Virus record (IMG/VR): IMGVR_UViG_2667527592_000002
Direction: 5' to 3' (one strand)
Length of the DNA: 64,000 nucleotides
From: a virus
Lineage: Duplodnaviria; Heunggongvirae; Uroviricota; Caudoviricetes
Part shown: one piece after another, positions 1 to 64,000 of the stretch
How positions within the stretch are numbered: position 1 is the stretch's first letter
Layout: each line of letters begins with the position of its first letter
Position numbers and translations under genes: made by a program
The notes under the pieces: model-generated
The model's input: only the letters and a program-made list of their open reading frames with translations
What the model was told of the DNA's origin: nothing
Databases searched by the model: none

Positions 1-280
1 AAGGGTAGCCATTGTTGTATGCCTCATACAGCTGAATCCCGGATGTCCCCTGCGCATTCGACGCCAGAGCAGTTACTCGACCGCGTGATACCAGAGTATT
101 GATATTAATGTCAGCCGAACCATCGAACCTGACGCCATTAATGTTTCTGGCTGTTTTCAATTTCGTCGCGGTATCGGCGTTCCCTGTCAGCGCCCCGGTG
201 ATCCCGCCGTTGAAAGTCTGGCGCGCACTCCATGTGTTAGCCGTGCTCAACAGGGGGATCTTTTCACCGCTGGTACCGAG
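1..280 (-). CDS. tail-fibre variable C-terminal segment, partial (runs off window), no own start codon
   Basis: minus-strand translation reads ...LSTANTWSARQTFNGGITGALTGNADTATKLKTARNINGVRFDGSADINI..., typical Mu/P1 S-type tail-fibre repeats; frame stays open through crossover site. Confidence 0.6.
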
Positions 281-306
281 TTCTCTTAAACCAAGGTTTA
301 GGATTG
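281..306. other. invertase crossover site (hix/gix/cix-like)
   Basis: TTCTCTTAAACCAAGGTTTAGGATTG: two half-sites around central AA, same pattern as hixL TTCTTGAAAACCAAGGTTTTTGATAA (recalled); overlaps invertase stop codon. Confidence 0.6.
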
Positions 307-858
307 AAATGATGACGCCGGAAACTTCTTATAAAGAGTGGAAACAGCCACATCATAGATGATTGCAACCTGCTTACGGGGGATGCCCTTCTCCAGCAAT
401 CGCCGCATTTGCTGCCATGTTTCTTCCTGGTATTTAGGCCGACGCCCACCTATTCGACCTTCTGCGCGAGCTGCATCAAGTCCAGCGCGTGTACGTTCAA
501 CAATAAGTTCACGTTCCATTTCTGCCAGCGCCCCCATTACGTGAAAGAAAAAGCGCCCCATTGGTGTACTGGTATCGATGGAGTCAGTGAGACTCCGGAA
601 GTTAATGCCTCTGTCACGCAGCTCTTCCACCAGCACAACTAAGTGACGCATGCTGCGCCCAAGACGATCTAACTTCCATACGACCAGGGTGTCGCCTCTG
701 GAAAGCATACGGAGAACCTTTTTTAACCCTGGGCGTTCAGCCTTTTTGCCGCTCGCCTTATCCTCAAAAATTAGCTCACATCCTGCGCTTTCAAGGGCGT
801 TTCGTTGTAAAGCGGTGTTTTGGTCATTAGTTGATACGCGAATGTATCCAATAAGCAT
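298..858 (-). CDS. serine DNA invertase (Hin/Gin/Cin/Pin family)
   Basis: MLIGYIRVSTNDQNTALQRNAL... N-terminal catalytic Ser motif, C-terminal HTH ...STLYKKFPAS; 186 aa. Confidence 0.9.
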   Translation of the reverse strand: MLIGYIRVSTNDQNTALQRNALESAGCELIFEDKASGKKAERPGLKKVLRMLSRGDTLVVWKLDRLGRSMRHLVVLVEELRDRGINFRSLTDSIDTSTPMGRFFFHVMGALAEMERELIVERTRAGLDAARAEGRIGGRRPKYQEETWQQMRRLLEKGIPRKQVAIIYDVAVSTLYKKFPASSFQS

Positions 859-963
859 ATGTCCCCCCTTGTATGTTAAGGGGGGAGATTTTAGAAGATG
901 TCCTGTAAGGAAATAACAAACTGACTAAGTTAGTGGCGCATTAGATGTTATTTCTGGAGGGGT

Positions 964-1290
964 ATGTTTGCAGATTATGAAAATCTGGCTGTAGTAGTCA
1001 TAACATCCCTACTAAGTGGAACCGGCGTATTCCTTCTCGGAGTTAGAGACGGGCGCATTTCTGCGTCCCTGCTCAATCTTGCGAGTGAATTGTTTACTGC
1101 GGTAACAGCCGGGCTTGCGGGGTATGGGGTGGCGGTTAGCCAAGAATGGCCTGAAGGTATCATTTTCTGCGTTGTTCTGATTGCCAGTAACAACGGTAGT
1201 GAAATTTTACAGGGCTTGAAGTCCAGAGCTAGTAACGTCTTGAATCTCTTAAGCGTAATAGCGAATGGGGGAAAAGGTGGAGAGAAATAA
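964..1290 (+). CDS. putative holin (LydA-like by position and size)
   Basis: 108 aa, about three hydrophobic helices, RBS GGAGGGG before ATG; first gene of operon next to invertase. Confidence 0.45.
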   Translation: MFADYENLAVVVITSLLSGTGVFLLGVRDGRISASLLNLASELFTAVTAGLAGYGVAVSQEWPEGIIFCVVLIASNNGSEILQGLKSRASNVLNLLSVIANGGKGGEK

Positions 1291-1736
1291 TGGGTAACTT
1301 TGGAAATTATTTCATTTTTATCATGGCATTTGTTGCCATCATTGACCGTTTCATTTTTCGTCGCAAGAGTGTTGAGATTTTGAGTATTGGTGACGCTGTA
1401 GTGAAAGAATCCGCTATAGCATTTCCTGTTTCGCTACGTGTTAAGCGAAGCTGGGTCAGCAATGCTCAAATCGAATATTGGTTGCAAGACCTGAAAAATC
1501 CATCTGTGGTTATTTCAGGGAAAACGCGACCAGTTGACGCCTCAAAACGCGGTGAGAGAGAAGAGTATTTGCTCATCGATACGAAATATCTTGAGCCAAC
1601 GAAGTGGGATCTGAAAGTCACATTGACTAACGGTAACTGTCGACTGAATCCGCTTTATCGCATTTTCCCTATCAATGACTGCATAGAGCGCCAGTTTACG
1701 ATCGAAAAGCGTGAAGGAGACTGGGATGTCAAATAA
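1290..1736 (+). CDS. hypothetical protein (LydB/antiholin position)
   Basis: 148 aa ORF, start overlaps upstream stop; no recognisable motif. Confidence 0.3.
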   Translation: MGNFGNYFIFIMAFVAIIDRFIFRRKSVEILSIGDAVVKESAIAFPVSLRVKRSWVSNAQIEYWLQDLKNPSVVISGKTRPVDASKRGEREEYLLIDTKYLEPTKWDLKVTLTNGNCRLNPLYRIFPINDCIERQFTIEKREGDWDVK

Positions 1737-2346
1737 GAATAATTATGTTCTTCTTAATTATGCTGAATTAAACGAAAAGGGGCTGGCAAAACTCGTCAAA
1801 GAAATCAGCAAAGGTGGTTACAAGATAGCGAGGGTGATCCCTGCAAGTAATGGCAGGAAGAAAGATGGGATCATGACGCGCACGTTTACCCTTATTGGTA
1901 TTGATGAACAGACAATGGAAGTTCAGGTTAACGATACCGGCGATATATCTGGGATCAAACTGAATGGTAAAACAGTACCGTTCAAGCCAGTAAAAACAAT
2001 GTCGGCTTTGGGGCAATCTCTTGCGGCTTTATTTAATCGCGGAGCAACTTCTTTCCAGAAGTCATTAGCTCGAAAACTTGCTCGTGCAGCAAAAAATATT
2101 GATGACGGAAATAAGAAGCGGCAGGGAGTTAAATCTAACGCTCAGAAATTAGCTGAAGCGAAAGAATCACGTGATGCACTCCGTGAAGATATCGCTAATG
2201 CTAACGACAAACTGTCTAAACTCCAGAGCAAGTCAGACAAAGTAATGCAAGATACGGGTAACGTTAAAGCTGCCTTGTCTCAGGAAGTAGCTAAGACACG
2301 TGCTCTTAAAGAAGAAATCGCGCGCCTGGAGGATGAGCATGATTAA
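1726..2346 (+). CDS. hypothetical coiled-coil protein (Hdf position)
   Basis: ORF track 1711..2346; ATG at 1726 preceded by AAGGAG; C-terminal heptad-rich region. Confidence 0.3.
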   Translation: MSNKNNYVLLNYAELNEKGLAKLVKEISKGGYKIARVIPASNGRKKDGIMTRTFTLIGIDEQTMEVQVNDTGDISGIKLNGKTVPFKPVKTMSALGQSLAALFNRGATSFQKSLARKLARAAKNIDDGNKKRQGVKSNAQKLAEAKESRDALREDIANANDKLSKLQSKSDKVMQDTGNVKAALSQEVAKTRALKEEIARLEDEHD

Positions 2347-4264
2347 CAATCCTTTACGAATTAATATTCAGTCTACTTTTGCTGATACGATCCCCGGCTA
2401 TATGCCAAGTCGCTGGTCTTCAGAAGAATTAAGCGAAGATGACCTGATTTTTGAGGCGGCGACCTTAGAAGATATTGAGCTTGCCTATATGGGCAATGAA
2501 ATTCTGGTTGTGTCTGACGAAGCTATGTTTGAGTCCATAACTACAACCAGAATTCGGTTAGCTCAAACAATGCGAGCTTTCGTCCGTGCGCTGAATCGTG
2601 GCCTGAATGGTACGAATATTATGGCAGGGACTGATGAAGCTGGGACCGATGAAAATGGACGTAATTGTATTGGTGGTGCGATTATCGGTCGTGTACGTCG
2701 GGTAGCTAATATCCCTGTTTTGACCGCGCAGATACCGCTTACTGACGGGCAGAGTACAAGCATAATTTTCCACTCTCCAACAGCTGACGGGGCAAAAATA
2801 AAGAGTAACGACGAGCTTGTTGCATTTCAGTTTTTACTTAATAAGCGTAACGTAACTCACGTTGTCGCCCCGATTGGTGGGAGAGATGTTTCTTTAAGCC
2901 AGGTATGCCAGGCGCTATCTAATTTGATTGAGCGTAACAGCGAAAAATTTAAGAAAGCAAAAGAGCGCCAGGACAAAATGAAGGCAGATATTGAGAGTTA
3001 TCTCAATGAAGCAGATAAACTGGCAGAAGAACGGTCAATAATGATTGATCAGGTGGAAGTTGCGCAACGTGGGCTGACTGAAAAGCGTGCTGCTCTTACG
3101 GAGATGCAAAAAAAACTTGATGCCCAGAAAGCCATCAACGAGGAATTACAAGCAAAACGCGATAAATTGTTGTCTGCTAAAGGTGAAAAAACGAAAGAAC
3201 GAGCGTTTAGTGACCAGCTGCGACATGTAAAACATAATCTTGCCATTGACGGAAAAACAGTGCTGGATAATGGCGCTGAAGTTAATTATGTCACGTCCGG
3301 CAGTGATAATTTCGTTACGATAGTAGCACCTGAAGGTAAATTCAGTATTGATGCCAGTGCTGTCAAAGGAGGCAGTTTGGCAGATGCTGCAACCAAATTA
3401 CTTAAAGCCTACCGAGAGCATAACGCAGATAAATATAAAGTTGATGTGTTACCAGGCCAGCTGGAAGACTCCGAACTACCACAGACAGACCCCGAAACGA
3501 ACCCAGTATTACAACCAGAGAGCCAAGATGTAGGTAAATACCACTATGCACTTCAATCTCGCCCGGCTGGTGTTGGTGCTGTTCCGGATGGAAATAAAGC
3601 CGTGCTTGATCGTCCTGACCAGGCTGATCAGTATTACGAATATGCTCGTCACGGTATCATTACGTATGACCGTAAACTGACAGATGAAGAAGTCAGCCAG
3701 TACGAGTTGCTTTATCTTCCTGATGAAGATGAGCTGAAAGATTTTGCAGGCCAATTGGTTGCGTCCAGCATGTCGAAACATATTGATGGCTATGTGGACC
3801 TGTTTGGCAGTGACCTGAAAACATTCAAGGCGCAAGTGAAAATTCTTTTCCGCAAAGCGTTTCCAAACGTGGCGTATCCACTTAGTGATGGGGAGAACCT
3901 TTTCATTATGGACGTGAATAACGCCCTTCAAAATCATTCAAGCGAAGTAAAAACAGAGCATGTGGTTGAGCCAGAATCACAACCACAACCAGCACCAGAA
4001 CAGGAGTCGGAGCCAGAAGAAGCGGGTGAATCAGCAAGTGAAGCTGATCAGGAAGCAGATAAAGCGCTGGAGTACCTGAAATCCGTGCCGGAGCAGTTTA
4101 CATCCCGCGATCTGACGGTCATCAGTGCTGAACTTGATCATGTGCAGGAAGCAGCGAACGCTCTAATCAGTGCAGGTCGATACGACGAGAACGAAGCCAC
4201 TGTGGGTGCAGCAGTTGACTACCTGATCAATATTCTGGCTGAAATTCAGCAGGGAGGTGTTTAA
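2333..4264 (+). CDS. DarA-like large protein (positional and size analogy only)
   Basis: about 640 aa, central coiled coil, acidic C-terminal region; sits in lyd-dar-like operon; start 2333 or 2339 uncertain. Confidence 0.35.
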   Translation: MSMINNPLRINIQSTFADTIPGYMPSRWSSEELSEDDLIFEAATLEDIELAYMGNEILVVSDEAMFESITTTRIRLAQTMRAFVRALNRGLNGTNIMAGTDEAGTDENGRNCIGGAIIGRVRRVANIPVLTAQIPLTDGQSTSIIFHSPTADGAKIKSNDELVAFQFLLNKRNVTHVVAPIGGRDVSLSQVCQALSNLIERNSEKFKKAKERQDKMKADIESYLNEADKLAEERSIMIDQVEVAQRGLTEKRAALTEMQKKLDAQKAINEELQAKRDKLLSAKGEKTKERAFSDQLRHVKHNLAIDGKTVLDNGAEVNYVTSGSDNFVTIVAPEGKFSIDASAVKGGSLADAATKLLKAYREHNADKYKVDVLPGQLEDSELPQTDPETNPVLQPESQDVGKYHYALQSRPAGVGAVPDGNKAVLDRPDQADQYYEYARHGIITYDRKLTDEEVSQYELLYLPDEDELKDFAGQLVASSMSKHIDGYVDLFGSDLKTFKAQVKILFRKAFPNVAYPLSDGENLFIMDVNNALQNHSSEVKTEHVVEPESQPQPAPEQESEPEEAGESASEADQEADKALEYLKSVPEQFTSRDLTVISAELDHVQEAANALISAGRYDENEATVGAAVDYLINILAEIQQGGV

Positions 4265-4632
4265 TGACCATCTCTGTTTTAGACCGCCTGAAATTAGGTA
4301 AAGAGCTATCAGATCTAATGCAGGCGCAGAAAACTGCGCCAGTATTGCAACGCGTCACCATTGGTAAGCAGATTGTTGATGTGATGCTGAAATTGGGCCT
4401 GGGGACTGCCGTGCAACCGGCAGCGGAACCGCAACAACAGGCTGATCCTGTTGTAGATGAAGTCCCTAAGATAGTGACTGACTTCCTGGGCGGTGTGTTC
4501 ACAAAGTCCACACAAATGGAATTTATTGATGCGCTGCGTGGGATCTCAAACTATGTTGGCGAGTTCCTTACGTTGGAGCAGGCTAAAGAGCAGACCATAA
4601 GCTGGGTGAAAGCTAACGGTTATGCCGGGTAA
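4264..4632 (+). CDS. hypothetical protein (DdrA position)
   Basis: 122 aa, ATGA start/stop overlap with upstream gene. Confidence 0.3.
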   Translation: MTISVLDRLKLGKELSDLMQAQKTAPVLQRVTIGKQIVDVMLKLGLGTAVQPAAEPQQQADPVVDEVPKIVTDFLGGVFTKSTQMEFIDALRGISNYVGEFLTLEQAKEQTISWVKANGYAG

Positions 4633-4714
4633 TCAAAAGGGGCTGAAATGCCCCTTTCACTTATCTGTTCTCACATAAATCACACACTTTTTACACTCAC
4701 AGCTTTCTCTATAG

Positions 4715-6112
4715 TTGGAGTGTATTTTGAACAAATCAGTTACTTCTGCGCTTTCCGAGGCCGCAGATATTAACAGCGTCATTGCTCTGGTTTCTTCATT
4801 AGAGAGGAAAGAAACACGCCTGGGGCGAAGTAGCTACGTAGTCACCAGCAAAGGTGCAGAGGTAAAGACGGCTTTTAAGGTCGTTGATGCCAGCAGTCTG
4901 ATCATTTCGAACAACCTTGACGGTACGATTAACCCGGCCTTCCCGGAAGAACTCCAACCACGAGATCGTACCCGGCTATCCAGCAAACTCCAGGTTAACC
5001 GTATTGCCTCCAATTTACGCCCGGCACAATTAACGGATTCCGGTATGAGCAGCCACGGAGCGCCTATAGTTGGTCCGGACAACGTTGTTGAATCCGGCAA
5101 CGGAAGGAGTATGGGTATCTGGCGTGCCTATGAGCAAGGACAGGCGGATGAGTATCGCCAGTACCTGATCGACCATGCGAAAGAGTTTGGTCTGAATCCT
5201 GACGAAATTTCGCAAATGTCTATGCCCGTACTGGTGCGAGAAAGACTCACAGATGTAGACCGCGCTCAATTTGCCCGCGATTCAAACATTAGTGATCTGC
5301 AAGAGATGGCAGCAAGTGAAAAAGCGTATGCGGATGCGCAATTTCTCACTGAGAGTGTCATGGCGCTATTTAATCCTTCAGATGATGGAAATCTGCTGGC
5401 GCGGTCCAATGATGCGTTTATTCGTGCGTTTTTGCGCGAAATTGGCGATACAGCGACGGCAGGCTTGCTTACTGCCGATGGGCGTCCCACGAAACAGCTT
5501 ATCGATCGCATCCAGAATGCAATTTTTGCCAAAGCGTACAAGGATGAAAGGCTTGTTAGGCTGGTGTCGGAAGAGCCAGATCCGGAAATGCGTAATATCC
5601 TGACCGCATTAAATACGGCAGCCAGCGATTTTGCGCAAATGCAGTCGCTGTCTGGCGACGCTCACCATGACGCAGTAACAGGCTTAGTGGACGGTATAGA
5701 GCAGGTTAATGGCCTGGATACACAGGCGATAGCAGCACTCCAAGAAGCAATTAATCTTGTACGTGAAGCCAAAGACAACGGTCAGGCCGTTGAAGAAGTG
5801 ATCGCCCAAAGGGGGTTATTCGGCGACAGTACACCGGAAGCTGAGGCATTGGCGTTATTCATCGTAGCAAATAATCGCAGTGCGAAGCGTATGGGGGCAG
5901 CATTCAAAAAAATGGCGCAAAAAATCAACGACGAGCTGACTCATAAACAACAGGCATTGGGCGATATGTTCGGCGGTGGCGATGTTGATCTGCGTCGTAT
6001 TTTGTCTGCTGTATCTGATGAAATTGAGGGTGAATTTGGCGAAGGGAAAGGTCTGAACTTTGCTATGTTTGAAAATTCTACAGATCTAAATAATTGCCGT
6101 ACGGAAAACTAA
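4715..6112 (+). CDS. ParB/Srx-like N-terminal domain protein (DdrB position)
   Basis: motifs ...EELQPRDR... and ...VESGNGRSMGIWRA... resemble ParB box I/II (QPR and GxxRxxA); alternative start likely. Confidence 0.4.
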   Translation: MECILNKSVTSALSEAADINSVIALVSSLERKETRLGRSSYVVTSKGAEVKTAFKVVDASSLIISNNLDGTINPAFPEELQPRDRTRLSSKLQVNRIASNLRPAQLTDSGMSSHGAPIVGPDNVVESGNGRSMGIWRAYEQGQADEYRQYLIDHAKEFGLNPDEISQMSMPVLVRERLTDVDRAQFARDSNISDLQEMAASEKAYADAQFLTESVMALFNPSDDGNLLARSNDAFIRAFLREIGDTATAGLLTADGRPTKQLIDRIQNAIFAKAYKDERLVRLVSEEPDPEMRNILTALNTAASDFAQMQSLSGDAHHDAVTGLVDGIEQVNGLDTQAIAALQEAINLVREAKDNGQAVEEVIAQRGLFGDSTPEAEALALFIVANNRSAKRMGAAFKKMAQKINDELTHKQQALGDMFGGGDVDLRRILSAVSDEIEGEFGEGKGLNFAMFENSTDLNNCRTEN

Positions 6113-6176
6113 ACCAACCGCTGAAATCACATACTGATTATGCTGCCGCAAAACTGGAAACAATTTGCGGTGATTC

Positions 6177-7859
6177 ATGGCAACGAAAGACAAAAACAAA
6201 GGCTTTCTGTCAGCATTGAAGAAAGCCTTCAACGGTGGTGATGTTACGCCCGCCGATCCGGTCGTTTTTACGAGCGGGCATAGTGTCGTTGCTCGTTCCG
6301 GCCTGTCTGCTTTACGTCCAGGTATACTGGGGAGCAACAGCGATGGCATGACGAGTGCAGCAGATTCAATTTCTTTATCCGCTGAACTGCCCGGCGAGCG
6401 CCTGCAAAAGTACAACATCCTGGAAACGATGGCTAAAAGCCCGACTATCTCGACGGCTTTAAATATTCACATTGCACATGCGCTTGCGCCTTCAAAAAAA
6501 ACCGGACAAGCATTCATCCTTTCGCCAAAGGATGGTTCCGATGCTGAGGCAGTAAGTAGATGTGAAGAGTTAACTGCTGATTTGGGGGCGATGATTAATG
6601 ACGGACTTCCTTCATGGGCCATGATTATGGCGATCTTTGGGGTGTCTTATGTCCGCCCTTATGCTGAACAGGGCAGGGGGATAACAGGCATTGAGTCCAG
6701 TTATTACACTCTGCCACACTTCGTCCAGGAGTTTTATCGTGGTAGCCAGCTGGTAGGTTTCAGTGGTGATTACATCCTGGATACGCATAGTTTGCGCAGA
6801 GTAATAACCGAACCGTGGAATCTGGTTTCCATGAAAAATCCCTATTGGACGCCGCAGCATAAAGTTATTCCGGTCAGCTACGGCACAAAAGGGTACTCAC
6901 TGTTAAGTGAGCAGGCTGATAAGCCGTTAATGGAGACGCAGAATTACGGAACTTCATTCCTTGAATACAGCTATGAACCTTACCTGAATTTATGTGCTGC
7001 GCTCGCCGCGCTGAAATCAACGCGAAATAATGCAGCCAAAATTGACCGCCTGATTGCTCTTACGACGAACACACTGGACCCGGTTAATGCGGCGAACTAT
7101 ACGCGTGGCGTCAGCCAGGCATTGAAGCGCCATAGTGACCTGGTGGCGCAAAGGTCGATTAATGCCAACGCTATTCCGACGGTGCTTAACCACCTGATAC
7201 CTGTTATGGGAGACGGGAAGAACGGTATCACTATTGATACGCAATCCATACCCGCAGATATCAGTGGTATCGAAGACGTTATGTTTCACCTCCGGCAGCT
7301 TGCTGCAAGCCTAGGCATTGACGCAACAATGCTTGGCTGGGCTGATCAGATGAGTGGTGGACTTGGGGAAGGCGGTTGGCAGCAAACAGCTATCCAGGCC
7401 GCATTACGTGCGAACTGGATCAGACAGGCCGCGCAGCGAACTATTTATCGGCTTCATGATATTCACCTCGCTTATAAATACGGGAAGGTTTACACCGAAA
7501 AAAACCGTCCTTATGACGTGCAATTCAACTCAATGAACACTGCTATCCAGGAAGAGGAAAACCGGGAACTGGATGCACGCGCCAACTTTGTTGCTGTCAT
7601 CTCCCAAATTATGGACCAGATCCAGAACAACCCGAAACTGGCTGGTAGTGACGCGTTTATGCGTTATCTGTTCACCGAGCAGTTGCACATCGACGATGAC
7701 ACTCTCAACACCATGATCAAAGAGTTTAAGGCGAATGAATCAGAGCAAAACAACGAGCATGGTATGTACGAATCCGCGCCGTTGTCGTCCGGTGACGATC
7801 CGGAAAACTGGACGCCAGAACAGTTAATAAACTTTGCAAAATTTGTGATGAGCAATTAA
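6177..7859 (+). CDS. putative portal / virion morphogenesis protein
   Basis: 560 aa, size and neighbourhood only; no diagnostic motif. Confidence 0.3.
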   Translation: MATKDKNKGFLSALKKAFNGGDVTPADPVVFTSGHSVVARSGLSALRPGILGSNSDGMTSAADSISLSAELPGERLQKYNILETMAKSPTISTALNIHIAHALAPSKKTGQAFILSPKDGSDAEAVSRCEELTADLGAMINDGLPSWAMIMAIFGVSYVRPYAEQGRGITGIESSYYTLPHFVQEFYRGSQLVGFSGDYILDTHSLRRVITEPWNLVSMKNPYWTPQHKVIPVSYGTKGYSLLSEQADKPLMETQNYGTSFLEYSYEPYLNLCAALAALKSTRNNAAKIDRLIALTTNTLDPVNAANYTRGVSQALKRHSDLVAQRSINANAIPTVLNHLIPVMGDGKNGITIDTQSIPADISGIEDVMFHLRQLAASLGIDATMLGWADQMSGGLGEGGWQQTAIQAALRANWIRQAAQRTIYRLHDIHLAYKYGKVYTEKNRPYDVQFNSMNTAIQEEENRELDARANFVAVISQIMDQIQNNPKLAGSDAFMRYLFTEQLHIDDDTLNTMIKEFKANESEQNNEHGMYESAPLSSGDDPENWTPEQLINFAKFVMSN

Positions 7860-7872
7860 CCGGAGGGAAATA

Positions 7873-8871
7873 ATGCAATCACTGAATACTGTTACGGATC
7901 GCTTCTCCCTGGTAGAGAAAATCCGCAAACACACACCGCAGAACAACCGAAATTACGTCATTCAGTCGGTACGAGACACATTCAACTCGCCAGAAACAAA
8001 AGAGCGTATCGCGCTGGGGGAGATGTATGGTTATTACGGTCATGGTCGCCGGGCGATGCACTATAACAAAACGAAAAGCCTGAACTTGCCGGAAGTCTCT
8101 GTTGTGATGGTAGATGGGAAGCCTGTTGTATTGGAGAATGTGCCGTCAAACAGGACTATCGACATTTCGATTGACGACAACGGCATTGTTACGCATACGC
8201 AGGAAATACTGGATACAGACACCGGGCGTATTGTTCAGGGCATGATTAATTCTGGTGCTGGTGGTTGGTCGTGGGCTACATCTGGTCCAGATTCATCGGT
8301 ATCCCTGGTAAAGTCTTTCCACGGCTTTGATTACGTAACTGTGCCTAACTATATCAGCCTCGACAAGAAAAGCCTGATGCTTGAATCAGCAGAAGAGCGC
8401 GATGCGGCTATTCATGCAGCACTTATCGAACAAGGTTTTACCGATAACGCTGCTACGGATCTGGTTCACCACTTTTCAGCAATGAAAAATCAGCAAGCCA
8501 TGCTCGAATCTGCACATCGTGAAGCCCTGGAATCAGAATTGATGCTCCTTGAAGTGGAAAACATACAGCTTCGAGATAAGCTGCGCGCTCAAACAGCGAT
8601 GATGGAAAGCCAGGGGGAAAATGCAAAGCAATGCCGCCGGATTTTGCGTGACGCTATCCAGGAAATGCCTGTTTTTATCAGCGCAGAACAGCGCCGGGCG
8701 CTCTGCCGTATGCAGTCTGAAGATGATGCCCGCATAGTGGCTGCGATGCTTGAATCTCTTGGGGCAAATGCTACTTATGGCTTACCGGTATCAGGCAAGA
8801 AAGAACCAGAGTTATCACCGAAGGAGAACAAAAACACCACCCCGTTACTCTTCGTTTCTAGAAGGGGGTAA
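7873..8871 (+). CDS. hypothetical protein (head protease/scaffold position)
   Basis: 332 aa, C-terminal coiled coil; position after portal-like gene. Confidence 0.25.
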   Translation: MQSLNTVTDRFSLVEKIRKHTPQNNRNYVIQSVRDTFNSPETKERIALGEMYGYYGHGRRAMHYNKTKSLNLPEVSVVMVDGKPVVLENVPSNRTIDISIDDNGIVTHTQEILDTDTGRIVQGMINSGAGGWSWATSGPDSSVSLVKSFHGFDYVTVPNYISLDKKSLMLESAEERDAAIHAALIEQGFTDNAATDLVHHFSAMKNQQAMLESAHREALESELMLLEVENIQLRDKLRAQTAMMESQGENAKQCRRILRDAIQEMPVFISAEQRRALCRMQSEDDARIVAAMLESLGANATYGLPVSGKKEPELSPKENKNTTPLLFVSRRG

Positions 8872-8889
8872 CCGCCTTGTTAAGTTAAA

Positions 8890-8899
8890 TTTCTAACAT
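8890..8899 (-). promoter_or_regulatory. TGTTAGAAAA-type recurrent motif (candidate operator)
   Basis: tttctaacat on + strand, followed by palindrome gtgtatttatatacac (8901..8916). Confidence 0.4.
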
Positions 8900-8984
8900 A
8901 GTGTATTTATATACACTGTTGATCCTGGTGGATGGGATCGAGTAGGATCGCGGTCACTGCTCCGGTAGCGACTGCCAAAAAAGC

Positions 8985-9009
8985 AAAAGCCGCTGAGAAG
9001 CGGCTTTTT
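8985..9009 (+). terminator. rho-independent terminator
   Basis: aaaagccgct-gaga-agcggctttt followed by T-run. Confidence 0.6.
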
Positions 9010-9071
9010 GGGTGTATAAATCCACTGCCATAGATTTATACGGTAGATAGATTTTTTCACGGAACTATCTG

Positions 9072-10034
9072 GTGAGTATTTTAAATTCAGTTTCAGTAAC
9101 TTTCAACACTTCTGAGTATAAAAACAACACTGAATACCACAAAAAAATCAAAGGTCATCAGTTGAGTTTTTTTGCTCGTCATAGCGGTCTTCTTTCCCCT
9201 TCACATAGCGCCATTATTGCCGAGTTCGCCAACCTGGCAGGGTCTACCGATGAATACATGATCCGTCGCTCATATGCTGATATGTCCGAGATTACAGGAC
9301 GCAGCATTTCTACTGTGCGCCGGGCATTTGCTGAAGCGACGAAGTGCGGAATGCTTGTTAAGCAACATCAGGTAGCGAATAACAATGCCCAGGTGTGTAA
9401 CGTATATCGGTTTACGACACAATTTCTCCACTTCATTCATGTAGCAATGGAGATAGGGGGTAAGCAGGGCATCAAATTTGCCAACGCCACAAAGCTGGTT
9501 AAGCAATTGATTTCAAAGGTACGTTATTTTTTTGAAACTGGGAACCCCCTGTTCAAATTGAACAAGTCCCCCCATGTTCAAAATGAACAGCCAATAGAAA
9601 ATAAGAGTCACTCTATAGCCAAAAGAAGAGAAAGATCATGCGCGGTTCAGCCAAAGGCTTCACTAGCAAATAGTTCTCAAGCGGATAATGGGTGGCTGGA
9701 TAAAAAACCAGTAATCAGGGAAGAACATACCAACCACTGCCTGGCGGCGGCAAAAGCGAGAGCTGCAAAGCGTCGTTCAGACGAGGGGCACGCAAAACGG
9801 CAGGCTCTGTATCGTACCGCTGAAAAGCTGGCAAAAAAATTTGCATGGATACGTAGTGCCGCTACCGCAGTGAATAAGCCTAAACAATCCAGCGCCCTGG
9901 ATTTCTCAATGGATTATTCTGGCTCCCAGGGGTGTGCAACCATTGGTGAAGCCTTTGACCTGATGAAACAGCGTGGCTATCGGTCTGAATTTGACCGTGA
10001 GGATTGGTCAATCCCTGCGGGATTTAGGGGATGA
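9072..10034 (+). CDS. HTH DNA-binding protein, possible lytic replication initiator (RepL-like; speculative)
   Basis: 320 aa; ...MSEITGRSISTVRRAFAEATKCGMLVK... HTH; two internal palindromes TGTTCAAATTGAACA / TGTTCAAAATGAACA at 9550..9589. Confidence 0.3.
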   Translation: MSILNSVSVTFNTSEYKNNTEYHKKIKGHQLSFFARHSGLLSPSHSAIIAEFANLAGSTDEYMIRRSYADMSEITGRSISTVRRAFAEATKCGMLVKQHQVANNNAQVCNVYRFTTQFLHFIHVAMEIGGKQGIKFANATKLVKQLISKVRYFFETGNPLFKLNKSPHVQNEQPIENKSHSIAKRRERSCAVQPKASLANSSQADNGWLDKKPVIREEHTNHCLAAAKARAAKRRSDEGHAKRQALYRTAEKLAKKFAWIRSAATAVNKPKQSSALDFSMDYSGSQGCATIGEAFDLMKQRGYRSEFDREDWSIPAGFRG

Positions 10035-10086
10035 CCTGTGTGTCTACAAAACATCCCAATGATCGGAAAATGCTCGCTCGATAATT

Positions 10087-10098
10087 TGTGTTAGAAAA
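10087..10098 (+). promoter_or_regulatory. TGTTAGAAAA-type recurrent motif
   Basis: tgtgttagaaaa; second partial copy tgtttctaaat about 10 nt downstream. Confidence 0.4.
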
Positions 10099-10447
10099 TT
10101 AATTTGCTGTTTCTAAATCGGAATGTATGATCTGCATCATCGACTGAAGTCATCCATTGCTGAAATTTTTAGTTGATCTTCCATGTTTTCAGGCTTATAT
10201 TCATGCCGTCGTAGCAAATTCTGCGACCGGGTTTGACAGCCTGAATACTTACGCGGACAACCGCACATTTCCGATATTGCGGTATTTTTGTGTCCGTAAA
10301 ACCACGTTACGCCCGAATTATGGTGGGGCGTGATGGGGAGGCTTCGGCCTGCTGGTTTCGTAAGTGCCAGTCTGTCAACCCTGTCACGTCCTGCCACCTG
10401 TTTGACAGCGGGTCGCAGGTTGTTTATCAACTTACGAGGCCGTAACT

Positions 10448-10672
10448 ATGGTTAATGCCAATCCTTGCTCACGTCCAGAATTCATCTGGCGTTTCCACTC
10501 CCTGCAAAAACACTGCGATCACTTCGCAATTGCCGCAACCGAAAAAGAAGCCCGTTCTCTGATCCCTGATCAGTATGGTGTTCTTACTGGTCGTTTCTCT
10601 ACTTCCCCACAACCAAACACTAATCCCTGGTATCGCAATATTACCAATCCCGGAATTGCGGAGGCACACTGA
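10448..10672 (+). CDS. Icd-like small protein (cell-division inhibitor family; copy 1)
   Basis: 74 aa, ...EFIWRFHSLQKH...AIAATEKEAR...; paralogue at 50569..50784; precedes Ant-like gene with ATGA overlap. Confidence 0.45.
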   Translation: MVNANPCSRPEFIWRFHSLQKHCDHFAIAATEKEARSLIPDQYGVLTGRFSTSPQPNTNPWYRNITNPGIAEAH

Positions 10673-11379
10673 TGGAAATCTGCATTCTTGAAAAGCCATC
10701 AATGACCAGCATTGAGATCGCGGAGCTGGTGGGAAGTCGCCCGGATAACGTTAAACGCACTATTGAACGCTTGAGTAAATCAGGTGTTATTCCACTTCCT
10801 CCAATGGAGGTTTCCGAAAATATCAATAACTTAGGATTTAAAGTTAAAAATTCACACTACGTCTTCGAAGGCGAGCAAGGCAAGCGTGACAGTATCATTG
10901 TCGTTGCGCAGCTTTCTCCCGAATTCACCGCCCGGCTGGTGGACCGCTGGCGCGAACTGGAAGAACAAGTACGCCAGCCGTTGACCGAAATAGAGATGAT
11001 CGCCGCAATGGCTGCAAATGCAGTTCAGCAGCAAAAGCGGCTTCATGTTGTTGAGTCAAAGGTTAGCCAGGTGGTAGAAACCGTCGAGCAAATCAAGAAG
11101 GGCAACATGCCGGAAGGTTACATTGGCTACCGCCAGCTGGCGGCGAAATGCGGCCTGACCGAAGCCAAATGCCGCAACCTTGTCAACGCTTACCGGATTC
11201 CCACCGATACGCATGAGTTTTTAACTCCAGAGGGGGTATTGTCGCGTCGTTCCATCGTCGCCTTATCTCCCTTCATGAATGCTTTTAACCGGATGATGTC
11301 GGAGGCTGAACACCGAGGAAAACGTTGGTATCACCCAAAAATGGGGCAATTCCAGGTGATCGGTTGGGGAGGTGAGTGA
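10672..11379 (+). CDS. Rha/Ant-family antirepressor (copy 1)
   Basis: N-terminal MTSIEIAELVGSRPDNVKRTIERL (phage Rha-type motif); paralogue of 50784..51725. Confidence 0.7.
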   Translation: MEICILEKPSMTSIEIAELVGSRPDNVKRTIERLSKSGVIPLPPMEVSENINNLGFKVKNSHYVFEGEQGKRDSIIVVAQLSPEFTARLVDRWRELEEQVRQPLTEIEMIAAMAANAVQQQKRLHVVESKVSQVVETVEQIKKGNMPEGYIGYRQLAAKCGLTEAKCRNLVNAYRIPTDTHEFLTPEGVLSRRSIVALSPFMNAFNRMMSEAEHRGKRWYHPKMGQFQVIGWGGE

Positions 11380-11576
11380 TGGACATCATGCAGGCGGTAA
11401 AAAAAATCAGGGAAGGACAGGCTGAAGTGTGCCGCCGTAAAGCATGGAGTGTTGGTGTATGGGCCTGGCCTGATAATTACTCTACTACCGGATGGTTTTG
11501 TATTAATGGACTCCAGATCCGGGAAGTTGATTTATCGACGGCTGATATAGTCGGTAATGATTGGATGGTGACTTGA
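11376..11576 (+). CDS. small DUF2829 (Tad2-type)-like protein
   Basis: 66 aa, ...KKIREGQAEVCRRKAW...DLSTADIVGNDWMVT; matches C-terminal extension of Ant copy 2. Confidence 0.4.
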   Translation: MMDIMQAVKKIREGQAEVCRRKAWSVGVWAWPDNYSTTGWFCINGLQIREVDLSTADIVGNDWMVT

Positions 11577-11584
11577 AGCGTGAT

Positions 11585-11609
11585 GCCCCGGCCTGGCCGG
11601 GGCTTTTTT
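11585..11609. terminator. bidirectional hairpin terminator
   Basis: gccccggcctggccggggc + TTTTTT between convergent genes. Confidence 0.6.
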
Positions 11610-12094
11610 CATGCCTCATTAGTTGAGGTTGCTGCGTCTCCGACTGGTAACAGCGCGGTATTGCGTGGTTCGCCAGCAGGCCAGCGATAGCCAGACACTC
11701 TTGATGTTGGGAATGCGCGAATATTAACCGCATCCCCCTGGTTCCCACCCAAGACAAGCAGATCGCCATTGGCGCGGCGTCCGACAACGAAGCCTACGTG
11801 CCCACCGCCTACGCGGGTAAATACAACGATACATCCGTATGCCGGTGTATCTAATTTCTCGCCCCAATCCAGATAGGATTTTGCCGACTCAAATCTTGTT
11901 GAGCGGATGCCTACACGTTCCAGCATTGCACCGACAAATGCTGCGCACCACGGCGTTTCATCGTCTTTAATTCCGCCGCGCTTGATGTCGCGCCAGAACT
12001 GAACGATTTCAGGGTTGTGTTTAGCGCCTTTTATTTCAGTCAGGCCAATGTGCTTACGGGCTTCAATTAGCCAGCGAGGTTCAATGTTTGCCAT
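11609..12094 (-). CDS. CHAP / NlpC-P60-like cell-wall peptidase
   Basis: ...TPWCAAFVGAML... Cys nucleophile context and ...GGGHVGFVVG... His motif; 161 aa. Confidence 0.55.
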   Translation of the reverse strand: MANIEPRWLIEARKHIGLTEIKGAKHNPEIVQFWRDIKRGGIKDDETPWCAAFVGAMLERVGIRSTRFESAKSYLDWGEKLDTPAYGCIVVFTRVGGGHVGFVVGRRANGDLLVLGGNQGDAVNIRAFPTSRVSGYRWPAGEPRNTALLPVGDAATSTNEA

Positions 12095-12244
12095 ATTTTT
12101 CTCCCGGTCATGGGTTAATAAGTAGGCAAACTATGGGGAGTATGTGATTTTGACGGTAGTATCGTCCCCCTGAAAATAACATTCTCCATACCCTCTCAAC
12201 CGTACCGCATAGCGGAATTTTTACGGTTTAGAGGGGGAAATCCT

Positions 12245-15200
12245 TTGGACAAACTACTTCATTCAATCAGTGAAGCCTCCAGCTTAGGCGAACTGATTGA
12301 AATTGTTAGTCGGTTGCATAAATTACGTGCTGTTGCGACCTTTGGCGTCAGGAAAGCCGATGGCGTCAGTATTCAGAAAACACGCCGGGCAGCAAACAAC
12401 GCCGCAGTAAATCTTCTTAATTCCCTTCCGCCCGGCTTCGATGGGGCGAAATTAACTGACGAACAACGTCAGATTCTTGCCGGGTATACCGGTGAAGGTG
12501 GCCTGACAGATGGTGAGGGCAGCCAATACGAATACTACACGCCACAGTTTATGGCTGAAGGTATATGGGATCTGTTTGCTGACTACGGTATTGATGGTGG
12601 GCACGTACTGGAACCATCAGCGGGCACAGGTATTTTCCAGGAGACAAAACGGCAGGGCATGATAATGACCAGCGCCGAACTGTCTCCGATTTCCGGTCGA
12701 ATAAACCAGCTTTTGCACCCGGAAGACGATGTGAATATCGGGGCGTTTGAGGCGCTGGCGGCGAAAGACGCAATGTATGACCACGCTGTTGGTAACGTAC
12801 CGTTTGGTGAAGGGCGTTCCGGCGTTGCCGGGCTTGATCCGGCATATGCAAACGAGAAGAACGTTGGCAATTACTTTGTGTTGCGCACGATCGACAAGGT
12901 TAAGCCTGGTGGACTAATTGTATTGGTGGTGCCGAATGGCATGACCGATGGTACGAAATACAAAAAATTGCGCGATAAAGTCAGCCGTAAAGCGGAATTT
13001 TTGGGCGCACATCGTATGCCTTCTGGTACGTTCAGCGAATCCGGTACAGATACCGTGGTGGACGTATGGGTATTGCGTAAACACCCGGAAACCTTCCTGG
13101 AGATGATCCCCGACACGGATGATGCAACGCTCAAATCGGCAAACGTCCTTTGGGATACCTTCCTCAAAGGGAAATGGTTTACAACCGAAGGGAAGCGATT
13201 TGTTTACGGCGACATGGAACGCACCAGCTTCCGCAATACCCTGGTGGTGAAAAAGGATGGTCGTGTATCCAATGAGTCGATGAAAACCGCGCTATCTCGT
13301 CGCTTTGATAGTCGCATCAATTGGGATTTGCTCGGCGTAACTACTCAGGCATGGCAGGGCGCGAAAGTGGGCGATAAACGCCTTGTAGGCGGTATCTGGC
13401 ATGAGTTTGATGGCCTGAAATGGGTTAAGGACACGACAACCAAATCCTCCGCGCTTGATGTAAGTCGATATGGTGTTTCGACGTTTGGCGATCTGCAGAT
13501 CGCGTTCCAGTCAACAAACGGGATTCTGGCTTTGTCATGGGACCAGATATCGGCGATCGCGTCCGACTATCCATCGGTTGTCAGTGATGAAGTGGCAGCA
13601 ATGATTCGCTTTGCTGGCAAGCAGCGAGAAAAAGACAGGGAGCGCGTTATGCGCGGTGCGCTGATAGGTCAGTTGATCAACAAGGCACTTGATTTGCGTA
13701 ACCTGGGTGTGAACGTTGATGACAAACTGGCAGATGCATCCCGCCTGGCGGCAGCAGAAGTTGCGAAGTATGGACCACCGCACGCGATTAAGCTGAATGG
13801 GCTTGCTGAAGCTGGCGCTAAAAACTGGATGACGTTCACTGGCAATGTGAAACAGGATGGTTCCACTTCTGACCTTCTGGCAGGGCGACTTGATGTAACG
13901 GATGGTGCTGCCGGTATTGACTTTACCCGTCCTGAACAAGTGATAGCACATCTTTTCAGTGATGTAGCCCTTAATCCTATAACGCTGGGAGACTTTCGTG
14001 AGGCGTTTGCTGGTGAACTGCCAGAGGACGACGACGCGGCCCTTGAATTCCTGGCGAAATTTGATGATATCGCTATTGATGGGTATGGCTGCCTGCTGCC
14101 GATGGACCGCGCCACCAGCGGCGATATTGCAACCAAAACAGCATTGCTGGTGGGCTGGCGTGATGCGTCAATAGGTGAGCAGAAAGCGAACTTTGAGCGT
14201 CAGTTGGCGAAAATCGAAGAGAAACGCATTTTCACGCCACTAAATAAAGTCACCGTTAATCTGAACGCCCGCTGGCTGGATCGCCGCTTGATAAAAGAGT
14301 TCCTGGCAGAGCAGGGCTATGACGAGTTTAAGTACACTGAACCTGATCTGAAGGTCGTCGATGGCATTCTGGTATCTCCGGACGATTACGAAGGTAAGGA
14401 CGGGGTATTTACCGGCTATCAGCTACGAACCGTAAACGGCAAAAACGGGAATGAGTTCAAGAAGGCCAACAATAAAGACGGCTTCCTGAACCAGTTAGAA
14501 AACTACCTGAACGGCGTCAAACCGCGCGGGCAGAACGCTAACGAGTACCTGGATAAGATTGCTCAACTTGAAGTTAGCTTTAACGACTGGTTACGCACTC
14601 ACCCGCAGGCTGATCAGATAGCCCGTGACTATAACGACGCATTCAATGGTTTCATTCCGTTCACGCATTCTGACGCACCGCTTGGCCTGGAAGGGCTTAG
14701 TGGAAAGCGCATTCCTCTTACTTATCAGAATGAAGAAGTTCGGCGCTTGTCAGAAGATGGGCGCGGCATCATGGGATTTGGTACCGGGCTGGGTAAAACC
14801 ACGACCGCGCTTGCGCTTGAGGCGTATAACTTCGAAACAGGTCGCACTAAACGCACGTGTATTGTTGTTCCGAAGGCGGTTTATCAGAACTGGTATCACG
14901 AGGCACAGAGTTTCTACAGTGCTGATGCCTTCGCCAATATGATGTTTATCGGTTTGGATGAAGTTCGTGATGACAGCGGAAATATTCTGACCGCGCCGGT
15001 GCTTGATGAAAATGGCGAACCACGCCTCGACAGTAACGGGCAGCCTCTTACCAGAAATGTTGTGAAAGAGTCCGCCAGCGCCGTTATCGTTCAGCGCATG
15101 AACATGATCCCGTCGTCAAATTGGCGAACGGTCATCATGACAAAAGAACAATTCGCGTCTATCCCGCTACGAGAAAAAACCATCGAGGAGAACTCACAGC

Positions 15201-18200
15201 AAGCTGTCTTTAATGCTGTGGAAATGGGGCGTCTTGACCTGGCGTCCGGTAAACACCGTGATGCGCAGAAGAAGAACAAGATTAAGGATCAGGCCGCGAA
15301 TACCGGTACAACGAAGAAGCAGAATATCCCGTACTTTGAGGATATGAACTTCGATAGCGTGATTGCCGACGAGGGGCATAACTACCGCAACTCCTTTAAT
15401 GCCGGGCGTGAAGCGGGACAACTGGCATATTTGCCTAATCCGGCAGTATCCAAGATGGCCCGCGACATGGCTGTAAAAGCTGCGTACATGATGAAACGCA
15501 ACAACGGGCGTGGTGTAGTCATGCTGACGGCAACTCCGCTGGTGAACAGTCCGATTGATGCCTTCAACATGCTGTCTACTGTCATTCCGCAGGAAGAGTG
15601 GATGCGCATGGGCATCATTACGCCTGATGATTTCGTTCGTGTGTTTGGCAAAACAGCCACAGTTCAGGTCCAGAAAATTTCCGGGGAAGTGGAAGAGAAG
15701 CAGGGGCTGGTGGGCTTCCAGAACCTTGACGGCCTGCGTGGTATTTTCCATCGTTGGACCACTCTGAAGACTGCTGCAGATGTCGGAGCGACGGTTAAAA
15801 TTCCCGACATCATTGAGAACACCTTGCAGATCCCGATGACAGGGGAGCAGGAGACTGCTTATGAAGAGCTTCGTAAGCGTGCTCAGGAGTTAAGTCGCAA
15901 TGATGAGCTGACAGTCGATGAAAACGGGCATATCACTAACGACAAACCAGATGATTTCATCTTCTCCATCATCCGTGACATGGACAAGGTTGCTATAGAC
16001 CCGGATCTGTATGCCAGTGCGATTACATTCCAGTTCCCCGTTGAGCTTGCAGACCAGGTAAAAGCTATTGCTGATGCCTTGCCAAAAGTAGCTGGCGGTA
16101 AAGTGGCAGATGATGTTGATGAGGCCGAGGAAGACGGCGCTGGCGGGCTGGTCAGTACGCGTACCAGCAAGGTAGTGAAGACCGCTTTTAGTGAACATCC
16201 GACGCATGTTGAAATACGTGCCAGCATTGAACTGGAAGCTGAAATACTGAAGGCCATTGCGGCTGCCGGTATTGATATGCAGCAGGTATCGCACCCCATC
16301 CCGCCGAAGTATGCCGCGCTGATCGAAAATCTTCGTGAAGGTCTGAAGAACGGTAAGCAGATCGTCTTTATTGATGAAAAAGCCCAGCACCAGAAGCTGC
16401 GCCGTATTATCGCCAGTGCACTGCAAATGCCGGAGCAGGAGATTGGCATTATCAATGCGACGACAGTTAGCCAGGCTGGCGGCATCAAGCTGAAGAAGGT
16501 GAATAAGCCGACCGAACCTACTCCAAACAAAAACGGTGAATACAAAGAAGGGGCATGGGAAACCTACTACAGCAAACTTGCACAATATGAGGATTATCTC
16601 TCAGCTAAAAATGATGCTGGCCTTGAGGGCATGGAAGGTATTGCCGCCGACTATAACGAAGGTCGCACGCGCATCATAATCTGTAACAAGAAGGCTGAAG
16701 TAGGTATTAACCTGCACATCGGGACAACCGATATCCATCACCTGACACTACCCTGGACACCAGCCAGTATCGACCAACGAAATGGGCGCGGTGCGCGCGT
16801 AGGTTCACCGCAAGAAAAGGTCAATGTTCACTACTATTGTGGCAAAGGCACATTCGATGACTTCCGTCTGGATACGCTGAAACGTAAGAAAGACTGGATC
16901 AAGATGGTGATGACATCCGACATGTCAGAGATCGCCAATGGTGATGCAGATGATGCTGATGAACGCGCCATTATGCTGGCGGCAAACCCGGAAGAACGCC
17001 GCGCAATCATGGCTCGCCAGGCGCAAGAGCGTGAAGAACGTCTGAAACTGAAAGCACAGCGCGAGGCCAACAATGCTCTCGATATCTACCTGAAAGCGGC
17101 AAACGCCGCCGGAAAAGATATCGGCATGATGGAGACAGAACTGAAAAGCGCGATGGAACAGATAGAGTATTACCAGCGCAATCTTGACGACCTGATAAAA
17201 GCGGGTACGAACAGGAATGGGCAAAAATACGCGCTTGAGCAGTTGAGTAGCTACAGAAAACGTGCGCGGGTGCTGCGGTTTGCGATCACCATGGCAAAAG
17301 ACGCGGATACCATAATGAAACGCTCTCGTGGTGATGTGGAGCGCGCTATTAAGTCTGGTGTGCTGGATATCAGTATCGATGTTATTCAGAACCCACAGGA
17401 ATATATGCGCACTGACAAGAATATCCTGTTGCATAAAGGTAGTTATTACCGTGCAGTCATTGATGATCGCGAAACAACAGCGATTGTCCGGGTGGAAAAA
17501 ATTGACGGTGAAAAAGCACAATACATCTGCCGTATCGCCTGGCTGGATAGAGCAAGTCGTTACGCTCGATCACCGGGGTCAATCGTTACATTGCCGTTTG
17601 ACTCTGTGATTGAAGCGGTAACTTTTGAAGAGGGGGTTGCTGAATCACGCGCAACGGCTGCGCGTGGTGTTCAGTGCCACCAGCTATCAACAATACTTAC
17701 TCGCGATCAGTTCTATGATGCTATTCGCAATGGGGTAATGAATGTTATTGCTGGTAAACCTGGTAATGCATGGGGCGGTGGATCAGCTATTAAATACTGG
17801 GCCTATCGCACAGATGATGGGCAGATCGCGCTGTCATCGACCTATGATGGCGTGATAGGCCAACAAATCGGGCGAGCATCGGATATAGCACCTGAACGAT
17901 GGATATATCCTGATGGCAACGACGAGGCGCTGAAGCGTGAAGTGGCAAAAATACAAGCCAGTGATAACCCGCTGAATATCGTGGACGGAGAGGGATTCCT
18001 CCAGGCATTGTATGGGTATGATTACATCCAGGGAATGCAGGCATGGGGCGCACAAGCGACGATGGATGATGTTGCCCAGGAGTTCGAAAACTGGATGGCT
18101 GGGCGTGGTCTGTCAGGTCGTTCGCTTAATAAAGTCACTTCTGAAGATATTCTTAGCTTGTTCCGTAAACCGTCCGGAGAAGGTCTGGAATCATTCTGGA

Positions 18201-19081
18201 GGACCGTGCTGGCATACCGTTTATTCCAGGGCAGGATGAAAGCCTTTAGCAATATCGATGATATTGAACGGATGTTTAATCAGGTCAAGATCGCGAAAAT
18301 TAAGGCGAAGATCGAAAAAACACGTTCTGCGCTGGTGGCCTGGCGCGATGCATTGTTTGAGCAATATAAATCACTCAGTGATGCAGATGGATGGGCGGCG
18401 CTGGAACAGTTGGCGAATAATGGGGTAGATGGAGCGAAACTCGCCATTGTCCAGGCTGATAACCCCCTGGAATCACCGGCAGCACAGTGGATTAAGGTGG
18501 GGGCTGTCATCAATGCATTTGATGAAAAACACATTAGTAAGGACGATTTTGCTGATGCTGTTTCTGTTAATCGCCTGGTAGAAATGGCTACCCGCCGCGC
18601 CCGTGAGTTGAAAGATGGCGACTATGTGAATGAGTTGCCGGATACGCTCAAATCGGCAACGTGGCAGGACTATGTATCGCTGAAAAACGGCGGGGCCACT
18701 GAATCAGAAATCGCGGAAAGGCTTGAGCAGGCTGAAAGCAAAAGAGAAGAGCAGGCGGCAGTGGCTGAAGCCAGAGCTGATGAAGCGGCAAATGATGACT
18801 ATATCATTGTGGTTAATGATAAGCCGATTCGCGCTAAGGCGCGTGTTCGCGGGCGCTGGTGGAGCGTCAGCGAGGACGTTGGCGCGGTTTATCTCATTGC
18901 CGACCAACCAGGTTCCTCGACAATAAGGAACGCCAAAGACGCGATTAAGAAGATTGGCGGGCGTTTCTGGAATTTTGAAGTGAATCCGGTCGCGGATGTG
19001 GACTTTGACCGTCCGGCGTGGATGGTATCTACGCGTTACTCGGTAGATGAACTGCGTAAAATAATCGCCGATGCGGCCTAA
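12245..19081 (+). CDS. darB: DarB-like giant antirestriction protein: N6-adenine methyltransferase + DExH/SNF2-type helicase
   Basis: 2278 aa; MTase motif I VLEPSAGTGIF and motif IV-like GNVPFG; helicase motifs GFGTGLGKTTTAL, VIADEGHNYRN, LTATPLVNS, IDQRNGRGARVG; TTG start. Confidence 0.8.
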   Translation: MDKLLHSISEASSLGELIEIVSRLHKLRAVATFGVRKADGVSIQKTRRAANNAAVNLLNSLPPGFDGAKLTDEQRQILAGYTGEGGLTDGEGSQYEYYTPQFMAEGIWDLFADYGIDGGHVLEPSAGTGIFQETKRQGMIMTSAELSPISGRINQLLHPEDDVNIGAFEALAAKDAMYDHAVGNVPFGEGRSGVAGLDPAYANEKNVGNYFVLRTIDKVKPGGLIVLVVPNGMTDGTKYKKLRDKVSRKAEFLGAHRMPSGTFSESGTDTVVDVWVLRKHPETFLEMIPDTDDATLKSANVLWDTFLKGKWFTTEGKRFVYGDMERTSFRNTLVVKKDGRVSNESMKTALSRRFDSRINWDLLGVTTQAWQGAKVGDKRLVGGIWHEFDGLKWVKDTTTKSSALDVSRYGVSTFGDLQIAFQSTNGILALSWDQISAIASDYPSVVSDEVAAMIRFAGKQREKDRERVMRGALIGQLINKALDLRNLGVNVDDKLADASRLAAAEVAKYGPPHAIKLNGLAEAGAKNWMTFTGNVKQDGSTSDLLAGRLDVTDGAAGIDFTRPEQVIAHLFSDVALNPITLGDFREAFAGELPEDDDAALEFLAKFDDIAIDGYGCLLPMDRATSGDIATKTALLVGWRDASIGEQKANFERQLAKIEEKRIFTPLNKVTVNLNARWLDRRLIKEFLAEQGYDEFKYTEPDLKVVDGILVSPDDYEGKDGVFTGYQLRTVNGKNGNEFKKANNKDGFLNQLENYLNGVKPRGQNANEYLDKIAQLEVSFNDWLRTHPQADQIARDYNDAFNGFIPFTHSDAPLGLEGLSGKRIPLTYQNEEVRRLSEDGRGIMGFGTGLGKTTTALALEAYNFETGRTKRTCIVVPKAVYQNWYHEAQSFYSADAFANMMFIGLDEVRDDSGNILTAPVLDENGEPRLDSNGQPLTRNVVKESASAVIVQRMNMIPSSNWRTVIMTKEQFASIPLREKTIEENSQQAVFNAVEMGRLDLASGKHRDAQKKNKIKDQAANTGTTKKQNIPYFEDMNFDSVIADEGHNYRNSFNAGREAGQLAYLPNPAVSKMARDMAVKAAYMMKRNNGRGVVMLTATPLVNSPIDAFNMLSTVIPQEEWMRMGIITPDDFVRVFGKTATVQVQKISGEVEEKQGLVGFQNLDGLRGIFHRWTTLKTAADVGATVKIPDIIENTLQIPMTGEQETAYEELRKRAQELSRNDELTVDENGHITNDKPDDFIFSIIRDMDKVAIDPDLYASAITFQFPVELADQVKAIADALPKVAGGKVADDVDEAEEDGAGGLVSTRTSKVVKTAFSEHPTHVEIRASIELEAEILKAIAAAGIDMQQVSHPIPPKYAALIENLREGLKNGKQIVFIDEKAQHQKLRRIIASALQMPEQEIGIINATTVSQAGGIKLKKVNKPTEPTPNKNGEYKEGAWETYYSKLAQYEDYLSAKNDAGLEGMEGIAADYNEGRTRIIICNKKAEVGINLHIGTTDIHHLTLPWTPASIDQRNGRGARVGSPQEKVNVHYYCGKGTFDDFRLDTLKRKKDWIKMVMTSDMSEIANGDADDADERAIMLAANPEERRAIMARQAQEREERLKLKAQREANNALDIYLKAANAAGKDIGMMETELKSAMEQIEYYQRNLDDLIKAGTNRNGQKYALEQLSSYRKRARVLRFAITMAKDADTIMKRSRGDVERAIKSGVLDISIDVIQNPQEYMRTDKNILLHKGSYYRAVIDDRETTAIVRVEKIDGEKAQYICRIAWLDRASRYARSPGSIVTLPFDSVIEAVTFEEGVAESRATAARGVQCHQLSTILTRDQFYDAIRNGVMNVIAGKPGNAWGGGSAIKYWAYRTDDGQIALSSTYDGVIGQQIGRASDIAPERWIYPDGNDEALKREVAKIQASDNPLNIVDGEGFLQALYGYDYIQGMQAWGAQATMDDVAQEFENWMAGRGLSGRSLNKVTSEDILSLFRKPSGEGLESFWRTVLAYRLFQGRMKAFSNIDDIERMFNQVKIAKIKAKIEKTRSALVAWRDALFEQYKSLSDADGWAALEQLANNGVDGAKLAIVQADNPLESPAAQWIKVGAVINAFDEKHISKDDFADAVSVNRLVEMATRRARELKDGDYVNELPDTLKSATWQDYVSLKNGGATESEIAERLEQAESKREEQAAVAEARADEAANDDYIIVVNDKPIRAKARVRGRWWSVSEDVGAVYLIADQPGSSTIRNAKDAIKKIGGRFWNFEVNPVADVDFDRPAWMVSTRYSVDELRKIIADAA

Positions 19082-19117
19082 CAGATAAGGAGCGGCCCCA
19101 ACCGGGGCCGAATTTGA

Positions 19118-19552
19118 ATGACGACATTAATTGACACTGTAAAACCGACGGAATCCTACCTTGAGGACATTTTGCCGCAGGCGCTCAATGGCAGGAGTGA
19201 AGAGGCGTTTCTGGATGCATATCTGAATGGCATGGTGGAAAGGCTGAAACGAGATCCACAGCTTTATCACCTTTATGGGCCGTGGTGGCCTGCGCTTAAA
19301 ACGTTATTGCTGGAGCGCGGCGACATATCATTTGGACAAGTTGTAGATAGTGATGTGGCAGAGATCTACAAAATGAGTCGCCCGGCGCTTACGGTTTTGG
19401 CTGGGCATCTGTATTCGAGCGATCGCCTGGAAAATGACGCGGTATACAATCCCGTTCATGCTCTGGAAGTCGCACCTTATGCTGATGATACAGAGCCATA
19501 CGTGTACACAAGTTACGACGAGTCTATAGAGAAATATCGAATCATGGGGTAG
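19118..19552 (+). CDS. hypothetical protein
   Basis: 144 aa ORF directly after DarB-like gene. Confidence 0.3.
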   Translation: MTTLIDTVKPTESYLEDILPQALNGRSEEAFLDAYLNGMVERLKRDPQLYHLYGPWWPALKTLLLERGDISFGQVVDSDVAEIYKMSRPALTVLAGHLYSSDRLENDAVYNPVHALEVAPYADDTEPYVYTSYDESIEKYRIMG

Positions 19553-19554
19553 CC

Positions 19555-19815
19555 ATGCGAAAGAATCGTAGGTTTACGGTCGAAGACCTAAAGGAATATT
19601 CCATATCGAAGGGGTATGTCCTTGAGTTCCACCGATACAAGAAGGTTTTTACGCTGCGAAAAGCAGAAAACCCCGCGAACTGGAGCTGGGTATACTTTCC
19701 TCACACCGATGATAAGTTGGTAGAACTTGTTGATGATTTAACCTATGAAGGTTGGTTGATCGCAATCGACAAGACAATCAGAGAATTATCCGAACAGGAT
19801 AAAATAACCCTTTAA
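19555..19815 (+). CDS. hypothetical protein
   Basis: 86 aa ORF, tight spacing. Confidence 0.3.
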   Translation: MRKNRRFTVEDLKEYSISKGYVLEFHRYKKVFTLRKAENPANWSWVYFPHTDDKLVELVDDLTYEGWLIAIDKTIRELSEQDKITL

Positions 19816-19951
19816 AAATAATAGGTTGGGTAAATGCCATGCGATTTACCCTCCTTGTTGATTAAGGTCACTCTTTACTCTAAAAGCAAATCCGACCTGT
19901 TGCATATAGACCATCCTTGAGTAGTATCTCTCTTGTTTTACAAATCTAACG

Positions 19952-20446
19952 TTGTTGTTATTATTTCGCATATTTACTATCAATAGGTATGTTAGAAAAA
20001 TATCGCGAAAGAGAAGGCGTCGCAGTGAATATTCTGAAACATCCCCACATGCCGCAGCTCTTAGAGAACTGGAGAAAAACCCAGATCTAATCAAAAGGAA
20101 CCATGAGCATTACGAGCAGGTTCGCGTCCTGGACTGGTTGTATCGCAATATGCGTTATGTGTATGAGCATACTCACGCCACTCCAAACGGTGGCCTGCGA
20201 GGCATAAGGACGGCAATAAAAATGGTGGCAGAGGGCCAAAAGAAGGGATATCCCGATCTTTCTATAGACCTTGCTTGTGGGGGATACCACGGAATGCGCA
20301 TTGAGATGAAACATGGGAGAAATCGCCTGACTCCCGAACAACTCGTCTGGATGACCCGCCTCACTGAAGCCGGTTACTACTGCTTTGAGGCGCGCAGTGC
20401 CGCTGAAGCCATAAAAGCTATCACGGAGTATGTTTGTCTTGATTAA
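19952..20446 (+). CDS. VRR-NUC domain nuclease (start uncertain)
   Basis: ...KKGYPDLSIDLACGGYHGMRIEMKHGRNRLTPEQLVWMTRLTEAGYYCF...; PD-(D/E)xK-type motif. Confidence 0.6.
   Translation: MLLLFRIFTINRYVRKISRKRRRRSEYSETSPHAAALRELEKNPDLIKRNHEHYEQVRVLDWLYRNMRYVYEHTHATPNGGLRGIRTAIKMVAEGQKKGYPDLSIDLACGGYHGMRIEMKHGRNRLTPEQLVWMTRLTEAGYYCFEARSAAEAIKAITEYVCLD
19988..20000 (+). promoter_or_regulatory. TGTTAGAAAA-type recurrent motif
   Basis: tatgttagaaaaa. Confidence 0.4.
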
Positions 20447-20460
20447 ACGGAGAAATCGTT

Positions 20461-20661
20461 TTGCGTTTACTTAACGTGGCAGAACTTATCCCTGCAGGAA
20501 CTAATGCTATCGCTCGTCGTCGCTCATGGCAGCAGGCTCTATGTATTGAGATCTCGAAACGTATCAATGGAAGTTTTGAAGCTCGCAATATTGTTACTGG
20601 CGATAAGGTTCACATAACCCCGGAAAGTGCAAGCGCTGATGATTGGGAGTTTGTACATTGA
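20461..20661 (+). CDS. hypothetical protein
   Basis: 66 aa ORF. Confidence 0.25.
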   Translation: MRLLNVAELIPAGTNAIARRRSWQQALCIEISKRINGSFEARNIVTGDKVHITPESASADDWEFVH

Positions 20662-20957
20662 GCAAAAAATATTATGTGAGTCTGGCGTTCGCTGACGATG
20701 CGGGGAGGACGCGGAGTATCACGTTGAGCACACCGGTTAAGGCTGTGACAGCGCCGTTAATCCGTGAAGCTCTCAGAGAGCTGGAATTGGGTGAAAACTC
20801 GGCACTGTTGTCGGTTAGTTGGTTAGGGAAAATGTCAGAGAAACAATACGTGGATGGAGTTACCCCAATAACAGTAATGAGGCTACTTTCATTGCTGCAA
20901 TGGGCCATCGTACCTGTATTTATCGCGTATCTTATTTATCAGGCTGCAACACAGTAA
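20643..20957 (+). CDS. hypothetical protein with C-terminal transmembrane helix
   Basis: 104 aa, C-terminal LLSLLQWAIVPVFIAYLIY; followed by terminator. Confidence 0.3.
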   Translation: MGVCTLSKKYYVSLAFADDAGRTRSITLSTPVKAVTAPLIREALRELELGENSALLSVSWLGKMSEKQYVDGVTPITVMRLLSLLQWAIVPVFIAYLIYQAATQ

Positions 20958-20965
20958 TTGCATAA

Positions 20966-20992
20966 AAACCCGCCAATTAGCGGGTTTTTTGT
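20966..20992 (+). terminator. rho-independent terminator
   Basis: cccgccaattagcggg + TTTTTT. Confidence 0.65.
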
Positions 20993-21030
20993 TTATTGCA
21001 TCTTCCGATACCGTCATCAAACTAATAAAA

Positions 21031-21043
21031 TATGTTAGAAAAC
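21031..21043 (+). promoter_or_regulatory. TGTTAGAAAA-type recurrent motif
   Basis: tatgttagaaaac about 30 nt upstream of 21071 start. Confidence 0.4.
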
Positions 21044-21070
21044 TAATTTAACAAAGTAACGGGAACAGCA

Positions 21071-22279
21071 ATGAGTCAACACACTGATACTTCTAATCTG
21101 GAAATTATCTCGACAGCAATTGAAACGCTGCGCACACAAATCGCTCTTATACAGAAACGGAATCCGGGTGATGACCTGTCAAAGCGACTGCACGAGAGTG
21201 TCATTGCCACTACAGATAACCTGGTGGCGGAAATCAACAAGCTGCTTGATGATGGGGCAGTTGATTACAATAAGCTGGTGGATCAGTTTGAGGAATACCA
21301 ACAAGCTGTTAATGATGGCTTGATCCGTTTTTCACAAGTCACAGGCGTATCAGCGACAGTTGAAAGCCTGGGTGATGCAGTTAATCAATTTGCCGCGAAT
21401 ATGCGTAATGAGATCGGCAATCTGGAAGCACGTCTTGAACAGGCAAATACACTGCGTAAATCTGCCGAAGCCGATTTGAACCGTTACAAAAAAGACTATC
21501 CGCCCAGCCTGACAAAGCGTCTGGATGTTGCGGAGAAGGATAACCGCGCGCTGAAAAGAGAGCGCCGGGAACTAAAAGAGCGTTTAACCAAGCTCAATCA
21601 GCAATGCATTGATTATCAAGGCGAAGGCGTCACACTGCGTAAAAAGTTAGCTACAGCGCAGAGCATTATCGAAACATTAAAGCGAGAGTGCTCACAGCTT
21701 GGTCACGATCTGAACCGTGCTTGTGGCATGGGACAAAGACCAGAGACATTTCCACTTATGTATGATGGAAGGGATGCCATTGCCTACATCCATGAGTATC
21801 CGCACGGCCTGGTTGCGGAAACTGGGCAGCGTGGCGAAGCACTGCTGACGGCTAATTACCATCAACAAATCAGAACCAATCGCCTGTTAACGATGGATGT
21901 GATCCCATCGGTATGGGGAACGCCGCTTTACTATCGCCTGCCGGGTTTCGAAAAGGACTGGAATACCGACATAGACGAATGTCTCGCAGATAAAATTATG
22001 GCGTACCTGGAGACGGATTTTCCGCGCTTATATCGCCGGATTATGGACTCTAAGGATGCGCCAATCGATGAATTAAAAATGCGTCCGGAGACGCTGGAGG
22101 CAATCAAGCAGACGGAGTTTGATACTGTATTCAGTGTGGCCTGCATTCCAAGCTGTTTCCATGAAAGCATCCCGTTCATGCAAGGAGATCGTCGTCAGGA
22201 AATCATTGACGCTTGCCGGGTATGGGCGAACGAATGGGATAAGAAGAATGGGGGTGTAGAAGATCTTTATGGGAAATAA
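21071..22279 (+). CDS. hypothetical protein, N-terminal coiled coil
   Basis: 402 aa ORF with RBS; no recognisable catalytic motif. Confidence 0.4.
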   Translation: MSQHTDTSNLEIISTAIETLRTQIALIQKRNPGDDLSKRLHESVIATTDNLVAEINKLLDDGAVDYNKLVDQFEEYQQAVNDGLIRFSQVTGVSATVESLGDAVNQFAANMRNEIGNLEARLEQANTLRKSAEADLNRYKKDYPPSLTKRLDVAEKDNRALKRERRELKERLTKLNQQCIDYQGEGVTLRKKLATAQSIIETLKRECSQLGHDLNRACGMGQRPETFPLMYDGRDAIAYIHEYPHGLVAETGQRGEALLTANYHQQIRTNRLLTMDVIPSVWGTPLYYRLPGFEKDWNTDIDECLADKIMAYLETDFPRLYRRIMDSKDAPIDELKMRPETLEAIKQTEFDTVFSVACIPSCFHESIPFMQGDRRQEIIDACRVWANEWDKKNGGVEDLYGK

Positions 22280-22290
22280 TGTGTTAGAAA
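22280..22290 (+). promoter_or_regulatory. TGTTAGAAAA-type recurrent motif
   Basis: tgtgttagaaa. Confidence 0.4.
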
Positions 22291-22436
22291 TCTAAAATCA
22301 CAATTCGAATGTATTGATTGTGGAGATAACTTAACATAGAATTTTCCTTGCTGGTGGGCGGTACCCACGTTTCGCTTGCTGGGCTTGATAGTCACTTATT
22401 GGTTATTGTTCGCCAACCAGCATTTAACAAATTAAA

Positions 22437-22448
22437 GTGTTAGAAAAG
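22437..22448 (+). promoter_or_regulatory. TGTTAGAAAA-type recurrent motif
   Basis: gtgttagaaaag. Confidence 0.4.
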
Positions 22449-23032
22449 TATGGTAATGCAAGAGCACGCTTTGGCACCGTGCAGGCCAAAGTTCAGCAGG
22501 TTTAGTGCGGAAAGTGGTTTCAGAGAGAGCACTTTGCGGAGTAAACGACAATACATGTTGAGCCACGGAAGGTCTTTTTAAGGTGTTCATTGATGATGGT
22601 CCGGCAGAGAGTAACGGTACATGCTGCATCTAATCATCAATGCACATCTTCAACATTAAGGAGGCATAGGGATTTTTGTGGCGGTTACCTTTTGCCCTGA
22701 GTCTCCTTAATGTTGCGGTAATGCACCTATGCGGATGTGGCCTTGCATTGTGTCTTGAAAGAATGGGGTAAGGCCGGGGATATCCCCAGGGGGAGGCACC
22801 CCCGCTGCAACGAACAGCCACAGACGGCAGTCGAGTGATGGAAACGTGTAAAGACTTTAAACCTCGTTACGGCTGGCGTGGCAAACGCGACAACCGAGAC
22901 AGAGCGGTGACGGGCGGAGAGAGTGCCGCATCAAGAAAGAAGCCGACTTGTGATCCCTTTCTGCGGGCATTTGAAAGTGAATCCAGCTCAGGCAGTCGGC
23001 TTCTTTCTTGTGTGAGATGTAGCGTATTTGCC

Positions 23033-23056
23033 CATCTTCGGGTGGGCTTTTTTAGG
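23033..23056 (+). terminator. hairpin with UUCG tetraloop plus T-run
   Basis: gcccatc-ttcg-ggtgggc + tttttt in ORF-free region upstream of tRNAs. Confidence 0.5.
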
Positions 23057-23513
23057 GTTTTCGTCATGGTTAGCGACTTTGCGGCGGTTTAGAAACCGAC
23101 CATTAAAGTAAATGCAAACGATGATCTGATGATGGTAGCGGCCTAAGAAGCCTGACGCCACGGGGTATGAGTCGTCCCCCGTCAAAAAATCGACCGCAGA
23201 GTGTCCCCGTCTGTGTATTAGGGAACGGGGAGGCATAACAGGCAAGGGCGCTGGTGTGATTAACCAGATGAATGAGAAGGGTCAGGTCTTTCTGGTCAGC
23301 GCCCTTACCTGTTACGTCCCTCCCGCGTAACAGCCATTGCTTGATGGTATATGGGAAAGTTTGTTGGTTACGGGTATATCCCGTCATGCTGAAGGCGCTA
23401 ATCACGCTGGAAGCCAGGGTTATGCATCCCCTGTTACTGAATTGCAGCCAGGGCGCGGTGCGCCGAAAAGCATACGGAGGTGGAAGCCCTCGCCGGAGAC
23501 GTACCCGGCAAGT

Positions 23514-23589
23514 GATGGTGTAGCTCAGCGGTTAGAGCGGTTGACTGTTAATCAACGGGTCGATGGTTCAAATCCATCCACCATCGCCA
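23514..23589 (+). tRNA. tRNA-Asn (anticodon GTT)
   Basis: 76 nt cloverleaf folded by hand; acceptor GATGGTG/CACCATC, T-loop TTCAAAT, anticodon loop CTGTTAA, encoded CCA. Confidence 0.9.
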
Positions 23590-23591
23590 AT

Positions 23592-23667
23592 GCCGGTTTA
23601 GCTCAGTTGGTAGAGCGCCTGCCTTGTAAGCAGGATGTCAGCGGTTCGAGTCCGTTAACCGGCACCA
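23592..23667 (+). tRNA. tRNA-Thr (anticodon TGT)
   Basis: 76 nt; acceptor GCCGGTT/AACCGGC, D-arm GCTCAGTTGGTAGAGC, anticodon loop CTTGTAA, CCA. Confidence 0.9.
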
Positions 23668-23677
23668 GCACAACAGG

Positions 23678-23757
23678 TAAGGGTATTTTGCGACGTCGGA
23701 GATCGCCGAGCTTGGCAGAGGGTTCGAATCCCTACGAAGTACCCTTACCGTTGTGAT
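23678..23757 (+). ncRNA. tRNA-like degenerate hairpin module (unit A)
   Basis: GGTAAGGGTA...GGTTCGAATCCC...TACCCTTACC: acceptor-like stem and T-loop-like element but no canonical cloverleaf and no CCA. Confidence 0.3.
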
Positions 23758-23889
23758 GAATGCGCAGGCTGATGCGCGAAAGACATTGCAGCTATTGCGG
23801 AAAAGAGCTGTCCGGCGGGGCAATTAAACGCCCGTGAGAGTCTGAAATAACCGCAAGCCGGAGATCAGCACCGGTCATCACAACACAAC

Positions 23890-23950
23890 AGGTAAGGGCA
23901 TTCTCCCTTATGGGGCTTGGCTTAAATGCATCGAGTGCTCTTACCGTTGT
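23890..23950 (+). ncRNA. hairpin module (unit B) sharing leader and trailer with unit A
   Basis: GGTAAGGGC...GCTCTTACC stem of about 9 bp; flanked by ggagatcagcacc leader and cgttgtgatgaa trailer. Confidence 0.25.
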
Positions 23951-24337
23951 GATGAAGTGCAGCTCTTTGAAGCAACCAGAAGATAAGCATCTGGCTTCAC
24001 AACATAAACCGCAGGAACGACCAATAAACGGTAGTCCGTATGGAGAACACCCCGTTGAGGAAGAGGCCTGGCCGGAACCGTAACCGGCACTACAACGTTG
24101 AGAACACTGGCGTAACGGGGTCATATCCCAATCTACGAATAAATGTTGCGTTGCAGCGTGACAACCAGTGTTCTCAACATTGTGGTGAATGCGTGTTGCT
24201 GGCGCGCAAGTCCGCCCTATGGCAACGAGGCGGCGTAGTAAATATCGATGCCTCAGTCATCAAGCGCACTGACCGGCCTTATGGGCTATGAAAAAAAGAG
24301 GCGCAGTCGGAGATCAGCACCGACCACCACAATCAAT

Positions 24338-24424
24338 GGAGAGTAGGGAGCATGGTGCTCAAGCGGTCTTGAAAACCGTCCCATTGCGCAAGCGATGATG
24401 GTTCGATTCCATTACTCTCCGCCA
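24338..24424 (+). tRNA. tRNA-Ser-like (anticodon TGA), long variable arm, atypical D-arm
   Basis: acceptor GGAGAGT/ACTCTCC, anticodon arm GCGGTCTTGAAAACCGT, T-loop TTCGATT, CCA; D-arm non-canonical. Confidence 0.6.
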
Positions 24425-24584
24425 TCGCAACGTTAAGAGTATTTGGCTAATTAAGCGAATGCCGGAAGCAGAACCGGATCACCAAATGCGTACAGGCGTC
24501 ATCGCCGCCCAGCCAGCCAAGTGCTCTTACCATTGCGGTGAATGCGGCTAAGCGCACGCGGAACAGTTAAAACAATCCTCCTTA

Positions 24585-24908
24585 GTGGTTAAGTCAAACA
24601 TCCCGGCGTTAATTGTTAACTGGTTAACGTCACCTGGAGGCACCAGGCACCGCAATCTAATAAAGTTTCAAGCAATGGGGTTTTTGTTGTCAGACTTCAG
24701 ATATAGATGGTTGTGGAAGGAGAGCCTGTACATAGTGCAGTTATTTCTTCCGCTATTTGTCTGCTTTGTCATGCTTCCTGAGCTGAAATACGCAATTTCA
24801 GACACTTTAAGCACTATCGTTACTTTTGTGTTTTATCTTTACTTTGATTACTTATTGAGCACTAAAATCAATGAATTATCCGAGGAAATGCAAGGTGGCT
24901 GTAAGTGA
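24585..24908 (+). CDS. small hydrophobic protein (start uncertain)
   Basis: ORF between tRNAs with two predicted TM helices. Confidence 0.25.
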   Translation: MVKSNIPALIVNWLTSPGGTRHRNLIKFQAMGFLLSDFRYRWLWKESLYIVQLFLPLFVCFVMLPELKYAISDTLSTIVTFVFYLYFDYLLSTKINELSEEMQGGCK

Positions 24909-24909
24909 T

Positions 24910-25038
24910 GGATTTTTGGGCGTTTGCCGATAAGAACCCTGGTTGGACATTTTTATTTTTGCTGGTGGTTGCATATGGGGTCGAGCAAGCGGCTAAAGCC
25001 TTACGCGGTTCTGGCAAAAAGCGTAAGCGGAATTAACA
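24910..25038 (+). CDS. small membrane protein (42 aa; below ORF-track cutoff)
   Basis: MDFWAFADKNPGWTFLFLLVVAYGVEQAAKALRGSGKKRKRN; one TM helix, basic tail. Confidence 0.25.
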
Positions 25039-25045
25039 GTAATCT

Positions 25046-25121
25046 GGCCCTTTAGCTCAGTGGTTAGAGCAGGCGACTCATAATCGCACGGTCACCGGTT
25101 CAAATCCGGTAGGGGCCACCA
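25046..25121 (+). tRNA. tRNA-Ile2-like (anticodon CAT, lysidine type) or tRNA-Met
   Basis: 76 nt; near-identical arms to E. coli ileX as recalled: GGCCCTTTAGCTCAGTGGTTAGAGCAGGCGACTCATAATCGC... Confidence 0.9.
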
Positions 25122-25575
25122 TATTTGGTTGTAACACGGCGTATGGCACATGCGTCGTTAGCGGTCTGGTGTAGCTGTTAGGTACCTTACTAACACTGCA
25201 TGGGCACATCAGGTAGCCGGAATGTGCAAGTCACCGCTGGAGGGATAGCGGACTCAGGGACTCACCATCCTGGCGATTCGGTGTGACAGCCGGAATAGCA
25301 CGGCGCACAACAGGAAAAGGCGTTTAATTAACGCGAGCGCCGTTTCCGTTGTGGTAATTGCGGCTATGCGCTCGTGACGAAGCCATTTTCATTCACTACG
25401 TTCTGATAAGTGACGTCGCCGGGAGTGGCTAACCTGGCAGGTGGAGGCACCACCGCCACAACTCCTTTCAATTCATCATATAGCCGCTCAGGCTGTACCC
25501 CTTAATTAATACGAAGTTACGACATCACTACCGGTACTTCCGGGGGATAGTCGCGCGTGTAAAAAAGGAGACGTT

Positions 25576-26151
25576 ATGTTAATGGCGAACGATAACGCAT
25601 ATGCAGAAGAAGATCTCATTTTGAGTGACTTCATAGGGAAGCGGGAACGCTGGACCCAAAAGCGAGAGGAACTTTACGCCTCATTAGTTCGCAAAGGCGT
25701 CAATATCGAAACCGCACAAAGCGGCGATATGACAGTGGTAAGCGTTGGATTGCACGGTGTAAGCGTGTCAGCAATCAATCATGAGCCATACGTTGCGTTA
25801 TCCGAGTCAATGGTAAGGTTAGTTAAGTTCCTGAAGTACACAGAAGCGAATAATGTAATCATTGGCAAAAAGAATATCCCTTTTTCCTCGGCTTTTTACT
25901 GGATGATGAAAGGGCTTGATGCCCGGCGGACATCATGGCCTAAAGGGAGCTATATATCGATGTTCCGTGGCAGCATTGGCAGCAAAGAAAAGCTCTTCGA
26001 ATTCTTGCCGGAAGAGGCATTCGATATTGTGGAAGGGTGCGATGTGATGGTGATGCCTCGCCTGGTAATGATGAATGGGGATTTACAGGCGCAGACAGAC
26101 TGGTTTGCAACTGGTGTGGATATTATCGCGACTGACTGGGAGGCTTTCTGA
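25576..26151 (+). CDS. hypothetical protein with DUF2829-like C-terminal region
   Basis: ...AFYWMMKGLDARRTSWPKGSYISM...QTDWFATGVDIIATDWEAF. Confidence 0.35.
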   Translation: MLMANDNAYAEEDLILSDFIGKRERWTQKREELYASLVRKGVNIETAQSGDMTVVSVGLHGVSVSAINHEPYVALSESMVRLVKFLKYTEANNVIIGKKNIPFSSAFYWMMKGLDARRTSWPKGSYISMFRGSIGSKEKLFEFLPEEAFDIVEGCDVMVMPRLVMMNGDLQAQTDWFATGVDIIATDWEAF

Positions 26152-26543
26152 TGTACGGGACTACCAAATTAAGCACTCAACAGGCCACCAATATGGAGTG
26201 GTCTATCGCTAACTGTAAGATTGTGTCATGCAATGCCACGCGTACTGATGTGGGCCATAAAAGCACTATAACAGGCTATCTAGTAATGACCACCAGGGGG
26301 ATGAGGGTTAGATTTCGCTGGAAAGCAGAGCAAGTAACGCCATTCAGAGAGCCATCAATGCCGCTGCAGGTTGAGCAGGATTATCTATGTTTACCAGAAA
26401 TAGATGGAGGAATGCTGGTGGAGTCTGATGGTAGTAAGGCTGATTTTGAAGCCAATTTGAAGCTGGCACAGGCCGTAATCAATAGTTATCGCGGAAAGTG
26501 GATCGCAAAAGTGAAACATGTTGTTCGTTTGTCTCGCTGGTAG
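26151..26543 (+). CDS. hypothetical protein
   Basis: 130 aa ORF, ATGA overlap with upstream gene. Confidence 0.3.
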   Translation: MYGTTKLSTQQATNMEWSIANCKIVSCNATRTDVGHKSTITGYLVMTTRGMRVRFRWKAEQVTPFREPSMPLQVEQDYLCLPEIDGGMLVESDGSKADFEANLKLAQAVINSYRGKWIAKVKHVVRLSRW

Positions 26544-26651
26544 CGTTAGGTATTTAATATTAGTTTTCTAATATAATCATCTTTTTACCAGTCTATACAG
26601 TTTTAACATTCTCATTATCATCCCCTCGGTCATTTCCTGCCCGGGGGATTA

Positions 26652-27044
26652 ATGGAACAAATCAGCAGCGCAGAAATTGCGGATATCATGATCAGGGCTG
26701 ACTGCTATCTGACAGTCACTGAAATTACCACTCTCGCCAAAGAAAAATACCCTCATCTCCATGTTTCACGAGTAAGTGTAACTAACATCATTCGTCATTT
26801 TGTTCGTTCAAGCAGGGCAATCTGTGAGCTGGATGATCGTGTGTATCCACGAAAATACTGGCTACATGGTCTGAACGGATATCAGTTCAAGGTGCGCGGG
26901 CGCACGCCTGAATACGGTAGCTTACTGGTTAAAAACTGTAGCAGGAAATCAGTCGAACAGGCGCGAAAAGAGCAACGAGAGCTGGTGGACATGGCGAATA
27001 AGCTGTGGAATGCCGCCGTTAAAAAGCGTGGTGTTGCTTTATGA
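26652..27044 (+). CDS. hypothetical protein (late-activator position upstream of terminase genes)
   Basis: 130 aa; position only. Confidence 0.3.
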   Translation: MEQISSAEIADIMIRADCYLTVTEITTLAKEKYPHLHVSRVSVTNIIRHFVRSSRAICELDDRVYPRKYWLHGLNGYQFKVRGRTPEYGSLLVKNCSRKSVEQARKEQRELVDMANKLWNAAVKKRGVAL

Positions 27045-28405
27045 GTCTGGTTAATTGGGAGGAGCACCGCGCCCGCTTTATAGCGTTGCGTGAAGAAAAA
27101 GGGATCACTGTAAAGGAATACTGTGAGGAGCATGGCCTTAGCTTCAATACAGCCAGAAAGCATCTCAATATGAAAAAAAATGAGGTGCGGTCGCAGGTAA
27201 AGACAACAAAAAAAAGCACCAAATCACCTGAAAAAAAACGGGCGGGAAGAGCAACAAAAAAGCTGGAAGAGGGTGCAGAAAAAACAAAATTTACAGAAAT
27301 TGACAATTCGCAGGGTGCAGGTTCTTTCCGAAGTATGCCAAGAAAGAAAACTTCGGATCATGAAAGTAATTCCAATAATAACAATGAGATAAAAGAATCT
27401 GTCAGGAGATCATTGCGCGAAAAAATGGCGAAAATGATCCCCGAAGAAGATAAAAGCGCCCCAAAAATTGAGGGATCTTCAGCAATGATCCCTGGCGGTG
27501 CTGTGCAACGTGCCACATTGCCCACTACGAATGTGGCTCGCGACATGATGAAGAACGGCGCAGAAGAACACCTGCGGTTAGCAATTCAAATGGCGCAAGA
27601 GCGCGCACTTCAGTATCAAAGCATTGTTGATCAGGAGGCCGAACGTCTACAGGCGGAAATAGACGCCTTGGGCGATAAAGAGCCAGAAGGAATGCACCCT
27701 GGGCAGCGCCTTCTCGGTCTAATCAGTGACGCGGCCTACTACATGAATGATTTTATCAGTAGGTTGGCAGCTATATATCAGTCCGAACAAAAGCTGCGAC
27801 AGGGGGATGAAAAGCTTCGTCAGAGCGCTCGCCAGCAAGCATTCAAAGAGGCTGAGGCCAGAGAAAAACTCGAATTAGCACGCCTACAGGCCGAACAGCG
27901 TGGCAAAGAGATTGAATATCGCATTGGCGCTGACGCACGCGCTGCCAGAGTTATCGCCGCCGCTATACGTATGCGTGAGCGCGAGGAACTGGATGATATC
28001 GGTGTTGCTGAATACATCGAGCGCCAGGGGGTCAGCGTCCCGGCTATCCTCGCGGCGCGCGCGGCGAAAGCTATCACTCTTCTCGAACCACCTGTTTCTG
28101 ACGTCAATGATGTTGATGATGAACAGCTGGACAAAGAGGCAAGGGAGTTTGCAACGCTTCAGGCTAACCATCCGCAATGGCTGGCAGAGCGCCGGGCGGA
28201 TGTGGCAACCATTGTTGAAGAATTGGGGTGCGGAGATTACGACCGCAATGGCGAGCGTAAAGCTGGAGAATTCGAGGCCAGCGACGAAGAGCTGGATATT
28301 GACCCTTCGGCAACGGCTGAAATTTACGGTGATTATGATGCATCTGATGCAGGGTATGACGCCGGAGATGATGATATCGCGATAGAACCGCCGGAGGATG
28401 ATTAA
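27041..28405 (+). CDS. terminase small subunit-like (PacA-like)
   Basis: 454 aa, N-terminal HTH-like region, basic linker, acidic C-terminus; directly upstream of large terminase. Confidence 0.45.
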   Translation: MSLVNWEEHRARFIALREEKGITVKEYCEEHGLSFNTARKHLNMKKNEVRSQVKTTKKSTKSPEKKRAGRATKKLEEGAEKTKFTEIDNSQGAGSFRSMPRKKTSDHESNSNNNNEIKESVRRSLREKMAKMIPEEDKSAPKIEGSSAMIPGGAVQRATLPTTNVARDMMKNGAEEHLRLAIQMAQERALQYQSIVDQEAERLQAEIDALGDKEPEGMHPGQRLLGLISDAAYYMNDFISRLAAIYQSEQKLRQGDEKLRQSARQQAFKEAEAREKLELARLQAEQRGKEIEYRIGADARAARVIAAAIRMREREELDDIGVAEYIERQGVSVPAILAARAAKAITLLEPPVSDVNDVDDEQLDKEAREFATLQANHPQWLAERRADVATIVEELGCGDYDRNGERKAGEFEASDEELDIDPSATAEIYGDYDASDAGYDAGDDDIAIEPPEDD

Positions 28406-29913
28406 TGGCTGGCGGGCGCAAGATTAAATGCGTCACCAGCGATCCACGCTGGCGCGATATGGTAATCAAATACCGCTACAACTTTACCCAGGCTGTTGTC
28501 GATATTTTTGGGATGTTCCCCTCCCACCAGCAGCAGCAGATCATTCAGTCAGTGCAGGAAACGGGGAGTAGGACGACCGTCACGTCCGGACACGGAACGG
28601 GGAAGTCGTCCCTTACCGCGATGTTGCTGTTGATTTTTATGATCCTGTTCCCCGATGCCCGTGTCATCATTGTTGCTAACAAGATAGGCCAGGTAAAAAC
28701 AGGCGTATTCAAATACGTTAAACAGTATTGGGCGAATGCAGTTAAGCGTCATGGGTGGTTGCAGACCTATTTTGTCCTCTCTGACACCATGTTTTATGAG
28801 CGCTCCCGTAAGGGGATTTGGGAAGTTCTCTGCAAAGGTTATCGACTCGGCAACGAAGAAGCGCTGGCGGGGGAACACGCGGCACATTTGCTTCTAATTC
28901 TGGACGAAGCATCTGGTATATCTGATAAGGCGATCGGCGTAATGACCGGTGCTCTTACTGAAGAAGATAACCGGATGTTGATGCTATCCCAGCCAACAAG
29001 GCCAAGTGGTTATTTCTACGATTCGCACCATTCTCAAGCAAAAACCCCAGACAACCCGAAAGGGATCTGGACAGCAATTGTTCTTAACTCGGAAGAATCA
29101 CCGTTCGTCACACCACAATTCATCAAGCAGAAGCTTCTGGAATATGGCGGGCGCGATTCTATTGAGTACATGGTCAAGGTGCTTGGTCAGTTCCCACGAG
29201 AAATTAACGGCTATTTGCTTGGTCGTGATGAATGCGATCGCGCTGCTCGCCGCAAGGTGTTGTTGGAGAAAAACTGGGGATGGGTGGCAACGGCTGACGT
29301 TGGTAATGGGCGAGATAAGTCGGTCCTCAACATCTGCAAAGTATCTGGTCACAGGGATAAGCGGCGCGTTGTTAACTTTAAGGTAATGGAGATGCCTGGC
29401 ACTATGGACCCATTGGCCTTTGCTGACTTCATATATAACGAATGTACGCCGGAAAAATACCCGAATATAACAATCGCGGTTGATGCTGATGGTTTTGGTT
29501 CTGATACGTGTGCGCAGTTGGTGCGTCGTGGTGCGAACCCGGTACGTATTCGGTGGGGAAAACCCATGTTTGCGAACAAAGACAGGGAGCGATTTGTTAA
29601 TCAGCGTGCCTACGCAAATATTATGGCGCGTGATGCCATAAAGTCAGGGCGTATGCGGATAGACAGTGACCCTAAAACGGCAGAGCAAGCGTCAAAAATC
29701 CCCTTTTTACTGAATGAAGAAGGGAAAATGGCGATGATGCGCAAAGAGCACATGCGGCAAAAGCTAAACATCAAATCGCCTGACCGATGGGATACCTACT
29801 GCTTCACTATGCTGGTGGACTATGTGCCTGCTAATGAAGATATTGGTGCCGAAATGGCAACTTTCCGAGATCAGGTTCTGGCGGATATCGAAATGCCGGA
29901 TCTGGATATATAA
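28405..29913 (+). CDS. terminase large subunit (PacB-like ATPase)
   Basis: Walker A TSGHGTGKSS, Walker B LLLILDEASG; 502 aa. Confidence 0.75.
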   Translation: MAGGRKIKCVTSDPRWRDMVIKYRYNFTQAVVDIFGMFPSHQQQQIIQSVQETGSRTTVTSGHGTGKSSLTAMLLLIFMILFPDARVIIVANKIGQVKTGVFKYVKQYWANAVKRHGWLQTYFVLSDTMFYERSRKGIWEVLCKGYRLGNEEALAGEHAAHLLLILDEASGISDKAIGVMTGALTEEDNRMLMLSQPTRPSGYFYDSHHSQAKTPDNPKGIWTAIVLNSEESPFVTPQFIKQKLLEYGGRDSIEYMVKVLGQFPREINGYLLGRDECDRAARRKVLLEKNWGWVATADVGNGRDKSVLNICKVSGHRDKRRVVNFKVMEMPGTMDPLAFADFIYNECTPEKYPNITIAVDADGFGSDTCAQLVRRGANPVRIRWGKPMFANKDRERFVNQRAYANIMARDAIKSGRMRIDSDPKTAEQASKIPFLLNEEGKMAMMRKEHMRQKLNIKSPDRWDTYCFTMLVDYVPANEDIGAEMATFRDQVLADIEMPDLDI

Positions 29914-29940
29914 AGCCCCGCGATGCGGGGCCGGTTGTGA

Positions 29941-30978
29941 TTACCAGAGCTTCGCGGCGTACTGCGTTTGGGGGAATGTGTATCCGTAACGTTCTTCGAT
30001 TGCTTTGCCGTATTTTTTACGAGCTTCATTCAGTTTAATGCCGGTCAGGTCGTCTCCAGAGGCCATCATTACCTCTAACAATTCCAGATCCATTTTATCC
30101 AGCCTTGCCATTGCTTCACGTGATGTACGTATCTTACGCTCAATGATATGGCGAATAGCCGGATCGGCATCCTCCAGCATCTTAGCGGATTTCTGCTTAA
30201 GGCTTTCATTGCGAATATCGATGTTCCTTAAGATGTACGACTTCGCAACGTAGCTTGGCTGGTGTTTTTCCAGGTCACGAACACGATATAAGTTAAAATC
30301 GCCGAGAAGGCTGCAAGGTACCGATTCGACGCCAGAATAAATTGTAATGCTCCGGCGTTCACCAACATTATTGACAACGGGGATCGTTGTCTTCGGTAGT
30401 CTTGCGAAAACCAATGCGCCATGTGCGCCAACTCTAAAGCGAGAAAGGGCATTGCTGCCTTCGATGTTTGTTGTCAGCACAACATCTGTATATGCCTCTT
30501 TACGCGCCCGGTAGATCTCGCCTTCAGGCTCAGCTTCAAAGAAGCGCTGTTCTTCTTCAAGAGCGCCTACGATTTGAGAAAAAACCCTATTTTTCAGGCT
30601 TTTCTTTATGATTTTGTCGTATTTTTTGAGCAATTGTTCACGTGTAAATGTACGTGTTGTTGTAGCGCTTTGCACAACAACATGCGTGCTTTGATTGGTG
30701 TCCTCAATGATGAATGGGATCGGAGAATATACAGACTCAACAATGTTCGACGCTTTGCCGTCGGCATCGCGGCACATGTCAACGAAGGCTTTCCATTCAG
30801 CAAGACATTTTTCAGCTTCTTCTAATATGTTTTGGTCATGCGTTAATGCAACATGGCGGAATTCCTCGCCAGCATAACTGGTATCATGGAAAACAGAGTT
30901 TGCGACCACCAGCTCTTTCCACCGTTCAGCGGTTTGCAGGAACCGTTTGTACTCTTTCTCGATCGACTTCTTACTCAT
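29941..30978 (-). CDS. hypothetical protein (occupies P1 c1-repressor position; unverified)
   Basis: 345 aa ORF with bidirectional hairpin after stop; motif site 19 nt upstream of start. Confidence 0.4.
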   Translation of the reverse strand: MSKKSIEKEYKRFLQTAERWKELVVANSVFHDTSYAGEEFRHVALTHDQNILEEAEKCLAEWKAFVDMCRDADGKASNIVESVYSPIPFIIEDTNQSTHVVVQSATTTRTFTREQLLKKYDKIIKKSLKNRVFSQIVGALEEEQRFFEAEPEGEIYRARKEAYTDVVLTTNIEGSNALSRFRVGAHGALVFARLPKTTIPVVNNVGERRSITIYSGVESVPCSLLGDFNLYRVRDLEKHQPSYVAKSYILRNIDIRNESLKQKSAKMLEDADPAIRHIIERKIRTSREAMARLDKMDLELLEVMMASGDDLTGIKLNEARKKYGKAIEERYGYTFPQTQYAAKLW

Positions 30979-30996
30979 TATTCCTACTCGATTTAG

Positions 30997-31007
30997 TTTT
31001 CTAACAT
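30997..31007 (-). promoter_or_regulatory. TGTTAGAAAA-type recurrent motif
   Basis: ttttctaacat on + strand. Confidence 0.4.
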
Positions 31008-31187
31008 AAAATTACTATGACAAATTTATGTCGAATAACAGAGTGAGTAAAGGATCGAACTGTGATTTTTTGTCATCAATTTTAGAAAACCAACCGTAGA
31101 AACCACACTTCGCAAATTAAAGACCATGAAGGCAACGTGTTACTGGTCATCATCAATCTATGATGGATTTAAAAAAATCGGCATTTT

Positions 31188-31221
31188 ATAACTTTAAATA
31201 ATTGGCATTATTTAAAGTTAG
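31188..31221. other. lox-like recombination site (13-8-13)
   Basis: ATAACTTTAAATA-ATTGGCAT-TATTTAAAGTTAG; arms inverted 12/13; first 7 nt identical to loxP arm ATAACTT; about 150 bp upstream of cre. Confidence 0.75.
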
Positions 31222-31372
31222 GCTATAATCATGTGTAGATGAACAGTGTTGACATCACTGAAAATACGTGCCTCGAATCAAAGGCTTGTATTTTGAAAAT
31301 TAACTTATAGCTACCCTGTCATTTTTATATTTTTCGCGTAGCGTCATCTGTATATAGAGGTGTAATAGTTTC

Positions 31373-32401
31373 ATGGGTGAATTAATTATCTCTGGCAGTT
31401 CCGGTGGTTTTCTGCGCAACATTGGCAAAGAGTACCAGGAAGCCGCAGAAAACTTTATGCGGTTCATGAATGACCAGGGGGCTTATGCGCCGAATACTCT
31501 GCGCGACCTCCGGTTGGTGTTTCATTCCTGGGCGCGCTGGTGTCACGCTCGCCAGCTTGCCTGGTTTCCGATCTCACCAGAAATGGCCCGCGAGTATTTT
31601 CTTCAGCTGCATGATGCCGATCTGGCTTCGACCACCATTGATAAGCACTACGCCATGCTGAACATGCTGCTTTCGCATTGTGGCCTTCCGCCACTTTCGG
31701 ATGATAAAAGTGTTTCTCTGGCTATGCGGCGCATCCGGCGCGAAGCAGCAACTGAAAAAGGCGAACGAACAGGCCAGGCTATACCGCTGCGGTGGGACGA
31801 TCTGAAACTGCTCGACGTCCTGTTGTCCAGGTCAGAACGGCTGGTGGACCTGCGCAACCGGGCTTTTCTCTTTGTTGCATACAATACGCTGATGCGTATG
31901 TCGGAAATCTCGCGTATTCGTGTAGGAGATCTGGACCAGACAGGTGACACTGTCACGCTACATATTTCACACACGAAGACAATAACGACCGCCGCCGGGC
32001 TTGATAAGGTGCTTTCCCGTCGCACTACCGCTGTGCTGAATGACTGGCTGGATGTTTCCGGGCTTCGCGAACATCCTGACGCAGTGCTGTTCCCGCCGAT
32101 ACACCGTAGCAATAAGGCCAGGATCACGACAACGCCCCTTACTGCACCTGCAATGGAGAAAATATTCAGCGACGCCTGGGTGTTGCTGAATAAAAGAGAT
32201 GCTACGCCAAACAAAGGAAGATACCGGACGTGGACCGGGCATAGTGCACGCGTCGGGGCCGCTATTGATATGGCTGAAAAGCAGGTGTCTATGGTGGAGA
32301 TCATGCAGGAAGGAACCTGGAAGAAACCGGAAACACTTATGCGGTATCTTCGCCGTGGCGGCGTGTCTGTGGGGGCTAATAGCCGCCTGATGGATTCGTA
32401 A
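31373..32401 (+). CDS. cre: Cre-like tyrosine recombinase
   Basis: colinear with P1 Cre as recalled: ...SLAMRRIRRE..., ...AYNTLMRMSEISRIRV..., ...GHSARVGAAIDMA..., ...EIMQEGTWKKPETLMRYLR (catalytic R-H-R-W-Y positions conserved). Confidence 0.92.
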   Translation: MGELIISGSSGGFLRNIGKEYQEAAENFMRFMNDQGAYAPNTLRDLRLVFHSWARWCHARQLAWFPISPEMAREYFLQLHDADLASTTIDKHYAMLNMLLSHCGLPPLSDDKSVSLAMRRIRREAATEKGERTGQAIPLRWDDLKLLDVLLSRSERLVDLRNRAFLFVAYNTLMRMSEISRIRVGDLDQTGDTVTLHISHTKTITTAAGLDKVLSRRTTAVLNDWLDVSGLREHPDAVLFPPIHRSNKARITTTPLTAPAMEKIFSDAWVLLNKRDATPNKGRYRTWTGHSARVGAAIDMAEKQVSMVEIMQEGTWKKPETLMRYLRRGGVSVGANSRLMDS

Positions 32402-32407
32402 ATTAAA

Positions 32408-32418
32408 TTTCTAACACA
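32408..32418 (-). promoter_or_regulatory. TGTTAGAAAA-type recurrent motif
   Basis: tttctaacaca. Confidence 0.4.
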
Positions 32419-32474
32419 TCTTTTTAGATTAACGCCTTTGCTGTAAAGTACCCTCGCCTATTTAGGAGGGTGCT

Positions 32475-32819
32475 TTGCAGAGTCAAATCACGGAATCAAG
32501 ACGCTTCAAGGTGGATGGTTACACCGTAACCTTCGCCGCTGGTGTTAAGAACAGTCATGCTGTCGTTGTGTTCGGCATCATGACCGGGCTTGAGGCCGTC
32601 CCTGTGTTTACCCTCGAAAAAAACTGGCGAAATCTGGAGGAAGCAGAAAGCTACGTCCGGAAAGTAACCATCATTGCCGCCGAAAAACTCCTGGCCCACT
32701 ATCAGGAAAATTATCGCACTATGGTCGAGAAGATTAATCTCGCTTTCACTCGCCCCACTACCGGCTTTATTGCACCGGATACTAATGCAGGTCGATATCC
32801 TGCAAGGGGGCGTCGGTGA
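32475..32819 (+). CDS. hypothetical protein
   Basis: 114 aa ORF after cre. Confidence 0.3.
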   Translation: MQSQITESRRFKVDGYTVTFAAGVKNSHAVVVFGIMTGLEAVPVFTLEKNWRNLEEAESYVRKVTIIAAEKLLAHYQENYRTMVEKINLAFTRPTTGFIAPDTNAGRYPARGRR

Positions 32820-33292
32820 AAACTTATTACCCATCTCTGAATTGTTACCCGTCTTCCTATCCAGAATTATCCGGGAAGCTGTTAGCTCTATTAGCTAAAG
32901 CACCTACGGAATGGTTTAAGCCAGTCGTTATCAATCCACACTTCCTGGATTACGGATCTGTTCGCACTCGTAACGAACTCAAAAACCTACTGGCGCATGG
33001 ATTCATTCGACACCGTGCCGGGAAAGGCTATCAGTTAGCGATTGCGCCAGAAGAGGCCATGCGGCTATTCGCATATCGTGACAGCCAGACAAAAGCTCGG
33101 GTAATAGCTCAAATACTTCATAACGGCAGCACCTATGCCCGCCAGTTTGGCGGCGACACGTCGCAGTTCTTGCGGGCGGTGCGATCGCTGGAGGAGCAAG
33201 GAGTTATTGAAAGTTCCTGTCTTCCTGTTCCTACCGTTCCACATATCAAACGTCGGGTTTACACCTTCACGCAGAGAGCTAAAAAACAATGA
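32816..33292 (+). CDS. hypothetical protein
   Basis: 158 aa ORF, overlapping stop/start. Confidence 0.3.
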   Translation: MKTYYPSLNCYPSSYPELSGKLLALLAKAPTEWFKPVVINPHFLDYGSVRTRNELKNLLAHGFIRHRAGKGYQLAIAPEEAMRLFAYRDSQTKARVIAQILHNGSTYARQFGGDTSQFLRAVRSLEEQGVIESSCLPVPTVPHIKRRVYTFTQRAKKQ

Positions 33293-33783
33293 TTTACGTA
33301 AAAGTGAAACGCCTACATCCGGCAGCAAAACTTCCAGCTTATGCCACCTCCGGATCGGCGGCGATGGATTTTGAGGCTGTTGAAATAACACCATGCGTCG
33401 ATAGCAATGGTGAAATTTCCTCAAGCTGGTGGGTGCATACCGGACTGGCTATGGAGATCCCGCCCGGCTGGTGTCTGAAACTCTATCCGCGATCCGGATT
33501 GGGCTGCAAAAAACATACTCGCCTGGCTAACTGCGTAGGAATTATCGACTCCGATTATCGCGGTGAAATCATGGCAAAACTGATTACTGATCCCGGCGGG
33601 GAAGGCGTTTGTCTCAAGCCTGGAATGGCTGTCATGCAAGGCATTTTTGAGCGTGTTGAACAAGTCTCACTAGTCGAGGTTGAGGAACTCAACGAAACGG
33701 AACGTGGTGCTGGTGGCTTTGGTAGCACATCGGAAGGCCACTTTGAAATTAAGCGTTCACCGCTTCAGTACGAAAAGTTATAA
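33289..33783 (+). CDS. dut: dUTPase
   Basis: motifs ...GIIDSDYRGE... and C-terminal ...RGAGGFGSTS... Confidence 0.85.
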   Translation: MIYVKVKRLHPAAKLPAYATSGSAAMDFEAVEITPCVDSNGEISSSWWVHTGLAMEIPPGWCLKLYPRSGLGCKKHTRLANCVGIIDSDYRGEIMAKLITDPGGEGVCLKPGMAVMQGIFERVEQVSLVEVEELNETERGAGGFGSTSEGHFEIKRSPLQYEKL

Positions 33784-33797
33784 GCAGAGAAAAGACT

Positions 33798-34475
33798 ATG
33801 AATAACATGACAACGAAAGAGCTTTTGACGGCACTTCCAAAATACAAAAGCCATAAAACAGTTCGTGCCTCAAAAATCAAAGATATCGAAATTATCGCCC
33901 TAATGGATGTGGTCCTTCTTTGCAACATCGAAGTCGTTGAGCCAGAAGGGGTAAAAGTCCATGTTGATAAAATGTTTTTGCAAAAACACCGACCAGAAAT
34001 TGGCGGATATCTGGTCGCTTATGAGGACGGATCTCTGTCCTATTCACCAGAAAAAACATTTGAAGAAGGCTTTAGTCGGACTAACGACTTCTTCGAAAAT
34101 GGGGCATTGCTCAGCATTGAAGGTCACAATGGGGTGACATTCATTACAGCCAGGGACGTAACTATTTCTGCTGGCGGTATCGCTACTCTACAAGAAGAAA
34201 TCGACCTTGAAGCAGCCGACTTTTCTGACGCGCTGATGTGGCTGAAGGATGGCAAGAAAGTTGCTCGACGCGGGTGGAACGGCGAAAACCAATTCTGCTG
34301 GCTGGTTCCTGAAGGACAGTACCCGGCACGAATGGAAGCCATTAAGGGATATTTCCCCGGCGACCTCGTTCCGTATGGTGCTTATTTCGCCTTAAAAAAT
34401 GCACAAGGTGTAGTTGTTCCGTGGGTTCCTTCTGTAGGCGACTTACTGGCATGTGACTGGTTTGTAGTGGAGTAA
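33798..34475 (+). CDS. two-domain protein with C-terminal DUF2829 (Tad2-type)-like domain
   Basis: ...DALMWLKDGKKVARRGWNGENQFCWLVPEG...VVPWVPSVGDLLACDWFVVE. Confidence 0.5.
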   Translation: MNNMTTKELLTALPKYKSHKTVRASKIKDIEIIALMDVVLLCNIEVVEPEGVKVHVDKMFLQKHRPEIGGYLVAYEDGSLSYSPEKTFEEGFSRTNDFFENGALLSIEGHNGVTFITARDVTISAGGIATLQEEIDLEAADFSDALMWLKDGKKVARRGWNGENQFCWLVPEGQYPARMEAIKGYFPGDLVPYGAYFALKNAQGVVVPWVPSVGDLLACDWFVVE

Positions 34476-34481
34476 TTTGAC

Positions 34482-35288
34482 ATGGAAAGCACCAAAACAA
34501 TTCAATACCGCTTGCGTAATGGCCTGCTGGTGGCTGTTAACGCCGACATGTCACTGCCGTTTGACACGATTGAACGCACTATCATGACGTATCTCGGCTT
34601 TAATGAAGAACTGAATGAAGAGCATGGCGTAGCTATATGGAGTGATGCAGACAGCGGCGTTCGTCGTTACATCACCGCCAGGGGCAAAGACTACTCTCTG
34701 GAAGAACTGTTTGCCCTTGCGCAGTCTTTCGAATGTGTAGCATTAGACCTGTTTAATGATCCTGCTATAGCGCAACGACTTATACGCGAGCTTGGGCTAT
34801 CCGTTACACCAATTATCTTTAAAAATGGCAGCCTGACTGGCACATGGCGCGTAGAACGCATCTCAAACTACCTTCCATATAACCGACAGTTAAATGGAGT
34901 AATCTCCGGCGTTAATCAGCCCGTAGCGTGTGAAAATGTAAATCTGGTTGTCGCTGTTTTGGCAACCGCATGTCGTGTTATCGGTTTGGCTAAACAGGCA
35001 TTTATTCATTTCCCAAATGGTGCAGAAGGTAGCGCAGAGATTATCGCGTGTGATTTCGAATTTACCTGGATGCTACGCGAATATCTGGACCAAACAGTGT
35101 TCCGCGCCGAAGAACTGGATATGTATATCACGTCAACGATTCCTGATGATGTGCGTGCTGAAGCAATCGCCACAGCAAGGGCCAAATGCCGTGCGGCGAT
35201 TGCAGAACAGGCCAAAGAAGAACAGTCCGATGAAGTCGCGGCAGATGTGGAGGCAGAGGTAGCGGAGGATGCTGATGCTGACGCCTAA
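34482..35288 (+). CDS. hypothetical protein with acidic C-terminal tail
   Basis: 268 aa; C-terminus ...EEQSDEVAADVEAEVAEDADADA. Confidence 0.35.
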   Translation: MESTKTIQYRLRNGLLVAVNADMSLPFDTIERTIMTYLGFNEELNEEHGVAIWSDADSGVRRYITARGKDYSLEELFALAQSFECVALDLFNDPAIAQRLIRELGLSVTPIIFKNGSLTGTWRVERISNYLPYNRQLNGVISGVNQPVACENVNLVVAVLATACRVIGLAKQAFIHFPNGAEGSAEIIACDFEFTWMLREYLDQTVFRAEELDMYITSTIPDDVRAEAIATARAKCRAAIAEQAKEEQSDEVAADVEAEVAEDADADA

Positions 35289-36375
35289 AAACATCACCGA
35301 ATTACCAGAGTGGAGAGAGCTGGTAAGCAAATATAGCCATGACTGGGCATTAGCAGCAGAAGAGTTGATGGGTGTTAAGTTAACCCACCAGCAAAAGCTA
35401 ATTGTTGAGGCGATTCAACAAAAAGGTTCAGCAGTCAGCGTCACCACTCCTGAAGGGATAGGCCAAAAGACGGTTATCGCTATAATTAGTATTCTTTATA
35501 CAATCCTGATGCCTGAGTCTAAAACGGTTATTGTTTCCCCAAAGTTCTATAATTGTCGCAGGCAAGTTATCCAATACATAAGTACGTATTGGGATAGAGT
35601 CAGTAACAGAATCCCATTGCTGGGAGAATATTTTAAAGTCGATGGAAACGGCATCAATCATCGTTACCGGGAATATTGGGGCTGCGAAATTAAGCCATAT
35701 CACCGAAATTATGAGGAAGGTTTCGGTGGATATTATGCTGAACATCTTTTAATCATTGTTACGGAGGCGGCTCTTGCTGGCGATCGGCTATTCAGCATGT
35801 TAAGAGCATCGTTAGTAAGTGACGATTCACGTATACTTTTAATGTCCGCTCCTTCAGAGGAGGAGCATGGACACTTTTACGATTCCCATCATGGTCGTGC
35901 TAAATCAGAAGAAAATCCATGTGGTATTTATACAGCCATCAAGCTGAACGCAGAAGATACCCCCATTATTTCTCAAGGTTATCTTGATAACATTGCAGAA
36001 ATATATGGTGGTAAAAACAGCGATTACTACCGTCGTATGGTTCTTGGTGAGTTTCCTGGTATTAGGGGGGCTGTTCTTGAATCAGATATGCCGAAGACAA
36101 TGCGCTTTTCGATGCCTGATGGTAGTGAATGGATAATGCCATTACGAGTGATAGCCCGGCATCATGCACAGCACCACGCCAAAAAACATGGCGTTACAAC
36201 ATTGGAGTGGTTGAAATCGCACACCATTCCACTCTTCACTGCAGATCACAATGCTATCGTTGAGTGGGCAAAAACAATTCCGTGGGAGAATGTTGCTGAA
36301 TACGCCCACATGCTAAAACCGCCGAAAGACAGGCAAGAAATTAGCTGGCTGACAGCAGAAAAAATCATTGAGTGA
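35269..36375 (+). CDS. terminase-large-subunit-like ATPase-domain paralogue, degenerate Walker motifs
   Basis: shares ...HFYDSHHG.AK...NP.GI.TAI.LN.E..P...QG.L...AEIYGG... with PacB-like 28405..29913; Walker A TPEGIGQKT, Walker B LLIIVTEAA (DE replaced by TE). Confidence 0.5.
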   Translation: MLMLTPKNITELPEWRELVSKYSHDWALAAEELMGVKLTHQQKLIVEAIQQKGSAVSVTTPEGIGQKTVIAIISILYTILMPESKTVIVSPKFYNCRRQVIQYISTYWDRVSNRIPLLGEYFKVDGNGINHRYREYWGCEIKPYHRNYEEGFGGYYAEHLLIIVTEAALAGDRLFSMLRASLVSDDSRILLMSAPSEEEHGHFYDSHHGRAKSEENPCGIYTAIKLNAEDTPIISQGYLDNIAEIYGGKNSDYYRRMVLGEFPGIRGAVLESDMPKTMRFSMPDGSEWIMPLRVIARHHAQHHAKKHGVTTLEWLKSHTIPLFTADHNAIVEWAKTIPWENVAEYAHMLKPPKDRQEISWLTAEKIIE

Positions 36376-36381
36376 TAGTAG

Positions 36382-36412
36382 GAAGCCCGCCTGGTTGAGC
36401 GGGCTTCTTTTC
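36382..36412. terminator. bidirectional hairpin terminator
   Basis: gaagcccgc-ctggttga-gcgggcttc + ttttc between convergent genes. Confidence 0.55.
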
Positions 36413-36791
36413 AAATATTGGAACCATATAGTTCACGTAGTTTTTCCGCTACTGAAGATACGGGGATTTCACCAGTTGCAGCCCCCACCGCAAGTTCCAC
36501 CAGCACGGGAGAATCATATACCTGTATACCGTTACGGCGTAGAAATAGCAGCGCACTGTTTAGCGCGGTACGCTTATTGGCATCATTGAATATATGCCCT
36601 CTCGCAGTAGCCACCAGGTAGGTTGCGGAGACTTCGAAAAGGTCGGTGATCTCTTCGTAGGCAACTCTGGCCTGAACTCTCCCGATAATGGCCTCTGCCC
36701 TACCCGGATCTGACATTCCCGGCAGGCCGCCGTAGCGGCTTATATTCGCATCATGAAGCGCAATAAGTTCTTCCGGTGATATATGCCTCAT
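36411..36791 (-). CDS. doc: Doc toxin (Fic-fold kinase)
   Basis: [40 protein letters not shown]... near-identical to P1 Doc as recalled. Confidence 0.95.
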
Positions 36792-37018
36792 TATCGGTTA
36801 ACCAGTTCCTTGTTGGTGGAGTCCAGGGTGTCAAACAGGGATGCAAATTCAGCATCCAGCGCCGCCTTTTTGTAGGCTTCGAAAGTAGCCTTGCTGACAA
36901 TTACTGCTGGTTCACGGCCTCTGCGGGTGATTTCAACCTCTTCCCCGGCTTCAACATTGTTGAGCAATTCAGAAAGGTTGCCGCGCGCGGTACGGAAGTT
37001 AATGGACTGCATAAACAC
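36791..37018 (-). CDS. phd: Phd antitoxin
   Basis: ...[49 protein letters not shown]...; likely true start at ATG 37012; stop overlaps doc start. Confidence 0.95.
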
Positions 37019-37084
37019 CTCGTGTACTCGTTATGTGTACACAATCATAAACTTCACAGGCATAAAGCACCAGCACTTTGCAGC

Positions 37085-37474
37085 TTAAATGACCGGACAA
37101 TCATCAAACTCCCCACTTCGGGCATCATTGATGACATGAGTGATCACACCAAAAACAGCATTACTACCCGTGTAACCATCGTCATCTACTGGTAACGCCT
37201 CTTTCTTCCCGGTGCTTAAATCCTCCAGGTGCTGGCGCGGATACTTTCGGTATCTCTTTATGCGATATTCACCCTCCATAGCGCACACAAGCAGCGAACC
37301 ATCAACTGGAGTAAGCGAAGAATCAACCACCAGCAAAGCACCCTGCAATATTCCCTCACGGTGATGGCTGTCTGCCGCCCGCATGAAGTATGTCGCTGAT
37401 GGATGCCTGATTAGTTGCTGATCAAGAGAAATTCTGCTTTCAACATAGTCCGCCGCAGGAGAAGGGAAGCCCAT
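37085..37474 (-). CDS. humD: HumD (UmuD'-like SOS mutagenesis subunit homologue)
   Basis: MGFPSPAADYVESRISLDQQLIRHPSATYFMRA... colinear with UmuD from GFPSPAADY onward. Confidence 0.85.
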   Translation of the reverse strand: MGFPSPAADYVESRISLDQQLIRHPSATYFMRAADSHHREGILQGALLVVDSSLTPVDGSLLVCAMEGEYRIKRYRKYPRQHLEDLSTGKKEALPVDDDGYTGSNAVFGVITHVINDARSGEFDDCPVI

Positions 37475-37561
37475 AGCGTTTTCACCTCAATAATACTGTT
37501 CATTTATACAGTATACATTAAAGAGACACCTTTGGTGCAAACGCGTTATCGCCGGTCATCA

Positions 37562-37846
37562 TTAACTCCTACATTCAGGGCAAGAGTTCCCTTCCGCAAA
37601 ATAGGGGAAACTGCTATCAAGCTCATCACACCATCTGCGATGGTCGTAGCACCAAAACGCCTCCCACGGTGCACGGAAATACTTCATCCACCAGGACACT
37701 CGATCAGGTATATCTGCTGGTGGCAGCTCTTCTGGCAATAATTTGCCTGATAATTCCCTTTCCGCCCGCGCCAGCATTCCTTTTAGACTCGCATTCTCTT
37801 TTTCAAGAATCTCTATGCGCGCCTGTAACTCAGCTTTCGTTGGCAT
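37562..37846 (-). CDS. hypothetical protein (start trimmed to MPTKAELQ...)
   Basis: ORF track 37562..37918 overlaps upstream gene; internal Met resolves overlap; coiled-coil. Confidence 0.3.
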   Translation of the reverse strand: MPTKAELQARIEILEKENASLKGMLARAERELSGKLLPEELPPADIPDRVSWWMKYFRAPWEAFWCYDHRRWCDELDSSFPYFAEGNSCPECRS

Positions 37847-38597
37847 GGTCCGCCTCATGTTTATCAGCCACCAGCGGCAATAAAGCCTTCGCCATTTCAT
37901 GAACCAACATGGCATCAATGACGCCTAGCGTATGGCCCGGCTTAATCTTTAATGCGGCCTCAAGATAGCCTCTTTCCAGAGTGGTTTTTACGCTTTTCCT
38001 GGGCGCTTGTTGGGAACTATCCGGAAAATCCGGATGGTTCCCAGCCTCATAAGCTACCCGCAACCAGTGCATGAATGTTTCCGCAGACACACAACCGCAG
38101 TCCACATCGATTTTCCCGCGTTGCTGTTCCAGCCATTGCTCAAAATCTAACTTGTAAGCCTTACTTTCAGACTTAACTTTCTGAGACGCTATGCGAGCTG
38201 CTTCATACTGTTCACGAGTGACAACCGATGTAAACGCACTGCGATCAAGGTCACTGATATCGCAAATAATGCCATCAATGGAATAATTCTTTGATGATTG
38301 GTAATTTTTATGGCGCGTACCAAAAAGAACCGTAGCGCGACTACTACCTGGCATCGTAATGGATAGATGGCAAAAATCTTTTCCATCAGGCCATCCACGC
38401 CCCTTAGATAATTCCTTCACTAACAAGTCAATCAGTGTCATAGCTTTACCATCCTTGCAAGGCGCTAAAGCTATTTTGGCAAGCTCCAATACTTCATCTG
38501 CTGTGTATCCAGCACCGTGACCATACATTTCGATACGGGAAATAATATCTGAAATACGCTCTTTAGTGATTCTTGTCATAGTTTTATTTCCTTGCAT
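37830..38597 (-). CDS. hypothetical protein
   Basis: 255 aa ORF. Confidence 0.35.
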   Translation of the reverse strand: MQGNKTMTRITKERISDIISRIEMYGHGAGYTADEVLELAKIALAPCKDGKAMTLIDLLVKELSKGRGWPDGKDFCHLSITMPGSSRATVLFGTRHKNYQSSKNYSIDGIICDISDLDRSAFTSVVTREQYEAARIASQKVKSESKAYKLDFEQWLEQQRGKIDVDCGCVSAETFMHWLRVAYEAGNHPDFPDSSQQAPRKSVKTTLERGYLEAALKIKPGHTLGVIDAMLVHEMAKALLPLVADKHEADHANES

Positions 38598-38785
38598 GGT
38601 TCGCCTTTACGGCAAACAGCTACACGGTCATTTCTTACATTAACCACAGTCACCGTTCCGTCATCGCATTGAATAACGATGAAAGAGTGTTCATTCTCTT
38701 TTGTGCAATGTTGCTGTTCCCCTGCTGTAACAGTGAGGGGAATTAATAAAATAATAATTACTGCGAATTTACTAAATGTTGCCAT
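38576..38785 (-). CDS. small secreted protein / putative lipoprotein
   Basis: N-terminal signal-like MATFSKFAVIIILLIPLTVTAG, four Cys. Confidence 0.3.
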   Translation of the reverse strand: MATFSKFAVIIILLIPLTVTAGEQQHCTKENEHSFIVIQCDDGTVTVVNVRNDRVAVCRKGEPCKEIKL

Positions 38786-38809
38786 AGCAATCTTTCTTTC
38801 TGTTTTTCA

Positions 38810-39103
38810 TTATGGTTGAATCCAGTTATCTTCAATAGCAATGCTCAATCTTTGTAACCATTCTGCTAATTTCAGCATTGCTTCTCTTTCGCTTAAACCA
38901 CGAGGAAAATCATCAAGCGATATTGTTGGCTTGAAGTTTCCCAAATTATCCATTTCAACGGTCAGATTTTGCTCCAGCACGGTATTCCTTACGCGGCTAT
39001 TGTGCCGAAGCAAATATACTGAACGTGATTTATTGGTTTTGTGGTCGAACGTATATTCGGTAAGTATCATCTGGCTTCCGCCATGATTATTACCGCGCCA
39101 CAT
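38810..39103 (-). CDS. hypothetical protein
   Basis: 97 aa ORF. Confidence 0.3.
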   Translation of the reverse strand: MWRGNNHGGSQMILTEYTFDHKTNKSRSVYLLRHNSRVRNTVLEQNLTVEMDNLGNFKPTISLDDFPRGLSEREAMLKLAEWLQRLSIAIEDNWIQP

Positions 39104-39410
39104 AATTACTCCGTGTTAATTTTACCTTTATCGCGAACACCTTTACCGGTTTATCGCCGAAGTGCGGGTGTGTGATTATCTTGATTTCATAGCCGTCATA
39201 CGGAACATCAATTCTGCGGCTGGAATCGTCGCGCTTCGGATATCCCTTTGTGATAATCAGGCGGTCATACTTACGGTTAACGAGGCGCTTATTCCAGTAG
39301 TCATTACACAGGCGATACTCTTCCGTTTTCTCCCCGCGAATCATGGCATCGAAGTATTCACCTTTAACGGCAAGTTGCAGGTTAGCCATTACCTCACCTC
39401 CAGTCTCCAT
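39090..39410 (-). CDS. hypothetical protein
   Basis: 106 aa ORF. Confidence 0.3.
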   Translation of the reverse strand: METGGEVMANLQLAVKGEYFDAMIRGEKTEEYRLCNDYWNKRLVNRKYDRLIITKGYPKRDDSSRRIDVPYDGYEIKIITHPHFGDKPVKVFAIKVKLTRSNYVAR

Positions 39411-39649
39411 ACCGCCTGACCAATCCGGCTGGCATGGGTATCTTTGGATACTGTTCCGTCTTTAGCCAGCTCCATAAGAATTTTGCGCAAATCTGCCGAA
39501 CGCCATTCTTCATCAGGAAATTCCTTCTCCATTGCCAACCGCAGATTCCAGGTTGCCATCCTGAATGGATATTCCCCGCCGAGAGCTTTATCTTGCAGGG
39601 CAGCCCGGGAACGCATCACCTGCAAAACCTTCTCTTTTACATCCATCAT
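39389..39649 (-). CDS. hypothetical protein
   Basis: 86 aa ORF. Confidence 0.3.
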   Translation of the reverse strand: MMDVKEKVLQVMRSRAALQDKALGGEYPFRMATWNLRLAMEKEFPDEEWRSADLRKILMELAKDGTVSKDTHASRIGQAVWRLEVR

Positions 39650-40659
39650 TTCGCCTCCTGCGGCGGTTCTGGTAGCGGCATCCAGTGAGTTACTTTCGAT
39701 GCCGGTTCTTCCCCATCGTCAGTAACTGCCCACCATTTGTTTCTCGACCAATCGTAATACCCTTCGAAGGTATTGCACTCAGTCCAGCCGTAAGACTTAC
39801 CCCAACACCAAACATACTGTTTATCGTTCGGCATTCGCTCACTACAGCTTATCCAACTATCCGGAATGACCGGAGAGTTGCCAGTCAGTCTACGCAAAAT
39901 AGCCTTAACAGCCTCAATACGGTCATCATCGCAACTTTCCAGCGTATCTATGCGATCGAGCATGATGATGGCGTTATCAATATCAGGATTGCCGGTCCAC
40001 TCATTACCGCGATTGGATTCGGCAGTCTGGTTGCCGCGTACTGGTTGATTCTCGGCTTTACCCTGTCTGTCGTTGCTGCATGAATGCCCTTCCAGCCAGG
40101 CCAATGCTTGTCGCATGAAATACGCAATATGTTTGCCGTGGTAATCGTCTTCATTGATGTGAAAAGCGATACTGCGGATGTATTCAATTGCGTTTTCAAT
40201 GGCCTCCGGCGTTATCGGCGCTGACATATTTTGATTTTGGAGTGCCAAGACGCGGCTGGCATCCTCAACACCTTTAACGGCATCTGCGCAGTAGTTATAG
40301 CGATTGCATTCCACTAACTTTTGCTTTAGGTTTTCAATTGCTTGCGCGACATCAGCCTGTATTACCGGCGCTGGCGGTGCGGTATAAAACTTCGTCCCCA
40401 ACGGCAACAACTTCATCGCTTTTTCTCCCTTAATGATGCGATAAGTTGATTTCCCGCCAAGGTCTACCGTTCCATCCATAACAAGGCCATATCGCTTCTC
40501 TGAAACTTCACCAATAGGCTCTGCTTCCAGCGATGCCAGTGCGATACGAAACACATTGGCAAGCAGGCTGTCTGAAGATTGGTTATCGTGCGCCGGGTCG
40601 CTCAGGAAACCAGTGATGAATGATTTAATCTCCGCGTTTTCTCTGGTAATAGTGATCAT
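39646..40659 (-). CDS. hypothetical protein with DUF551-like C-terminus
   Basis: C-terminal ...DKQYVWCWG...VTHWMPLPEPP. Confidence 0.4.
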   Translation of the reverse strand: MITITRENAEIKSFITGFLSDPAHDNQSSDSLLANVFRIALASLEAEPIGEVSEKRYGLVMDGTVDLGGKSTYRIIKGEKAMKLLPLGTKFYTAPPAPVIQADVAQAIENLKQKLVECNRYNYCADAVKGVEDASRVLALQNQNMSAPITPEAIENAIEYIRSIAFHINEDDYHGKHIAYFMRQALAWLEGHSCSNDRQGKAENQPVRGNQTAESNRGNEWTGNPDIDNAIIMLDRIDTLESCDDDRIEAVKAILRRLTGNSPVIPDSWISCSERMPNDKQYVWCWGKSYGWTECNTFEGYYDWSRNKWWAVTDDGEEPASKVTHWMPLPEPPQEAK

Positions 40660-40865
40660 TTGTTAATCCTTAAAACTTTATGCCCTGGCGCAAAAGCACG
40701 TGTTTTGTCTTTGCTTATTCGCCACCCGTCTTTACGGGCCTCTTTTGCACAACCAGACCATGACGTACCGATATACTCACCGAAGTCTGGCACTGGATAT
40801 ACACCTTCCGTACACTGGCGGCAGTCACAATAGAGATGCATGGTGTAACTTGCGGCAATAGCCAT
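40656..40865 (-). CDS. hypothetical Cys-rich small protein
   Basis: 69 aa; CDCRQC...C pattern. Confidence 0.3.
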   Translation of the reverse strand: MAIAASYTMHLYCDCRQCTEGVYPVPDFGEYIGTSWSGCAKEARKDGWRISKDKTRAFAPGHKVLRINK

Positions 40866-40866
40866 A

Positions 40867-41058
40867 TCAGTCTCCTTTAGTGCGCAGGTGGTTTTTCCAG
40901 CGGTTTTGCGCCGCGCTGCGCTTATCTTTTACTCCCTCTCTGGCAATTCCAGAATATAAGTACAACACCACACGGCGATTGCTAACTCTCAACCACTGGC
41001 TGGGATAGCAACGTCTGTATACACGGGAAATAAGCATCTTTGCTTTACGGTTTTTCAT
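40867..41058 (-). CDS. small basic protein (paralogue 1)
   Basis: MKNRKAKMLISRVYRR...; 63 aa. Confidence 0.3.
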   Translation of the reverse strand: MKNRKAKMLISRVYRRCYPSQWLRVSNRRVVLYLYSGIAREGVKDKRSAAQNRWKNHLRTKGD

Positions 41059-41231
41059 CTTACTGCGTACCCTTTCTTCCGCCTGTTCTGTGACGCGCTA
41101 GGCTTACGCTTTGCGGCAAAAGCCACCTGACCAAATGGATGGAGTACCGCTATCTTATGGTTGCTGATAACCAGCTCCACCACACGCACAGGTCGCTGTA
41201 AAAAAAGTCGTTTTGCTTTACGGTTTTTCAT
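41055..41231 (-). CDS. small basic protein (paralogue 2; 58 aa, below ORF-track cutoff)
   Basis: hand translation MKNRKAKRLFLQRPVRVVELV...; same start context tgctttacggtttttcat; ATGA overlap with paralogue 1. Confidence 0.25.
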   Translation of the reverse strand: MKNRKAKRLFLQRPVRVVELVISNHKIAVLHPFGQVAFAAKRKPSASQNRRKKGYAVR

Positions 41232-41403
41232 CGTTTTGCTCTCCTGCGTTTCTTTGCTGCTCGTCGTGCCGCCGCAATACCTGTATGGCGGCGCTTTGGT
41301 GCCGGGATGATGTTGTCAGCCATCAGGACATGCGGCTTTGTAATTAGCGCAGAAGCCCAAAAACGAGTCGGATACGGTAACAAGCCGATACATGCCACAC
41401 GCA

Positions 41404-41883
41404 TTACTCACCTTCTTTGATGCGAATGCCTGCGGCGCGTGGCACATTAACTTCCACGATGCGCACTGTTGGTTTGTACATCTCAATCGCTGTCAGCCAG
41501 TCAGCGCCGGTCATACGCTTTTCTGCATCGCCATTAGTCCACTTAACCGGTACACCAATAGCCTTCATCGCAATTTCTATTTCCCCGGCAATGGCGCTTT
41601 TCCCGCAACCAGTAAAACCAGATACAACGACAAGAACTTCGCCTTTTGCTGGTTTTATTTCCCGCGCCTCCACCTCTGCAATTCGGCACATAGCATCGAT
41701 ATTTGTGTCTTCCTGGCGTTTAACTTCATCCAATAATGCCAACGCGATATCTGGCGAAAAGTGCTTCATAAAATCGTTAAGCGCATTAATTCGCTGATCG
41801 AAAGGCATTACAGGCGCTTCACCAGCAATTTTTGTTTTTTCAGCAATTTCACGAAGCTTTTGATAGTCAATTTTGTTTGTCAT
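41404..41883 (-). CDS. P-loop protein
   Basis: ...VVVSGFTGCGKSAIAGE... Walker A-like. Confidence 0.35.
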   Translation of the reverse strand: MTNKIDYQKLREIAEKTKIAGEAPVMPFDQRINALNDFMKHFSPDIALALLDEVKRQEDTNIDAMCRIAEVEAREIKPAKGEVLVVVSGFTGCGKSAIAGEIEIAMKAIGVPVKWTNGDAEKRMTGADWLTAIEMYKPTVRIVEVNVPRAAGIRIKEGE

Positions 41884-42758
41884 GCCACTACCTCTTCGAA
41901 TTTCAACTCCAATTGGTCACCCCAGATTTCACATGATTCGGAACACGAACCAGTATCAAACCGCTTGGCCTGCACCATCGCCTGATACAAATTTCTGTAG
42001 TCGCTGTCGGCATACATTCTGGCAATCCCGTCAAGCGTCAGGTGACCACGGTACATAACGTCTTTACCTGTTCTGCGATGACCATCCCTGACGTGTTTGC
42101 CTGTAACCAGTTCATTAAAAACCCGCATCAGACCTGGTTCGTCTTTACATGCAAGCCCCAGCTTTTGCGTTGACTTTTTGATGCAAAAAACACAGTTCCC
42201 GAGGTGCTCCGGGATTTGCAAATCAAAAGGTTGTTTTCGCCACCACCGGATAACATCCGACTTATCAAAATCTGACAGCTCGGCAAGATACCGGACGCCC
42301 GGTTTCGGTTTCAGCCTACGGGGTTCGTCCGCACGAATACCCAGCCATGTGATGTAATTCCCTCGCCCAAAATGGTCATCGCAATATTTCGTGAAAGGGG
42401 TGAGTTTTAGCCTGTCAGTACAGAACGCGCCGCCGATGTATGGCGTACCGTACTTTTTAACCATGTCCATAAACGGTTTAAGCACCGGCATTCGCGTCTG
42501 AATATCCTTTGGTTCCCATTCCGTATAACCATTTGGCTGCCCAAGTTCTGGATTTATATCGACCTGCAACACCGTTAGCGGTACATTCCAGAACTTCACA
42601 ACCTCACGAATAAAGCGATACGTCAGAGGATGTTCACAGCCGGTATCCATAAAAATGAAATGGACGCTAGCGCCAGCTTTTCGCTGTGCTTCCATCAGAT
42701 GAACGAGATAAGCCGATGTTCGTCCACCTGAAAAGCTGACGACTTGATGCATACTCAC
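41880..42758 (-). CDS. pap: PAPS-reductase-like / PP-loop ATP pyrophosphatase family (Pap-like)
   Basis: N-terminal VVSFSGGRTSAYL PP-loop motif; 292 aa; near phd-doc as in P1. Confidence 0.75.
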   Translation of the reverse strand: MSMHQVVSFSGGRTSAYLVHLMEAQRKAGASVHFIFMDTGCEHPLTYRFIREVVKFWNVPLTVLQVDINPELGQPNGYTEWEPKDIQTRMPVLKPFMDMVKKYGTPYIGGAFCTDRLKLTPFTKYCDDHFGRGNYITWLGIRADEPRRLKPKPGVRYLAELSDFDKSDVIRWWRKQPFDLQIPEHLGNCVFCIKKSTQKLGLACKDEPGLMRVFNELVTGKHVRDGHRRTGKDVMYRGHLTLDGIARMYADSDYRNLYQAMVQAKRFDTGSCSESCEIWGDQLELKFEEVVA

Positions 42759-42761
42759 GGT

Positions 42762-43454
42762 TTATTCCTGAACGCGCTTAAACTCGATTACCCATACCCA
42801 CGGGTTAGATAGCCAGTTATCCTGCCCGTAAATACTGCGCCAGATATCACCAAAACCAACGCGATAAACAGCTTCCGGCGGCGTAATTTTGTACATCGCC
42901 GGAGATGCGCCTTCTGCTTTAGCATCTGCCTCGCTCATATCACGCAGCCGTTCCACACGCACGTCGGTAATTTCCAGCAAAATGCGCGATGCCCAGCGCG
43001 GCATGTGAATTGATGGACGCCACCCGCCATCAAATTTTTCATTCACAGTGTGAGGTTTCCAGTCGGCATCATCGGGTATCGACCACAAGCCGTAATCACC
43101 CGGCTTTTGCTCACAACTGGCCCGATAAATCCTTGCTGCGTTCTTCTCATCGCCACGACAAAGGTTGTCGTTCCAGTCCACACTGCAACCATCCTCATTG
43201 CCTAATATCGCCCACGCCTCACGGACCCATATGCGATCACCAACGTTACCGAACGGGCATAAACCATGTTCAGGTGCATCCATAACGTGGGTATAGACAC
43301 CATTGCGTTTCTTGGTCGGTTTACGGATAACCAGGCAGTTATCGGCCCTGACATTTTTTACAGGTCGGCGAGTCTGCGTCTTCCTTCCTTCGAGGATGGC
43401 CCTGACCATCTCATCGTTAAAAATCATCCCGCGTTCTTTCATTTTTTGATCCAC
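42762..43454 (-). CDS. hypothetical protein (ASCH-like N-terminus?)
   Basis: ...MIFNDEMVRAILEGRKTQTRR... Confidence 0.35.
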   Translation of the reverse strand: MDQKMKERGMIFNDEMVRAILEGRKTQTRRPVKNVRADNCLVIRKPTKKRNGVYTHVMDAPEHGLCPFGNVGDRIWVREAWAILGNEDGCSVDWNDNLCRGDEKNAARIYRASCEQKPGDYGLWSIPDDADWKPHTVNEKFDGGWRPSIHMPRWASRILLEITDVRVERLRDMSEADAKAEGASPAMYKITPPEAVYRVGFGDIWRSIYGQDNWLSNPWVWVIEFKRVQE

Positions 43455-43458
43455 CTCA

Positions 43459-44454
43459 TCAGTTATTGAACGTGATCACTCCGCGCTCGATGGCGAAGTC
43501 GAAAAGCTGGTTAGCTGCTACGTAAAGGCGTATGCCATGTGCTTTTTCCCATGCCCGGACATCGTTTTCTGCGCTTCTGGCGCAGTCATCGCAAAGAGGA
43601 ACAGCCCAGCGGTCGTGTTCGTTTAACGAGCGGGCGCGGTACATGAATGGGTGATTAACCTTGCCGCCGCAGCCTACACACGGGCGAGACACCACAAACC
43701 GGAGATAAGCCGGGCTTTTTCCGAGTAAGGTTTTTGGACGGCGCATATATAGGAGGCCAGAATCTTCATCGACGGACAGATTGACGATCTGCTCTGCGGA
43801 AATATCCACCAGCTCGCGGGTACTATGCTCCCAGGTAATATCCGACTCTTTCAGAGTGCCGGTAGGGATTTCAGTTTTTGGCTGACAAAATGCAATGCGA
43901 CCAGCTTCATCAGGCAGTTCGTCTTTAAGATTCCGGCGAATGGCCCAAAAGGTGAGTTCAACCATGCTCAGATCGCGATCTGGCGGAAGTTTTAACTCGC
44001 TGGCAGCCCAGTTCATAATCCAGTTGGCGCGATTCAGTGACAGTTGGTCTTCCAGCTTGCCGTATCCCTTCATCATGTATTCCGCATCATGCTTCCAGCA
44101 CAGGCGAACGGCAGAACCGTTATAGAAATGGGTGGTTAACTGGTGGCTGCAATCGCGCTTATCATGCGCCTGGCAATCGTGAATGTTGGTGCTAACCCAG
44201 TGAACGAGAGAATCCTCACCACCTAACGCGTTAAATACGCGCTCACTTTGAAAAAAGGGTGCCAGTGACTGGTTGGTAACCAGTGAATAATTCAGGTCAA
44301 CGACACCATCAGGGGTGTTTTCAGCCTGTTCACGCGGCAATGGGGATATAAGAAAACGACGTCCTGCGCCGATGTAATTGCTGGTGGGCTTATCTACAGG
44401 AAAGACAGCCACACCAGTTTCATTTACGACATATGGGGTGATTATTGCACTCAT
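43459..44454 (-). CDS. hypothetical protein with C-terminal Cys-rich motif
   Basis: ...RPCVGCGGKVNHPFMY...AVPLCDDCARS... Confidence 0.35.
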   Translation of the reverse strand: MSAIITPYVVNETGVAVFPVDKPTSNYIGAGRRFLISPLPREQAENTPDGVVDLNYSLVTNQSLAPFFQSERVFNALGGEDSLVHWVSTNIHDCQAHDKRDCSHQLTTHFYNGSAVRLCWKHDAEYMMKGYGKLEDQLSLNRANWIMNWAASELKLPPDRDLSMVELTFWAIRRNLKDELPDEAGRIAFCQPKTEIPTGTLKESDITWEHSTRELVDISAEQIVNLSVDEDSGLLYMRRPKTLLGKSPAYLRFVVSRPCVGCGGKVNHPFMYRARSLNEHDRWAVPLCDDCARSAENDVRAWEKAHGIRLYVAANQLFDFAIERGVITFNN

Positions 44455-44494
44455 AATGCATACCGACTCTGTTTTGTTCCGAGTGGTAAAATAA

Positions 44495-44507
44495 TATGTT
44501 AGAAAAC
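44495..44507 (+). promoter_or_regulatory. TGTTAGAAAA-type recurrent motif
   Basis: tatgttagaaaac, with degenerate inverted copy tgttctaacgca at 44517..44528. Confidence 0.4.
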
Positions 44508-44551
44508 TAAAATCAATGTTCTAACGCATTTTGAGTGCGTAAATGATTTGA

Positions 44552-45232
44552 TCAGACTTTAAGCTGCCCTCCCTTCACATGCATTAGCGTCAGATTTCCG
44601 CAAAAAACCGCGCCCGTGTCTATGTAGTGCTGATTCCAGTATGCTTTTGGTCTTCGTACCGGTGTGTGCCCAAAGATAAAGCGATCTGCGCCTGTGATTT
44701 CTCCACCAATGCCATCTATCGAATCACCGACGCGACTGCGCGACCAGACAACATCAAAAAGCGACACATCCTTACCGAACTGGTACTCTCCACCTGGATA
44801 GTCGGCATGGGCTATAACGATAGTTTCATGCCCGGTGTTCAACTCAATGATATAGGGCAGACGTCTTACCAGCTCCACCAGCGCCCTGGCTAATATTTCC
44901 CGATCAGCGTCCAGCATGAAGAACCATTGACCACCATTCATTAGCCAGTTATTCACGTTGCCTGCGGGACTTAACGCATCGATCATTAATCGCTCGTGGT
45001 TTCCCATAACCGACCGAAACCAGGGCATCTGCAATAGCTCCAGGCATTCAACATTTTCGGTGCCGCGATCGATAAGGTCGCCAACCGATATCAGTAAATC
45101 CTGCGCCGGGTCAAAATCCACACGATGGAGTTCGGACATCAGTCTGGTGTAGCAACCATGCAGATCACCAACAACCCATATGTTTCTGTAGCCAGAACCA
45201 TCAATACGGCTATATAAATTCACTTCATGCAT
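44552..45232 (-). CDS. ppp: Ser/Thr protein phosphatase (lambda PPase family; Ppp-like)
   Basis: ...[13 protein letters not shown]..., ...[11 protein letters not shown]..., ...GNHE...; ORF track start 45274, likely true start at internal Met. Confidence 0.85.
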
Positions 45233-45240
45233 AGCCTGGA

Positions 45241-45552
45241 TCATGCGGCAACCTTCTCCCGCAGCCAGATACAAACTGGACCATCTTCAGTGTCATGGAT
45301 AGAGCCAACAAACCAGCCTTCACCCTCTGGTCGCTCCGGTTCCCAGGCGGCAATATCGGGTCCATCTGCGTCCAGATCAAAATCATCTTCATCCATACTG
45401 CGAATAGTCCACTGAAGATTATTTTCCTTCATCCAGGCGTCAAATTCCTCAGTGGAAATATATTCACGACCTGCGCAAAACTTCTCATACTCCGGATGTG
45501 TCCAGCAGCCATATTCATCACGTTCTACCGGCATTTTTTTAATGATGCTCAC
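45241..45552 (-). CDS. hypothetical protein
   Basis: 103 aa ORF. Confidence 0.3.
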
Positions 45553-45773
45553 TCTTCATCCTCCAAGTCGGCAACGGCCTCCATCACATCAGAACCGCGA
45601 ATAACCTCAAAAGCACGGCAGGCCATTTCAAACACCTGTTGTTCTTGCGGATGCGGTGACTCCCAATACTTAAAACCAGGTCGATGCTCGTAACCCATCA
45701 TGGAATAAAAATCGCCAGCAAGTTCAATCGCGGCATCAACAAGTTCGCGATTTGTCATCGTCTGTTCTGTCAT
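45549..45773 (-). CDS. hypothetical protein
   Basis: 74 aa ORF. Confidence 0.3.
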   Translation of the reverse strand: MTEQTMTNRELVDAAIELAGDFYSMMGYEHRPGFKYWESPHPQEQQVFEMACRAFEVIRGSDVMEAVADLEDEE

Positions 45774-46045
45774 TTGGTTTTCTCCTGTCTGAACATCACT
45801 ATCATCAGGTCGCCTTTTGTCGCTATCCTGGCTGTTGTGCCTGGTTCAATGCGGCTAAGTTCAAATGCGTCATAGAACGCTTCTAATGCCTTCTGGCGTA
45901 GTTCCTGTTTGCGCCGTTTTTTCCACTCTTTTAGGAAAATGGAACCCAGCCATCGCCAGGTACGGGACATGATGTAAAGCCAACCGAAAAGTGCCAGACC
46001 GGTATTTAGGGCCGTATCGATTGTTATCGTGGTGTCGATATTCAC
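45770..46045 (-). CDS. hypothetical membrane protein
   Basis: 91 aa; hydrophobic N-terminal half. Confidence 0.3.
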   Translation of the reverse strand: MNIDTTITIDTALNTGLALFGWLYIMSRTWRWLGSIFLKEWKKRRKQELRQKALEAFYDAFELSRIEPGTTARIATKGDLMIVMFRQEKTK

Positions 46046-46290
46046 TGTGGTGGCTCCTGCTTTTCTGCCTTCAATACCATGCGCGAACCATCATCCAGCT
46101 CCCAATTAATTTCACCGCCTTCAGCCATGACTAGATGCCAAACGAGTTGTGCGGCCTCGTTGGTTACATCACGACCGCGATCATTGCCGACACGACGTTT
46201 TGTTCCATCCCCTAAGTCACGCATTTTTGCCAACACGATGGTTTTTGATAGCGGTGAAAAACCAAGCTGTAGTCGTGCGGTATTACTCAC
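46042..46290 (-). CDS. hypothetical protein
   Basis: 82 aa ORF. Confidence 0.3.
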   Translation of the reverse strand: MSNTARLQLGFSPLSKTIVLAKMRDLGDGTKRRVGNDRGRDVTNEAAQLVWHLVMAEGGEINWELDDGSRMVLKAEKQEPPQ

Positions 46291-47084
46291 TGTTTACCTC
46301 CTTTTCGAAGCTGTTCGGCGATATCTTCGAGAACGCCATCAGAGAATGAGCGGTCAAAATCGCCTTCCCGCGCATTAGCCATAAACTCAGTAGAGGTAAG
46401 AATCATCCGGGCAATATCCGCGGCGTTCTTCGCAGTATCATCAATAAAACCAGCTTCCCAAGCAGCCAGCATCCTGTTCGCCACAAAGTAAGCGCCCTCC
46501 TTGCGTGCTTCAGTCTTCACTTCATCCAGGAAAGTGTCGGTCGCAGGAGTGGTTTTTTGTGGTGATAGGGCGATACGAATTGTTTCAAGAGCTGGATCTA
46601 TTTCCACTGTTGGCACCTTGATAAAACCAAGCTGCACGCCATTCATAATGAACGTGCGGCGATCCTCACATATCGCCTTCAGTCTCGCATTCTCCGCAGC
46701 CAGCGCCGCGCGATTACCCTCCAGCTCTGCAATGCGCTGTTTTGCGGCATCAAGTTCAATCGATAATTTTTCCAACTGCTCTTTATGCTTCTTGTATTCC
46801 TGATATGCGTGCCAAGACTGACCTTTGCGCACACTATCAGTAATATCAGTAATCTGTTCTGGTGTTAGCGTGGTCAGTGGCTGTGCTGGGAAAATCAGCA
46901 CTTTCCCGGAATCCCAATCAAAACCAGCGTGAATTGACTGAACCTCAACTGAGGGTGTTGAACCAATGCTGCCAGGCGAATGAACAACGATCGTTACATC
47001 CATATCGCGACGATGGCTGTGGTTATTGGACAAAATACGATTCACCAACTCAGAAAATTTGGAGAATTTCATGCGGAGCCTCAA
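46287..47084 (-). CDS. coiled-coil protein, paralogue of 47488..47991
   Basis: shared C-terminal block ...FL.E...EAR.EG......R.LAA...GFI......R..DV.RMIL...E..AN... Confidence 0.35.
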   Translation of the reverse strand: MRLRMKFSKFSELVNRILSNNHSHRRDMDVTIVVHSPGSIGSTPSVEVQSIHAGFDWDSGKVLIFPAQPLTTLTPEQITDITDSVRKGQSWHAYQEYKKHKEQLEKLSIELDAAKQRIAELEGNRAALAAENARLKAICEDRRTFIMNGVQLGFIKVPTVEIDPALETIRIALSPQKTTPATDTFLDEVKTEARKEGAYFVANRMLAAWEAGFIDDTAKNAADIARMILTSTEFMANAREGDFDRSFSDGVLEDIAEQLRKGGKQ

Positions 47085-47491
47085 TATGCAAAATAGACAG
47101 TTGCCACACCGTTATAGTGATCAAACGATACGGCGTTTACTTCATAGCTGGCAGGAAGCTTCGAGCCGAGAACGTATCCGGGCCACGTTTTCCATGGAAT
47201 TTCTCTACTCTCACTATCCCCATATACCGTACATCCAAGCGAACCTACAGCCTCGTCAGAACGTTTGCCGCATGTTATGAAACCTATATTTTTCTTGCTG
47301 GCCTTAATGGCGATTGGGTGAACACTGGCTGATGCATTGGCAGCACGCTGTGACTGTTGGTTTGCGATATTCGCAGAGTTCGCAGCAGCTACAGCAGCCG
47401 TGGTCGCGGCGGTAGATGCCACAATAACTGCTGAAGCCTGCGCCTGTTGGGTAATGGTCAGCAATGCCGCCACAAAAATCATCTTCTTCAC
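47081..47491 (-). CDS. secreted protein with signal peptide
   Basis: MKKMIFVAALLTITQQAQA signal-like N-terminus. Confidence 0.35.
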   Translation of the reverse strand: MKKMIFVAALLTITQQAQASAVIVASTAATTAAVAAANSANIANQQSQRAANASASVHPIAIKASKKNIGFITCGKRSDEAVGSLGCTVYGDSESREIPWKTWPGYVLGSKLPASYEVNAVSFDHYNGVATVYFAY

Positions 47492-47991
47492 TTGTCAGCT
47501 CCTTTGCGAATCTGTTCCGCCCATTCTTCAAGGGATTTCTCCGCATATTCACCGGACAGGCCATCAATCGGGTGCGATTCATTAGCCAACTCTTCTTTCG
47601 CTGACAGAATCATGCGCGTAACGTCGAAAACTTCACGTAAAGACTTATTGATAAATCCGTGGTTGAAAGCAGCAGCAAGACGGCTTGCGGTATAGTTAAT
47701 CCCCTCGTTGCGAGCCTCCGCACGAATTTCAGCCAGGAAAGCATCGGTGACTGGCATATTTCCTGTTGCCTTCATGGCCTCCAAAATAACCAGAACGCCA
47801 TCTCTCCCTACCACCTCGCAGATAACCTCGGTGTTGTCGCCAACAACATCGCAGAATGCCTGAACTGCTTTACGAGCAAGTGCATTCTCCGCCGCTAGCG
47901 CAGCACACGCTTTCTCAAGTCGGGAAATTTCCGTTACATACTCAGCGTTACGCTCTGCCAGTTGCGCGGGCGTTAAACCTTCAGACTTCAT
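47488..47991 (-). CDS. coiled-coil protein, paralogue of 46287..47084
   Basis: 167 aa; shared C-terminal domain. Confidence 0.35.
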   Translation of the reverse strand: MKSEGLTPAQLAERNAEYVTEISRLEKACAALAAENALARKAVQAFCDVVGDNTEVICEVVGRDGVLVILEAMKATGNMPVTDAFLAEIRAEARNEGINYTASRLAAAFNHGFINKSLREVFDVTRMILSAKEELANESHPIDGLSGEYAEKSLEEWAEQIRKGADK

Positions 47992-48298
47992 ACACTCTCC
48001 TTTCGAAATAAACGTACTGATTAATCATGCCCAGGGGCATTTCGAGTTTTTCCGCGATCTCACGGCGGGGAACGCCACACTGATGAAGCTGCCGCGCCAG
48101 CTCTATATCGCTCTGCCGGTATTTGGCTGACTGGTGAAAGTCACCTTTCAGAATCATGCTGATCCCAAGCTCTCGCGCTTTAGTCCTGACGGCATCACCG
48201 GTACGACCGATCAGCTTCCCAATACTCTCGACCGTCATAGTTCCGGCGCACTGGCGGAGTATCATGACTTCTGCCCTTCCCCATCCCCGCCAGCTCAC
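47981..48298 (-). CDS. putative DNA-binding protein
   Basis: 105 aa; HTH-like ...TVESIGKLIGRTGDAVRTKAREL... Confidence 0.3.
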   Translation of the reverse strand: MSWRGWGRAEVMILRQCAGTMTVESIGKLIGRTGDAVRTKARELGISMILKGDFHQSAKYRQSDIELARQLHQCGVPRREIAEKLEMPLGMINQYVYFERRVYEV

Positions 48299-48933
48299 GC
48301 AGAACTCCTTCTAACCAAAAGAACGCCATCTTCAGAAACAACGTTGCAGGACTTCAGGTAATTCATTGCCTCTTTCGGTAATGGATTCTTTGGATCGGCG
48401 TTTGCCAGGGATTTCGATAACCTCATGATAAATTTGATCATTACCTTCTGGCGGAGCTTGTGCTCATGAGATAAAGAAAGGTAATAGGAAATGGTATGGG
48501 CTAAACGCTCACGAAGCTGTTCTGTGCCGTGATATACAGCAGCGATATCACGCAGTGCATTGACCAGTTCCCGGTAAATATGTGGAGCAACCTGGCATTC
48601 AATGTTGGTTGGTGACTCATAAATTACAGTCAGCCCCAGCTTTTCAGCCAGCGCGTGCTCTGCACGAGCACCAACCGATTCTTCCCATCGATTGAGCAAA
48701 TAGATCGCATCAGCAGAACGCACCATTGCCAGGCAAATATCCATGTATTCACTCTGGCAAAGGCCACCAGGTAACACCGCTGGATTCAGAACGATATGCC
48801 CTTCAGCCATCAGCTCGCTCGCTTTCGCATTAAACGCCGCACGGTTGTAATCTGGATAACCAGTCATCGGCCCCGCGATGTAAATTTTCAAAACACGTTT
48901 CACCATCAAAATTTCCCCAAAATCGTGACGCAA
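48295..48933 (-). CDS. DUF4406 / nucleoside 2-deoxyribosyltransferase-like N-terminal domain protein
   Basis: ...KIYIAGPMTGYPDYNRAAFNAKASELMAEGHIVLNPA... Confidence 0.35.
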   Translation of the reverse strand: MRHDFGEILMVKRVLKIYIAGPMTGYPDYNRAAFNAKASELMAEGHIVLNPAVLPGGLCQSEYMDICLAMVRSADAIYLLNRWEESVGARAEHALAEKLGLTVIYESPTNIECQVAPHIYRELVNALRDIAAVYHGTEQLRERLAHTISYYLSLSHEHKLRQKVMIKFIMRLSKSLANADPKNPLPKEAMNYLKSCNVVSEDGVLLVRRSSA

Positions 48934-49098
48934 AACATAAGCACTGCGAAAAGCTCAATACCAAGCTCAAGTAGCGCCAACGCCCCGAAAAACAACACAT
49001 AGAACAGGCCAATCTCATTCACAGATGGCTGGTGGATCGCACTTAAAGCTATAAGCATCATGTCCTCCAAACAGTTATCAGGAATGATATTAATGTTT

Positions 49099-49110
49099 TG
49101 TGTTAGAAAA
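49099..49110 (+). promoter_or_regulatory. TGTTAGAAAA-type recurrent motif
   Basis: tgtgttagaaaa, about 70 nt upstream of 49179 start. Confidence 0.4.
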
Positions 49111-49178
49111 TCAATTTTGAATATCTAACTATTTTGATCAATCATAGAAAAATCGCTGAAAAGTAAGAGGCAGCCATC

Positions 49179-49757
49179 ATGCAGAAACAGAGCTATTGGG
49201 AGAAACAGAGACAAAAAGCCATGCAAAAATTGGCTGACCCGGCCTGGCGAGAGGAACAAAGGGCAAAGCGCCTTCAACAAGCTCAACGCCAGCAGCAGCG
49301 AGCGAGAGAAAAAGCCGCATCGCCTGAATATCGGCAAAAAAAAATTGAAAAAGCAAAGCAATATGACCAGCGGAGAAAAGAGAAAGCTGTATCCGCTCCG
49401 TCCAAAAAAACACGCACGTCACGCGGCCTGAAGGGCAGATCACTCACAGCCGATGAGCGCCGGATACAGACCGCTATCGGTACTCTCCCCTGCATTGCCT
49501 GCCATATTCACGGGCAACATAGCCCAGTAGTATCCCTGCACCATATCTTCGGGAGAACGGCAGAGAACGCGCATAAATATGTCCTCCCTTTGTGTAAATG
49601 GCACCACCAGTACGCAGCGCCAGCCGAGGTCCGAGAACAATATCCCTGGCTGGTCCCTGTTCATGCTGATGGAAAAATAGGCGGAAAAGCAGATTTCATA
49701 CGGCACAATGCCGATGAAATGGCGTTGTATCAGATGGCAATTGAATTGATAAATTAG
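49179..49757 (+). CDS. ref: HNH endonuclease with highly charged N-terminal region (Ref-like)
   Basis: N-terminal about 80 aa K/R/Q/E-rich; C-terminal ...LPCIACHIHG...HHIFGR...LPLCKWHH... HNH-type Cys/His pattern. Confidence 0.55.
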   Translation: MQKQSYWEKQRQKAMQKLADPAWREEQRAKRLQQAQRQQQRAREKAASPEYRQKKIEKAKQYDQRRKEKAVSAPSKKTRTSRGLKGRSLTADERRIQTAIGTLPCIACHIHGQHSPVVSLHHIFGRTAENAHKYVLPLCKWHHQYAAPAEVREQYPWLVPVHADGKIGGKADFIRHNADEMALYQMAIELIN

Positions 49758-49768
49758 TTTTCTAACAT
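49758..49768 (-). promoter_or_regulatory. TGTTAGAAAA-type recurrent motif
   Basis: ttttctaacat. Confidence 0.4.
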
Positions 49769-50087
49769 TTTAAGTTGAATTGAAAATTTCTCCGATGTAC
49801 ATTCACTACCGATTGGCACACCGGTCAACTTTTTGAGACAAACTATTTAGTTTTTCGTATTATTGCCGCCGCCATACCTATGGCGGTGCAATATAGGTGG
49901 CTGAAAAGCCCCCGTTGACTCACGGTGTTCCAGCCTTTATTGCGCCGCCACCAGACCGTGGAACAGTCGATGGCGGCTCCGAAAGCAAGGAGTCACTACA
50001 CTATGAACAACTACAGTCTTTTCCCATCACTCGTCGTCCACCACTCACGCGATAATCTGCATTCTTTACTCGCGCTGGGGGTGTCAA

Positions 50088-50255
50088 AATGACTGTTCGC
50101 TACCTCAACTTTCAAATCAAGAACATTACTGGCGGTTGCTATGACTGGTTTGTCACTCTCGGAAAAGAAGTGATCACCGGGAAGCTGGATGAAGTGAAAG
50201 CTAAAGCAATGGCCTACGCCTGCAAGCAAGCCCGGAAAAAATCCGCCAAAGCATA
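50088..50255 (+). CDS. small hypothetical protein (55 aa; below ORF-track cutoff)
   Basis: hand translation MTVRYLNFQIKNITGGCYDWFVTLGKEVITGKLDEVKAKAMAYACKQARKKSAKA; RBS present. Confidence 0.3.
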
Positions 50256-50353
50256 AAATACTGACTGTTGCGCCCTGGCATTATCGTGGGGTATATTTCT
50301 ACGGCACCTTAGAAAAACGGGTGCCGGGATTGGAACCCCGGATAATGCAAAAG

Positions 50354-50376
50354 GCGACACAGACGCCGAAAGCGTC
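50354..50376 (+). terminator. rho-independent terminator
   Basis: gacgccgaaagcgtc + ttttttt. Confidence 0.6.
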
Positions 50377-50568
50377 TTTTTTTGTGTCATGCCATCGCAC
50401 AGCCATACGTAGCGTTTAGCTCAGAGATCAATGGTAGTGCTGGCTGGGCTGCCGAAAGGCAGGCCGGTTCCCTTTTGCGCCGGTAGTTCCAACCCAGTCA
50501 GTGCTACCGCCATTGAGATTGGAACCTCACGCGGTAGCTCCTTAAATTAGCAAAAGGAGGCTGCCAAT

Positions 50569-50784
50569 ATGGCTACTATCCCTACCCCAACTCATTCTGA
50601 ATTTATCTGGCGTTTCTATTCCTGCCAAAAACACCTGTATATCTGCGTAATGGCTGCTACCGAAGCAGAAGCTCGTTCATACCTTCCTGAAGAACCCTGC
50701 ATTTTTGCCGCACGCTTCACTCTTGATGCGATGGAGATCCTCAATTACTGGAATCTGCCGATGAACTGCGTGGAGGTGCACTGA
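50569..50784 (+). CDS. Icd-like small protein (copy 2)
   Basis: ...EFIWRFYSCQKH...VMAATEAEAR...; paralogue of 10448..10672. Confidence 0.45.
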   Translation: MATIPTPTHSEFIWRFYSCQKHLYICVMAATEAEARSYLPEEPCIFAARFTLDAMEILNYWNLPMNCVEVH

Positions 50785-51725
50785 TGAATCTGCCCATCTC
50801 TCGCAAAGCGACAATGACCAGTATTGAGATCGCGAAACTGGTGGGAAGTCGTCACTCTGATGTTAAACGCAGCATCGAAAGACTTGTTGCTAAAGGTGTT
50901 ATCCAACATACGCCATTGGCTACAGTTGAGAATAATCAATCACTTAGCCCTAATAAATACACAAAAGCCTATGTCTTCGAAGGCGAACAAGGCAAACGAG
51001 ACAGTATCATTGTCGTCGCACAGCTCTCTCCGGAATTCACCGCCCGGCTGGTGGACCGCTGGCGCGAACTGGAGAATGCCAGGGGACCGTTAAAATCAAA
51101 AGCCGAAATCCTGGCTGAAATGGCGCAAATGCATCTTGAGCATGAACGCCGGATCAACGCCGTAAATGCCCAGGTAGCCGAGGTATCAGCACAAGTATCG
51201 ATGGTTGCTGAAACACTCGAGCAAATAAAGAAAGGCAATATTCCGGAAGGCTACATTGGCTACCGCCAGCTGGCGGCGAAATGCGGCCTGACTGAAGCCA
51301 AATGCCGAAACCTGGTCAACGCTTACCGGATTCCCACCGATACGCATGAGTTTTTAACTCCAGATGGTTTGCTTGCGCGACGCTCCATTGTGGCCCTGGC
51401 CCCCTTCCGGAAAGCCTTTAAGCAGGTGATGTCGGAGGCAGAACCACGCAATAAACGCTGGTATCATCCAAAGATGGGGATGTTTCAGGCAATCCACCAT
51501 CCTGTGCCTGAAAGCCCAAAGGATAATCTGTCACTACATACCGCCAGAGAGAAGATCAGGACTGGATACGCAACAGTGTGTCGTCGTTCTTCCTGGCCTG
51601 AAGGTGTATGGGTATGGCCCGAAGGTGGATCACGAAAGCACTGGCGCACCATCCGGGACGGAAAAATCCATGCTATTGATTTAGCTCCAAAGGATGTTAT
51701 TGCTATGGACTGGATTGTTAGTTAA
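50784..51725 (+). CDS. Rha/Ant-family antirepressor (copy 2) with DUF2829-like C-terminal extension
   Basis: MTSIEIAKLVGSRHSDVKRSIERL; C-terminal ...KIRTGYATVCRRSSWPEGVWVWP...IHAIDLAPKDVIAMDWIVS aligns with standalone 11376..11576. Confidence 0.7.
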   Translation: MNLPISRKATMTSIEIAKLVGSRHSDVKRSIERLVAKGVIQHTPLATVENNQSLSPNKYTKAYVFEGEQGKRDSIIVVAQLSPEFTARLVDRWRELENARGPLKSKAEILAEMAQMHLEHERRINAVNAQVAEVSAQVSMVAETLEQIKKGNIPEGYIGYRQLAAKCGLTEAKCRNLVNAYRIPTDTHEFLTPDGLLARRSIVALAPFRKAFKQVMSEAEPRNKRWYHPKMGMFQAIHHPVPESPKDNLSLHTAREKIRTGYATVCRRSSWPEGVWVWPEGGSRKHWRTIRDGKIHAIDLAPKDVIAMDWIVS

Positions 51726-51784
51726 ATGCTGCATCCCCGGCGACTCCGGGGATTTAACTGCCAAATAATCGGATTATCCGCACG

Positions 51785-52096
51785 ATGAAAAAAATAGATT
51801 TCACTTATTCTGCCGCCACAATCCAGCGACGTTTCAGTCTCATAAGGGAAGTGGAACTATCAAAAAACTTGTATCAAATTCTACTGGATGAAGAGTTTTC
51901 ACTGATGGTTATAGCAGAAAAATTAGCTATGCCGAACGACCGGCACAAGGTCATAGCCAGCCTCGATCTGGTGACAAACAGATACTGGGAGAAAGAGGAA
52001 CTACATGAGGCGGGAGTAATTCGTGACCTGATGGAGAATTCCGTTCCCCGCCGCTATCGTGCAGGGAACGGCATCTCCGTGGTTAAAGGTGTTTAA
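51785..52096 (+). CDS. hypothetical protein
   Basis: 103 aa ORF. Confidence 0.3.
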   Translation: MKKIDFTYSAATIQRRFSLIREVELSKNLYQILLDEEFSLMVIAEKLAMPNDRHKVIASLDLVTNRYWEKEELHEAGVIRDLMENSVPRRYRAGNGISVVKGV

Positions 52097-52485
52097 AGCT
52101 CACCTGCGCGCTGTTTTTCAAGCACAGATTTAACATTTGGCGCTTTCCCTTTAAAAGAATGGAAAGTGCCACATTTTTCTGTTTTAACCTCGCGCAGAGC
52201 TTCGCCATCGGCGTTCTGCCATTGATGGGATAATGTCATATCACCGCGAGAAGGAACATCCAGCGAGTACAGCGTGTAAGTTCCCCCCATCTCCGCATAC
52301 TCCTGGAACACATAGCTCATTACGTCAGATTCAGTTTTTCGGTGTGCGTTATCAACCTTATTCCCATTCAGAAATATGGCATCTGGATAGATTTTTATAT
52401 CAAACCGACCGCACTTAACTTGTAAATTTCCGGCGCTCGCGATCAAAGGGAAAGACGCCAGTAAAGCAATAGCCAATCTTTTCAA
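52093..52485 (-). CDS. secreted / periplasmic protein
   Basis: signal-like MKRLAIALLASFPLIASA. Confidence 0.35.
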   Translation of the reverse strand: MKRLAIALLASFPLIASAGNLQVKCGRFDIKIYPDAIFLNGNKVDNAHRKTESDVMSYVFQEYAEMGGTYTLYSLDVPSRGDMTLSHQWQNADGEALREVKTEKCGTFHSFKGKAPNVKSVLEKQRAGEL

Positions 52486-52505
52486 TTCTGCCTCCGCTGC
52501 GTAAC

Positions 52506-53129
52506 TTATTGCCCGTATTTTTTACACCATTGCTCTGCCATTTGTTTGGCTAAAGGCCCGGCTACTGCACTGTATTCTGCTGTTTTACTTTGCACACATG
52601 AAGCAGATGGTTTTTTATTTCGCTGCTCGGTTAGTTTGCGCTCATAAGCCATCATGCTATCGAACCCGGCAATATCACTTTGGCGAAGCATTCCCTTTTT
52701 AACCAAAAATTGCTGCCCCTCTGGCACCAACGCAAGCATAAAAAGTGGTTGCAATAACTCACCTAATCCTTGCTGGCGATACACTTCGAATTGCTGCCAT
52801 CCCTGACTTAATCTGGAAAGAGTATCTTTGGTTGAATAACCTGTTTTTGTTATAGCTTTGTCCGTCAGATATGCTGTATATGCAAAAACGCAAAAGTCAG
52901 TTTTACCAATAAACTGAGTTCCAACAGGCCGTAATGGAATGCCCTCCCTCTTGCAAAAGTCCATAATTGCCGCTTGTGAATGATCCCCACCAGCGTTATT
53001 CATAACCTGCTGCCCTGCCCTGAATTGTGCAGGTAACGCAGTTGCATTGGCAGTATTAACAGATACGCATCCCAACATAGCCGCGAGCGCGGCCCCTAAA
53101 ACCCTTAACTTCACTACACCATCCTTCAT
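52506..53129 (-). CDS. secreted / periplasmic protein (possible superinfection-exclusion type; speculative)
   Basis: N-terminal signal-like region, 207 aa; position near immI-like module. Confidence 0.35.
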   Translation of the reverse strand: MKDGVVKLRVLGAALAAMLGCVSVNTANATALPAQFRAGQQVMNNAGGDHSQAAIMDFCKREGIPLRPVGTQFIGKTDFCVFAYTAYLTDKAITKTGYSTKDTLSRLSQGWQQFEVYRQQGLGELLQPLFMLALVPEGQQFLVKKGMLRQSDIAGFDSMMAYERKLTEQRNKKPSASCVQSKTAEYSAVAGPLAKQMAEQWCKKYGQ

Positions 53130-53345
53130 GTAAACAAAATGAAGTTTTATGTTATAAAAACAATTAACTACATCAACATGATTTAGGCCAAATTTCGGTC
53201 AAAAAATAAAATCCACAAAAAGTGGTTGACACTATTTTGGAAATCACAAACTACACATAATCCATCGCGCTAACGGCTCCCGTTGAAGGTTCTTTTGACG
53301 ATTAACTTTCAGCCGAAGCGCGGTAGGGAGTCATAACGCCAAAGC

Positions 53346-53370
53346 AGGCCGCCATGTGCGGCCTTTTTTT
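53346..53370 (+). terminator. hairpin + T-run (terminator or attenuator) just upstream of 53398 gene
   Basis: aggccgc-catgt-gcggcct + tttttt. Confidence 0.5.
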
Positions 53371-53397
53371 GTATCCGTCATCCGTGAAGGAAGGACA

Positions 53398-54051
53398 ATG
53401 GAAAAGATCGCAATATTCAGCCTGACCACCAGCAAGCCTCAAATGCTCACTGCAATACTGAAAGACGGTGCTCTCATTATTAACGAAGTAAAACCCCTTC
53501 CCGCGTCAGCATTGGAGCAAAAGCAAAAAATTCCTCCAGCTATAGCAGCCCTGCGGAAAAGCAAATTTAAGGTACTGGTAGACGAAATTACGCCAACGAT
53601 CTCCGCTGGCACCGGAGCAAGCCAGGTGACTCTCAAGACCCGTCATGCCGATGGCAGAGCAGCAATCATCGTCGGGATGGAAAGATACAGAGAGTTAAAA
53701 CTCCAGAAGCTATTATCCCTGCCGCAAAATAACAAAGGTGCTTTCGAAATCCCCGACTCTATCGTTGATACCGAATACAACGGTAACGGAGAAGAAGTCT
53801 ACAGGGTGAACTGGCAGGATATCAGGCCGGAGCATATTCTGATGATCCTGTGTTGCTACGCGACCGTATACCAAAACGTTGCCAGTGCAGATTACGTAGA
53901 GCAGATGACCGGGACAGTCGAGAAAGAGCAAAAAACAAGCATACTCGCTTCGTTCCTTTCCATTATTGGGCATGAAAAAGTTAAAGCAGGCACCTCCCAG
54001 CCAAAGTCACTGGCTGGGAAAGAAGTTGATGAAGATACCGTGATACTTTGA
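53398..54051 (+). CDS. hypothetical protein
   Basis: ATG at 53398 preceded by GAAGGAAGG; ORF track starts earlier inside the hairpin. Confidence 0.35.
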   Translation: MEKIAIFSLTTSKPQMLTAILKDGALIINEVKPLPASALEQKQKIPPAIAALRKSKFKVLVDEITPTISAGTGASQVTLKTRHADGRAAIIVGMERYRELKLQKLLSLPQNNKGAFEIPDSIVDTEYNGNGEEVYRVNWQDIRPEHILMILCCYATVYQNVASADYVEQMTGTVEKEQKTSILASFLSIIGHEKVKAGTSQPKSLAGKEVDEDTVIL

Positions 54052-54379
54052 TCACATTAGTAGCTTTGTTAACTCCCTCAATACCAGGTAGAAGAGTAAC
54101 AAAAATATTGACGCGAGTATTTGAGTGGTCAATGAAGCGTTCATAAACAGATCAATTAGCATTAATAATTCGAAGATAACATCCATGTCATTCACTCCGT
54201 TTAATTTTTAATCTAATGCCAGCAAAGGAAGCTGGCCCCCGCATAAAGATTAATGAAAGTCACTTGTCACCAGTGAGGGGATTTATGAACCACATCCCCC
54301 TGAACTGGTGGCCTGTCTGTTTCTCGCATTTCACACCCTGCATACAGTTTCCCCCAGGTTATGACTGAGAGGCTTTGTT

Positions 54380-54709
54380 ATGGGCTATAGCAGACTCGAC
54401 GATAGGTACATTGAAGACGATATTTTTCGTGCGCTGTTTCACCAGGAAATGATTAAGCGGGTATCGGAGTATCACTCTGATAATTTCCAGTACACGATAA
54501 AGATTGATGAAGTATATCGTTCAGACCTTGCAGCCTACAGGGCGTATGGCAATGCAGATTTGCGCTGGGTATTCCGGGTGCTGGTGGGCCATGAGTCAGA
54601 AATGGAAGAAATGCCCGCCGGGACCACGTTAACTCTTCCTGATGTGGCATGGCTGAGGAACAAGATCCGTGATTACGCGAGCGCGGAACCGGAGATAGAA
54701 AATGCCTGA
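54380..54709 (+). CDS. hypothetical protein
   Basis: 109 aa ORF. Confidence 0.3.
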   Translation: MGYSRLDDRYIEDDIFRALFHQEMIKRVSEYHSDNFQYTIKIDEVYRSDLAAYRAYGNADLRWVFRVLVGHESEMEEMPAGTTLTLPDVAWLRNKIRDYASAEPEIENA

Positions 54710-55895
54710 TTTCCTGAAAAACCAGGACGGGCGCTATATCACTGACGGCCTGTCCTCTAAGGACTTCACGCGTTTATTCGACCTTATCAGGAAAGAACAA
54801 ACCCGTAAGCGCCGACAAGCTCACCGGACGCTGACGCCAGGCAGACTTAGGAACAAATCCGCCGAAGATATTCTCAAGTTAGGGAAGAAAAAAGGCGGCA
54901 CGTTCTTCACGCGAGACGACCTGAAAGGTTTCGAAAAGCTACGGAGTAAAACGCGCGAAAAATATGACAGCAAGACGGCTGGCATCACATACGCCCAGCT
55001 GGTGGCATCCAGCCAGGCAATCGATATTAAGCGTGCAAATAACGCCGTGGATGACGGATCTGGTATCAAAAGAGCTACACCCGTATCTCTTCGCCACAAT
55101 GTGATTAATATCCGCGTAGAAGCATCGGATATATCCGTCCACCAGCACCATATCGTCCGGATACGCTTTGAAGAATGGGATCAGATGGTTGATGACATCG
55201 CAGAAGACGATAAATCAGCTCTCAAAATAACTAAATCACTGTGCGCCGGGCGAGTGTCTTTCGATTGTGACTGTGGTCGCCATCAATACTGGTATCGCTA
55301 CATCGCCACTGCGGGTAACTTTGCCCTGGCACCGCCAAAAGAATACGCCTATCCAAAAGTTCGCAACCCTAAGCTGCAAGGTGTCGCCTGTAAACACGTG
55401 ATTCACGCAATGACGCGGTTACAGTCCGCCAGTTGGCAAATGAGTATTGCTCGTGCGCTACAAAAGGCTGCAACGCAAATTGCATTTGGTGACGATCGCC
55501 GCCGTACAACCAAACACTTCTCAAAAGAAGACGAGAAGGAGTTTAATCGCAATCGTAGCAGTAAAACGAACGTTGAAGCCGCCAAACGCGAATGGAGGCT
55601 CTATCAGAAGCGCCAGGCAGCTTTAAGTACAAAACTGGCAAAGGACAACGGCAAGATCGACAAACTACGTGACCAATTGACCAAGGCCAGAAAGTTGTCA
55701 GACGCACAGAAAAAACGGGCGGCAGCAAAAGAAGCGGCCTTGCAACGTGAGAAACAGAAAAACAAGGAGCTTCAGCAACGCCTTGCCGATCAGTTCGCAC
55801 TGAAGAAGCAGGCGTTCATTGATGCGCTTGTCATGGCTGGAACACCACCAGCACAAGCTGAAAAAATGTTCATGGAGTATGTAAAAAAAGCATAA
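54702..55895 (+). CDS. hypothetical protein with SWIM-like zinc-finger motif and basic coiled-coil tail
   Basis: ...SFDCDCGRH...GVACKHVIHA... (CxC...CxH). Confidence 0.35.
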   Translation: MPDFLKNQDGRYITDGLSSKDFTRLFDLIRKEQTRKRRQAHRTLTPGRLRNKSAEDILKLGKKKGGTFFTRDDLKGFEKLRSKTREKYDSKTAGITYAQLVASSQAIDIKRANNAVDDGSGIKRATPVSLRHNVINIRVEASDISVHQHHIVRIRFEEWDQMVDDIAEDDKSALKITKSLCAGRVSFDCDCGRHQYWYRYIATAGNFALAPPKEYAYPKVRNPKLQGVACKHVIHAMTRLQSASWQMSIARALQKAATQIAFGDDRRRTTKHFSKEDEKEFNRNRSSKTNVEAAKREWRLYQKRQAALSTKLAKDNGKIDKLRDQLTKARKLSDAQKKRAAAKEAALQREKQKNKELQQRLADQFALKKQAFIDALVMAGTPPAQAEKMFMEYVKKA

Positions 55896-55928
55896 ACCAC
55901 ACATAGCCTAGCTGCCTAGGCTAGGCTT

Positions 55929-56657
55929 TCATCTTTTTGAAAAATCAATTTCCGTTTTATCAAATAAATTTGAAATATCAGCAACCAATTTATTAAAATC
56001 ATGATCGCCATTATAAAGCGAAGTCTTCTTTATTGCCATTACAAAATCATATAACTTTTCTGGGGAGTCAATACCAACCCCTCTACTTTTAAAAAGCTCA
56101 ATGATAACTCCAACATCATCATATAATAACTTTATTGCCGCTATAATCTCTTTTTGCTGCCTAAGAAATCTCTCAAGTTCATTTTTATTTTCATCCATAA
56201 TTCTTTTGTTGAATTGTGTATCATTAATACTTTTTATTATTTCAGTCTCTTTTATTTGCAACGCCTTTCTTTTATTTTGATCCATGTCGGCATCCAAATA
56301 CCTTATCTCTGTATATATTTTACTTGTTAGCTTTGATACGCAAAGAGTGACAATCGGAGCTGCAATTGATGCAATAATTCCAAAAATAAATGGCAAGCCA
56401 AAATGATAAAACCAAGGAGACAAAACGCCTTCATAAACTAGAGGAATCTTACCTCCAACAAATGTTACAGATAAAGTATATAGGATATCATCCTTTGACT
56501 TCATCAATATTAGTATATCTTTCCAATTAATAATTAAAAAAGAAATGAATATATATGCAAACACTTTATTAAAAAGCTTGTCTTTTATGGCATCTCCAAA
56601 AGATACTTTGATTAGATCATTTTCAGTCAATTTTTCTGTTGATGAATCTGTATTCAT
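55929..56657 (-). CDS. membrane protein encoded by strongly AT-rich DNA
   Basis: 242 aa; two predicted TM helices then K/E-rich helical domain; base composition visibly more AT-rich than flanks. Confidence 0.5.
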   Translation of the reverse strand: MNTDSSTEKLTENDLIKVSFGDAIKDKLFNKVFAYIFISFLIINWKDILILMKSKDDILYTLSVTFVGGKIPLVYEGVLSPWFYHFGLPFIFGIIASIAAPIVTLCVSKLTSKIYTEIRYLDADMDQNKRKALQIKETEIIKSINDTQFNKRIMDENKNELERFLRQQKEIIAAIKLLYDDVGVIIELFKSRGVGIDSPEKLYDFVMAIKKTSLYNGDHDFNKLVADISNLFDKTEIDFSKR

Positions 56658-56719
56658 ATAAACTACCGGGATTACTAATATCTATTTTATGAAAATAGCG
56701 GTCATCCAGACCGCCAAAC

Positions 56720-57079
56720 TCAAATACCAACCAAGCTTTCAAGAGGAATGCCAAACTGGGAATGTAAACGGCGAATCATAGGTAACGTCAAATTTCGTGT
56801 CCCATTTAGCACTTCGTAAACACGATTTGACTTACCAATCGCCGGTTCCAGATCCTTCACGGTCAGCCCTTGCTGTTCCATACGGAATTTAATGGCCTCA
56901 ATAGGTGATGGTGGCTCAATTGGGTAATGTTTTTTCTCGTACTCCTCAATGAGAAGACACATGACCTCAAAGAAATCACCTTCCGGGGTGTTCATTTCCG
57001 GTTCGTTATCGAACATCGGTTCGACCGCACGCAGTGCGGCCTCATAATCTTGTTCTGTACGGATAGGTTTAATGTTCAT
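56720..57079 (-). CDS. higA: HigA-family antitoxin (HTH)
   Basis: ...LTVKDLEPAIGKSNRVYEVLNGTRNLTLPMIRRLHSQFGIPLESL...; downstream of toxin (hig order). Confidence 0.75.
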   Translation of the reverse strand: MNIKPIRTEQDYEAALRAVEPMFDNEPEMNTPEGDFFEVMCLLIEEYEKKHYPIEPPSPIEAIKFRMEQQGLTVKDLEPAIGKSNRVYEVLNGTRNLTLPMIRRLHSQFGIPLESLVGI

Positions 57080-57082
57080 GAT

Positions 57083-57388
57083 TTACTCCAGTTCTATTGT
57101 ATCCGCGTCAATGGCATCGTATTCCTTGTGTGTTCCAATAAATTTAACGAACATCCATCCTCGCTGATAAGCAATTGCGACAATTAACCTGTAATCATTT
57201 CCCTTAATATTGAACACCACGCGCCTGTTTTTAAGGATGCTGGCTGTCCGGTACTGTTCTTTGATCTCAGCCGGATTTTTCCAGTCAGCCTTTGTTGCTT
57301 CATCAACCCATGCCTTTAATGGCTGTTCTGCATCGGGATTCTTCGCCCAGAAATCCCTTAGTGTCTTTACCGAAATTATTTTCATCAC
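57083..57388 (-). CDS. higB: HigB-family toxin (RelE/ParE superfamily)
   Basis: ...RRVVFNIKGNDYRLIVAIAYQRGWMFVKFIGTHKEYDAI... Confidence 0.75.
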   Translation of the reverse strand: MMKIISVKTLRDFWAKNPDAEQPLKAWVDEATKADWKNPAEIKEQYRTASILKNRRVVFNIKGNDYRLIVAIAYQRGWMFVKFIGTHKEYDAIDADTIELE

Positions 57389-57415
57389 AGATTCCTTCTT
57401 TCTGAAAGTATAGTA

Positions 57416-57460
57416 GTCCCAATATGGGACAATGTAAAGTACTTTAGTCCCATGCTGGGA
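57416..57460. promoter_or_regulatory. paired palindromes upstream of higB (candidate HigA operator)
   Basis: GTCCCAATATGGGAC (57416..57430) and TCCCATGCTGGGA (57448..57460). Confidence 0.4.
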
Positions 57461-57530
57461 TATGAATTGAAATCACAATCTCCAGACAATGCACCCTCGA
57501 TACCTGATAAATCGACCTTTGAGGATGCTT

Positions 57531-58322
57531 ATGGGCCGTTTTGACGAATGGTTTGCTGACGATGCAAACCTGGCAAGTAAGGAGTCAGAACATGACAGCA
57601 CGCAGAGAGAAACGCCAGCGGCGGTTGAAGCGGATGCAGGAAGCGCGCCGGAACATGGCAATGCCGGACCGGATTCATTCAGCATTCTGGAAGAGCAATC
57701 CACCGCCGAAGCTGATAGCCATGATAATTTTGCTGATAGCAACGGTGGCCTTACTCCGGACGCTGGCGAATCAAATATAGCCATACTTCCACCTTCCCTG
57801 GCTGGCAGAGAACCGACTCCACAGCTAAAAGCACGCTATAACGGGCATAAAGCCTTTAACGACCAAATCCGCGCAGACTGGATGCTGATTATTGAATCCA
57901 GCCCAGACGCGTTTCAGGCTCTCTTATATCGACCAGATGTTGGCACATATGGGGTAGTCAGCGACGAAACAGGAGAAGAGTCATTCACTGAACTGGATAA
58001 CAACCAACGCGAACTGACTTACCAGGAACCTGAAATCGTTTATGTGCTGGATAACCCGGACGGGCGTGACTCTTTCCATGCGATTGACGCAGACGGTGAG
58101 CAGGATGGCTTAACCGATGATGTTCTGATTCTGCGTATTGCAGCAAATAACGTCCCCGTCGGATCAATTCTTGAATGGAATGAAGAGATGGTAAACGGCG
58201 TAGCCCGCCGCTGGTTGTACGTGCACCGTATTTTTAGCTACGGCACACAGCATGTTGGTTCGCTTTACTACTGCATACCGGCCAGGAATTTTGATACGAC
58301 TCAAAACGGAGTGATCGAATGA
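57531..58322 (+). CDS. hypothetical protein, acidic N-terminal half
   Basis: ATG at 57531 with GAGGA RBS; ORF track starts earlier. Confidence 0.35.
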   Translation: MGRFDEWFADDANLASKESEHDSTQRETPAAVEADAGSAPEHGNAGPDSFSILEEQSTAEADSHDNFADSNGGLTPDAGESNIAILPPSLAGREPTPQLKARYNGHKAFNDQIRADWMLIIESSPDAFQALLYRPDVGTYGVVSDETGEESFTELDNNQRELTYQEPEIVYVLDNPDGRDSFHAIDADGEQDGLTDDVLILRIAANNVPVGSILEWNEEMVNGVARRWLYVHRIFSYGTQHVGSLYYCIPARNFDTTQNGVIE

Positions 58323-59086
58323 CTTCAAATAAAACCCTCCTGGCGCGAACAGGTGAATGGCAAACCTCACGCACAGGAAAATTCCAGACCACGGGCTTTG
58401 AAAGCGTGGATAACGCGTTTGCTACGCTAATCAGCAATATCTTTTCTGATATCTTACTGGTGGCCCCCGCGCCGGAAGAAAAACGCTTTGCGTCATTCCT
58501 GAATCGTCCACCAGCAGAGCGTGTCTATGTGGCCCGTTTCGACAATGCGATCGAGTTTCTTAAAGCAGTTCGTCGCGCAAATGCCGGGCAAGGGAGAAAA
58601 CCTGAAAACCAGAACATTAACCGGGATGCTCTCCCCCTGGTCAATATCTCACGCACTATGGATATCAATTATATCAACGATGATCAGCAGATTGACCGCA
58701 AAAAAGTAGCCAGTTTTTGCGAACCGGATACCGGAATGCCTTTAGCAGAACTGGAATACACCCAGGCCATTCTGACGTATGACGTTACGTTAATGGCAAC
58801 TGATAAAGCGACCATGAGTCTGATGTGTAATTCGCTGGGCGCACGGCTTCGCCTGATGACAGGTACACAATTTGAAGCAACCACTCACCTTGTTCGTGTC
58901 CCGGTCCCGCTGATTTGCTCGATACAGGATGCCAAAGAAGTCGGCTTTACGGATGTTTCAGCACCAATTGGAGAAGAGCGTATTTATGCCACACAAGCGC
59001 CGATAAGTGTGATTGCAGACGTGATCACAGCATGGGAGTTGGACGCAAAACGTATTATTACCGAAACCTCGATATCTATGGGGTGA
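58319..59086 (+). CDS. hypothetical protein (possible virion component)
   Basis: 255 aa, overlapping start; same operon as gpV-like gene. Confidence 0.3.
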   Translation: MTSNKTLLARTGEWQTSRTGKFQTTGFESVDNAFATLISNIFSDILLVAPAPEEKRFASFLNRPPAERVYVARFDNAIEFLKAVRRANAGQGRKPENQNINRDALPLVNISRTMDINYINDDQQIDRKKVASFCEPDTGMPLAELEYTQAILTYDVTLMATDKATMSLMCNSLGARLRLMTGTQFEATTHLVRVPVPLICSIQDAKEVGFTDVSAPIGEERIYATQAPISVIADVITAWELDAKRIITETSISMG

Positions 59087-59089
59087 TAA

Positions 59090-60070
59090 GTGGCCCAGGA
59101 GTTACAACAATATTTTCTACAGTCAGTGCTCATTAACGATAACAAAGTGCCACGAGACTGGATTTTTACCGCAGTATATGTAGAAAAAACCAGCCTCAAA
59201 GCCCCTTTGCTAAAACTGGAAATTCATGACGCTACCGGCACCGTAATTGATGACTGGAAAGCCAAATACGGTGCATCGCTGGTGGCTGAAATGGGCGATC
59301 CAAACGGTAATGCAGGCACTTTTAAAACAGATTTCTTTGTTACGTCTGCAATGCTGGCTGGTGATGTTGTTACCGTTATTGCTGTCAGTGAAGACGTGCG
59401 CAGGTTTAAGATCCCCTCCCCGCGCACAAATTTACATACCAACAAAACACCAGACGCTATATTCAAGGCATATTCCGGCAAGCTTAAAATTACCAGCAGC
59501 GTGCTAAAACGCGCAGTTACATATCATCTGAATGCTGGTGACAAACCGTCAAAAATGCTTTCGGAGATAGCGCGAGACAAAGGTGCATTGTGTTGGGTAT
59601 GTCGGGGGGAATTTAACTTTTACACCCTGGCTGATCTGATGAAGCAAACGCCATCATTTACCTACGAGGGGAATAACCCTAAAGCAGAATACACTTTGTC
59701 AAAAATGCGCCTACTCCAACAGGAACATGCGTCAACAGCAAAGAATCAATATCGTTTTGTTGGGTATTCCATGACCGATGGCTACGTCGAATATGGCGAT
59801 AGCTCACTCCCAGTGCGTTATATATCCGACTCTGATATGGAAACTCTTCGCAATATGCAGCTGTCTCTCGTCCCCAAAATGGATATAGAAGTCGCAGGCA
59901 ATCCTGATATAAAACCGGGGATGGTAATAGAGATTATCGTATACCGCTATGACCAGGAAAACCGCATTGATGAATCAATGCCCCGTAAGCTGATAGTAAA
60001 AAATGTTGCGCACTTTGAGGACCGCGTAGGCTACACAACACGAATGATATTGGGAGTGCCGAACAAATGA
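59090..60070 (+). CDS. hypothetical protein (possible baseplate component)
   Basis: 326 aa, immediately upstream of gpV-like gene. Confidence 0.3.
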   Translation: MAQELQQYFLQSVLINDNKVPRDWIFTAVYVEKTSLKAPLLKLEIHDATGTVIDDWKAKYGASLVAEMGDPNGNAGTFKTDFFVTSAMLAGDVVTVIAVSEDVRRFKIPSPRTNLHTNKTPDAIFKAYSGKLKITSSVLKRAVTYHLNAGDKPSKMLSEIARDKGALCWVCRGEFNFYTLADLMKQTPSFTYEGNNPKAEYTLSKMRLLQQEHASTAKNQYRFVGYSMTDGYVEYGDSSLPVRYISDSDMETLRNMQLSLVPKMDIEVAGNPDIKPGMVIEIIVYRYDQENRIDESMPRKLIVKNVAHFEDRVGYTTRMILGVPNK

Positions 60071-60720
60071 AGCGTAGAGCGCAAATTGTTGGAACTGTGC
60101 ACCCGGCAGGGCTTATGCGTGCTCAAGTCCGTGTTTTACCTGACTGGAATGGCGTTCCTGATGACGATCTCCCATGGGCAGAATACCTGTTACCCATAGG
60201 TAACGCGTTTGTACCTACAGTAAAAGGCGACCTAGTATGGGTAGAGTTTCCTTATCTGGATGTTAATGGTCGAATTGATACCAGACGCCCAATGATAGTT
60301 GGCGCGGCTCAGGATGCGCCAGGCGGAATTCCAAACGTTGCACCAGAAGCATCTGGCAAAGGCAACGGCTGGACGCCGCCGGAAGTAGATGGAGCACCTC
60401 CCCGCCCCCAAATCTCAGCAACGAAAGACTTCGTTATTCACCGCAACAATATTCTTGAAGTACGAACTGCTGGTGGCGGCTATGAAATTGCCAATACGGC
60501 AGCTGGCTCAAGGATTGGCATGAATGAGTCCGGGCAGATATATATCATTGGTCCGGCTGATGTAATCGTGAATGCAGGAGGGAGTGTTAACGTCAAATCA
60601 GCCAACAACATCAATGTTAATGGGGAAAATATAGCTGTCACCGCTAACGGGGACATAGCTTTCAAGGCAGGAGGAACCTTTCAGGCCACTGCTGGCAACT
60701 TCGATTTCAAGAAAGGATAG
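60067..60720 (+). CDS. baseplate spike/hub protein (P2 gpV-like)
   Basis: N-terminal OB-fold pattern ...GTVHPAGLMRAQVRVLPDWNGVPDDDLPWAEYLLPIGN...VKGDLVWVEF..., Gly-rich beta-helix-like C-terminus. Confidence 0.5.
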   Translation: MKRRAQIVGTVHPAGLMRAQVRVLPDWNGVPDDDLPWAEYLLPIGNAFVPTVKGDLVWVEFPYLDVNGRIDTRRPMIVGAAQDAPGGIPNVAPEASGKGNGWTPPEVDGAPPRPQISATKDFVIHRNNILEVRTAGGGYEIANTAAGSRIGMNESGQIYIIGPADVIVNAGGSVNVKSANNINVNGENIAVTANGDIAFKAGGTFQATAGNFDFKKG

Positions 60721-60730
60721 AAAACGCACC

Positions 60731-60773
60731 CATTTGTGTTAGATAATTAACATGCATTTTCTAACACAAATGG
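60731..60773. promoter_or_regulatory. perfect 12-bp inverted repeat pair containing the TGTTAGA motif (candidate operator)
   Basis: catttgtgttag...ctaacacaaatg separated by about 19 bp, immediately upstream of rdgC-like start. Confidence 0.5.
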
Positions 60774-60779
60774 TGAGAC

Positions 60780-61685
60780 ATGAGATCAGTCGCTTTCAAA
60801 AATATCTTCATCTATCGTCTTTCACGCGAAGTTAACTGGGATACCGCAGAAGTAAATGCTGCCCTTAGCAAGTTTGTGTTTACCCCATGCGGTTCTCAGG
60901 ATATTGCTAAAGCTGGTTGGACCCCCGTCCTTGGCGACAACCTCACCCATGAATACAAGGGTTTTCTTCTGATACAGCATAAACGAGAGGAAAAAATCCT
61001 ACCTTCTCAAGTGCTCAAAGAAGAGCTACAGAAAAAAATCCTGAAACTTGAAGAAGAACAAGACAGAAAGCTGAAGAAGACCGAAAAAGATTCGCTGAAG
61101 GATGAAGTGCTTCACTCTCTTCTTCCTCGTGCTTTCACGAGAAAATCAGTCGCTAAAATCCTGATAGACCGAAGCAATCATCTGGTTTTTGTCGAGGCGA
61201 GCAGTGCTAAAAAAGCAGAGGATCAGCTGGCTTTGTTACGGAAATCTCTTGGCAGCTTGCCCGTTGTCCCCTTCTCTCCGAAAGACCCATTAGAACTGAC
61301 CATCACTGGCTGGATTAAAAATGGCTTCCCGAACGGTTTCCGTGCCGGTGAGGAAGCGACCTTAAAAGCATTGCTTGATGATGGCGGCGCGGTCCGCTGC
61401 AAAAAAGTGGACCTGCTATCCGACGAGATCATGAGTCATATAGAAGCTGGTAAGGTTGCAACCACAGTTGCGGTTAACTGGCAAGACCGTGCATTTTTCA
61501 GACTGAATGACGATATGAGTATCAAGGCTTTGTCGTTCAGCGACGAATTGTACGACCAGAACGACGATATTGATCGAGAGGATGTTGCTCAACGATTTGA
61601 CGCTGACTTTATCCTGTTTACTGCTGAATTATCAGCGATGTTCACTTCGCTGGTGGAGGCCGTTGGTGGTGAAGCAGAACGTTAA
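60780..61685 (+). CDS. rdgC: RdgC-like recombination-associated protein
   Basis: ...[12 protein letters not shown]..., ...FTPCGSQD..., ...[21 protein letters not shown]..., ...[16 protein letters not shown]... colinear with E. coli RdgC as recalled. Confidence 0.85.
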
Positions 61686-61698
61686 CAATAGACCTCTT

Positions 61699-62349
61699 AT
61701 GGTGAGTCTTTGTGATTTCACGGGGAAAATGGTCGCCCCCTGGCTGGAGCATGGTATAGATGCTGTTATCGTCGATCCACAACACGCAAAGACCACAGAT
61801 GAGCTGATGCAATCAGGCGCAGTTCTGACACGTATCAGTGCGATTATCGATAGTGATGAAGTTTATGCTTTTCTCCGAAATAATTTACAACGTATTGTGT
61901 TTTTAGCTGGTTTTCCGCCGTGCACGGACCTTGCTGTTTCCGGTGCGCGCTGGTTTGCACATAAGGCTGACAAAGATCCGGTTTTCCAGTTCAAAGCGAT
62001 GCAAGTCGTCTGGCAGTGTTACGACATTGCAAAGATGATTGGTTGCCCGTACATGATTGAAAACCCGGTCAGCCAAATATCGACATTCTGGCGTAAACCT
62101 GATCACATCTTCCATCCTTACCACTTCACTGCATATTGCAAGGAAGACAATTACACCAAAAAAACATGCCTCTGGAGCGGGCAGGGCTTTGTCATGCCTG
62201 ATGCCCTAATGGACGAATCATTAGGCAAGCCAGATAACAGAATCCATACCGCGCCACCTGGGCCTGAAAGGGCTAATTTTCGAAGTGCTACTCCGAATGG
62301 ATTCGCAAAAGCAGTTTTCGAAGCAAATAAGGGGGTGCTCTATGAGTAA
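61699..62349 (+). CDS. short C5-cytosine methyltransferase-like protein (atypical motifs)
   Basis: ...LAGFPPCTDLAVSGARW... (PC motif IV-like) and ...MIENPVSQ... (ENV-like motif VI); only 216 aa; motif I degenerate. Confidence 0.4.
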   Translation: MVSLCDFTGKMVAPWLEHGIDAVIVDPQHAKTTDELMQSGAVLTRISAIIDSDEVYAFLRNNLQRIVFLAGFPPCTDLAVSGARWFAHKADKDPVFQFKAMQVVWQCYDIAKMIGCPYMIENPVSQISTFWRKPDHIFHPYHFTAYCKEDNYTKKTCLWSGQGFVMPDALMDESLGKPDNRIHTAPPGPERANFRSATPNGFAKAVFEANKGVLYE

Positions 62350-63247
62350 ATCTCTAGTAAGCACAGCCATAGAAAGACATGATTCGATGGCGGAAATTAG
62401 CTATATGCGCACCATTCGGACTCCGGATGAATACGAGCGTCCGATCTTCAAATGGGTAGGCGGTAAATTTTCAGAGTTGCCTATAGTGCTTGAGCATCTA
62501 CCACACGGTAAGCGGTTAATAGAACCATTCGTTGGTGGCGGTTCCGTATTTACGAATGCAGGATTTCGCCACAACCTGCTTAATGATATTAACGGTGACT
62601 TGATTAACTTCTATCAGACATTGCAGCGAGAAAGACATTCTCTAGTCACGCTGTCATATAGTTTTTTCCAAAATTACAACAACGCTGACGCTTACCTCGA
62701 AGTGCGTGAGGCATTTAACAGAGGAAAGTATGACCAACTACATCATGCTGCTGCCTTTTTGTACCTTAATCGGCACTGTTTTAATGGCGTAACACGGTAC
62801 AACCAAAATGGCGAGTTCAACGTAGGGTATGGTAAATACAAAGCGCCCTACTTCCCACATGCAGAGATGGAGGCATTTTTGGCTGATGACGTACTCAAAA
62901 ACACTTCCTTTGTATCAGGTGACTTTGCTGGCGTCATCGAGGCGGCTGGTGAAGGCGATGTGATTTTTTGCGATCCGCCGTATGAACCGCTGCCGGATAC
63001 AGAAGGGTTTACCAGTTATTCAGGAAATAGCTTCCGTTTCGACGAACAGAAACGGCTGGTATCTCTATTGGTGGAAGCCCACCAGCGCGGCGCTAAGGTA
63101 GTGATTACAAATAGTGGTGCTCCAAACATCCGTGAACTATATGAAGGAAACGGGTTTAAAGTACATCATATGGCAGCCAGACGGTCGGTTTCCTGCAAGG
63201 CGTCAACACGTGTAGTTGCTAACGATATAATTGCAATAATGAAGTAA
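62342..63247 (+). CDS. Dam-like N6-adenine DNA methyltransferase
   Basis: ...IFKWVGGKF..., ...EPFVGGGSV..., ...FCDPPYEP...; start overlaps upstream gene. Confidence 0.8.
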   Translation: MSKSLVSTAIERHDSMAEISYMRTIRTPDEYERPIFKWVGGKFSELPIVLEHLPHGKRLIEPFVGGGSVFTNAGFRHNLLNDINGDLINFYQTLQRERHSLVTLSYSFFQNYNNADAYLEVREAFNRGKYDQLHHAAAFLYLNRHCFNGVTRYNQNGEFNVGYGKYKAPYFPHAEMEAFLADDVLKNTSFVSGDFAGVIEAAGEGDVIFCDPPYEPLPDTEGFTSYSGNSFRFDEQKRLVSLLVEAHQRGAKVVITNSGAPNIRELYEGNGFKVHHMAARRSVSCKASTRVVANDIIAIMK

Positions 63248-63249
63248 AA

Positions 63250-63277
63250 AACGCCGCAGTAGCGGCGTTTACTTTTT
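63250..63277. terminator. bidirectional hairpin terminator between Dam-like gene and glnS
   Basis: aacgccgc-agta-gcggcgtt flanked by A-run and T-run. Confidence 0.6.
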
Positions 63278-63295
63278 CATGTGGCGAAATACCTA

Positions 63296-64000
63296 TTAAC
63301 CTAACTTCGCCCAGGTATCACGCAGCCCAACGGTGCGGTTAAATACCGGTTTTTCCGCCGTAGAATGGCGGCTGTCGAGGCAGAAATAACCTTCACGCTC
63401 AAACTGGAATGCTTTACCCGCTACCGCTTCTTTCAGCGACGGTTCAGCAAAGCCTTGTTTGATCACCAGCGATTCCGGGTTAATCACCGACAGGAAATCA
63501 TCCGCAGCACCTGGGTTCGGTACACTGAACAGACGGTCGTACAGGCGAATTTCAACCGGCAGCGCATGTGCCGCGCTCACCCAGTGAATAACGCCTTTCA
63601 CTTTACGACCATCTGCCGGATCTTTGCTTAAGGTGTCGGCGTCATAAGTACAGAAGATGGTGGTGATATTGCCTTCGGCATCTTTCTCCACGCGTTCAGC
63701 CTTAATGACGTAAGCATTACGCAGACGCACTTCTTTACCCAGCACCAGACGTTTGTACTGCTTGTTAGCTTCTTCGCGGAAATCGGCGCGGTCGATCCAA
63801 ATCTCACCGCTAAACGGCACCTGACGGCTACCCATTTCCGGTTTGTTTGGATGGTTCGGCATGGTGACCATTTCGCCTTCGCCCTGGTAGTTTTCGATAA
63901 CCAGTTTCACCGGATCGATAACCGCCATTGCGCGCGGGGCATTTTCGTTGAGATCTTCACGGATGCAGGATTCCAGCGACGCCATCTCAATGGTGTTGTC
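63296..64000 (-). CDS. glnS: glutaminyl-tRNA synthetase, C-terminal part (gene continues beyond window)
   Basis: ...[46 protein letters not shown]...[15 protein letters not shown] matches E. coli GlnS C-terminus as recalled. Confidence 0.9.

Follow-up and report, generated by a model that had tools for sequence, protein, structure and literature searches.

Known since 1990, C4 RNAs constitute an Rfam family with members in many phages and proteobacteria. In phage P1, C4 is processed by RNase P and pairs with the sites a2 and b2, thereby blocking the icd ribosome-binding site (summarised in PMC5320573 and PMC8198154); for RNase P processing of the P1 and P7 RNAs the source is Hartmann et al. 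1995, cited here second-hand from PMC5320573. The annotated P1 immI region, utilised here as the experimental reference, comprises Oc4, P2c4, P1c4, a1, b1, the 77-nt C4, a2, b2, icd and ant1/2, the role of a1/b1 being annotated as 'putative' only. Within P1 C4 the antisense word a' (CUGUCAA) occupies positions 51-57 and b' (UCACUAAC) positions 37-44. In Gifsy-1, IsrK is a terminated short RNA that accumulates and is bound by Hfq. It acts in trans: binding to its own read-through mRNA, with residues G28/G31 of IsrK pairing with C162/C159, activates translation of that mRNA; SeqA of satellite phage P4 is regarded by the same authors as a structural homolog of IsrK (PMC4825925). A tandem of isrK and C4 has been noted in APSE phages, and some Stx2 phage records already carry it as an annotation. 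For the D6-like plasmid pYU39_89, a c4/icd/antirepressor region and a second antisense-RNA/icd region were reported in 2019 (PMC6799933).

The DNA analysed here, referred to as the window, is a stretch of 64,000 nucleotides from a member of the Caudoviricetes. A first-pass annotation had flagged two spans of it, 10200-10447 and 50285-50568, as candidate C4-like antisense RNAs upstream of icd-like genes. These spans and the genes that follow them are termed module 1 and module 2, and their relatives type I and type II modules.

Relatives and gene context

On nucleotide comparison both flagged regions matched Escherichia phage D6 (MF356679), a P1-like plasmid prophage, with 98.9% identity across module 1 and 93-96% across module 2, and by sequence the window is a close relative of that prophage. 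Stretches similar to the module-2 region (49000-52000) are carried by 467 plasmids, mostly from Escherichia. Each of the two spans covers almost exactly the stretch from the -10 hexamer of a promoter to the start codon (ATG) of an icd-like ORF (10448 in module 1 and 50569 in module 2). Both are 5' leaders running from a promoter-like site to that ORF and, in keeping with the ORF-poor character previously noted, contain only short, non-conserved ORFs. The GenBank records of D6 have icd-like and antirepressor genes in both modules, no RNA genes there and hence neither of the C4 RNAs. The protein-coding genes of the two modules are as follows.

10448-10672, plus strand: module 1 icd-like ORF, 74 aa (NCBIfam phage_ICD_like, E = 3e-10)
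10672-11379, plus strand: module 1 Rha-type antirepressor, 235 aa (phrog_63 'anti-repressor Ant', E = 2e-47)
50569-50784, plus strand: module 2 icd-like ORF, 71 aa (NCBIfam phage_ICD_like, E = 3e-13)
50784-51725, plus strand: module 2 Rha-type antirepressor, 313 aa (phrog_63 'anti-repressor Ant', E = 2e-59)

In both modules the icd stop codon and the antirepressor start codon share the sequence TGATG, which would provide the arrangement needed for translational coupling. The two antirepressors are 66% identical to one another and a weak Rha domain was detected in both. Comparison of P1 Ant1 with the module-2 antirepressor by BLASTP revealed no clear similarity, the best match having an E value of 0.01 over 67 residues. 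Since similarity to P1 Ant1/2 is not detectable, action of these antirepressors on a D6-type C1 repressor is an assumption.

The order of parts in each module is promoter, a1, b1, terminator, C4 (b' then a'), a2, b2 over the Shine-Dalgarno sequence, icd and a coupled antirepressor gene, as in the P1 layout. Taken together, we are confident, if short of certain, that each region is the untranslated leader of a P1-type immI operon, the two operons being paralogues within one D6-like plasmid prophage.

A type I and a type II module were found together on one contig in 18 public viral contigs, one Escherichia genome contig, D6 and the window, in varied allele combinations. Genomes usually hold one module of each type.

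C4 antisense RNAs

The whole window was scanned with Rfam at gathering thresholds, the gathering score of the C4 model (RF01695) being 45 bits. The scan returned exactly two C4 matches, one per flagged span and both full-length to the model, in addition to a c4-a1b1 match in module 1 and an isrK match in module 2. A C4-like antisense RNA upstream of each icd-like gene, as proposed in the first-pass annotation, is thus borne out by family membership. The coordinates of the mature RNAs were assigned by homology with mature P1 C4.

10316-10401, plus strand: module 1 C4, Rfam match (RF01695, 69.6 bits)
10322-10398, plus strand: module 1 mature C4, 77 nt
10358-10365, plus strand: module 1 b' loop, TCGTAAGT
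10372-10378, plus strand: module 1 a', CTGTCAA
50427-50514, plus strand: module 2 C4, Rfam match (RF01695, 76.7 bits)
50433-50511, plus strand: module 2 mature C4, 79 nt
50471-50478, plus strand: module 2 b' loop, CCTTTTGC
50486-50492, plus strand: module 2 a', GTTCCAA

The module-1 leader is ~91% identical to the P1 immI leader, with which it aligns position by position between the P1c4 promoter and icd, and the C4 RNAs of the two differ in the b' loop only. Module-1 C4 begins with GGU and ends in the 3' tail ACC, as in P1. Module-2 C4 also begins with GGU; after its stem come GCC and then an A, giving a tRNA-like GCCA. The RNase P product of P1 likewise starts with GGU, and the conserved 5' end together with the ACC/GCCA tail makes release of both C4 RNAs by RNase P plausible.

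Minimum free energy (MFE) folds were calculated as -42.8 kcal/mol (z = -5.2) for module-1 C4 and -46.6 kcal/mol (z = -5.3) for module-2 C4. Both folds match the shape of P1 C4, with a long closing stem enclosing two hairpins, b' in the loop of the second hairpin and a' single-stranded ahead of the 3' strand. Folds of the leaders only were without significant structure (z = -1.6 and -0.8). Among 13 distinct C4 sequences, compensatory double changes were observed at 13 of the 24 predicted base pairs, and the stems of module-2 C4 exhibit compensatory changes relative to other lineages. An alignment of three C4 sequences with MAFFT mis-registered the second hairpin of module 2, and for this reason the Rfam matches and a model-free search for word triplets were used instead of a covariance model of our own.

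Target words and pairing

The positions of a' and b' in P1 C4 were mapped onto the window and exact complements were then searched for, from which the layouts of the two modules were obtained. The targets identified in the icd leaders are listed below.

10402-10408, plus strand: module 1 a2, TTGACAG, exact Watson-Crick complement of a'
10430-10437, plus strand: module 1 b2, ACTTACGA, exact complement of b', overlapping the Shine-Dalgarno sequence GAGG (10436-10439)
50519-50525, plus strand: module 2 a2, TTGGAAC, exact complement of a'
50550-50557, plus strand: module 2 b2, GCAAAAGG, exact complement of b', overlapping the Shine-Dalgarno sequence AAGGAGG (50554-50560)

Complementarity between the candidate RNA and the downstream icd leader, which had been named as a check on the C4 assignment, was accordingly found in both modules, as exact matches of 7 nt (a') and 8 nt (b'). 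The positions of a2 and b2 in module 1 agree with the annotated P1 sites. The recognition words are TTGACAG and ACTTACGA in module 1 and TTGGAAC and GCAAAAGG in module 2; in D6 the a word of module 2 reads TTGAGAC instead of TTGGAAC at a1, a' and a2 alike. All four complementary words together did not arise in any of 20,000 dinucleotide-preserving shuffles of the flanks of either module.

No complementarity of the a' and b' words of one module with the targets of the other was found by the exact-complement search. Predicted duplexes between accessible segments ranged from -28 to -37 kcal/mol for cognate partners and from -15 to -20 kcal/mol for non-cognate partners; these values were used in place of whole-molecule RNAduplex energies, which were set aside because the closing stem of C4 is free to open in them, making them uninformative. 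As the a and b words of the two modules are unrelated, each C4 should control only its own operon.

Upstream a1/b1 elements

Each module possesses a further element that ends ~30-50 nt before C4. It carries a1 and b1, which are sense copies of the target words and exactly complementary to a' and b' of C4.

10208-10289, plus strand: module 1 a1/b1 leader element, IsrK-like (hairpin 1, hairpin 2, b1, weak terminator)
10233-10239, plus strand: module 1 a1, TTGACAG, presented by hairpin 2
10247-10253, plus strand: module 1 b1, ACTTACG, single-stranded
10260-10265/10278-10283, plus strand: module 1 terminator hairpin, ACCGCA/TGCGGT, followed by A and T5 (10284-10289)
50304-50383, plus strand: module 2 IsrK-like a1/b1 RNA (hairpin 1, hairpin 2, b1, strong intrinsic terminator)
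50330-50336, plus strand: module 2 a1, TTGGAAC, presented by hairpin 2
50347-50354, plus strand: module 2 b1, GCAAAAGG
50361-50377, plus strand: module 2 terminator, AGACGC-CGAAA-GCGTCT, with a T7 run to 50383; called by the terminator scan

The gathering scores of the two Rfam families concerned are 46.7 bits for c4-a1b1 (RF03163) and 50 bits for isrK (RF01394). Module 1 matched c4-a1b1 above gathering (55.9 bits at 10195-10247) and, at a permissive threshold, isrK just under gathering (46.5 bits at 10208-10289). Module 2 matched isrK above gathering with the terminator included (62.5 bits at 50304-50382), its c4-a1b1 match of 22.4 bits at 50291-50344 being sub-threshold, so that it is not a member of that family by score. 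These reciprocal sub-threshold matches indicate that Rfam isrK and c4-a1b1 describe the same kind of element.

The module-1 terminator hairpin and its T run are identical in P1. With its 12-nt loop the hairpin is too weak to have been called by the simple terminator scan, and a discrete short a1/b1 RNA may for this reason not form in module 1. The hairpin and T7 run previously noted in module 2 are real, although the coordinates first given for them were a few bases off those listed above. In the MFE fold of the full module-1 leader a1 and b1 pair with C4 in cis, disrupting the C4 fold, and the active RNA species in this module would depend on folding kinetics and processing. For module 2 the predicted a1/b1:C4 duplex amounts to -37.2 kcal/mol versus -28.2 kcal/mol for C4:leader.

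Promoters and an operator-like motif

10173-10201, plus strand: module 1 promoter, TTGATC, 17-nt spacer, TATATT
50268-50297, plus strand: module 2 promoter candidate, TTGCGC (50268-50273), 18-nt spacer, TATATT (50292-50297)
10086-10103, plus strand: operator-like motif TGTGTTAGAAAATTAATT, left arm of an inverted repeat at 10091-10116

The module-1 promoter was identified by a promoter scan and by alignment with annotated P1 immI, where its positional equivalent is P1c4 (formerly P51b). The module-2 candidate scores under the threshold of the simple scan and was identified by conservation; across seven type II loci its -35 hexamer never varies and its -10 hexamer is retained as TATATT/TATGCT. 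Transcription of module 2 would start near G50304, the position at which the match to the Rfam isrK model begins.

The operator-like motif follows the pattern (A/G)TGTTAGAAAA(C/T)TAA at 10086-10103, and the inverted repeat to which it belongs is unique in the window and lies ~70 nt upstream of the module-1 promoter. The motif core GTTAGAAA is present in 13 copies in the window, compared with ~2 expected, and its flanks are conserved; a search of the window with this 13-copy motif found none overlapping the module-2 promoter. The P1 C1 operator consensus (ATTGCTCTAATAAATTT type) yielded no sites in the whole window at up to three mismatches, so P1-type C1 control cannot be asserted. The motif at 10086-10103 is a candidate D6-type C1 operator, and its presumed function would include the binding of a repressor.

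Covariation among related loci

Loci containing icd were collected from IMG/VR and GTDB genomes. A model-free search was then made for leader words that have an upstream reverse complement and are repeated further upstream, and in almost all icd loci it recovered one and the same pair of triplets, at constant offsets. The 149 callable related loci represent 13 allele combinations and all four pairings are kept in each of these. Pairing is 7/7 for both a1:a' and a2:a' and 8/8 for b2:b', and b1:b' pairs at 7/8 positions in every type I locus and at 8/8 in type II; the only other departure among the 149 loci is a single lineage with single G-U wobbles. The words a1, a' and a2 always co-vary, as do b1, b' and b2, and this three-way covariation is retained across the six type II allele combinations. 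Such a pattern argues strongly, on comparative grounds, that selection acts on all three copies of each word to preserve their pairing. A profile search of genome contigs with an Icd alignment yielded only six loci and added little diversity.

The alleles of P1 (TTGACAG, GTTAGTGA) and P7 (TTAGCAG, GATTGTGA) are two of the 13 combinations. These phages are the classical heteroimmune pair and their alleles are known to determine heteroimmunity. Module 1 combines the a word of P1 with a b word that neither P1 nor P7 has.

Despite the interleaving of their six sites (a1-b1-b'-a'-a2-b2), the a and b words reassort freely in nature.

Proposed mechanism

In the mechanism proposed here, a sigma-70 promoter would start transcription a few bases before the a1/b1 (IsrK-like) element. 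Some transcripts would end at the intrinsic terminator of that element; those reading through would contain the ~78-nt C4, which, by analogy with P1, would be cut out by RNase P just before its GGU 5' end. The b' loop and the single-stranded a' of C4 would then pair with b2 and a2 in the leader of the same operon, to which their complementarity is established, and since b2 lies over the Shine-Dalgarno sequence this pairing would be expected to block translation of icd. The antirepressor gene overlaps the icd stop codon at TGATG and would for that reason be silenced together with icd, through the loss of translational coupling and through transcriptional polarity as in P1. The antirepressor would consequently be off in a lysogen, and incoming phages of the same specificity would be repressed too. 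The least certain step concerns the short terminated a1/b1 RNA, which may compete with the mRNA target for pairing with C4, either inside the precursor (in cis) or in trans, or both, and could thereby adjust or lift repression. Experimental evidence for such a role exists for IsrK in Gifsy-1. The competitor reading fits the unbroken covariation of a1 and b1, the stronger a1/b1:C4 duplex of module 2 and the cis pairing in the MFE fold of module 1. Beyond sequence family, fold, complementarity, covariation and gene order, the scheme is drawn by homology with the described systems.

A fuller version can be put forward tentatively, and we would give it a little less than an even chance. Each module would be a three-RNA switch served by one promoter, in which the a1/b1 RNA is a decoy that titrates C4 and the extent of read-through sets repression; isrK would be equivalent to c4-a1b1 and STnc1160 to C4, and the two modules would be orthogonal switches governing two paralogous antirepressors. 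If this were true, the free reassortment of words would imply repeated selection for new immunity specificities.

Alternative explanations

The modules may instead be mainly activator switches of the IsrK type, with the a1/b1 RNA as the principal regulator and C4 serving only as its intramolecular inhibitory partner. The above-gathering isrK match in module 2 is in keeping with such an arrangement, as is the precedent of IsrK, which activates its own read-through mRNA in trans through pairing of G28/G31 with C162/C159, where a' of C4 would lie. The predicted energies for module 2 (a1/b1:C4 stronger than C4:leader) and the cis pairing of a1/b1 with C4 in the module-1 MFE fold point the same way. 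However, module 1 is near-identical to P1, in which C4 is a trans-acting immunity repressor, and here, unlike in Gifsy-1, C4 and the antirepressor gene are separated by an icd ORF whose Shine-Dalgarno sequence is overlapped by b2. As the main account of the modules we consider the activator switch rather unlikely; the activator-switch and C4-repressor views are not mutually exclusive.

There is little to recommend the view that one module, most plausibly module 2, is a decaying duplicate without a regulatory role. P1 and P7 manage on one module, neither was among the phage records that matched the type II (module-2) leader, and the module-2 promoter is without an operator-like motif. Yet module 2 is intact in its promoter, a1, b1, terminator, C4 fold, a2, b2, icd and antirepressor gene, three-way covariation is maintained in type II over six allele combinations, the pairing of type I with type II recurs on the contigs enumerated above, and regions like that of module 2 are present in the 467 plasmids.

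It is very improbable that the regions code for small proteins and not for RNAs, whether a 'c4 ORF' read from an AUG at the 5' end of C4 or orf84, a hypothetical minus-strand gene laid over the RNAs and leader of module 2 in the D6 annotation. ORFs are present at 10290/10319-10445 and 50431-50550, c4 was formerly annotated as a CDS in P1 record X15639, and translation of Gifsy-1 orf45, the equivalent of the old 'c4 ORF', contributes to anrP expression. The ORF through C4 nevertheless varies from 14 to >46 codons according to the b' allele, with a stop after 14 codons in P1, and a reading frame whose length follows b' is not a conserved protein. Substitutions in C4 track RNA pairing and not codon structure, and in P1/P7 the repressor C4 is an RNA (Citron and Schuster 1990, cited through PMC5320573 and PMC8198154). 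The equivalent of orf84 in the window is split into fragments of 58 and 35 codons, and orf84 is probably spurious.

The elements cited in the first-pass annotation (~10262-10296 and 50354-50383) are indeed stable hairpins with T runs within the flagged spans, but there is scarcely any likelihood that they are the C4 RNAs themselves: the Rfam C4 model and homology with P1 put C4 downstream of them (10322-10398 and 50433-50511), they match the terminator of the isrK and c4-a1b1 models, and the elements to which they belong, upstream of C4, carry the sense words a1 and b1, not antisense words. Equally hard to credit is a tRNA-like or tRNA-derived element for RNase P recognition, or a tRNA remnant, at TAGCTCAG (50417-50424); this segment fits the D-arm consensus of the window's own tRNAs and the 5' end of C4 is 9 nt downstream of it, but ARAGORN and the Rfam tRNA model found no tRNA near 50417, D6 (TAGCTCCA) and lineage L086 have a changed octamer, and lineages L092 and L134 have the whole spacer deleted and C4 kept, which marks it as a chance resemblance in a non-conserved spacer.

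Comparison with known systems

Module 1 shares with P1 the a word TTGACAG and differs from both P1 and P7 in the b word (GTTAGTGA and GATTGTGA, respectively, versus ACTTACGA). Module 2 differs from P1 and P7 in both words and at most stem positions. The window has two modules per genome compared with one in P1 and P7, and module 1 is located downstream of repL, whereas its P1 counterpart lies upstream of kilA-repL. Its antirepressors are of the Rha/phrog_63 type without clear similarity to P1 Ant1/2, and the C1 operator of P1 is absent from the window.

E. coli and Salmonella frequently harbour P1-like plasmid prophages, some of which carry resistance genes. C4 specificity decides mutual exclusion or tolerance among these prophages. 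A table of the natural a/b specificity alleles, combined with the usual pairing of type I with type II, would help to predict heteroimmunity groups. The reference records of D6 are without both the C4 RNAs and the a1/b1 elements, and the coordinates given here can be used to correct them.

The upstream element of module 2 has the same two hairpins and terminator as that of the Gifsy-1 isrK-orf45-anrP locus, and in both a region of stable structured RNA is followed by an antirepressor gene. They differ in that a 71-aa icd, with b2 on its Shine-Dalgarno sequence, lies here between C4 and the antirepressor gene, and in that an ORF across C4 resembling orf45 of Gifsy-1 is not conserved here. In the Rfam isrK consensus, the a1 box contains residues G28/G31, through which IsrK pairs with its mRNA. 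From that consensus and the published positions, STnc1160/orf45 of Gifsy-1 appears to be equivalent to C4, a name that the IsrK paper itself does not use. If confirmed, the link between IsrK and the a1/b1 boxes would join two separate literatures. The CI RNA of satellite phage P4, with seqA and seqC, follows by description the same logic, a small RNA processed from the leader of its own operon and having complements upstream and downstream; CI acts by premature termination of transcription, in contrast to the occlusion of a ribosome-binding site proposed for C4.

Both elements are an already known kind of regulator that is missing from the D6 reference annotation. Three points are not stated in the literature searched, namely that the two modules should be orthogonal, that isrK is equivalent to c4-a1b1, and that a and b words reassort despite their interleaving; each is a modest extension of the systems described for P1, Gifsy-1 and P4 and not a new kind of system.

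Reassortment of the specificity words

The a and b words of the immI-type leaders (a1 and b1 upstream of the C4 antisense RNA, a' and b' within it, a2 and b2 as targets in the icd leader) were found to reassort when the two modules of the window were compared with the icd leaders of related loci (L004-L169). Eight of the ten possible type I combinations were seen, together with six combinations of type II words, and this reassortment was found despite the interleaved order of the six sites, a1-b1-b'-a'-a2-b2. An exchange of b with a retained would require approximately three crossovers or, alternatively, stepwise compensatory mutation.

Leader folding and Rfam families

The predicted minimum free energy (MFE) structure of the full module 1 leader (10208-10462) has a1 paired in cis with a' and b1 with b', leaving the closing stem of C4 open; in that predicted for the module 2 leader the C4 fold is retained. 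In module 2 (50503-50538), the 3' side of the stem that closes C4, GCTACCGC, is also able to pair with GCGGTAGC in the leader, an interaction that would yield a hairpin with a2 exposed in the loop. The helix, 8 bp long, is kept across type II loci, and a shorter counterpart, CCTGC/GCAGG, is present in module 1 (10390-10419).

Both isrK (RF01394) and c4-a1b1 (RF03163) matched a single element per module in Rfam, at 10195-10289 and 50291-50383, each family passing the gathering score in one of the modules and falling short of it in the second. Rfam places c4-a1b1 in clan CL00128 and isrK in no clan. Both families appear to be models of the same RNA element. Elsewhere in the window, four tRNA genes (Asn-GTT, Thr-TGT, Ser-TGA and Met-CAT) are clustered on the plus strand at 23514-25121; three of the four were reported by Rfam at gathering level, the Ser tRNA by ARAGORN only.

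Candidate operator sites

The core GTTAGAAA occurs 13 times in the window against approximately two copies expected, at the following positions.

10090, 14494, 19991, 21034, 22283, 22439, 44498 and 49102, plus strand, core GTTAGAAA
8897, 31005, 32415, 49766 and 60765, minus strand, core GTTAGAAA

The full motif, likewise in 13 copies, is asymmetric and approximately 17 bp long, (A/G)TGTTAGAAA(A/T)(C/T)TAA. One copy is contained in an inverted repeat upstream of module 1 (10091-10116) and two flank the ref gene; none of the 13 lies at the module 2 promoter. The P1 C1 operator consensus is absent from the window, and the motif is a candidate for a D6-type C1 operator in its place.

Coding sequences of the modules

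Residues 252-312 of the module 2 antirepressor (50784-51725), some 60 C-terminal residues, correspond to phrog_7385. A separate 66-aa ORF following the module 1 antirepressor (11376-11576) matches this same C-terminus; between the two paralogous modules, a gene has been either fused or split.

In D6, orf84 (minus strand, 1215-1514 of locus L002) is annotated over the IsrK-like and C4 region. It is not intact in the window (50214-50406, minus strand), where only fragments of 58 and 35 codons are left, and is probably a mis-annotation. The AUG at the 5' end of C4 is conserved, and the putative RNase P site lies within it (AU|GG). The ORFs opened by this AUG, 10319-10445 in module 1 and 50431-50550 in module 2, stop 2 nt and 18 nt, respectively, before the icd ATG; in related loci the length of this ORF varies, with 14 codons at the short end and over 46 at the long end.

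Comparison with known systems

The predicted leader folds of the window modules resemble structures A and B, the two alternatives that have been described for the transcript of isrK. The ORF beginning at the C4 AUG has positional counterparts in Gifsy-1 orf45 and in the old 'c4 CDS' of P1 record X15639.

Follow-up and report, generated by a model that had tools for sequence, protein, structure and literature searches.

A mini Tad2-like domain in the immI-type modules of D6-like phage-plasmids, stand-alone or fused to a Rha/Roi-family regulator, as a candidate for anti-defence or switch function

Few of the known phage counter-defence proteins are as versatile as the Tad2 sponges. They belong to the Tad2-like/DUF2829 family (Pfam PF11195), which includes SPO1 gp34.65, ModTad2 and HgmTad2/AcrIIA7. 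In SPO1 Tad2, the contacts to gcADPR include the four main residues W25, N26, W73 and D79 and also S76, and the β2-β3 insert with helix α2 forms the dimer interface, one of two oligomer interfaces; it has been argued that sponges of this type must accumulate early in infection (10.1101/2023.05.01.538930). The second system of relevance here is the immI operon of phage P1 (c4-icd-ant1/ant2), with its c4 antisense RNA, a1/b1 target sites, icd as the first gene and overlapping, translationally coupled genes.

We analyzed a stretch of 64,000 nt from a virus record in IMG/VR (IMGVR_UViG_2667527592_000002; in the following called the window). Identity to Escherichia phage D6, a P1-family plasmid prophage, is 98.8% at positions 9000-12300 and 92.5% at positions 49800-52000. 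The window comes from a phage-plasmid of the P1 family that resembles D6. It has two immI-type modules, each with c4 RNA, icd and 'ant', whose elements are as follows.

10173..10201, + strand: sigma-70-like promoter candidate, module 1 (consensus scan, 9/12 matches)
10195..10247, + strand: a1/b1 target sites of the c4 antisense RNA, module 1 (Rfam RF03163, 55.9 bits, above the gathering score)
10316..10401, + strand: c4 antisense RNA gene, module 1 (Rfam RF01695, 69.6 bits; gathering score 45)
10448..10672, + strand: icd-like gene copy 1, 74 aa (NCBIfam NF033153, E 3e-10, above cut-off; phrog_1426)
10672..11379, + strand: Rha/Roi-family 'Ant' copy 1, 235 aa, without the C-terminal domain, D6 orf18 (phrog_63, E 2e-47; Pfam Phage_pRha, 26.4 bits, cut-off of 29.9 not reached; HTH_24)
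11379 (ATG, 65 aa) or 11376 (GTG, 66 aa)..11576, + strand: stand-alone mini Tad2-like (divergent DUF2829) gene, D6 orf17 (phrog_7385; alignment, profile and rank tests)
11585..11610, + strand: strong intrinsic terminator ending module 1, directly after the small ORF (8-bp all-GC stem, then TTTTTT)
50304..50382, + strand: isrK-like leader RNA element 5′ of c4, module 2 (Rfam RF01394, 62.5 bits; gathering score 50)
50427..50514, + strand: c4 antisense RNA gene, module 2 (Rfam RF01695, 76.7 bits)
50569..50784, + strand: icd-like gene copy 2, 71 aa (NCBIfam NF033153, E 3.3e-13)
50784..51725, + strand: Rha/Roi-family 'Ant' copy 2, 313 aa, fused to a mini Tad2-like domain, D6 orf82 (Pfam Phage_pRha, 32.3 bits, above cut-off; phrog_63, E 2e-59; phrog_7385, E 4e-15, residues 252-312)
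51528..51725, + strand: fused mini Tad2-like domain, Ant2 residues 249-313 (joined to Ant2 by the linker HHPVPESPKDN)
51735..51751, + strand: GC-rich hairpin CCCCGG-CGACT-CCGGGG 3′ of module 2, possible weak terminator (read from the sequence)

The promoter candidate of module 1 is positional only because its score does not exceed the shuffle expectation, and the hairpin 3′ of module 2, with its poor T tail, was not called by a terminator scan. In the D6 annotation, the genes of module 1 appear as orf19 (Icd-like), orf18 (Ant, 'similar to HK97 Roi') and orf17 (hypothetical, 65 aa), those of the second module as orf83 (Icd-like) and orf82 (Ant, 313 aa). The annotated start of orf17 is the ATG at 11379; the GTG at 11376 yields the 66 aa given in an earlier note on this DNA.

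Both modules resemble P1 immI in having a c4 RNA and an icd-like first gene (NF033153 above cut-off in both copies) that is translationally coupled to the next gene; a1/b1 targets are recognized by Rfam in module 1 and an isrK-like element in module 2. Another shared feature is repL next to the operon, directly 5′ of c4-icd-ant in module 1 and, as kilA-repL, downstream of ant in P1. There are also differences. The gene following icd encodes a protein of the Rha/Roi type with no significant similarity to P1 Ant1, and the operon is duplicated and ends in a Tad2-like domain, which is absent from P1.

The earlier note had interpreted the two icd/ant modules as paralogous and the small ORF together with the C-terminal extension of Ant2 as a split/fused pair. 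The ORFs lie where it had placed them, and pairwise BLASTP of the two regions confirmed the paralogy of both genes as well as the domain match. Identity between Ant1 and Ant2 is 66% over 238 aa (E 8e-109) and that between Icd1 and Icd2 45% (E 2e-15); in a gap-free alignment of the small ORF with Ant2 residues 249-313, 26 of 65 residues are identical (40%, E 5e-18). At the DNA level, a 17-nt indel at the junction distinguishes the split from the fused state. In the split copy, the end of ant1 reads GGGAGGTGAGTGATGG and provides a GGAGG ribosome-binding site and a TGATG stop/start overlap with the mini gene; the same device, a TGATG overlap with GGAGG 5′ of it, connects icd and ant1. The two ant genes are mosaic, with blocks of 90-95% nucleotide identity amid a background of 30-65%, suggesting exchange between the paralogues.

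The label 'Ant-like', also taken from the earlier note, calls for a caveat. The two copies are paralogous, but their profile matches place them in the Rha/Roi family of regulators and not among the homologues of P1 Ant. The cut-off of PF09669 (Phage_pRha; 29.9 bits) is exceeded by copy 2 (32.3 bits); copy 1 remains at 26.4 bits but is 66% identical to copy 2. Both share the N-terminal winged-helix and the middle region with the Roi proteins of HK97, HK022 and 933W and with P22 Rha (Phage_pRha; phrog_63). Comparison of Ant2 with P1 Ant1 by BLASTP yielded an E-value of 0.01 over a low-information stretch of 67 aa, which does not support homology to P1 Ant1/Ant2. Within the Rha/Roi family, the C-terminal Tad2-like domain is an exception, found in D6 alone among 550 phage records with Ant2 homologues, and no mini gene was detected downstream of the closest Rha/Roi relatives (Stx1_499 and Klebsiella ST16-OXA48phi5.3). 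The same 550 records rule out the mini domain as a general feature of phrog_63 Ant proteins.

The small domain itself had been likened to DUF2829 (Tad2-type) proteins. By the Pfam cut-off this likeness does not hold: the window ORF scores 15.1 bits against PF11195 (E 0.035), with a gathering threshold of 25 bits, and the search with the Ant2 C-terminus gave no match. It does hold at the level of the family of mini domains (in the following called the mini-family), for which PF11195 is the recurrent full-length match, best for P0010 (E 6.2e-5, 23.9 bits), followed by P0001 (0.012) and P0011 (0.076). An hhalign comparison of the five-sequence mini-family with seven phage Tad2 proteins, including SPO1 gp34.65, was collinear over 66 columns with a P-value of 0.0016, at a probability of just 16%, and weak collinear matches were obtained with every other DUF2829 domain tried. 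With an HMM built from the mini-family alone, we also ranked all six-frame ORFs (1475, each 50 aa or longer) in 80 IMG/VR loci with true Tad2 genes. Tad2 ORFs occupied all of the top 10 ranks, 19 of the top 20 and 48 of the top 50 (Mann-Whitney p 3e-48; best E 5.9e-5). Together, the rank test and hhalign give a statistically supported, full-length and collinear similarity to PF11195. The informative direction of search is that of the mini-family HMM against a pool containing Tad2 and not the reverse; an HMM of SPO1-proximal long Tad2 proteins gave only ~6 bits against the mini-family.

It could be argued that the resemblance to Tad2 arose by chance and that we are looking at an unrelated small β-rich domain or at a decaying, functionless remnant. 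The score below the Pfam gathering threshold and the low hhalign probability would fit this, as would the phmmer and hmmsearch comparisons with PDB sequences, in which Tad2 was not significant (SPO1 gp34.65, E 1.2, collinear at both ends), and a negative Foldseek search. The result of the rank test and the collinear matches to every DUF2829 protein tried speak against it. Moreover, the domain has an N-terminal helix, an antiparallel β-sheet and a short helix before the last strand, and its best structural matches are Tad2 structures. We regard homology of the mini domain to Tad2/DUF2829 as very probable and chance resemblance or decay as hardly credible.

In detail, the mini domain is a stripped-down, divergent and unannotated variant of Tad2, an established anti-defence domain, and its regulatory and fusion context is new. 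It consists of an N-terminal helix, a strand and loop with the motif V-C-R-R-x-x-W, short β hairpins and a D-x-x-x-x-D-W-x-V C-terminus. The order α1, β-sheet, α3, β5 is common to it and to Tad2 (PF11195; SPO1 gp34.65, ModTad2, HgmTad2/AcrIIA7); α1, the V-x-R-x-x-W strand and loop, β3-β4, α3 and the terminal D-W-x-V strand are all kept, and both Tad2 hallmark motifs, G-x-x-V-x-R-x-x-W and D-x-x-x-x-D-W-x-V, are present. Like Tad2, it is phage-encoded, small and found both alone and with N-terminal fusions. The latter are tolerated in the Tad2 family, since about 30 of the 80 Tad2 genes from IMG/VR have more than 50 in-frame N-terminal residues. Unlike Tad2, the mini domain is placed under c4 antisense control, and one copy is fused to a Rha/Roi regulator. 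With 65 aa it is shorter than Tad2 (72-104 aa), lacks the β2-β3 insert with α2 and has one residue fewer in the W-N-G loop. Of the elements that build the Tad2 homotetramer, α2/β2 dimers and interlocking α1 helices, its sequence contains α1 but not the α2 insert.

The ligand contacts are retained in part. W23 and D56, invariant in the mini-family, align with W25 and D79 of SPO1 Tad2, but the other two of the four main contacts are lost: N26 is replaced by S, P or D and W73 by V, I, Y or F, although both residues are invariant in the alignment of the seven Tad2 proteins. S76 has its equivalent in S53 of the window ORF only, with Ala in Ant2 and P0011. Five residues, C18, R19, G26, W28 and P31, are invariant in the mini-family alone. 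The ligand specificity of the mini domain, if it binds any ligand, probably differs from that of SPO1 Tad2. Such a difference is plausible in view of the variety of signals bound by Tad2 homologues (10.1101/2025.08.24.671296).

We identified 35 loci with the domain in IMG/VR, 16 split and 19 fused, both often on one contig. The split loci have the order repL-icd-ant-mini-CHAP; the fused loci are arranged as icd-ant::mini, usually with pmgF next. In all 35 loci the domain ORF is intact and free of stop codons, also in the five of 19 fused loci in which ant is frameshifted. By tblastn, the mini gene was matched in 122 plasmids of ~90 kb in PLSDB (104 from E. coli, 16 from Salmonella, 2 from Shigella; counted as sequence matches), where the annotation under the match was 'hypothetical protein' among the matches listed. 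Beyond these elements, the mini-family is narrow, as an exhaustive HMMER search of 1.8 billion representatives returned six matches. Protein homologue searches with the mini domain returned close relatives only, and D6 was its sole tblastn match among GenBank phages. A scan of genome contigs gave three short spurious matches, one of metagenome contigs D6-like loci and one short, probably spurious match. Neither the D6 proteins nor the mini-domain motif are present in the supplements of a 2025 preprint on sponge diversity.

The fused domain is under purifying selection (pN/pS 0.14, 11 distinct alleles). For the stand-alone gene, pN/pS is 0.69, a value that is uninformative on selection at the very low divergence of this copy. 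The latter ratio would be in line with a decaying remnant, but the value for the fused copy, the intact ORF in 35 of 35 loci and the matches in 122 plasmids argue against decay.

Only two distant relatives were found, P0010 (on a Raoultella plasmid contig) and P0011, both stand-alone genes on ~90-kb phage-plasmid-like contigs. Neither locus has icd or ant. The mini gene starts 44-52 nt 3′ of a c4 RNA with a1/b1 targets, the position at which icd starts in P1 and D6. In these two distant lineages the mini gene is the sole c4-controlled product because icd and ant are lacking. The c4 RNA of the distant-relative locus L047 is near-identical to that of module 1 in the window, and c4 and its targets lie 5′ of the mini domain in all three architectures (split, fused and c4-mini). 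Since P0010 and P0011 follow c4 and not ant, the mini domain has its conserved association with the c4-controlled operon and not with Ant.

This bears on another reading, in which the domain senses a ligand and thereby gates the Rha/Roi 'Ant' protein. On binding, a nucleotide signal of the host, perhaps an immune messenger, would switch the regulator on or off and couple prophage induction to the state of the host. In favour of such a sensor, the domain and Ant form a fission/fusion ('Rosetta stone') pair, the fold is one that binds ligands and part of its pocket is kept, and the fused copy is under purifying selection. However, P0010 and P0011 occur without any ant gene, the regulator works without the domain, as the single occurrence among 550 records indicates, and five of the 19 fused loci combine a frameshifted ant with an intact domain. 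We consider a sensor of this kind improbable.

Our preferred reading, to which we assign a probability of roughly 45%, is that the mini domain acts as an immune-nucleotide sponge that is produced early and kept off by c4 in the lysogenic state. It is the last coding element in both modules, after promoter, a1/b1 targets, c4, icd and the Rha/Roi 'ant' gene. In analogy to P1 immI, c4 would block the translation of icd and hence, via the coupled chain, that of ant and the mini gene as well. Stop/start overlaps couple icd to ant and ant to the mini gene in module 1, and in module 2 the mini domain is fused in frame to ant, so that the domain would be made only when c4 fails to block icd translation. 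From the same analogy we infer expression early after infection or at the switch of the plasmid prophage to lytic growth, and silence in the lysogen. As in Tad2, the domain would then oligomerize and sequester a nucleotide-derived immune second messenger of the Thoeris, CBASS or Pycsar type, protecting the phage just when host defences can first detect it. Fusion to Ant is best understood as a tolerated by-product of translational coupling, in a family in which N-terminal extensions are frequent. This proposal is based on the timing expected from c4 control, the retained Trp and Asp residues, the stand-alone occurrence and the tolerated N-terminal fusions.

Several observations count against a sponge. 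The contacts N26 and W73 are lost and the α2 dimer-interface insert is absent; selection on the stand-alone copy is not demonstrated by its pN/pS of 0.69 at low divergence; and in the relatives the mini gene occupies the exact icd-ant position, which a role in the switch fits equally well. In addition, the window encodes further DUF2829 domains. One canonical PF11195 protein of 225 aa is located at 33798-34475 (E 1.6e-22; phmmer versus ModTad2, E 1.2e-20) and another of 191 aa, D6 orf6, at 25576-26151 (E 1.1e-9). A third mini candidate of 66 aa, D6 orf11, lies at 20461-20661 (hhalign P 2.3e-4). Because two canonical proteins are already encoded, the need for a third and fourth sponge is not obvious. 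These further domains, like the c4 link and the Rha/Roi nature of 'Ant', had gone unmentioned in the earlier note.

In the main rival to the sponge, the mini domain would itself be an effector of the immI switch, working as a small antirepressor or modulator via protein contacts, for instance with a C1-type repressor or the Rha/Roi protein; the Tad2 fold would have been co-opted, and no immune signal would be sequestered. As the only c4-controlled product in two distant lineages, at the 44-52 nt spacing of icd, the mini gene would suit such a role. Every D6-like element translates the domain together with the regulator or as part of it, in the latter case at a ratio of 1:1, and the assignment of the D6 'Ant' to the Rha/Roi DNA-binding proteins leaves the role of a true antirepressor unfilled. 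The loss of half of the Tad2 ligand contacts and the canonical Tad2 genes already present in the element point in the same direction. On the other hand, c4-type RNAs also control cargo other than antirepressors. No member of the mini-family has lost the ligand-stacking Trp or the Asp, and all DUF2829 proteins with a demonstrated mechanism are small-molecule sponges (10.1101/2023.05.01.538930; 10.1101/2025.08.24.671296). On balance, a switch output appears somewhat unlikely. A bolder version is a long shot: in D6-type and related phage-plasmids, the c4 switch would have its actual effector, or a co-effector gated by a ligand, in the mini protein. A messenger-soaking fold would have been recruited to read an immune messenger, or some other nucleotide, and to tip the choice between lysis and lysogeny, letting the prophage escape when abortive-infection signalling fires.

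As judged from sequence comparison, the c4-controlled mini Tad2-like domain appears to be a testable new candidate for anti-defence or switch function and not a new kind of system. If it is a sponge, it would extend the Tad2 family by a minimal form of 65 residues that is missed by standard annotation. Control by a c4 antisense RNA together with translational coupling would be a new mode of regulation for a Tad2-like protein, and the fusion of a Rha/Roi regulator to a Tad2-like domain is a new domain architecture. D6-like phage-plasmids occur commonly in E. coli and Salmonella, also in clinical and food isolates. A single 91-kb element holds up to five DUF2829-type domains, so that these phage-plasmids would be a good model for why a phage needs several sponges. 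If the domain acts in the switch instead, it would constitute a link between immune signalling and prophage induction.

Besides the mini Tad2-like domain, a divergent 65-aa relative of DUF2829 (PF11195), the window encodes the following canonical or candidate proteins of this type:

20461-20661, plus strand: 66-aa ORF, orf11 of phage D6 (annotated as 'hypothetical'); hhalign to the mini-family, P 2.3e-4 (probability 44%)
25576-26151, plus strand: D6 orf6, a 'hypothetical' protein of 191 aa whose C-terminal domain matches PF11195 above threshold (E 1.1e-9)
33798-34475, plus strand: 225-aa protein with an unassigned N-terminal region and a canonical Tad2-like domain at its C-terminus (PF11195, E 1.6e-22)

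The 225-aa protein matched ModTad2 (9eib) with a phmmer E-value of 1.2e-20, and its gene is directly preceded by an ORF at 33289-33783. The P1-like phage vB_EcoM-Ro157c2YLVW encodes a DUF2829 protein that differs from it at only 6 of 225 positions (~97% identity). In the 191-aa protein, an 'ARRTSWPKG' motif resembles 'CRRSSWPEG' of the mini-family. The 66-aa ORF had no match in Pfam; judged from the profile alignment, it looks like a candidate third mini DUF2829-type domain. It is flanked by pmgM-like and pmgR-like genes.

Among the IMG/VR loci with Tad2 genes (L049-L128), tandem DUF2829 domains were found in proteins of L110 and L093. The N-terminal copy is of a short type without the GWNGKG motif (PF11195 E-values of 4e-4 and 0.02) and somewhat resembles the mini type of D6. 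In many of these loci and in IME10 (L041), canonical Tad2 domains are fused to a recurrent N-terminal domain of ~70 aa, which had no match in Pfam and has the motif 'YIGTK..A.PM.R.EYN..RGW..P.DEN..D.GYLVEY...SWSPK.VFE.AY'. Its 'GYLV.Y.DG..SYSPEK.FE' part is shared with the N-terminus of the 225-aa protein.

In two loci with distant stand-alone mini-family relatives, L046 on a Raoultella plasmid contig (4752-5291, P0010) and L047 (4746-5207, P0011), the mini Tad2-like gene comes straight after c4 antisense RNA with its a1/b1 target sites, and icd and ant are absent. The gap of 44-52 nt equals the c4-to-icd spacing in the window. The c4 RNAs of L047 and of module 1, the immI-type unit with the stand-alone mini gene, are near-identical.

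Further elements of the window are:

11609-12094, minus strand: CHAP-domain peptidoglycan hydrolase, 161 aa (phrog_1259, 'baseplate hub subunit and tail lysozyme'), converging on the module-1 terminator
12245-19081, plus strand: P1 DarB homologue, 2278 aa (D6 orf15), immediately downstream of module 1
23514-23664 and 25046-25118, plus strand: three tRNA genes (Rfam RF00005), corresponding to the tRNA cluster of phage D6
50304-50382, plus strand: isrK-like RNA element (RF01394, 62.5 bits), upstream of the module-2 c4, where module 1 has its a1/b1 target element

In five D6-like IMG/VR contigs (L032-L036), the fused ant2 of module 2 is frameshifted and its C-terminal Tad2-like domain intact, so that gene callers report 'transcriptional regulator' fragments of 81-98 aa (P0004-P0008). 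Within the window, the ant paralogues are mosaic: blocks at 10903-10962 and 11122-11241 share 90-95% nucleotide identity with module 2 amid stretches of 30-65%. This pattern suggests that the two immI-type modules have recombined or undergone gene conversion.

Follow-up and report, generated by a model that had tools for sequence, protein, structure and literature searches.

The gene under study lies in a 64,000-nucleotide stretch of DNA, hereafter the window, and occupies 12245..19081 on the plus strand. The ORF list and its translation confirmed a single frame of 2278 aa plus stop, as a preliminary description of this DNA had reported; 2278 stop-free codons would arise by chance with a probability of about 3e-48. 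The frame opens with TTG at 12245, which is the earliest start option past the upstream stop, and a GAGGGGG ribosome site lies 8 nt 5' of it. This start was supported because the alignment with P1 DarB opens at residue 1. BLASTP against P1 DarB gave 943 identities in a 2370-column alignment (40% identity, E = 0, full length), and each 100-aa block of the window protein aligned with its P1 counterpart. The resemblance is thus not limited to generic motifs, as the full-length match far exceeds them. The earlier judgment that the size and architecture match P1 DarB held (2278 vs 2255 aa), and the proposal of a DarB-like methyltransferase-helicase, a candidate virion-delivered antirestriction protein, was supported by the P1 alignment, D6 orf15, synteny with ulx, and the other Dar genes.

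On the sequence comparisons, the gene is the darB of an E. coli phage-plasmid that is D6-like and related to P1, and it encodes an already known DarB orthologue. The exact protein exists, under a generic name, as RefSeq WP_044869642.1, and near-identical full-length copies of the gene are carried on at least 113 sequenced plasmids. As the gene has been recognised as a darB homologue since phage D6 was sequenced, the finding by itself adds little. For thousands of phage-plasmids of E. coli and Salmonella, an antirestriction role is masked by RefSeq names such as "SNF2-related protein" and "DEAD/DEAH box helicase family protein". The window and phage D6 share 97-98.5% identity. The dN/dS of darB was 0.075 in the comparison with D6 and 0.12 in that with the relative P0013 (locus L004), which is 96% identical, indicating strong purifying selection. 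Conservation of individual residues was evaluated over 33 homologues of 36-96% identity.

The first 30 residues (12245..12334, plus strand, as are all features below) correspond to the capsid-targeting sequence of P1 DarB, whose N-terminal 30 aa are enough to direct a reporter into the capsid (PMC9024508), and a targeting function here is inferred from P1. Two short helices were predicted in this segment by AF2. Eight of its 30 residues are the same as in P1 (M1, K3, L4, S12, S13, E16, R28, and A29), while residues 6-10, which are important in P1, differ; the targeting segment is therefore poorly conserved. It is followed by a helical module at aa 43-95 (12371..12529) with a G-E-G-G stretch of the GxGU type, in which G83, G85, and G86 are invariant among the homologues. 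The module resembles LPD36, a domain that Iyer et al. 2017 (PMC5512222) described in DarB-type proteins; the assignment was made by description and not by HMM.

A gamma-class (HsdM/TaqI-like) N6-adenine DNA methyltransferase domain was predicted at aa 96-300 (12530..13144). It begins with the TP motif EYYTP (12530-12544) and contains motif I, VLEPSAGTGIF (aa 121-131, 12605-12637), and motif IV, GNVPFG (aa 183-188, 12791-12808), the latter two being present as quoted in the preliminary description. The Pfam N6_Mtase model matched exactly at its cut-off (20.4 bits) and Eco57I fell under its cut-off; the fold is of the gamma-class adenine type, with type I HsdM subunits, including that of EcoKI, as the closest solved relatives. 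The TP motif and the cores of motifs I and IV are invariant in the 33 homologues, including E123, P124, and G129 in motif I and N184, P186, and F187 in motif IV; V185 is found in 32 of the 33, with I in the remaining one. GNVPFG had been regarded as an atypical motif IV that might indicate altered specificity. That suggestion was rejected, as GNVPFG is the family norm and is present in P1 DarB; accordingly, the motif is uninformative on whether specificity differs from that of P1. A conserved middle region of mixed beta and helical structure follows at aa 301-815 (13145..14689), with no assigned fold and 29-46% identity to P1.

The next domain, at aa 816-1540 (14690..16864), is a predicted SNF2-type SF2 ATPase/translocase. 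Pfam models for SNF2-rel_dom (E 2.8e-12), ResIII, and Helicase_C scored above cut-off, in agreement with the motifs: Walker A GTGLGKT (aa 846-852, 14780-14800), the DExH motif II DEGH (aa 1042-1045, 15368-15379), motif III TATP (aa 1095-1098, 15527-15538), and motif VI QRNGRGAR (aa 1511-1518, 16775-16798). With motifs I, II, III, and VI all present, the full DExH/SNF2-like helicase set noticed earlier was borne out. None of the 33 homologues deviates in the GxGK of Walker A, in the DExH, in the ATP core of motif III, or in motif VI, and the core blocks of the domain share 47-69% identity with P1 DarB.

The C-terminal third (aa 1541-2278, 16865..19078) is specific to the family. It was modelled by AF2 with a pLDDT of 84.5 as a long helical hairpin (~1582-1703), a beta-rich domain (~1720-1865), a helical domain (~1894-2180), and a small terminal alpha/beta domain (~2186-2277), and gave no informative match among PDB structures or viral models. 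Among 1.84 billion representatives it matched only 182 clusters, nearly always at the C-terminus of proteins of 2000-2500 aa, and it was found only in DarB-type proteins. When the C-terminus alone was used as query, a word-indexed homologue search returned only near-identical fragments. The long, divergent C-terminus of the preliminary description is real (19-25% identity to P1), but it is homologous and collinear and has not been replaced: a swapped-in foreign domain was rejected because hhalign between the D6-like and P1-like clades recovered homology in every segment (probability 97-99.9%). Within this third, aa 1641-1800 (17165..17644) form a mosaic patch, as compared with the L004 relative. 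There, pS was 0.58, compared with 0.07 in aa 1-1180, and dN/dS was 0.27. Since synonymous divergence was raised too, positive selection on the patch was rejected and recombination was taken as its origin; judged from these divergence patterns, recombination among D6-like elements has made the C-terminal third a mosaic. This fast-evolving, family-specific region probably makes contacts with partners or targets.

The window holds orthologues of all five Dar partners. Directly 3' of darB, in the same arrangement as in P1, lies ulx (19118..19552, 144 aa; 46% identity to P1 Ulx, E 7e-45; PHROG "Ulx-like anti-restriction", E 2e-59), and P1 Ulx helps DarB localise to the capsid (PMC9024508). Further upstream are hdf (1711..2346; 39% identity to P1 Hdf, PHROG Hdf-like, Pfam DarA_N), darA (2300..4264; 39% identity to P1 DarA, E 2e-140, Pfam DarA_N and DarA_C), and ddrA (4264..4632; 32% identity to P1 DdrA, E 4e-22, PHROG DdrA-like). 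The ddrB orthologue (4715..6112, 465 aa) is half length and comprises only the ParB-like N-terminal half (Pfam ddrB-ParB, E 2.6e-42); it is 64% identical to the initial ~440 aa of P1 DdrB, with the remainder of P1 DdrB unmatched.

Candidate promoter elements, ATGTGATTT-N6-TAGTAT, were found 5' of darB at 12142..12177, overlapping a weak sigma-70-like TTGACG-16-GAAAAT. ATGTGATTT is one mismatch from the P1 late-promoter -22 box, the P1 boxes having been read from the annotated record. The exact P1 box AAGTGAYT was absent upstream of darB; it occurs four times in the window, as often as chance would predict. The poorly conserved targeting segment, the half-length DdrB, and the missing exact P1-type late promoter were counted against a DarB role at this locus. 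The window contains 5 EcoKI, 13 EcoBI, and 2 EcoAI sites; with type I targets present, the phage genome needs protection.

Taking identity and role together, the analysis points to a DarB orthologue that acts as a virion-delivered antirestriction protein, with a probability of roughly 0.85. Capsid packaging and a restriction phenotype of the window protein are inferred by orthology with P1. In P1 virions, DarB was seen by mass spectrometry at ~40 copies; its loading is aided by Ulx and DdrB, and it counters EcoK and EcoB (PMC9024508). Dar action is strictly in cis (PMC12707154). By analogy, the 250-kDa protein would be made in lytic growth, enter the prohead via its N-terminal targeting segment with the aid of the Hdf/DarA scaffold, DdrB, and Ulx, and be ejected with the DNA, guarding the DNA molecule it arrives with, in cis, against type I restriction of the EcoKI/EcoBI type. 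In the mechanism considered most probable, tens of copies may load on the entering duplex, the SNF2-type motor tracking along it using ATP. The HsdM-like methyltransferase might modify adenines en route, the motor might evict or stall translocating restriction complexes, or both might occur, so that the genome would be out of danger before type I enzymes cut.

The step in which DarB would translocate and methylate, which follows the methylase and SNF2 translocase model of Iyer et al. (PMC5512222), is a tentative proposal that we hold to be somewhat less probable than its negation. Reviews describe the mechanism as undefined, with DNA methylation or ATP hydrolysis demonstrated for no DarB (PMC11109961, PMC12707154, PMC9009780), and where cloned P1 darB acted against EcoKI, the effect was traced to Chi and EcoKI sites of the plasmid DNA and not to the protein (PMC11109961). 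EcoKI and EcoBI have unrelated sites, and protection from both cannot easily be explained by a single methyltransferase specificity. Moreover, a non-specific methyltransferase would be expected to cover EcoAI too, and EcoAI protection in P1 was assigned to DdrA/DarA (PMC9024508).

A possible alternative, which we rate slightly lower than methylation en route, keeps the same delivery but makes protection independent of methylation: DarB would be a DNA-bound roadblock or shield, a motor by which type I complexes are stripped off or stalled, or a protein whose HsdM-like domain engages type IA restriction subunits, with a methyltransferase active site that is dispensable or merely binds DNA or SAM. 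The occlusion hypothesis arose from the cis-only action (PMC12707154), interference with restriction assembly has been proposed (PMC9009780), and P1 specificity tracks the restriction family (EcoK/EcoB vs EcoA) rather than the target sequence (PMC9024508). The closest solved sequence relative of the domain being EcoKI HsdM also favours it, although this similarity is weak (24 bits) and generic to gamma-class enzymes. Furthermore, ~40 copies are too few to coat a 90-kb genome, and the six invariant residues of motifs I and IV would be difficult to account for in a protein that did not need catalysis. These residues also make it doubtful that the methyltransferase is catalytically degenerate. 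Such a reading would draw on NVPF in place of NPPF/NPPY, off the canonical (D/N/S)PP(Y/F/W) at the second position, and on the borderline N6_Mtase score; yet motif IV keeps its catalytic N, its P, and its aromatic F in every homologue, V185 is nearly invariant, and both the TP motif and motif I, which binds SAM, are preserved.

Two further explanations depart from antirestriction as the main function, and both are very improbable. A chiefly structural or ejection role, as an internal head or pilot protein involved in head filling or transduction with antirestriction secondary, would fit the determination of head size by DarA and Hdf and the suggestion that housing Dar cargo may be the purpose of the large P1 head (PMC12810830); nevertheless, invariant enzyme motifs are unexpected in a purely structural protein. 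Even less credible is a prophage-encoded defence or epigenetic module active in the lysogen, comparable to DISARM, BREX, or type ISP systems. PADLOC and NCBIfam defence libraries gave only sub-threshold partial helicase matches, to DrmD, ZorD, DpdE, and BrxHII, and these reflect helicase motifs only (DrmD 44 bits vs a cut-off of 610; DpdE 31 vs 500). The structural neighbours include LlaBIII, DrdV, MmeI, and PglX, and the weak sigma-70-like site 5' of darB would suit expression in a lysogen; but the adjacent genes are without a nuclease domain or partner defence genes, the neighbours being morphogenesis, replication, and Dar genes, and darB-ulx is orthologous and syntenic with P1, whose DarB is a virion protein (PMC9024508).

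For the virion-delivered antirestriction protein, the C-terminal third (aa ~1640-2180) might conceivably set which host restriction systems are neutralised, a reading suggested by this region diverging fastest and being recombination-shuffled among D6-like phage-plasmids; we consider it unlikely, at about the level of a degenerate methyltransferase or marginally above. If it were true, D6-type DarB, paired with a DdrB missing its C-terminal half, would differ from P1 in antirestriction spectrum, and exchanging C-termini would retarget DarB. As the D6 and P1 systems differ most in the length of DdrB and in the C-terminal third of DarB, they are natural chimera partners for the question of mechanism.

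Among known systems, type I HsdM (EcoKI M protein, PDB 2ar0/2y7c) resembles the window protein in the catalytic domain alone, at 17-18% identity; DarB is fused to an SNF2 motor and has neither an HsdS-type specificity subunit nor HsdR. The methylase-SNF2 "dyad" polyvalent proteins of Iyer et al. 2017 (PMC5512222) are closer in plan, sharing the module order of a helical module with GxG(G/A/S), the TP motif, an EcoKI/TaqI-like adenine methyltransferase, and an SWI2/SNF2 ATPase. Compared with that group, for which NPP(Y/F) was quoted, the window DarB has NVPF in motif IV and adds the P1-type C-terminal module, which is limited to ~182 clusters. D6 orf15 (ASR76325.1; MF356679.1 12283-19119), labelled in GenBank "defense against restriction; similar to P1 gene darB", is likewise 2278 aa long, with 2257 of 2278 residues identical and 98.5% nucleotide identity; 12 of the 21 amino acid differences fall in the final 30% of the protein. 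Both genes are flanked by a divergent CHAP hydrolase upstream and by ulx and then orf13 downstream, while the window is without ~1.08 kb of D6 (orf24 and orf23) between ddrB and prt. In P1, darB starts with ATG instead of TTG, is divergent from prt and pro, which lie on the same strand 4 kb upstream of darB in the window, and is followed downstream by the EcoP1 res/mod genes, absent there in the window; P1 DdrB is ~994 aa, twice the length of its partner here. Nevertheless, P1 DarB (AAQ13985.1, 2255 aa), the experimentally studied archetype, is collinear with the window protein from end to end and carries the same catalytic motifs, and homology is retained even in the C-terminal third.

The ORF at 12245-19081 (+) was a single unbroken frame of 2278 aa, and the chance of a stop-free run of this length is approximately 3e-48. 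It begins with TTG, the earliest start available past the upstream stop, with GAGGGGG located 8 nt 5' of this codon. When the protein was compared with the archetype DarB of phage P1 (AAQ13985.1, 2255 aa) using BLASTP, the two aligned collinearly from residue 1 through to the C-terminus in a single alignment, with 943 identities (40%, E = 0). The identity was 50-55% in the methyltransferase part, 29-46% in the middle region, 47-69% in the helicase core blocks, and 19-25% from residue 1600 onward. The match to P1 DarB was clearly full-length and went beyond generic motifs. Together with the annotation of the phage D6 counterpart and the presence of the dar partner genes, this showed that the reading as a DarB-like methyltransferase-helicase was right except for a remark on motif IV. 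Judged from the sequence, the gene is, with a probability of roughly 0.85, an orthologue of darB with a virion-delivered antirestriction role.

The gene showed 98.5% identity over 100% of its length to positions 12283-19119 of Escherichia phage D6 (MF356679.1, megablast), in which the counterpart D6_15 is annotated as 'defense against restriction; similar to P1 gene darB'. The two proteins differed at 21 of 2278 positions, and the 12 kb 5' of darB was 97% identical to D6. Near-identical full-length copies were present on at least 113 plasmids in PLSDB, mostly from E. coli and Salmonella, and were labelled 'SNF2-related protein' or 'DEAD/DEAH box helicase family protein'. The identical protein is RefSeq WP_044869642.1, which comes from a 92-kb contig and falls in a cluster of 4384 sequences built at 90% identity. 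Taken together, the D6 match, the plasmid copies, and the RefSeq entry identify the window, at the level of sequence, as a D6-like, P1-related phage-plasmid. The darB finding is already known, given the darB annotation in D6 and this RefSeq entry.

The motifs quoted in the preliminary description and those of its helicase set were all located, namely, VLEPSAGTGIF (aa 121-131), GNVPFG (aa 183-188), GTGLGKT (aa 846-852), DEGH (aa 1042-1045), TATP (aa 1095-1098), and QRNGRGAR (aa 1511-1518). In Pfam, the protein matched SNF2-rel_dom (E 2.8e-12), ResIII, and Helicase_C, while the N6_Mtase match was exactly at the cut-off. With the full-length sequence as query, 1266 relatives were recovered at E <= 1e-10; the top-ranking ones were 2200-2320 aa long, and the 80-100 kb contigs that encode them came from Enterobacterales and Aeromonas. 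Across 33 aligned homologues (36-96% identical to the query), the catalytic core of both enzyme modules was unchanged. The invariant residues were E96-Y-Y-T-P100, L122-E-P-x-x-x-x-G129, G183-N-V-P-F-G188 except for V185, T847-G-x-G-K851, D1042-E-x-H1045, A1096-T-P1098, and Q1511-R-N-G-R-G-A-R1518. These unchanging residues and the dN/dS of 0.075 between the window and D6 genes argue that both predicted activities are under strong selection. NVPF had been described as atypical; instead, it is the DarB form of motif IV, common to P1 and 32 of the 33 homologues, the remaining one having I in place of V185. The DarB family profile placed NVPF on TNPPFG of EcoKI HsdM. The adenine methyltransferases Erm and KsgA use N-(I/L)-P-Y, and these enzymes were found among the structural neighbours. 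Thus, an aliphatic residue at the second position is compatible with catalysis.

The C-terminus had also been described as divergent, which agreed with the low identity to P1 from residue 1600 onward. Searching 1.84 billion representatives exhaustively with a profile of the C-terminus (HMMER) yielded only 182 clusters; nearly all matches were C-terminal in proteins of 2000-2500 aa or fell in fragments of such proteins. In tblastn, the region was confined to P1-like phages. Profile-profile comparison of the D6-like and P1-like clades indicated that each C-terminal segment was homologous (probability 97-99.9%). The region has thus diverged without being replaced. It was mosaic within the D6-like clade. 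A 96%-identical relative matched the protein at 100% through most of residues 1-1100, whereas the identity fell to 65-78% at aa 1681-1800. This lies in a patch at aa 1641-1800 (17165-17644) where pS was 0.58 compared with 0.07 in aa 1-1180 (approximately eightfold) and dN/dS was 0.27. The raised synonymous divergence and this dN/dS speak against positive selection in place, and the patch points to recombination between lineages. Several proteins of the representative library (P0239, P0244, P0245, and P0249; 212-220 aa, each with a Met start) contained only the 'FGxxY...YG' motif and the small alpha/beta domain with which DarB ends; these may represent either independent genes or wrongly called ends of longer ones.

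The P1 Dar system consists of six virion proteins, of which DarB goes in last and needs the others (PMC9024508, PMC12810830). All six genes were carried by the window, namely, hdf (1711-2346, 39% identity to P1), darA (2300-4264, 39%), ddrA (4264-4632, 32%), ddrB (4715-6112, 64% over the N-terminal ~440 aa only), darB (40%), and ulx (19118-19552, 46%), and the PHROG and Pfam names concurred (Hdf-like, DarA_N/DarA_C, DdrA-like, ddrB-ParB, and Ulx-like). As in P1, ulx lies directly 3' of darB. The ddrB product was 465 aa long compared with ~994 aa in P1; the ddrB-ParB domain was present, while the C-terminal half, a possible metallopeptidase according to the P1 record, was missing. The DdrB relative at the locus of the 96%-identical DarB was equally short. 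A stretch of ~1.08 kb with D6 orf24 and orf23, from the gap between ddrB and portal, was missing at 6113-6176, before prt, and was missing at that locus too.

A strong bidirectional terminator (11585-11603) lies between darB and the upstream operon, followed by a divergent gene (11609-12094, -) whose product, a peptidoglycan hydrolase with a CHAP domain, is similar to the lysozyme portion of baseplate hub proteins. Because these cut darB off from the upstream operon, darB-ulx-orf13 looks like its own transcription unit. A pmgM-like ORF with a VRR-NUC nuclease domain (19952-20446, +) is located downstream. No exact P1 late-promoter box was found upstream of darB. The sequence ATGTGATTT-N6-TAGTAT (12142-12162) is one base off the -22 box of P1 late promoters (AAGTGAYTT). 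A weak sigma-70-like TTGACG-16-GAAAAT overlaps it, the two together spanning 12142-12177; this could be a candidate darB promoter and is only a lead.

In P1, ~40 DarB copies are held in the virion, the first 30 residues of DarB direct cargo into the capsid, and loading is helped by Ulx and DdrB (PMC9024508). Dar works in cis only, on the DNA of the same particle (PMC12707154). DarB would enter together with the phage DNA and then load onto it. According to the model of Iyer et al. (PMC5512222), the SNF2 motor would drive DarB along the duplex, and the moving protein would methylate adenines and/or displace restriction complexes. This 'translocate and methylate' mode is considered tentative. 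P1 DarB is listed against EcoK and EcoB, while EcoA protection is credited to DdrA/DarA (PMC9024508), and one specificity does not easily fit protection of unrelated target sites with EcoA uncovered. The main rival, DarB as a methylation-independent roadblock or disrupter of restriction complexes, is only slightly less likely than this mode. The effect of cloned P1 darB against EcoKI proved artefactual, as it was due to Chi and EcoKI sites carried by the plasmid, which set off restriction alleviation (PMC11109961). The window contained 5 EcoKI, 13 EcoBI, and 2 EcoAI sites, none of them within darB. On both strands of the 64 kb, 43 Chi sites (GCTGGTGG) were counted against ~2 expected by chance, six of them within darB (14112, 14146, 15706, 17677, 18331, and 18855).

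Downstream, Pfam matched the Thoeris anti-defense 2-like (Tad2-like) domain (E 1.1e-9; 39 bits, cut-off 25) in the 191-aa ORF at 25576-26151 ('hypothetical protein orf6' in D6), which may be a second anti-defence gene. ARAGORN placed four tRNAs on the + strand: Asn-gtt (23514-23589), Thr-tgt (23592-23667), Ser-tga (24338-24424), and Met/cat (25046-25121). In contrast, the D6 GenBank record puts the first three on the strand opposite darB, and the fourth is without annotation in the compared stretch of that record.

For the mechanism of DarB, this locus is no more testable than P1, save as a natural chimera partner. Several differences from P1 may matter: only 8 of 30 residues of the capsid-targeting segment are in common, DdrB is the ParB-like half alone, the C-terminal third of DarB is very divergent, the start codon is TTG, the gene order upstream of darB is rearranged, and the EcoP1 res/mod genes are absent downstream. 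These differences leave intact every defining feature checked here.

Follow-up and report, generated by a model that had tools for sequence, protein, structure and literature searches.

Conserved hairpins in the gap that separates pmgS from the tRNA genes in a D6-like phage-plasmid

The 64,000-nt window (the whole stretch of DNA that was analyzed) is a D6-like phage-plasmid of the P1 family, and the region studied here, 22640-23060, lies within a 1.23-kb gap without genes that is bordered by pmgS on one side and by tRNA-Asn on the other. The region shares 98–100% identity with phage D6 and with E. coli plasmids. The gap was found in 99 of 5426 complete E. coli genomes (~2%), where it was plasmid-borne in every case and annotated in none; no chromosomal copy of the region occurred in these 5426 genomes. 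The unit to which the region belongs is kept at 82–100% identity in ~120 plasmids and 99 E. coli genomes, and no case of its complete loss was found among D6-like elements. The family is shallow, its ~18–23 distinct sequences being 82–100% identical. Scans anchored on pmgS and pattern scans, run on one genome per species, found no wider homologs, and scans of IMG/VR and metagenomes for deeper relatives returned the same D6-like types only and so did not increase phylogenetic depth. An unrelated AT-rich phage contig (L133) was rejected as a relative, the likeness of its terminator stem being a coincidence. The gap and the first genes downstream of it carry the following features:

22274..22299, + strand, operator/promoter-like motif site 1, AAATAATGTGTTAGAAATC then TAAAAT
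22314..22342, + strand, sigma-70-like promoter TTGATT-17-TAGAAT, a consensus match only
22349..22422, + strand, promoter-proximal hairpin, an inverted repeat in which TGCTGGTGGGCG pairs with CGCCAACCAGCA; -27.2 kcal/mol, z = -2.1
22430..22454, + strand, operator/promoter-like motif site 2, AATTAAAGTGTTAGAAAAG then TATGGT, conserved in all relatives
22577..22653, + strand, hairpin A, stem core CATTGATGATG/CATCATCAATG with a variable apex; z = -4.0
22651..22715, + strand, hairpin B, 13-bp perfect stem plus an inner AGGG/CCCT helix; z = -5.4
22716..22811, + strand, conserved core with two small G/C hairpins, GGGGAUAUCCCC and GGGGGAGGCACCCCC
22812..22931, + strand, module B, sequence-conserved but dispensable; z = -0.2
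22932..23010, + strand, hairpin C, 17-bp perfect stem plus an inner CUUUC/GAAAG helix; z = -4.0
23030..23053, + strand, intrinsic terminator, GCCCATC-TTCG-GGTGGGC (23030-23047) and T6 (23048-23053)
23057..23513, + strand, tRNA-proximal leader, ~91% identical to P1, outside the region but in the same operon
23514..23667, + strand, tRNA-Asn(GUU) and tRNA-Thr(UGU), called by ARAGORN and Rfam, the first genes downstream

The region is non-coding, as the preliminary description had proposed in finding no plausible ORF there. Every ORF of at least 30 aa that overlaps it is interrupted in 12–23 of 32 close relatives, the indels are not multiples of three, and the ORFs yielded no Pfam or NCBIfam match and were absent, by exact look-up, from a collection of 15 billion proteins. 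Nor did the region match any of 4227 Rfam models at E ≤ 1, the output for positions 20000-28000 of the window and for the P1, L004 and L005 loci consisting of tRNAs, noise and an STnc100-like element located downstream of the tRNAs (24534-24654). Pas sRNAs of EPEC prophages, considered for the link to STnc100, were set aside as chromosomal, lambdoid and unrelated to the region.

Operator-like motifs upstream of the region

In a consensus scan of positions 22000-25500, TTGATT-17-TAGAAT was the sole promoter-like site, and none was detected between the terminator and the tRNAs. The promoter-like site lies between two copies of a repeated motif. Searched as AATTAAAGTGTTAGAAA with up to 3 mismatches, this motif had 4 matches in the window versus 0.33 expected, and all copies were intergenic. 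Its core, TGTTAGAA, is followed by a -10-like TAnnnT, and the arrangement TGTTAGAAAA-N-TAnnnT, present twice upstream of the region, recurs before the homologs of ant, pmgS and ref. Annotated C1 operators are present in P1 at pmgR/S, the ban operon and ssb; the motif of the window differs from the P1 consensus, ATTGCTCTAATAAATTT, which had 0 matches in the window at up to 3 mismatches. In layout the motif is also like the P1 late promoter LPlyz, leaving the timing of expression uncertain.

Long hairpins closing in an intrinsic terminator

The inverted repeat of hairpin B joins CAACATTAAGGAG (22651-22663) with CTCCTTAATGTTG (22703-22715) at 13 of 13 positions around a 39-nt loop, exactly as first described, and can be extended to 21-nt arms at 86%. 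The inverted repeat of hairpin C joins CAAGAAAGAAGCCGACT (22932-22948) with AGTCGGCTTCTTTCTTG (22994-23010); it had been given as roughly 16 bp, and is perfect over 17 of 17. To these the present analysis adds hairpin A, which was missing from the preliminary description; it adjoins hairpin B, and its arms (22577-22597 with 22633-22653) match over 21 nt at 86%. The UUCG terminator likewise exists as described, except that its position, given as 23033..23056, was off by 3 nt, the true one being 23030-23053. Chance was assessed with 500 dinucleotide-preserving shuffles of 22640-23060, in which the longest perfect inverted repeat with a loop of 3–60 nt had a maximum of 12 and a median of 7, compared to the 17 and 13 observed. 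Folding z-scores showed hairpins A, B and C and the terminator to be much more stable than shuffled sequences. With helices of 7 + 10 bp in hairpin A, 15 + 5 bp in hairpin B and ~19 bp in hairpin C, the predicted hairpin lengths reach the continuous double-stranded helix of ~20 bp that would make an RNase III substrate.

Between hairpins B and C, the sequence is conserved while predicted structure is not unusual. The core at 22716..22811, seen in D6-like elements only, is the most sequence-conserved part of the D6-specific DNA (column identity 96–98%), and its predicted stability is not unusual (z = -1.3). Thus 22716-22931, core and module B together, is best conserved yet not unusually structured, and structure does not explain the constraint on it.

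The terminator (-12.5 kcal/mol, z = -3.3) has the G+C-rich stem, short loop and immediate U-tract of an intrinsic terminator, the stem being of 7 bp (5 G-C, one G·U), the UUCG tetraloop closed by C-G and the tail U6. It is conserved in ~115 P1-type and D6-type IMG/VR contigs, the changes in its stem being U·G to C-G, G-C to G·U and the reverse. The flagged stretch is a real, conserved, protein-free run of long RNA hairpins that closes in a textbook terminator.

Downstream, the leader at 23057..23513 was compared across 78 distinct P1-type and D6-type sequences; most of its columns exceed 97% conservation, and it holds no conserved ORF. The segment that follows the tRNAs is likewise a chain of long hairpins.

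Conservation of pairing favors the + strand

The stem of hairpin A is kept in all relatives, its variation being between Watson-Crick and G·U pairs, and is extended in some variants. In hairpin B, 7 of 32 sequences (4 of the 18 distinct ones) show 2 compensatory pairs, one changed from A-U to G-C and the other from G-C to A-U, and 4 pairs of hairpin C are changed on both sides. Overall, 97–98% of the cells in paired columns can pair, versus ~40–50% when the partner is slid along the alignment (for hairpin C, 98.4% versus 40–51%). The covariation check proposed with the preliminary description therefore turned up compensatory and G·U substitutions on the + strand and did not contradict a structured RNA, albeit in few lineages: each compensatory change can be traced to one or two of them, and for hairpins A and B a shuffle control for changes on both sides did not reach significance (272 of 500 shuffles). 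Folding energies were lower for the + than for the - strand, both for the single sequence (-229 versus -194 kcal/mol) and for the alignment (-79 versus -67). Exchanges between Watson-Crick and G·U pairs occupied 28 pair positions (184 cells), and A·C mismatches 12 positions (13 cells). As judged from the aligned sequences, the stems are kept by compensatory and G·U changes that fit the + strand only.

Exchangeable modules and the counterparts of the locus in P1 and Qin

The region is the 3′ two-thirds of a predicted promoter-to-terminator unit of ~0.6–0.75 kb that is built of exchangeable modules. Module B is missing in L005 and L006 and present in L034. Another module, here called the P1 module or module D (GGCGGTAAG...GACCATGCGCCTAAGTG), lies upstream of the terminator in P1 and is found in the L004 type, L005 and L006 as well, sister D6-type variants bearing it between hairpin C and the terminator; it is wholly absent from the window and from D6.

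The leader of the P1 ban operon has the same order of parts as the locus in the window: operator/promoter, structured RNA, terminator, a leader of ~460 nt, tRNA-Asn and tRNA-Thr. The terminator, the first block of bases common to the two, is essentially the same in P1, with 2 extra bases in the P1 stem, and from 23027 to the tRNAs the homology amounts to ~91%. The two phages differ in the gene upstream, which is pmgS in the window and dmt in P1, and ~750 nt comprising hairpins A to C and the core match nothing in P1 or among the other phage records. P1 is annotated with a 'dicF-like region' (P1 68791-68892) behind the C1-controlled P1ban/P2ban and closed by the same terminator; the P1vir transcriptome papers do not treat this leader.

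The locus is also syntenic with that of DicF (RF00039) in prophage Qin, a non-coding RNA of an early, repressor-controlled operon that ends at an intrinsic terminator. Module D is 78–92% identical to the Qin sequence just 5′ of dicF, and the Qin dicF-dicB spacer has its match in the STnc100-like element beyond the tRNAs. Both flanks of Qin dicF thus have homologs at these loci, module D in P1 and D6 variants although not in the window, which speaks for synteny of the locus and not for identity of the RNA. Membership of the DicF family was rejected, since neither the window nor P1 resembles mature DicF by sequence or by covariance model: the DicF covariance model had no match at E ≤ 1 in positions 20000-28000 of the window or in the P1, L004 and L005 loci, and local alignment of K-12 dicF and its flanks to the window gave a 16-nt match only, to a flank and not to DicF. 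The RNA of the region would, moreover, be many times longer than the 53-nt DicF. On this sequence evidence, what is annotated as 'dicF-like' in P1 is a homolog of the sequence upstream of DicF and not DicF itself.

Other known RNAs resemble the region in part. Among leader-derived sRNAs, a promoter-proximal transcript stops at an intrinsic terminator before reaching the genes of the operon and could act in trans while the terminator attenuates; those made by premature termination (StxS of Stx phages, and riboswitch- or attenuator-derived ones) are alike in architecture only. Like GOLLD and ROOL, the region would be a structured non-coding RNA of several hundred nt beside a phage tRNA cluster, but it is a string of simple hairpins with swappable modules rather than an ornate multi-junction fold, has a very narrow taxonomic range and did not match the Rfam models of either at E ≤ 1.

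A structured leader RNA is the favored interpretation

Taken together, we regard it as somewhat better supported than not that the region makes up the body and the 3′ terminus of a structured non-coding leader RNA of a repressor-controlled tRNA ('ban-like') operon in a D6-type phage-plasmid. The reading that best fits the sequence, in which we place slightly more belief than doubt, is that of a modular leader/attenuator RNA of ~0.6–0.75 kb that would correspond in position to the P1 dicF-like RNA and to Qin DicF. From the layout we infer transcription, termination and processing, together with a trans- or cis-acting role, along the following lines. Rightward transcription would start from one or more promoters overlapped or flanked by the repeated operator-like motif at ~22.28–22.46 kb, and the transcript would traverse the three long near-perfect hairpins (A, B and C) with sequence-conserved spacers between them before mostly halting at the C(UUCG)G terminator, yielding the RNA of ~0.6–0.75 kb. 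Helices of 17–21 bp would make it a likely substrate of RNase III and RNase E, to be cut into smaller stable pieces, possibly sRNAs; DicF is said (by Faubladier, Cam and Bouché in 1990) to be matured by the same two enzymes. The 3′-most piece would be hairpin C with the terminator, ~120 nt, carrying a U-tail of the Hfq-binding kind; the predicted 3′ end reads GUAUUU-hairpin-UUUUUU and so combines a 3′ hairpin and U-tail of Hfq type with a preceding U-rich stretch. The terminator would double as an attenuator limiting read-through into the P1-shared leader and the tRNA genes, and the modules upstream of this shared terminator are exchangeable cassettes. Searches for targets in the phage stayed at chance level. 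Antisense matches comprised 19 eleven-mers versus ~21 expected and one 14-mer, located in a variable loop, and duplex energies with 81 phage translation-initiation regions were no better than those of shuffled RNA.

Measured against this, the interpretation first suggested is supported in part. A compact 'small RNA' does not fit, the region being the larger part of the unit described above. 'Leader of the tRNA transcript' is apt insofar as the region lies upstream of the tRNAs and downstream of the operator/promoter-like motifs; because a strong terminator and a 460-nt leader shared with P1 intervene, it holds only with read-through of the terminator. The attenuator model itself needs this read-through to be substantial, as no promoter was detected between terminator and tRNAs.

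The likeliest of the rivals, which we nonetheless think rather unlikely, is that the hairpins are cis-acting signals only, with no RNA acting in trans. They would serve as RNase III processing or stability sites or as a put-like antitermination element, in which case modified RNA polymerase would read through the terminator and the tRNAs and distal genes would be expressed. Stems that are kept while loops vary, invert and shrink are expected if the double-stranded helix alone matters, and the length of the helices (17–21 bp), the strong terminator between the sole detected promoter region and the tRNAs, and the further chain of hairpins after the tRNAs point the same way, as does P1, where ban is annotated as controlled by operator Op72 at Pban; because that operator precedes the same terminator, read-through is implied. 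The free gain and loss of modules (B absent, D inserted) is, however, hard to square with a single dedicated antitermination structure, and the proposal is otherwise a sub-case of the leader RNA reading, from which it is set apart solely by denying the released RNA its own function.

A short hydrophobic ORF with its Shine-Dalgarno sequence in hairpin B

We judge it improbable that part of the region is an mRNA, its product being a small hydrophobic peptide that would either resemble type I toxins or be a small membrane protein. The sequence holds an ORF of 31 codons with a TTG start (22676-22771, MWRLPFALSLLNVAVMHLCGCGLALCLERMG) and a perfect Shine-Dalgarno (SD) sequence, AAGGAGG (22658-22664). 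The 5′ arm of hairpin B bears TAAGGAGG and its 3′ arm CTCCTTA, and it is by this anti-SD-like arm (CUCCUUA) that the SD would be locked in the hairpin, translation occurring solely once hairpin B was opened or processed. Loop variants of the L004 type, L025, L005 and the L008 type differ in sequence and length, yet each begins in frame with TTG or GTG and has a hydrophobic N-terminus, and the conserved, poorly structured 22716-22771 falls within the ORF. Several substitutions in the ORF are synonymous (CGG to CGA or CGT, CTG to CTA, AAT to AAC, GCG to GCA, TGT to TGC), but the same changes are also structure-preserving transitions, and the ORF itself is poorly kept: its start codon is lost in L003, L006, L007, L018 and L180, it is frameshifted in L006 and rearranged in L010, and a +1 insertion in the L011/L012/L026-L038 clade turns its stop into an extension of more than 20 aa. 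SD and start codon are 11 nt apart in the window but 15 nt apart in L025, and the peptide had neither an HMM match nor an entry in the protein collection.

The likeness to type I toxin mRNAs (hok, tisB and zorO type) extends to a short hydrophobic ORF, an SD buried in a long stem, a structured transcript and a plasmid prophage as host. Unlike in type I toxin-antitoxin systems, the ORF is not conserved across close relatives, and neither a family match nor an antisense RNA gene was found, the scan of the - strand of the region having turned up no promoter or terminator for an antitoxin RNA. We hold very doubtful a bolder proposal, in which a modular phage-plasmid RNA locus encodes a 31-aa hydrophobic peptide (type-I-toxin-like or a small membrane effector) whose translation hairpin B locks; the entire unit from promoter to terminator would then be no passive leader, and D6-like plasmid prophages would have in it a new RNA-controlled module for a toxin or for lysis timing/addiction.

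Loop inversion and the origin of the palindromes

The hairpin loops are free to vary, that of hairpin B being replaced, inverted or shortened among relatives. In L007 and L018 all 65 nt of hairpin B read as the exact reverse complement; in L180 the hairpin is both inverted and shortened, and in L010 its 3′ arm is swapped for a copy complementary to the loop. Given these inversions and the arm replacement, template-switch mutation acts on hairpin B. Recurrent flipping of the loop as a switch was rejected, the inverted loop occurring in only 1 of 117 plasmids. Template switching can mimic compensatory change, as it is able to yield paired double changes without selection, and one may ask whether the palindromes as such arose by template-switch (quasi-palindrome) mutation in a dispensable spacer, or form a cruciform or protein-binding site at the DNA level. 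The inversions, the arm replacement in L010, the loss of modules in some lineages and perfect arms of 13 and 17 bp, as homogenization would yield, fit such an origin. It is nevertheless a poor prospect, since the shared mismatches that are tolerated are G·U on the + strand whereas A·C ones are singletons (184 versus 13 cells), an asymmetry not expected of double-stranded DNA or neutral palindromes, the unit is maintained across its plasmids and host genomes without complete loss among D6-like elements, operator/promoter motifs stand at its start and a canonical terminator at its end, and arms 39–45 bp apart are unlike known dimeric protein sites.

Significance

The region is an ordinary kind of phage element, and its mechanism, whether leader, attenuator or processed sRNA, is likely conventional and does not overturn current views. 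Hairpin B in addition provides a clean natural example of loop inversion via template switching. E. coli, Salmonella and Shigella commonly harbor D6-like and P1-like phage-plasmids, which are of growing interest as carriers of resistance genes and whose tRNA/'ban' operon opens with a large conserved non-coding unit that is absent from annotations and RNA databases. Should the RNA be made in the way proposed, induction would release it as a phage RNA under repressor control, from the same locus at which Qin encodes DicF, a regulator of cell division and metabolism; this would make it a candidate for regulating genes of the host or the phage, or the supply of tRNA.

Results

Long hairpins in a gene-free gap of D6-like phage-plasmids

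The window is a D6-like member of the P1 phage-plasmid family; a 1.24-kb query matched phage D6 at 98.3% identity, while P1 and its relatives aligned to it only from position 23027 onward, i.e. from the terminator. The structured stretch lies inside a 1.23-kb gap without genes.

Features of the gap and its borders (window coordinates)
21071-22279: PmgS-like head-morphogenesis gene, left border
22577-22597 with 22633-22653, + strand: hairpin A, a further long hairpin adjoining hairpin B
22651-22663 (CAACATTAAGGAG) with 22703-22715 (CTCCTTAATGTTG), + strand: hairpin B, perfect pairing, 39-nt loop
22932-22948 (CAAGAAAGAAGCCGACT) with 22994-23010, + strand: hairpin C, perfect pairing
23030-23047 (GCCCATC-TTCG-GGTGGGC), then T x6 at 23048-23053, + strand: canonical terminator
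23514-23667: tRNA-Asn/tRNA-Thr, right border

The 13-bp perfect repeat of hairpin B was recovered as first described. Hairpin C, put at roughly 16 bp in the preliminary description, is likewise perfect and measures 17 bp, and the UUCG-loop terminator is present, 3 nt to the left of where it had been placed. Perfect inverted repeats of 17 and 13 bp compare with a maximum of 12 and a median of 7 for the longest repeat in 500 dinucleotide-preserving shuffles of 22640-23060. Folding z-scores were -4.0, -5.4 and -4.0 for hairpins A, B and C, and -3.3 for the terminator.

The D6-specific part was found in 121 PLSDB plasmids at 79-100% identity (Escherichia, Salmonella, Shigella and one Pantoea record). 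A scan of 5426 complete E. coli genomes recovered it from 99, each time on a plasmid and never on a chromosome. The element is confined to D6-like phage-plasmids. None of the matching PLSDB or E. coli records carries an annotation under this part, an Rfam search returned no match inside it, and a literature search outside the P1 and D6 genome papers found no paper treating the element.

Pairing is conserved and the + strand is favoured

Across 32 distinct aligned versions (two sub-alignments of 18 and 23 distinct rows), the stems are kept, with 97-98% of cells pairing vs 40-51% when partners were slid. The loops vary freely; hairpin B alone has three or more loop sequences unrelated to one another. 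Compensatory changes, which the preliminary description had proposed to look for in homologues, were found in hairpin B (A-U to G-C and G-C to A-U) and in hairpin C (both sides altered in four pairs); the terminator alternates between U·G and C-G and between G-C and G·U. This covariation is supportive rather than decisive, because template-switch events can yield 'compensatory' changes without selection. The family is shallow, each double change being attributable to one or two lineages, and a shuffle control for both-sides-changed pairs in hairpins A and B was not significant. The + strand is favoured over the - strand in folding of the single sequence (-229 vs -194 kcal/mol) and of the alignment (-79 vs -67), and tolerated wobble is almost entirely + strand G·U (184 cells, 28 positions), A·C occurring as singletons (13 cells).

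Promoter-like signals and a proposed leader RNA

A scan of 3.5 kb (22000-25500) gave a single sigma-70-like site, TTGATT-17-TAGAAT (22314-22342), upstream of the hairpins. Positions 22277 and 22433 carry a motif, (A/T)(A/G)TGTTAGAAAA-N-TAnnnT, in which the core TGTTAGAAAA is followed one base on by a -10-like TAnnnT. Exact or one-mismatch copies recur at 10088, 21028, 44492, 49100 and 49760 (- strand); all sites are intergenic, upstream of ant, pmgS and ref homologues and of the tRNA operon. The P1 record annotates C1 operators at the pmgR/S operon, the ban operon and ssb, and the P1 operator consensus was absent from the window. The motif is probably a D6-type C1 operator/promoter; late control is possible, since its layout resembles the P1 late promoter LPlyz. 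A consensus scan between terminator and tRNAs revealed no promoter-like site.

Conserved, non-coding, + strand-biased long hairpins lie between operator/promoter-like motifs and a canonical terminator. On balance, we lean towards reading them as a leader RNA, mostly terminated and processed. De-repression would lead to transcription of a leader RNA of 0.6-0.75 kb ending mostly at 23053, which, because its helices span 17-21 bp, would be a likely substrate of RNase III/RNase E, giving rise to smaller stable RNAs. Of these, the one nearest the 3' end would consist of hairpin C plus the terminator and carry an Hfq-type tail; the terminator would also attenuate tRNA expression. The product may act in trans or solely in cis, controlling stability, processing or read-through; a search confined to the phage found no targets of the RNA above chance. 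The rival reading, in which the hairpins are cis-acting signals alone, seems rather unlikely to us. A 14-nt perfect complementarity links the hairpin B loop (22671-22684) to 47467-47480, close to where the minus-strand ORF 47081-47491 begins. This is probably a coincidence: the loop varies, and chance alone would give about 0.3 matches of this kind.

From the terminator to tRNA-Asn, most positions of the leader at 23057-23340 (up to 23513) are more than 97% conserved in 78 distinct P1-type and D6-type sequences, exceeding the flanking protein genes; 23057-23513 holds no ORF conserved in the 78 sequences and no Rfam match. Long hairpins with related arms (ACAACAGGTAAGGG... pairing with ...CCCTTACCGTTGTGATGAA) are interspersed with the tRNA genes at 23227-23323, 23666-23760, 23881-23956 and 24088-24189, one copy enclosing a T-arm-like GGGTTCGAATCCC; they may be tRNA cassettes in decay or else signals for processing. 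Behind this one leader the tRNA cargo varies: Asn-Thr-Ser-Met in the window (23514-25121), as against Arg-Tyr-Thr-Ser, Arg-Thr-Ser or Asn-His-Ser in relatives L003-L012. This indicates cassette-like exchange of tRNA genes among close relatives.

Coding potential

The absence of a plausible ORF, as initially described, held up. Of the 32 relatives, 12-23 carry an interruption in any given ORF of at least 30 aa that crosses the region, indel lengths are mostly not divisible by three, and none of the region's ORFs had a match in Pfam or NCBIfam or was present in a 15-billion-protein collection. An ORF of 31 hydrophobic codons from TTG 22676, with a perfect AAGGAGG within the 5' arm of hairpin B, could encode a small peptide whose Shine-Dalgarno sequence is locked in the hairpin. 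Its in-frame start is retained in loop variants of differing sequence, but start or frame is lost in six comparison loci (L003, L006, L007, L018, L180 and L010) and a +1 insertion across a whole clade abolishes its stop codon, leaving the peptide a minor and quite improbable rival.

Template switching at hairpin B

All 65 nt of hairpin B occur as an exact reverse complement in L007 (1872-1936) and L018 (4581-4645), which are plasmid NZ_CP058619 and one IMG/VR contig; the loop is therefore inverted. A metagenome contig (L180) combines loop inversion with a 9-nt deletion, and in L010 the 3' arm is replaced. Template-switch mutation clearly operates here. The inverted loop is present in only 1 of 117 plasmids, and we accordingly rejected inversion as a switch in favour of a rare template-switch-type event. 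That the palindromes are of mutational origin or act at the DNA level is the least probable reading.

Module exchange and the relation to P1 and DicF

P1 has the same terminator about 190 nt beyond the Pban promoters, which C1 controls; there it forms the end of what is annotated as the 'dicF-like region', and P1 and the window alike continue with the same ~460-nt leader and then tRNAs. The terminator occurs in 90 P1-type IMG/VR contigs (Pban plus the dicF-like module) and 25 D6-type ones. In some D6-type relatives an inserted P1 module separates hairpin C from the terminator, and others are without 22812-22938; units upstream of the terminator therefore behave as cassettes, and structured RNA modules of other kinds occupy this locus in relatives. 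The inner stem of the P1 module itself varies in compensatory fashion (GGCGGGG/CCCCG, GGCTGGG/CCCAG, GGCTTGG/CCAG).

Over about 98 nt, the P1 module (3937-4038 of the P1 locus) is 78-92% identical to K-12 Qin prophage sequence directly 5' of mature DicF (~2263-2360 of the Qin locus). The homology being to this upstream sequence and not to DicF, we rejected the P1 region as a DicF homologue. An STnc100-like element after the tRNAs (24534-24654) is a sub-threshold Rfam match (39.4 bits vs a gathering score of 47); its counterparts in P1 and in relative L004 are homologous to the Qin dicF-dicB spacer (2457-2580), with which the window copy shares a 13-nt match only. A 2026 preprint linked STnc100 to PasD prophage sRNAs. 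The Rfam DicF model matched neither the window nor P1, and membership of the window RNA in the DicF family was rejected. Given these homologies, the locus is syntenic with that of dicF, which makes the window RNA a positional counterpart of DicF only.

Discussion

The element is unannotated and without an RNA-family match, yet familiar in kind, belonging with the structured leader or sRNA units of phages that have an intrinsic terminator. Its moderate interest is mainly that of a candidate phage RNA specific to induction, at a locus syntenic with that of DicF, and of a clean illustration of how modules are exchanged and how the loop of a hairpin can invert.
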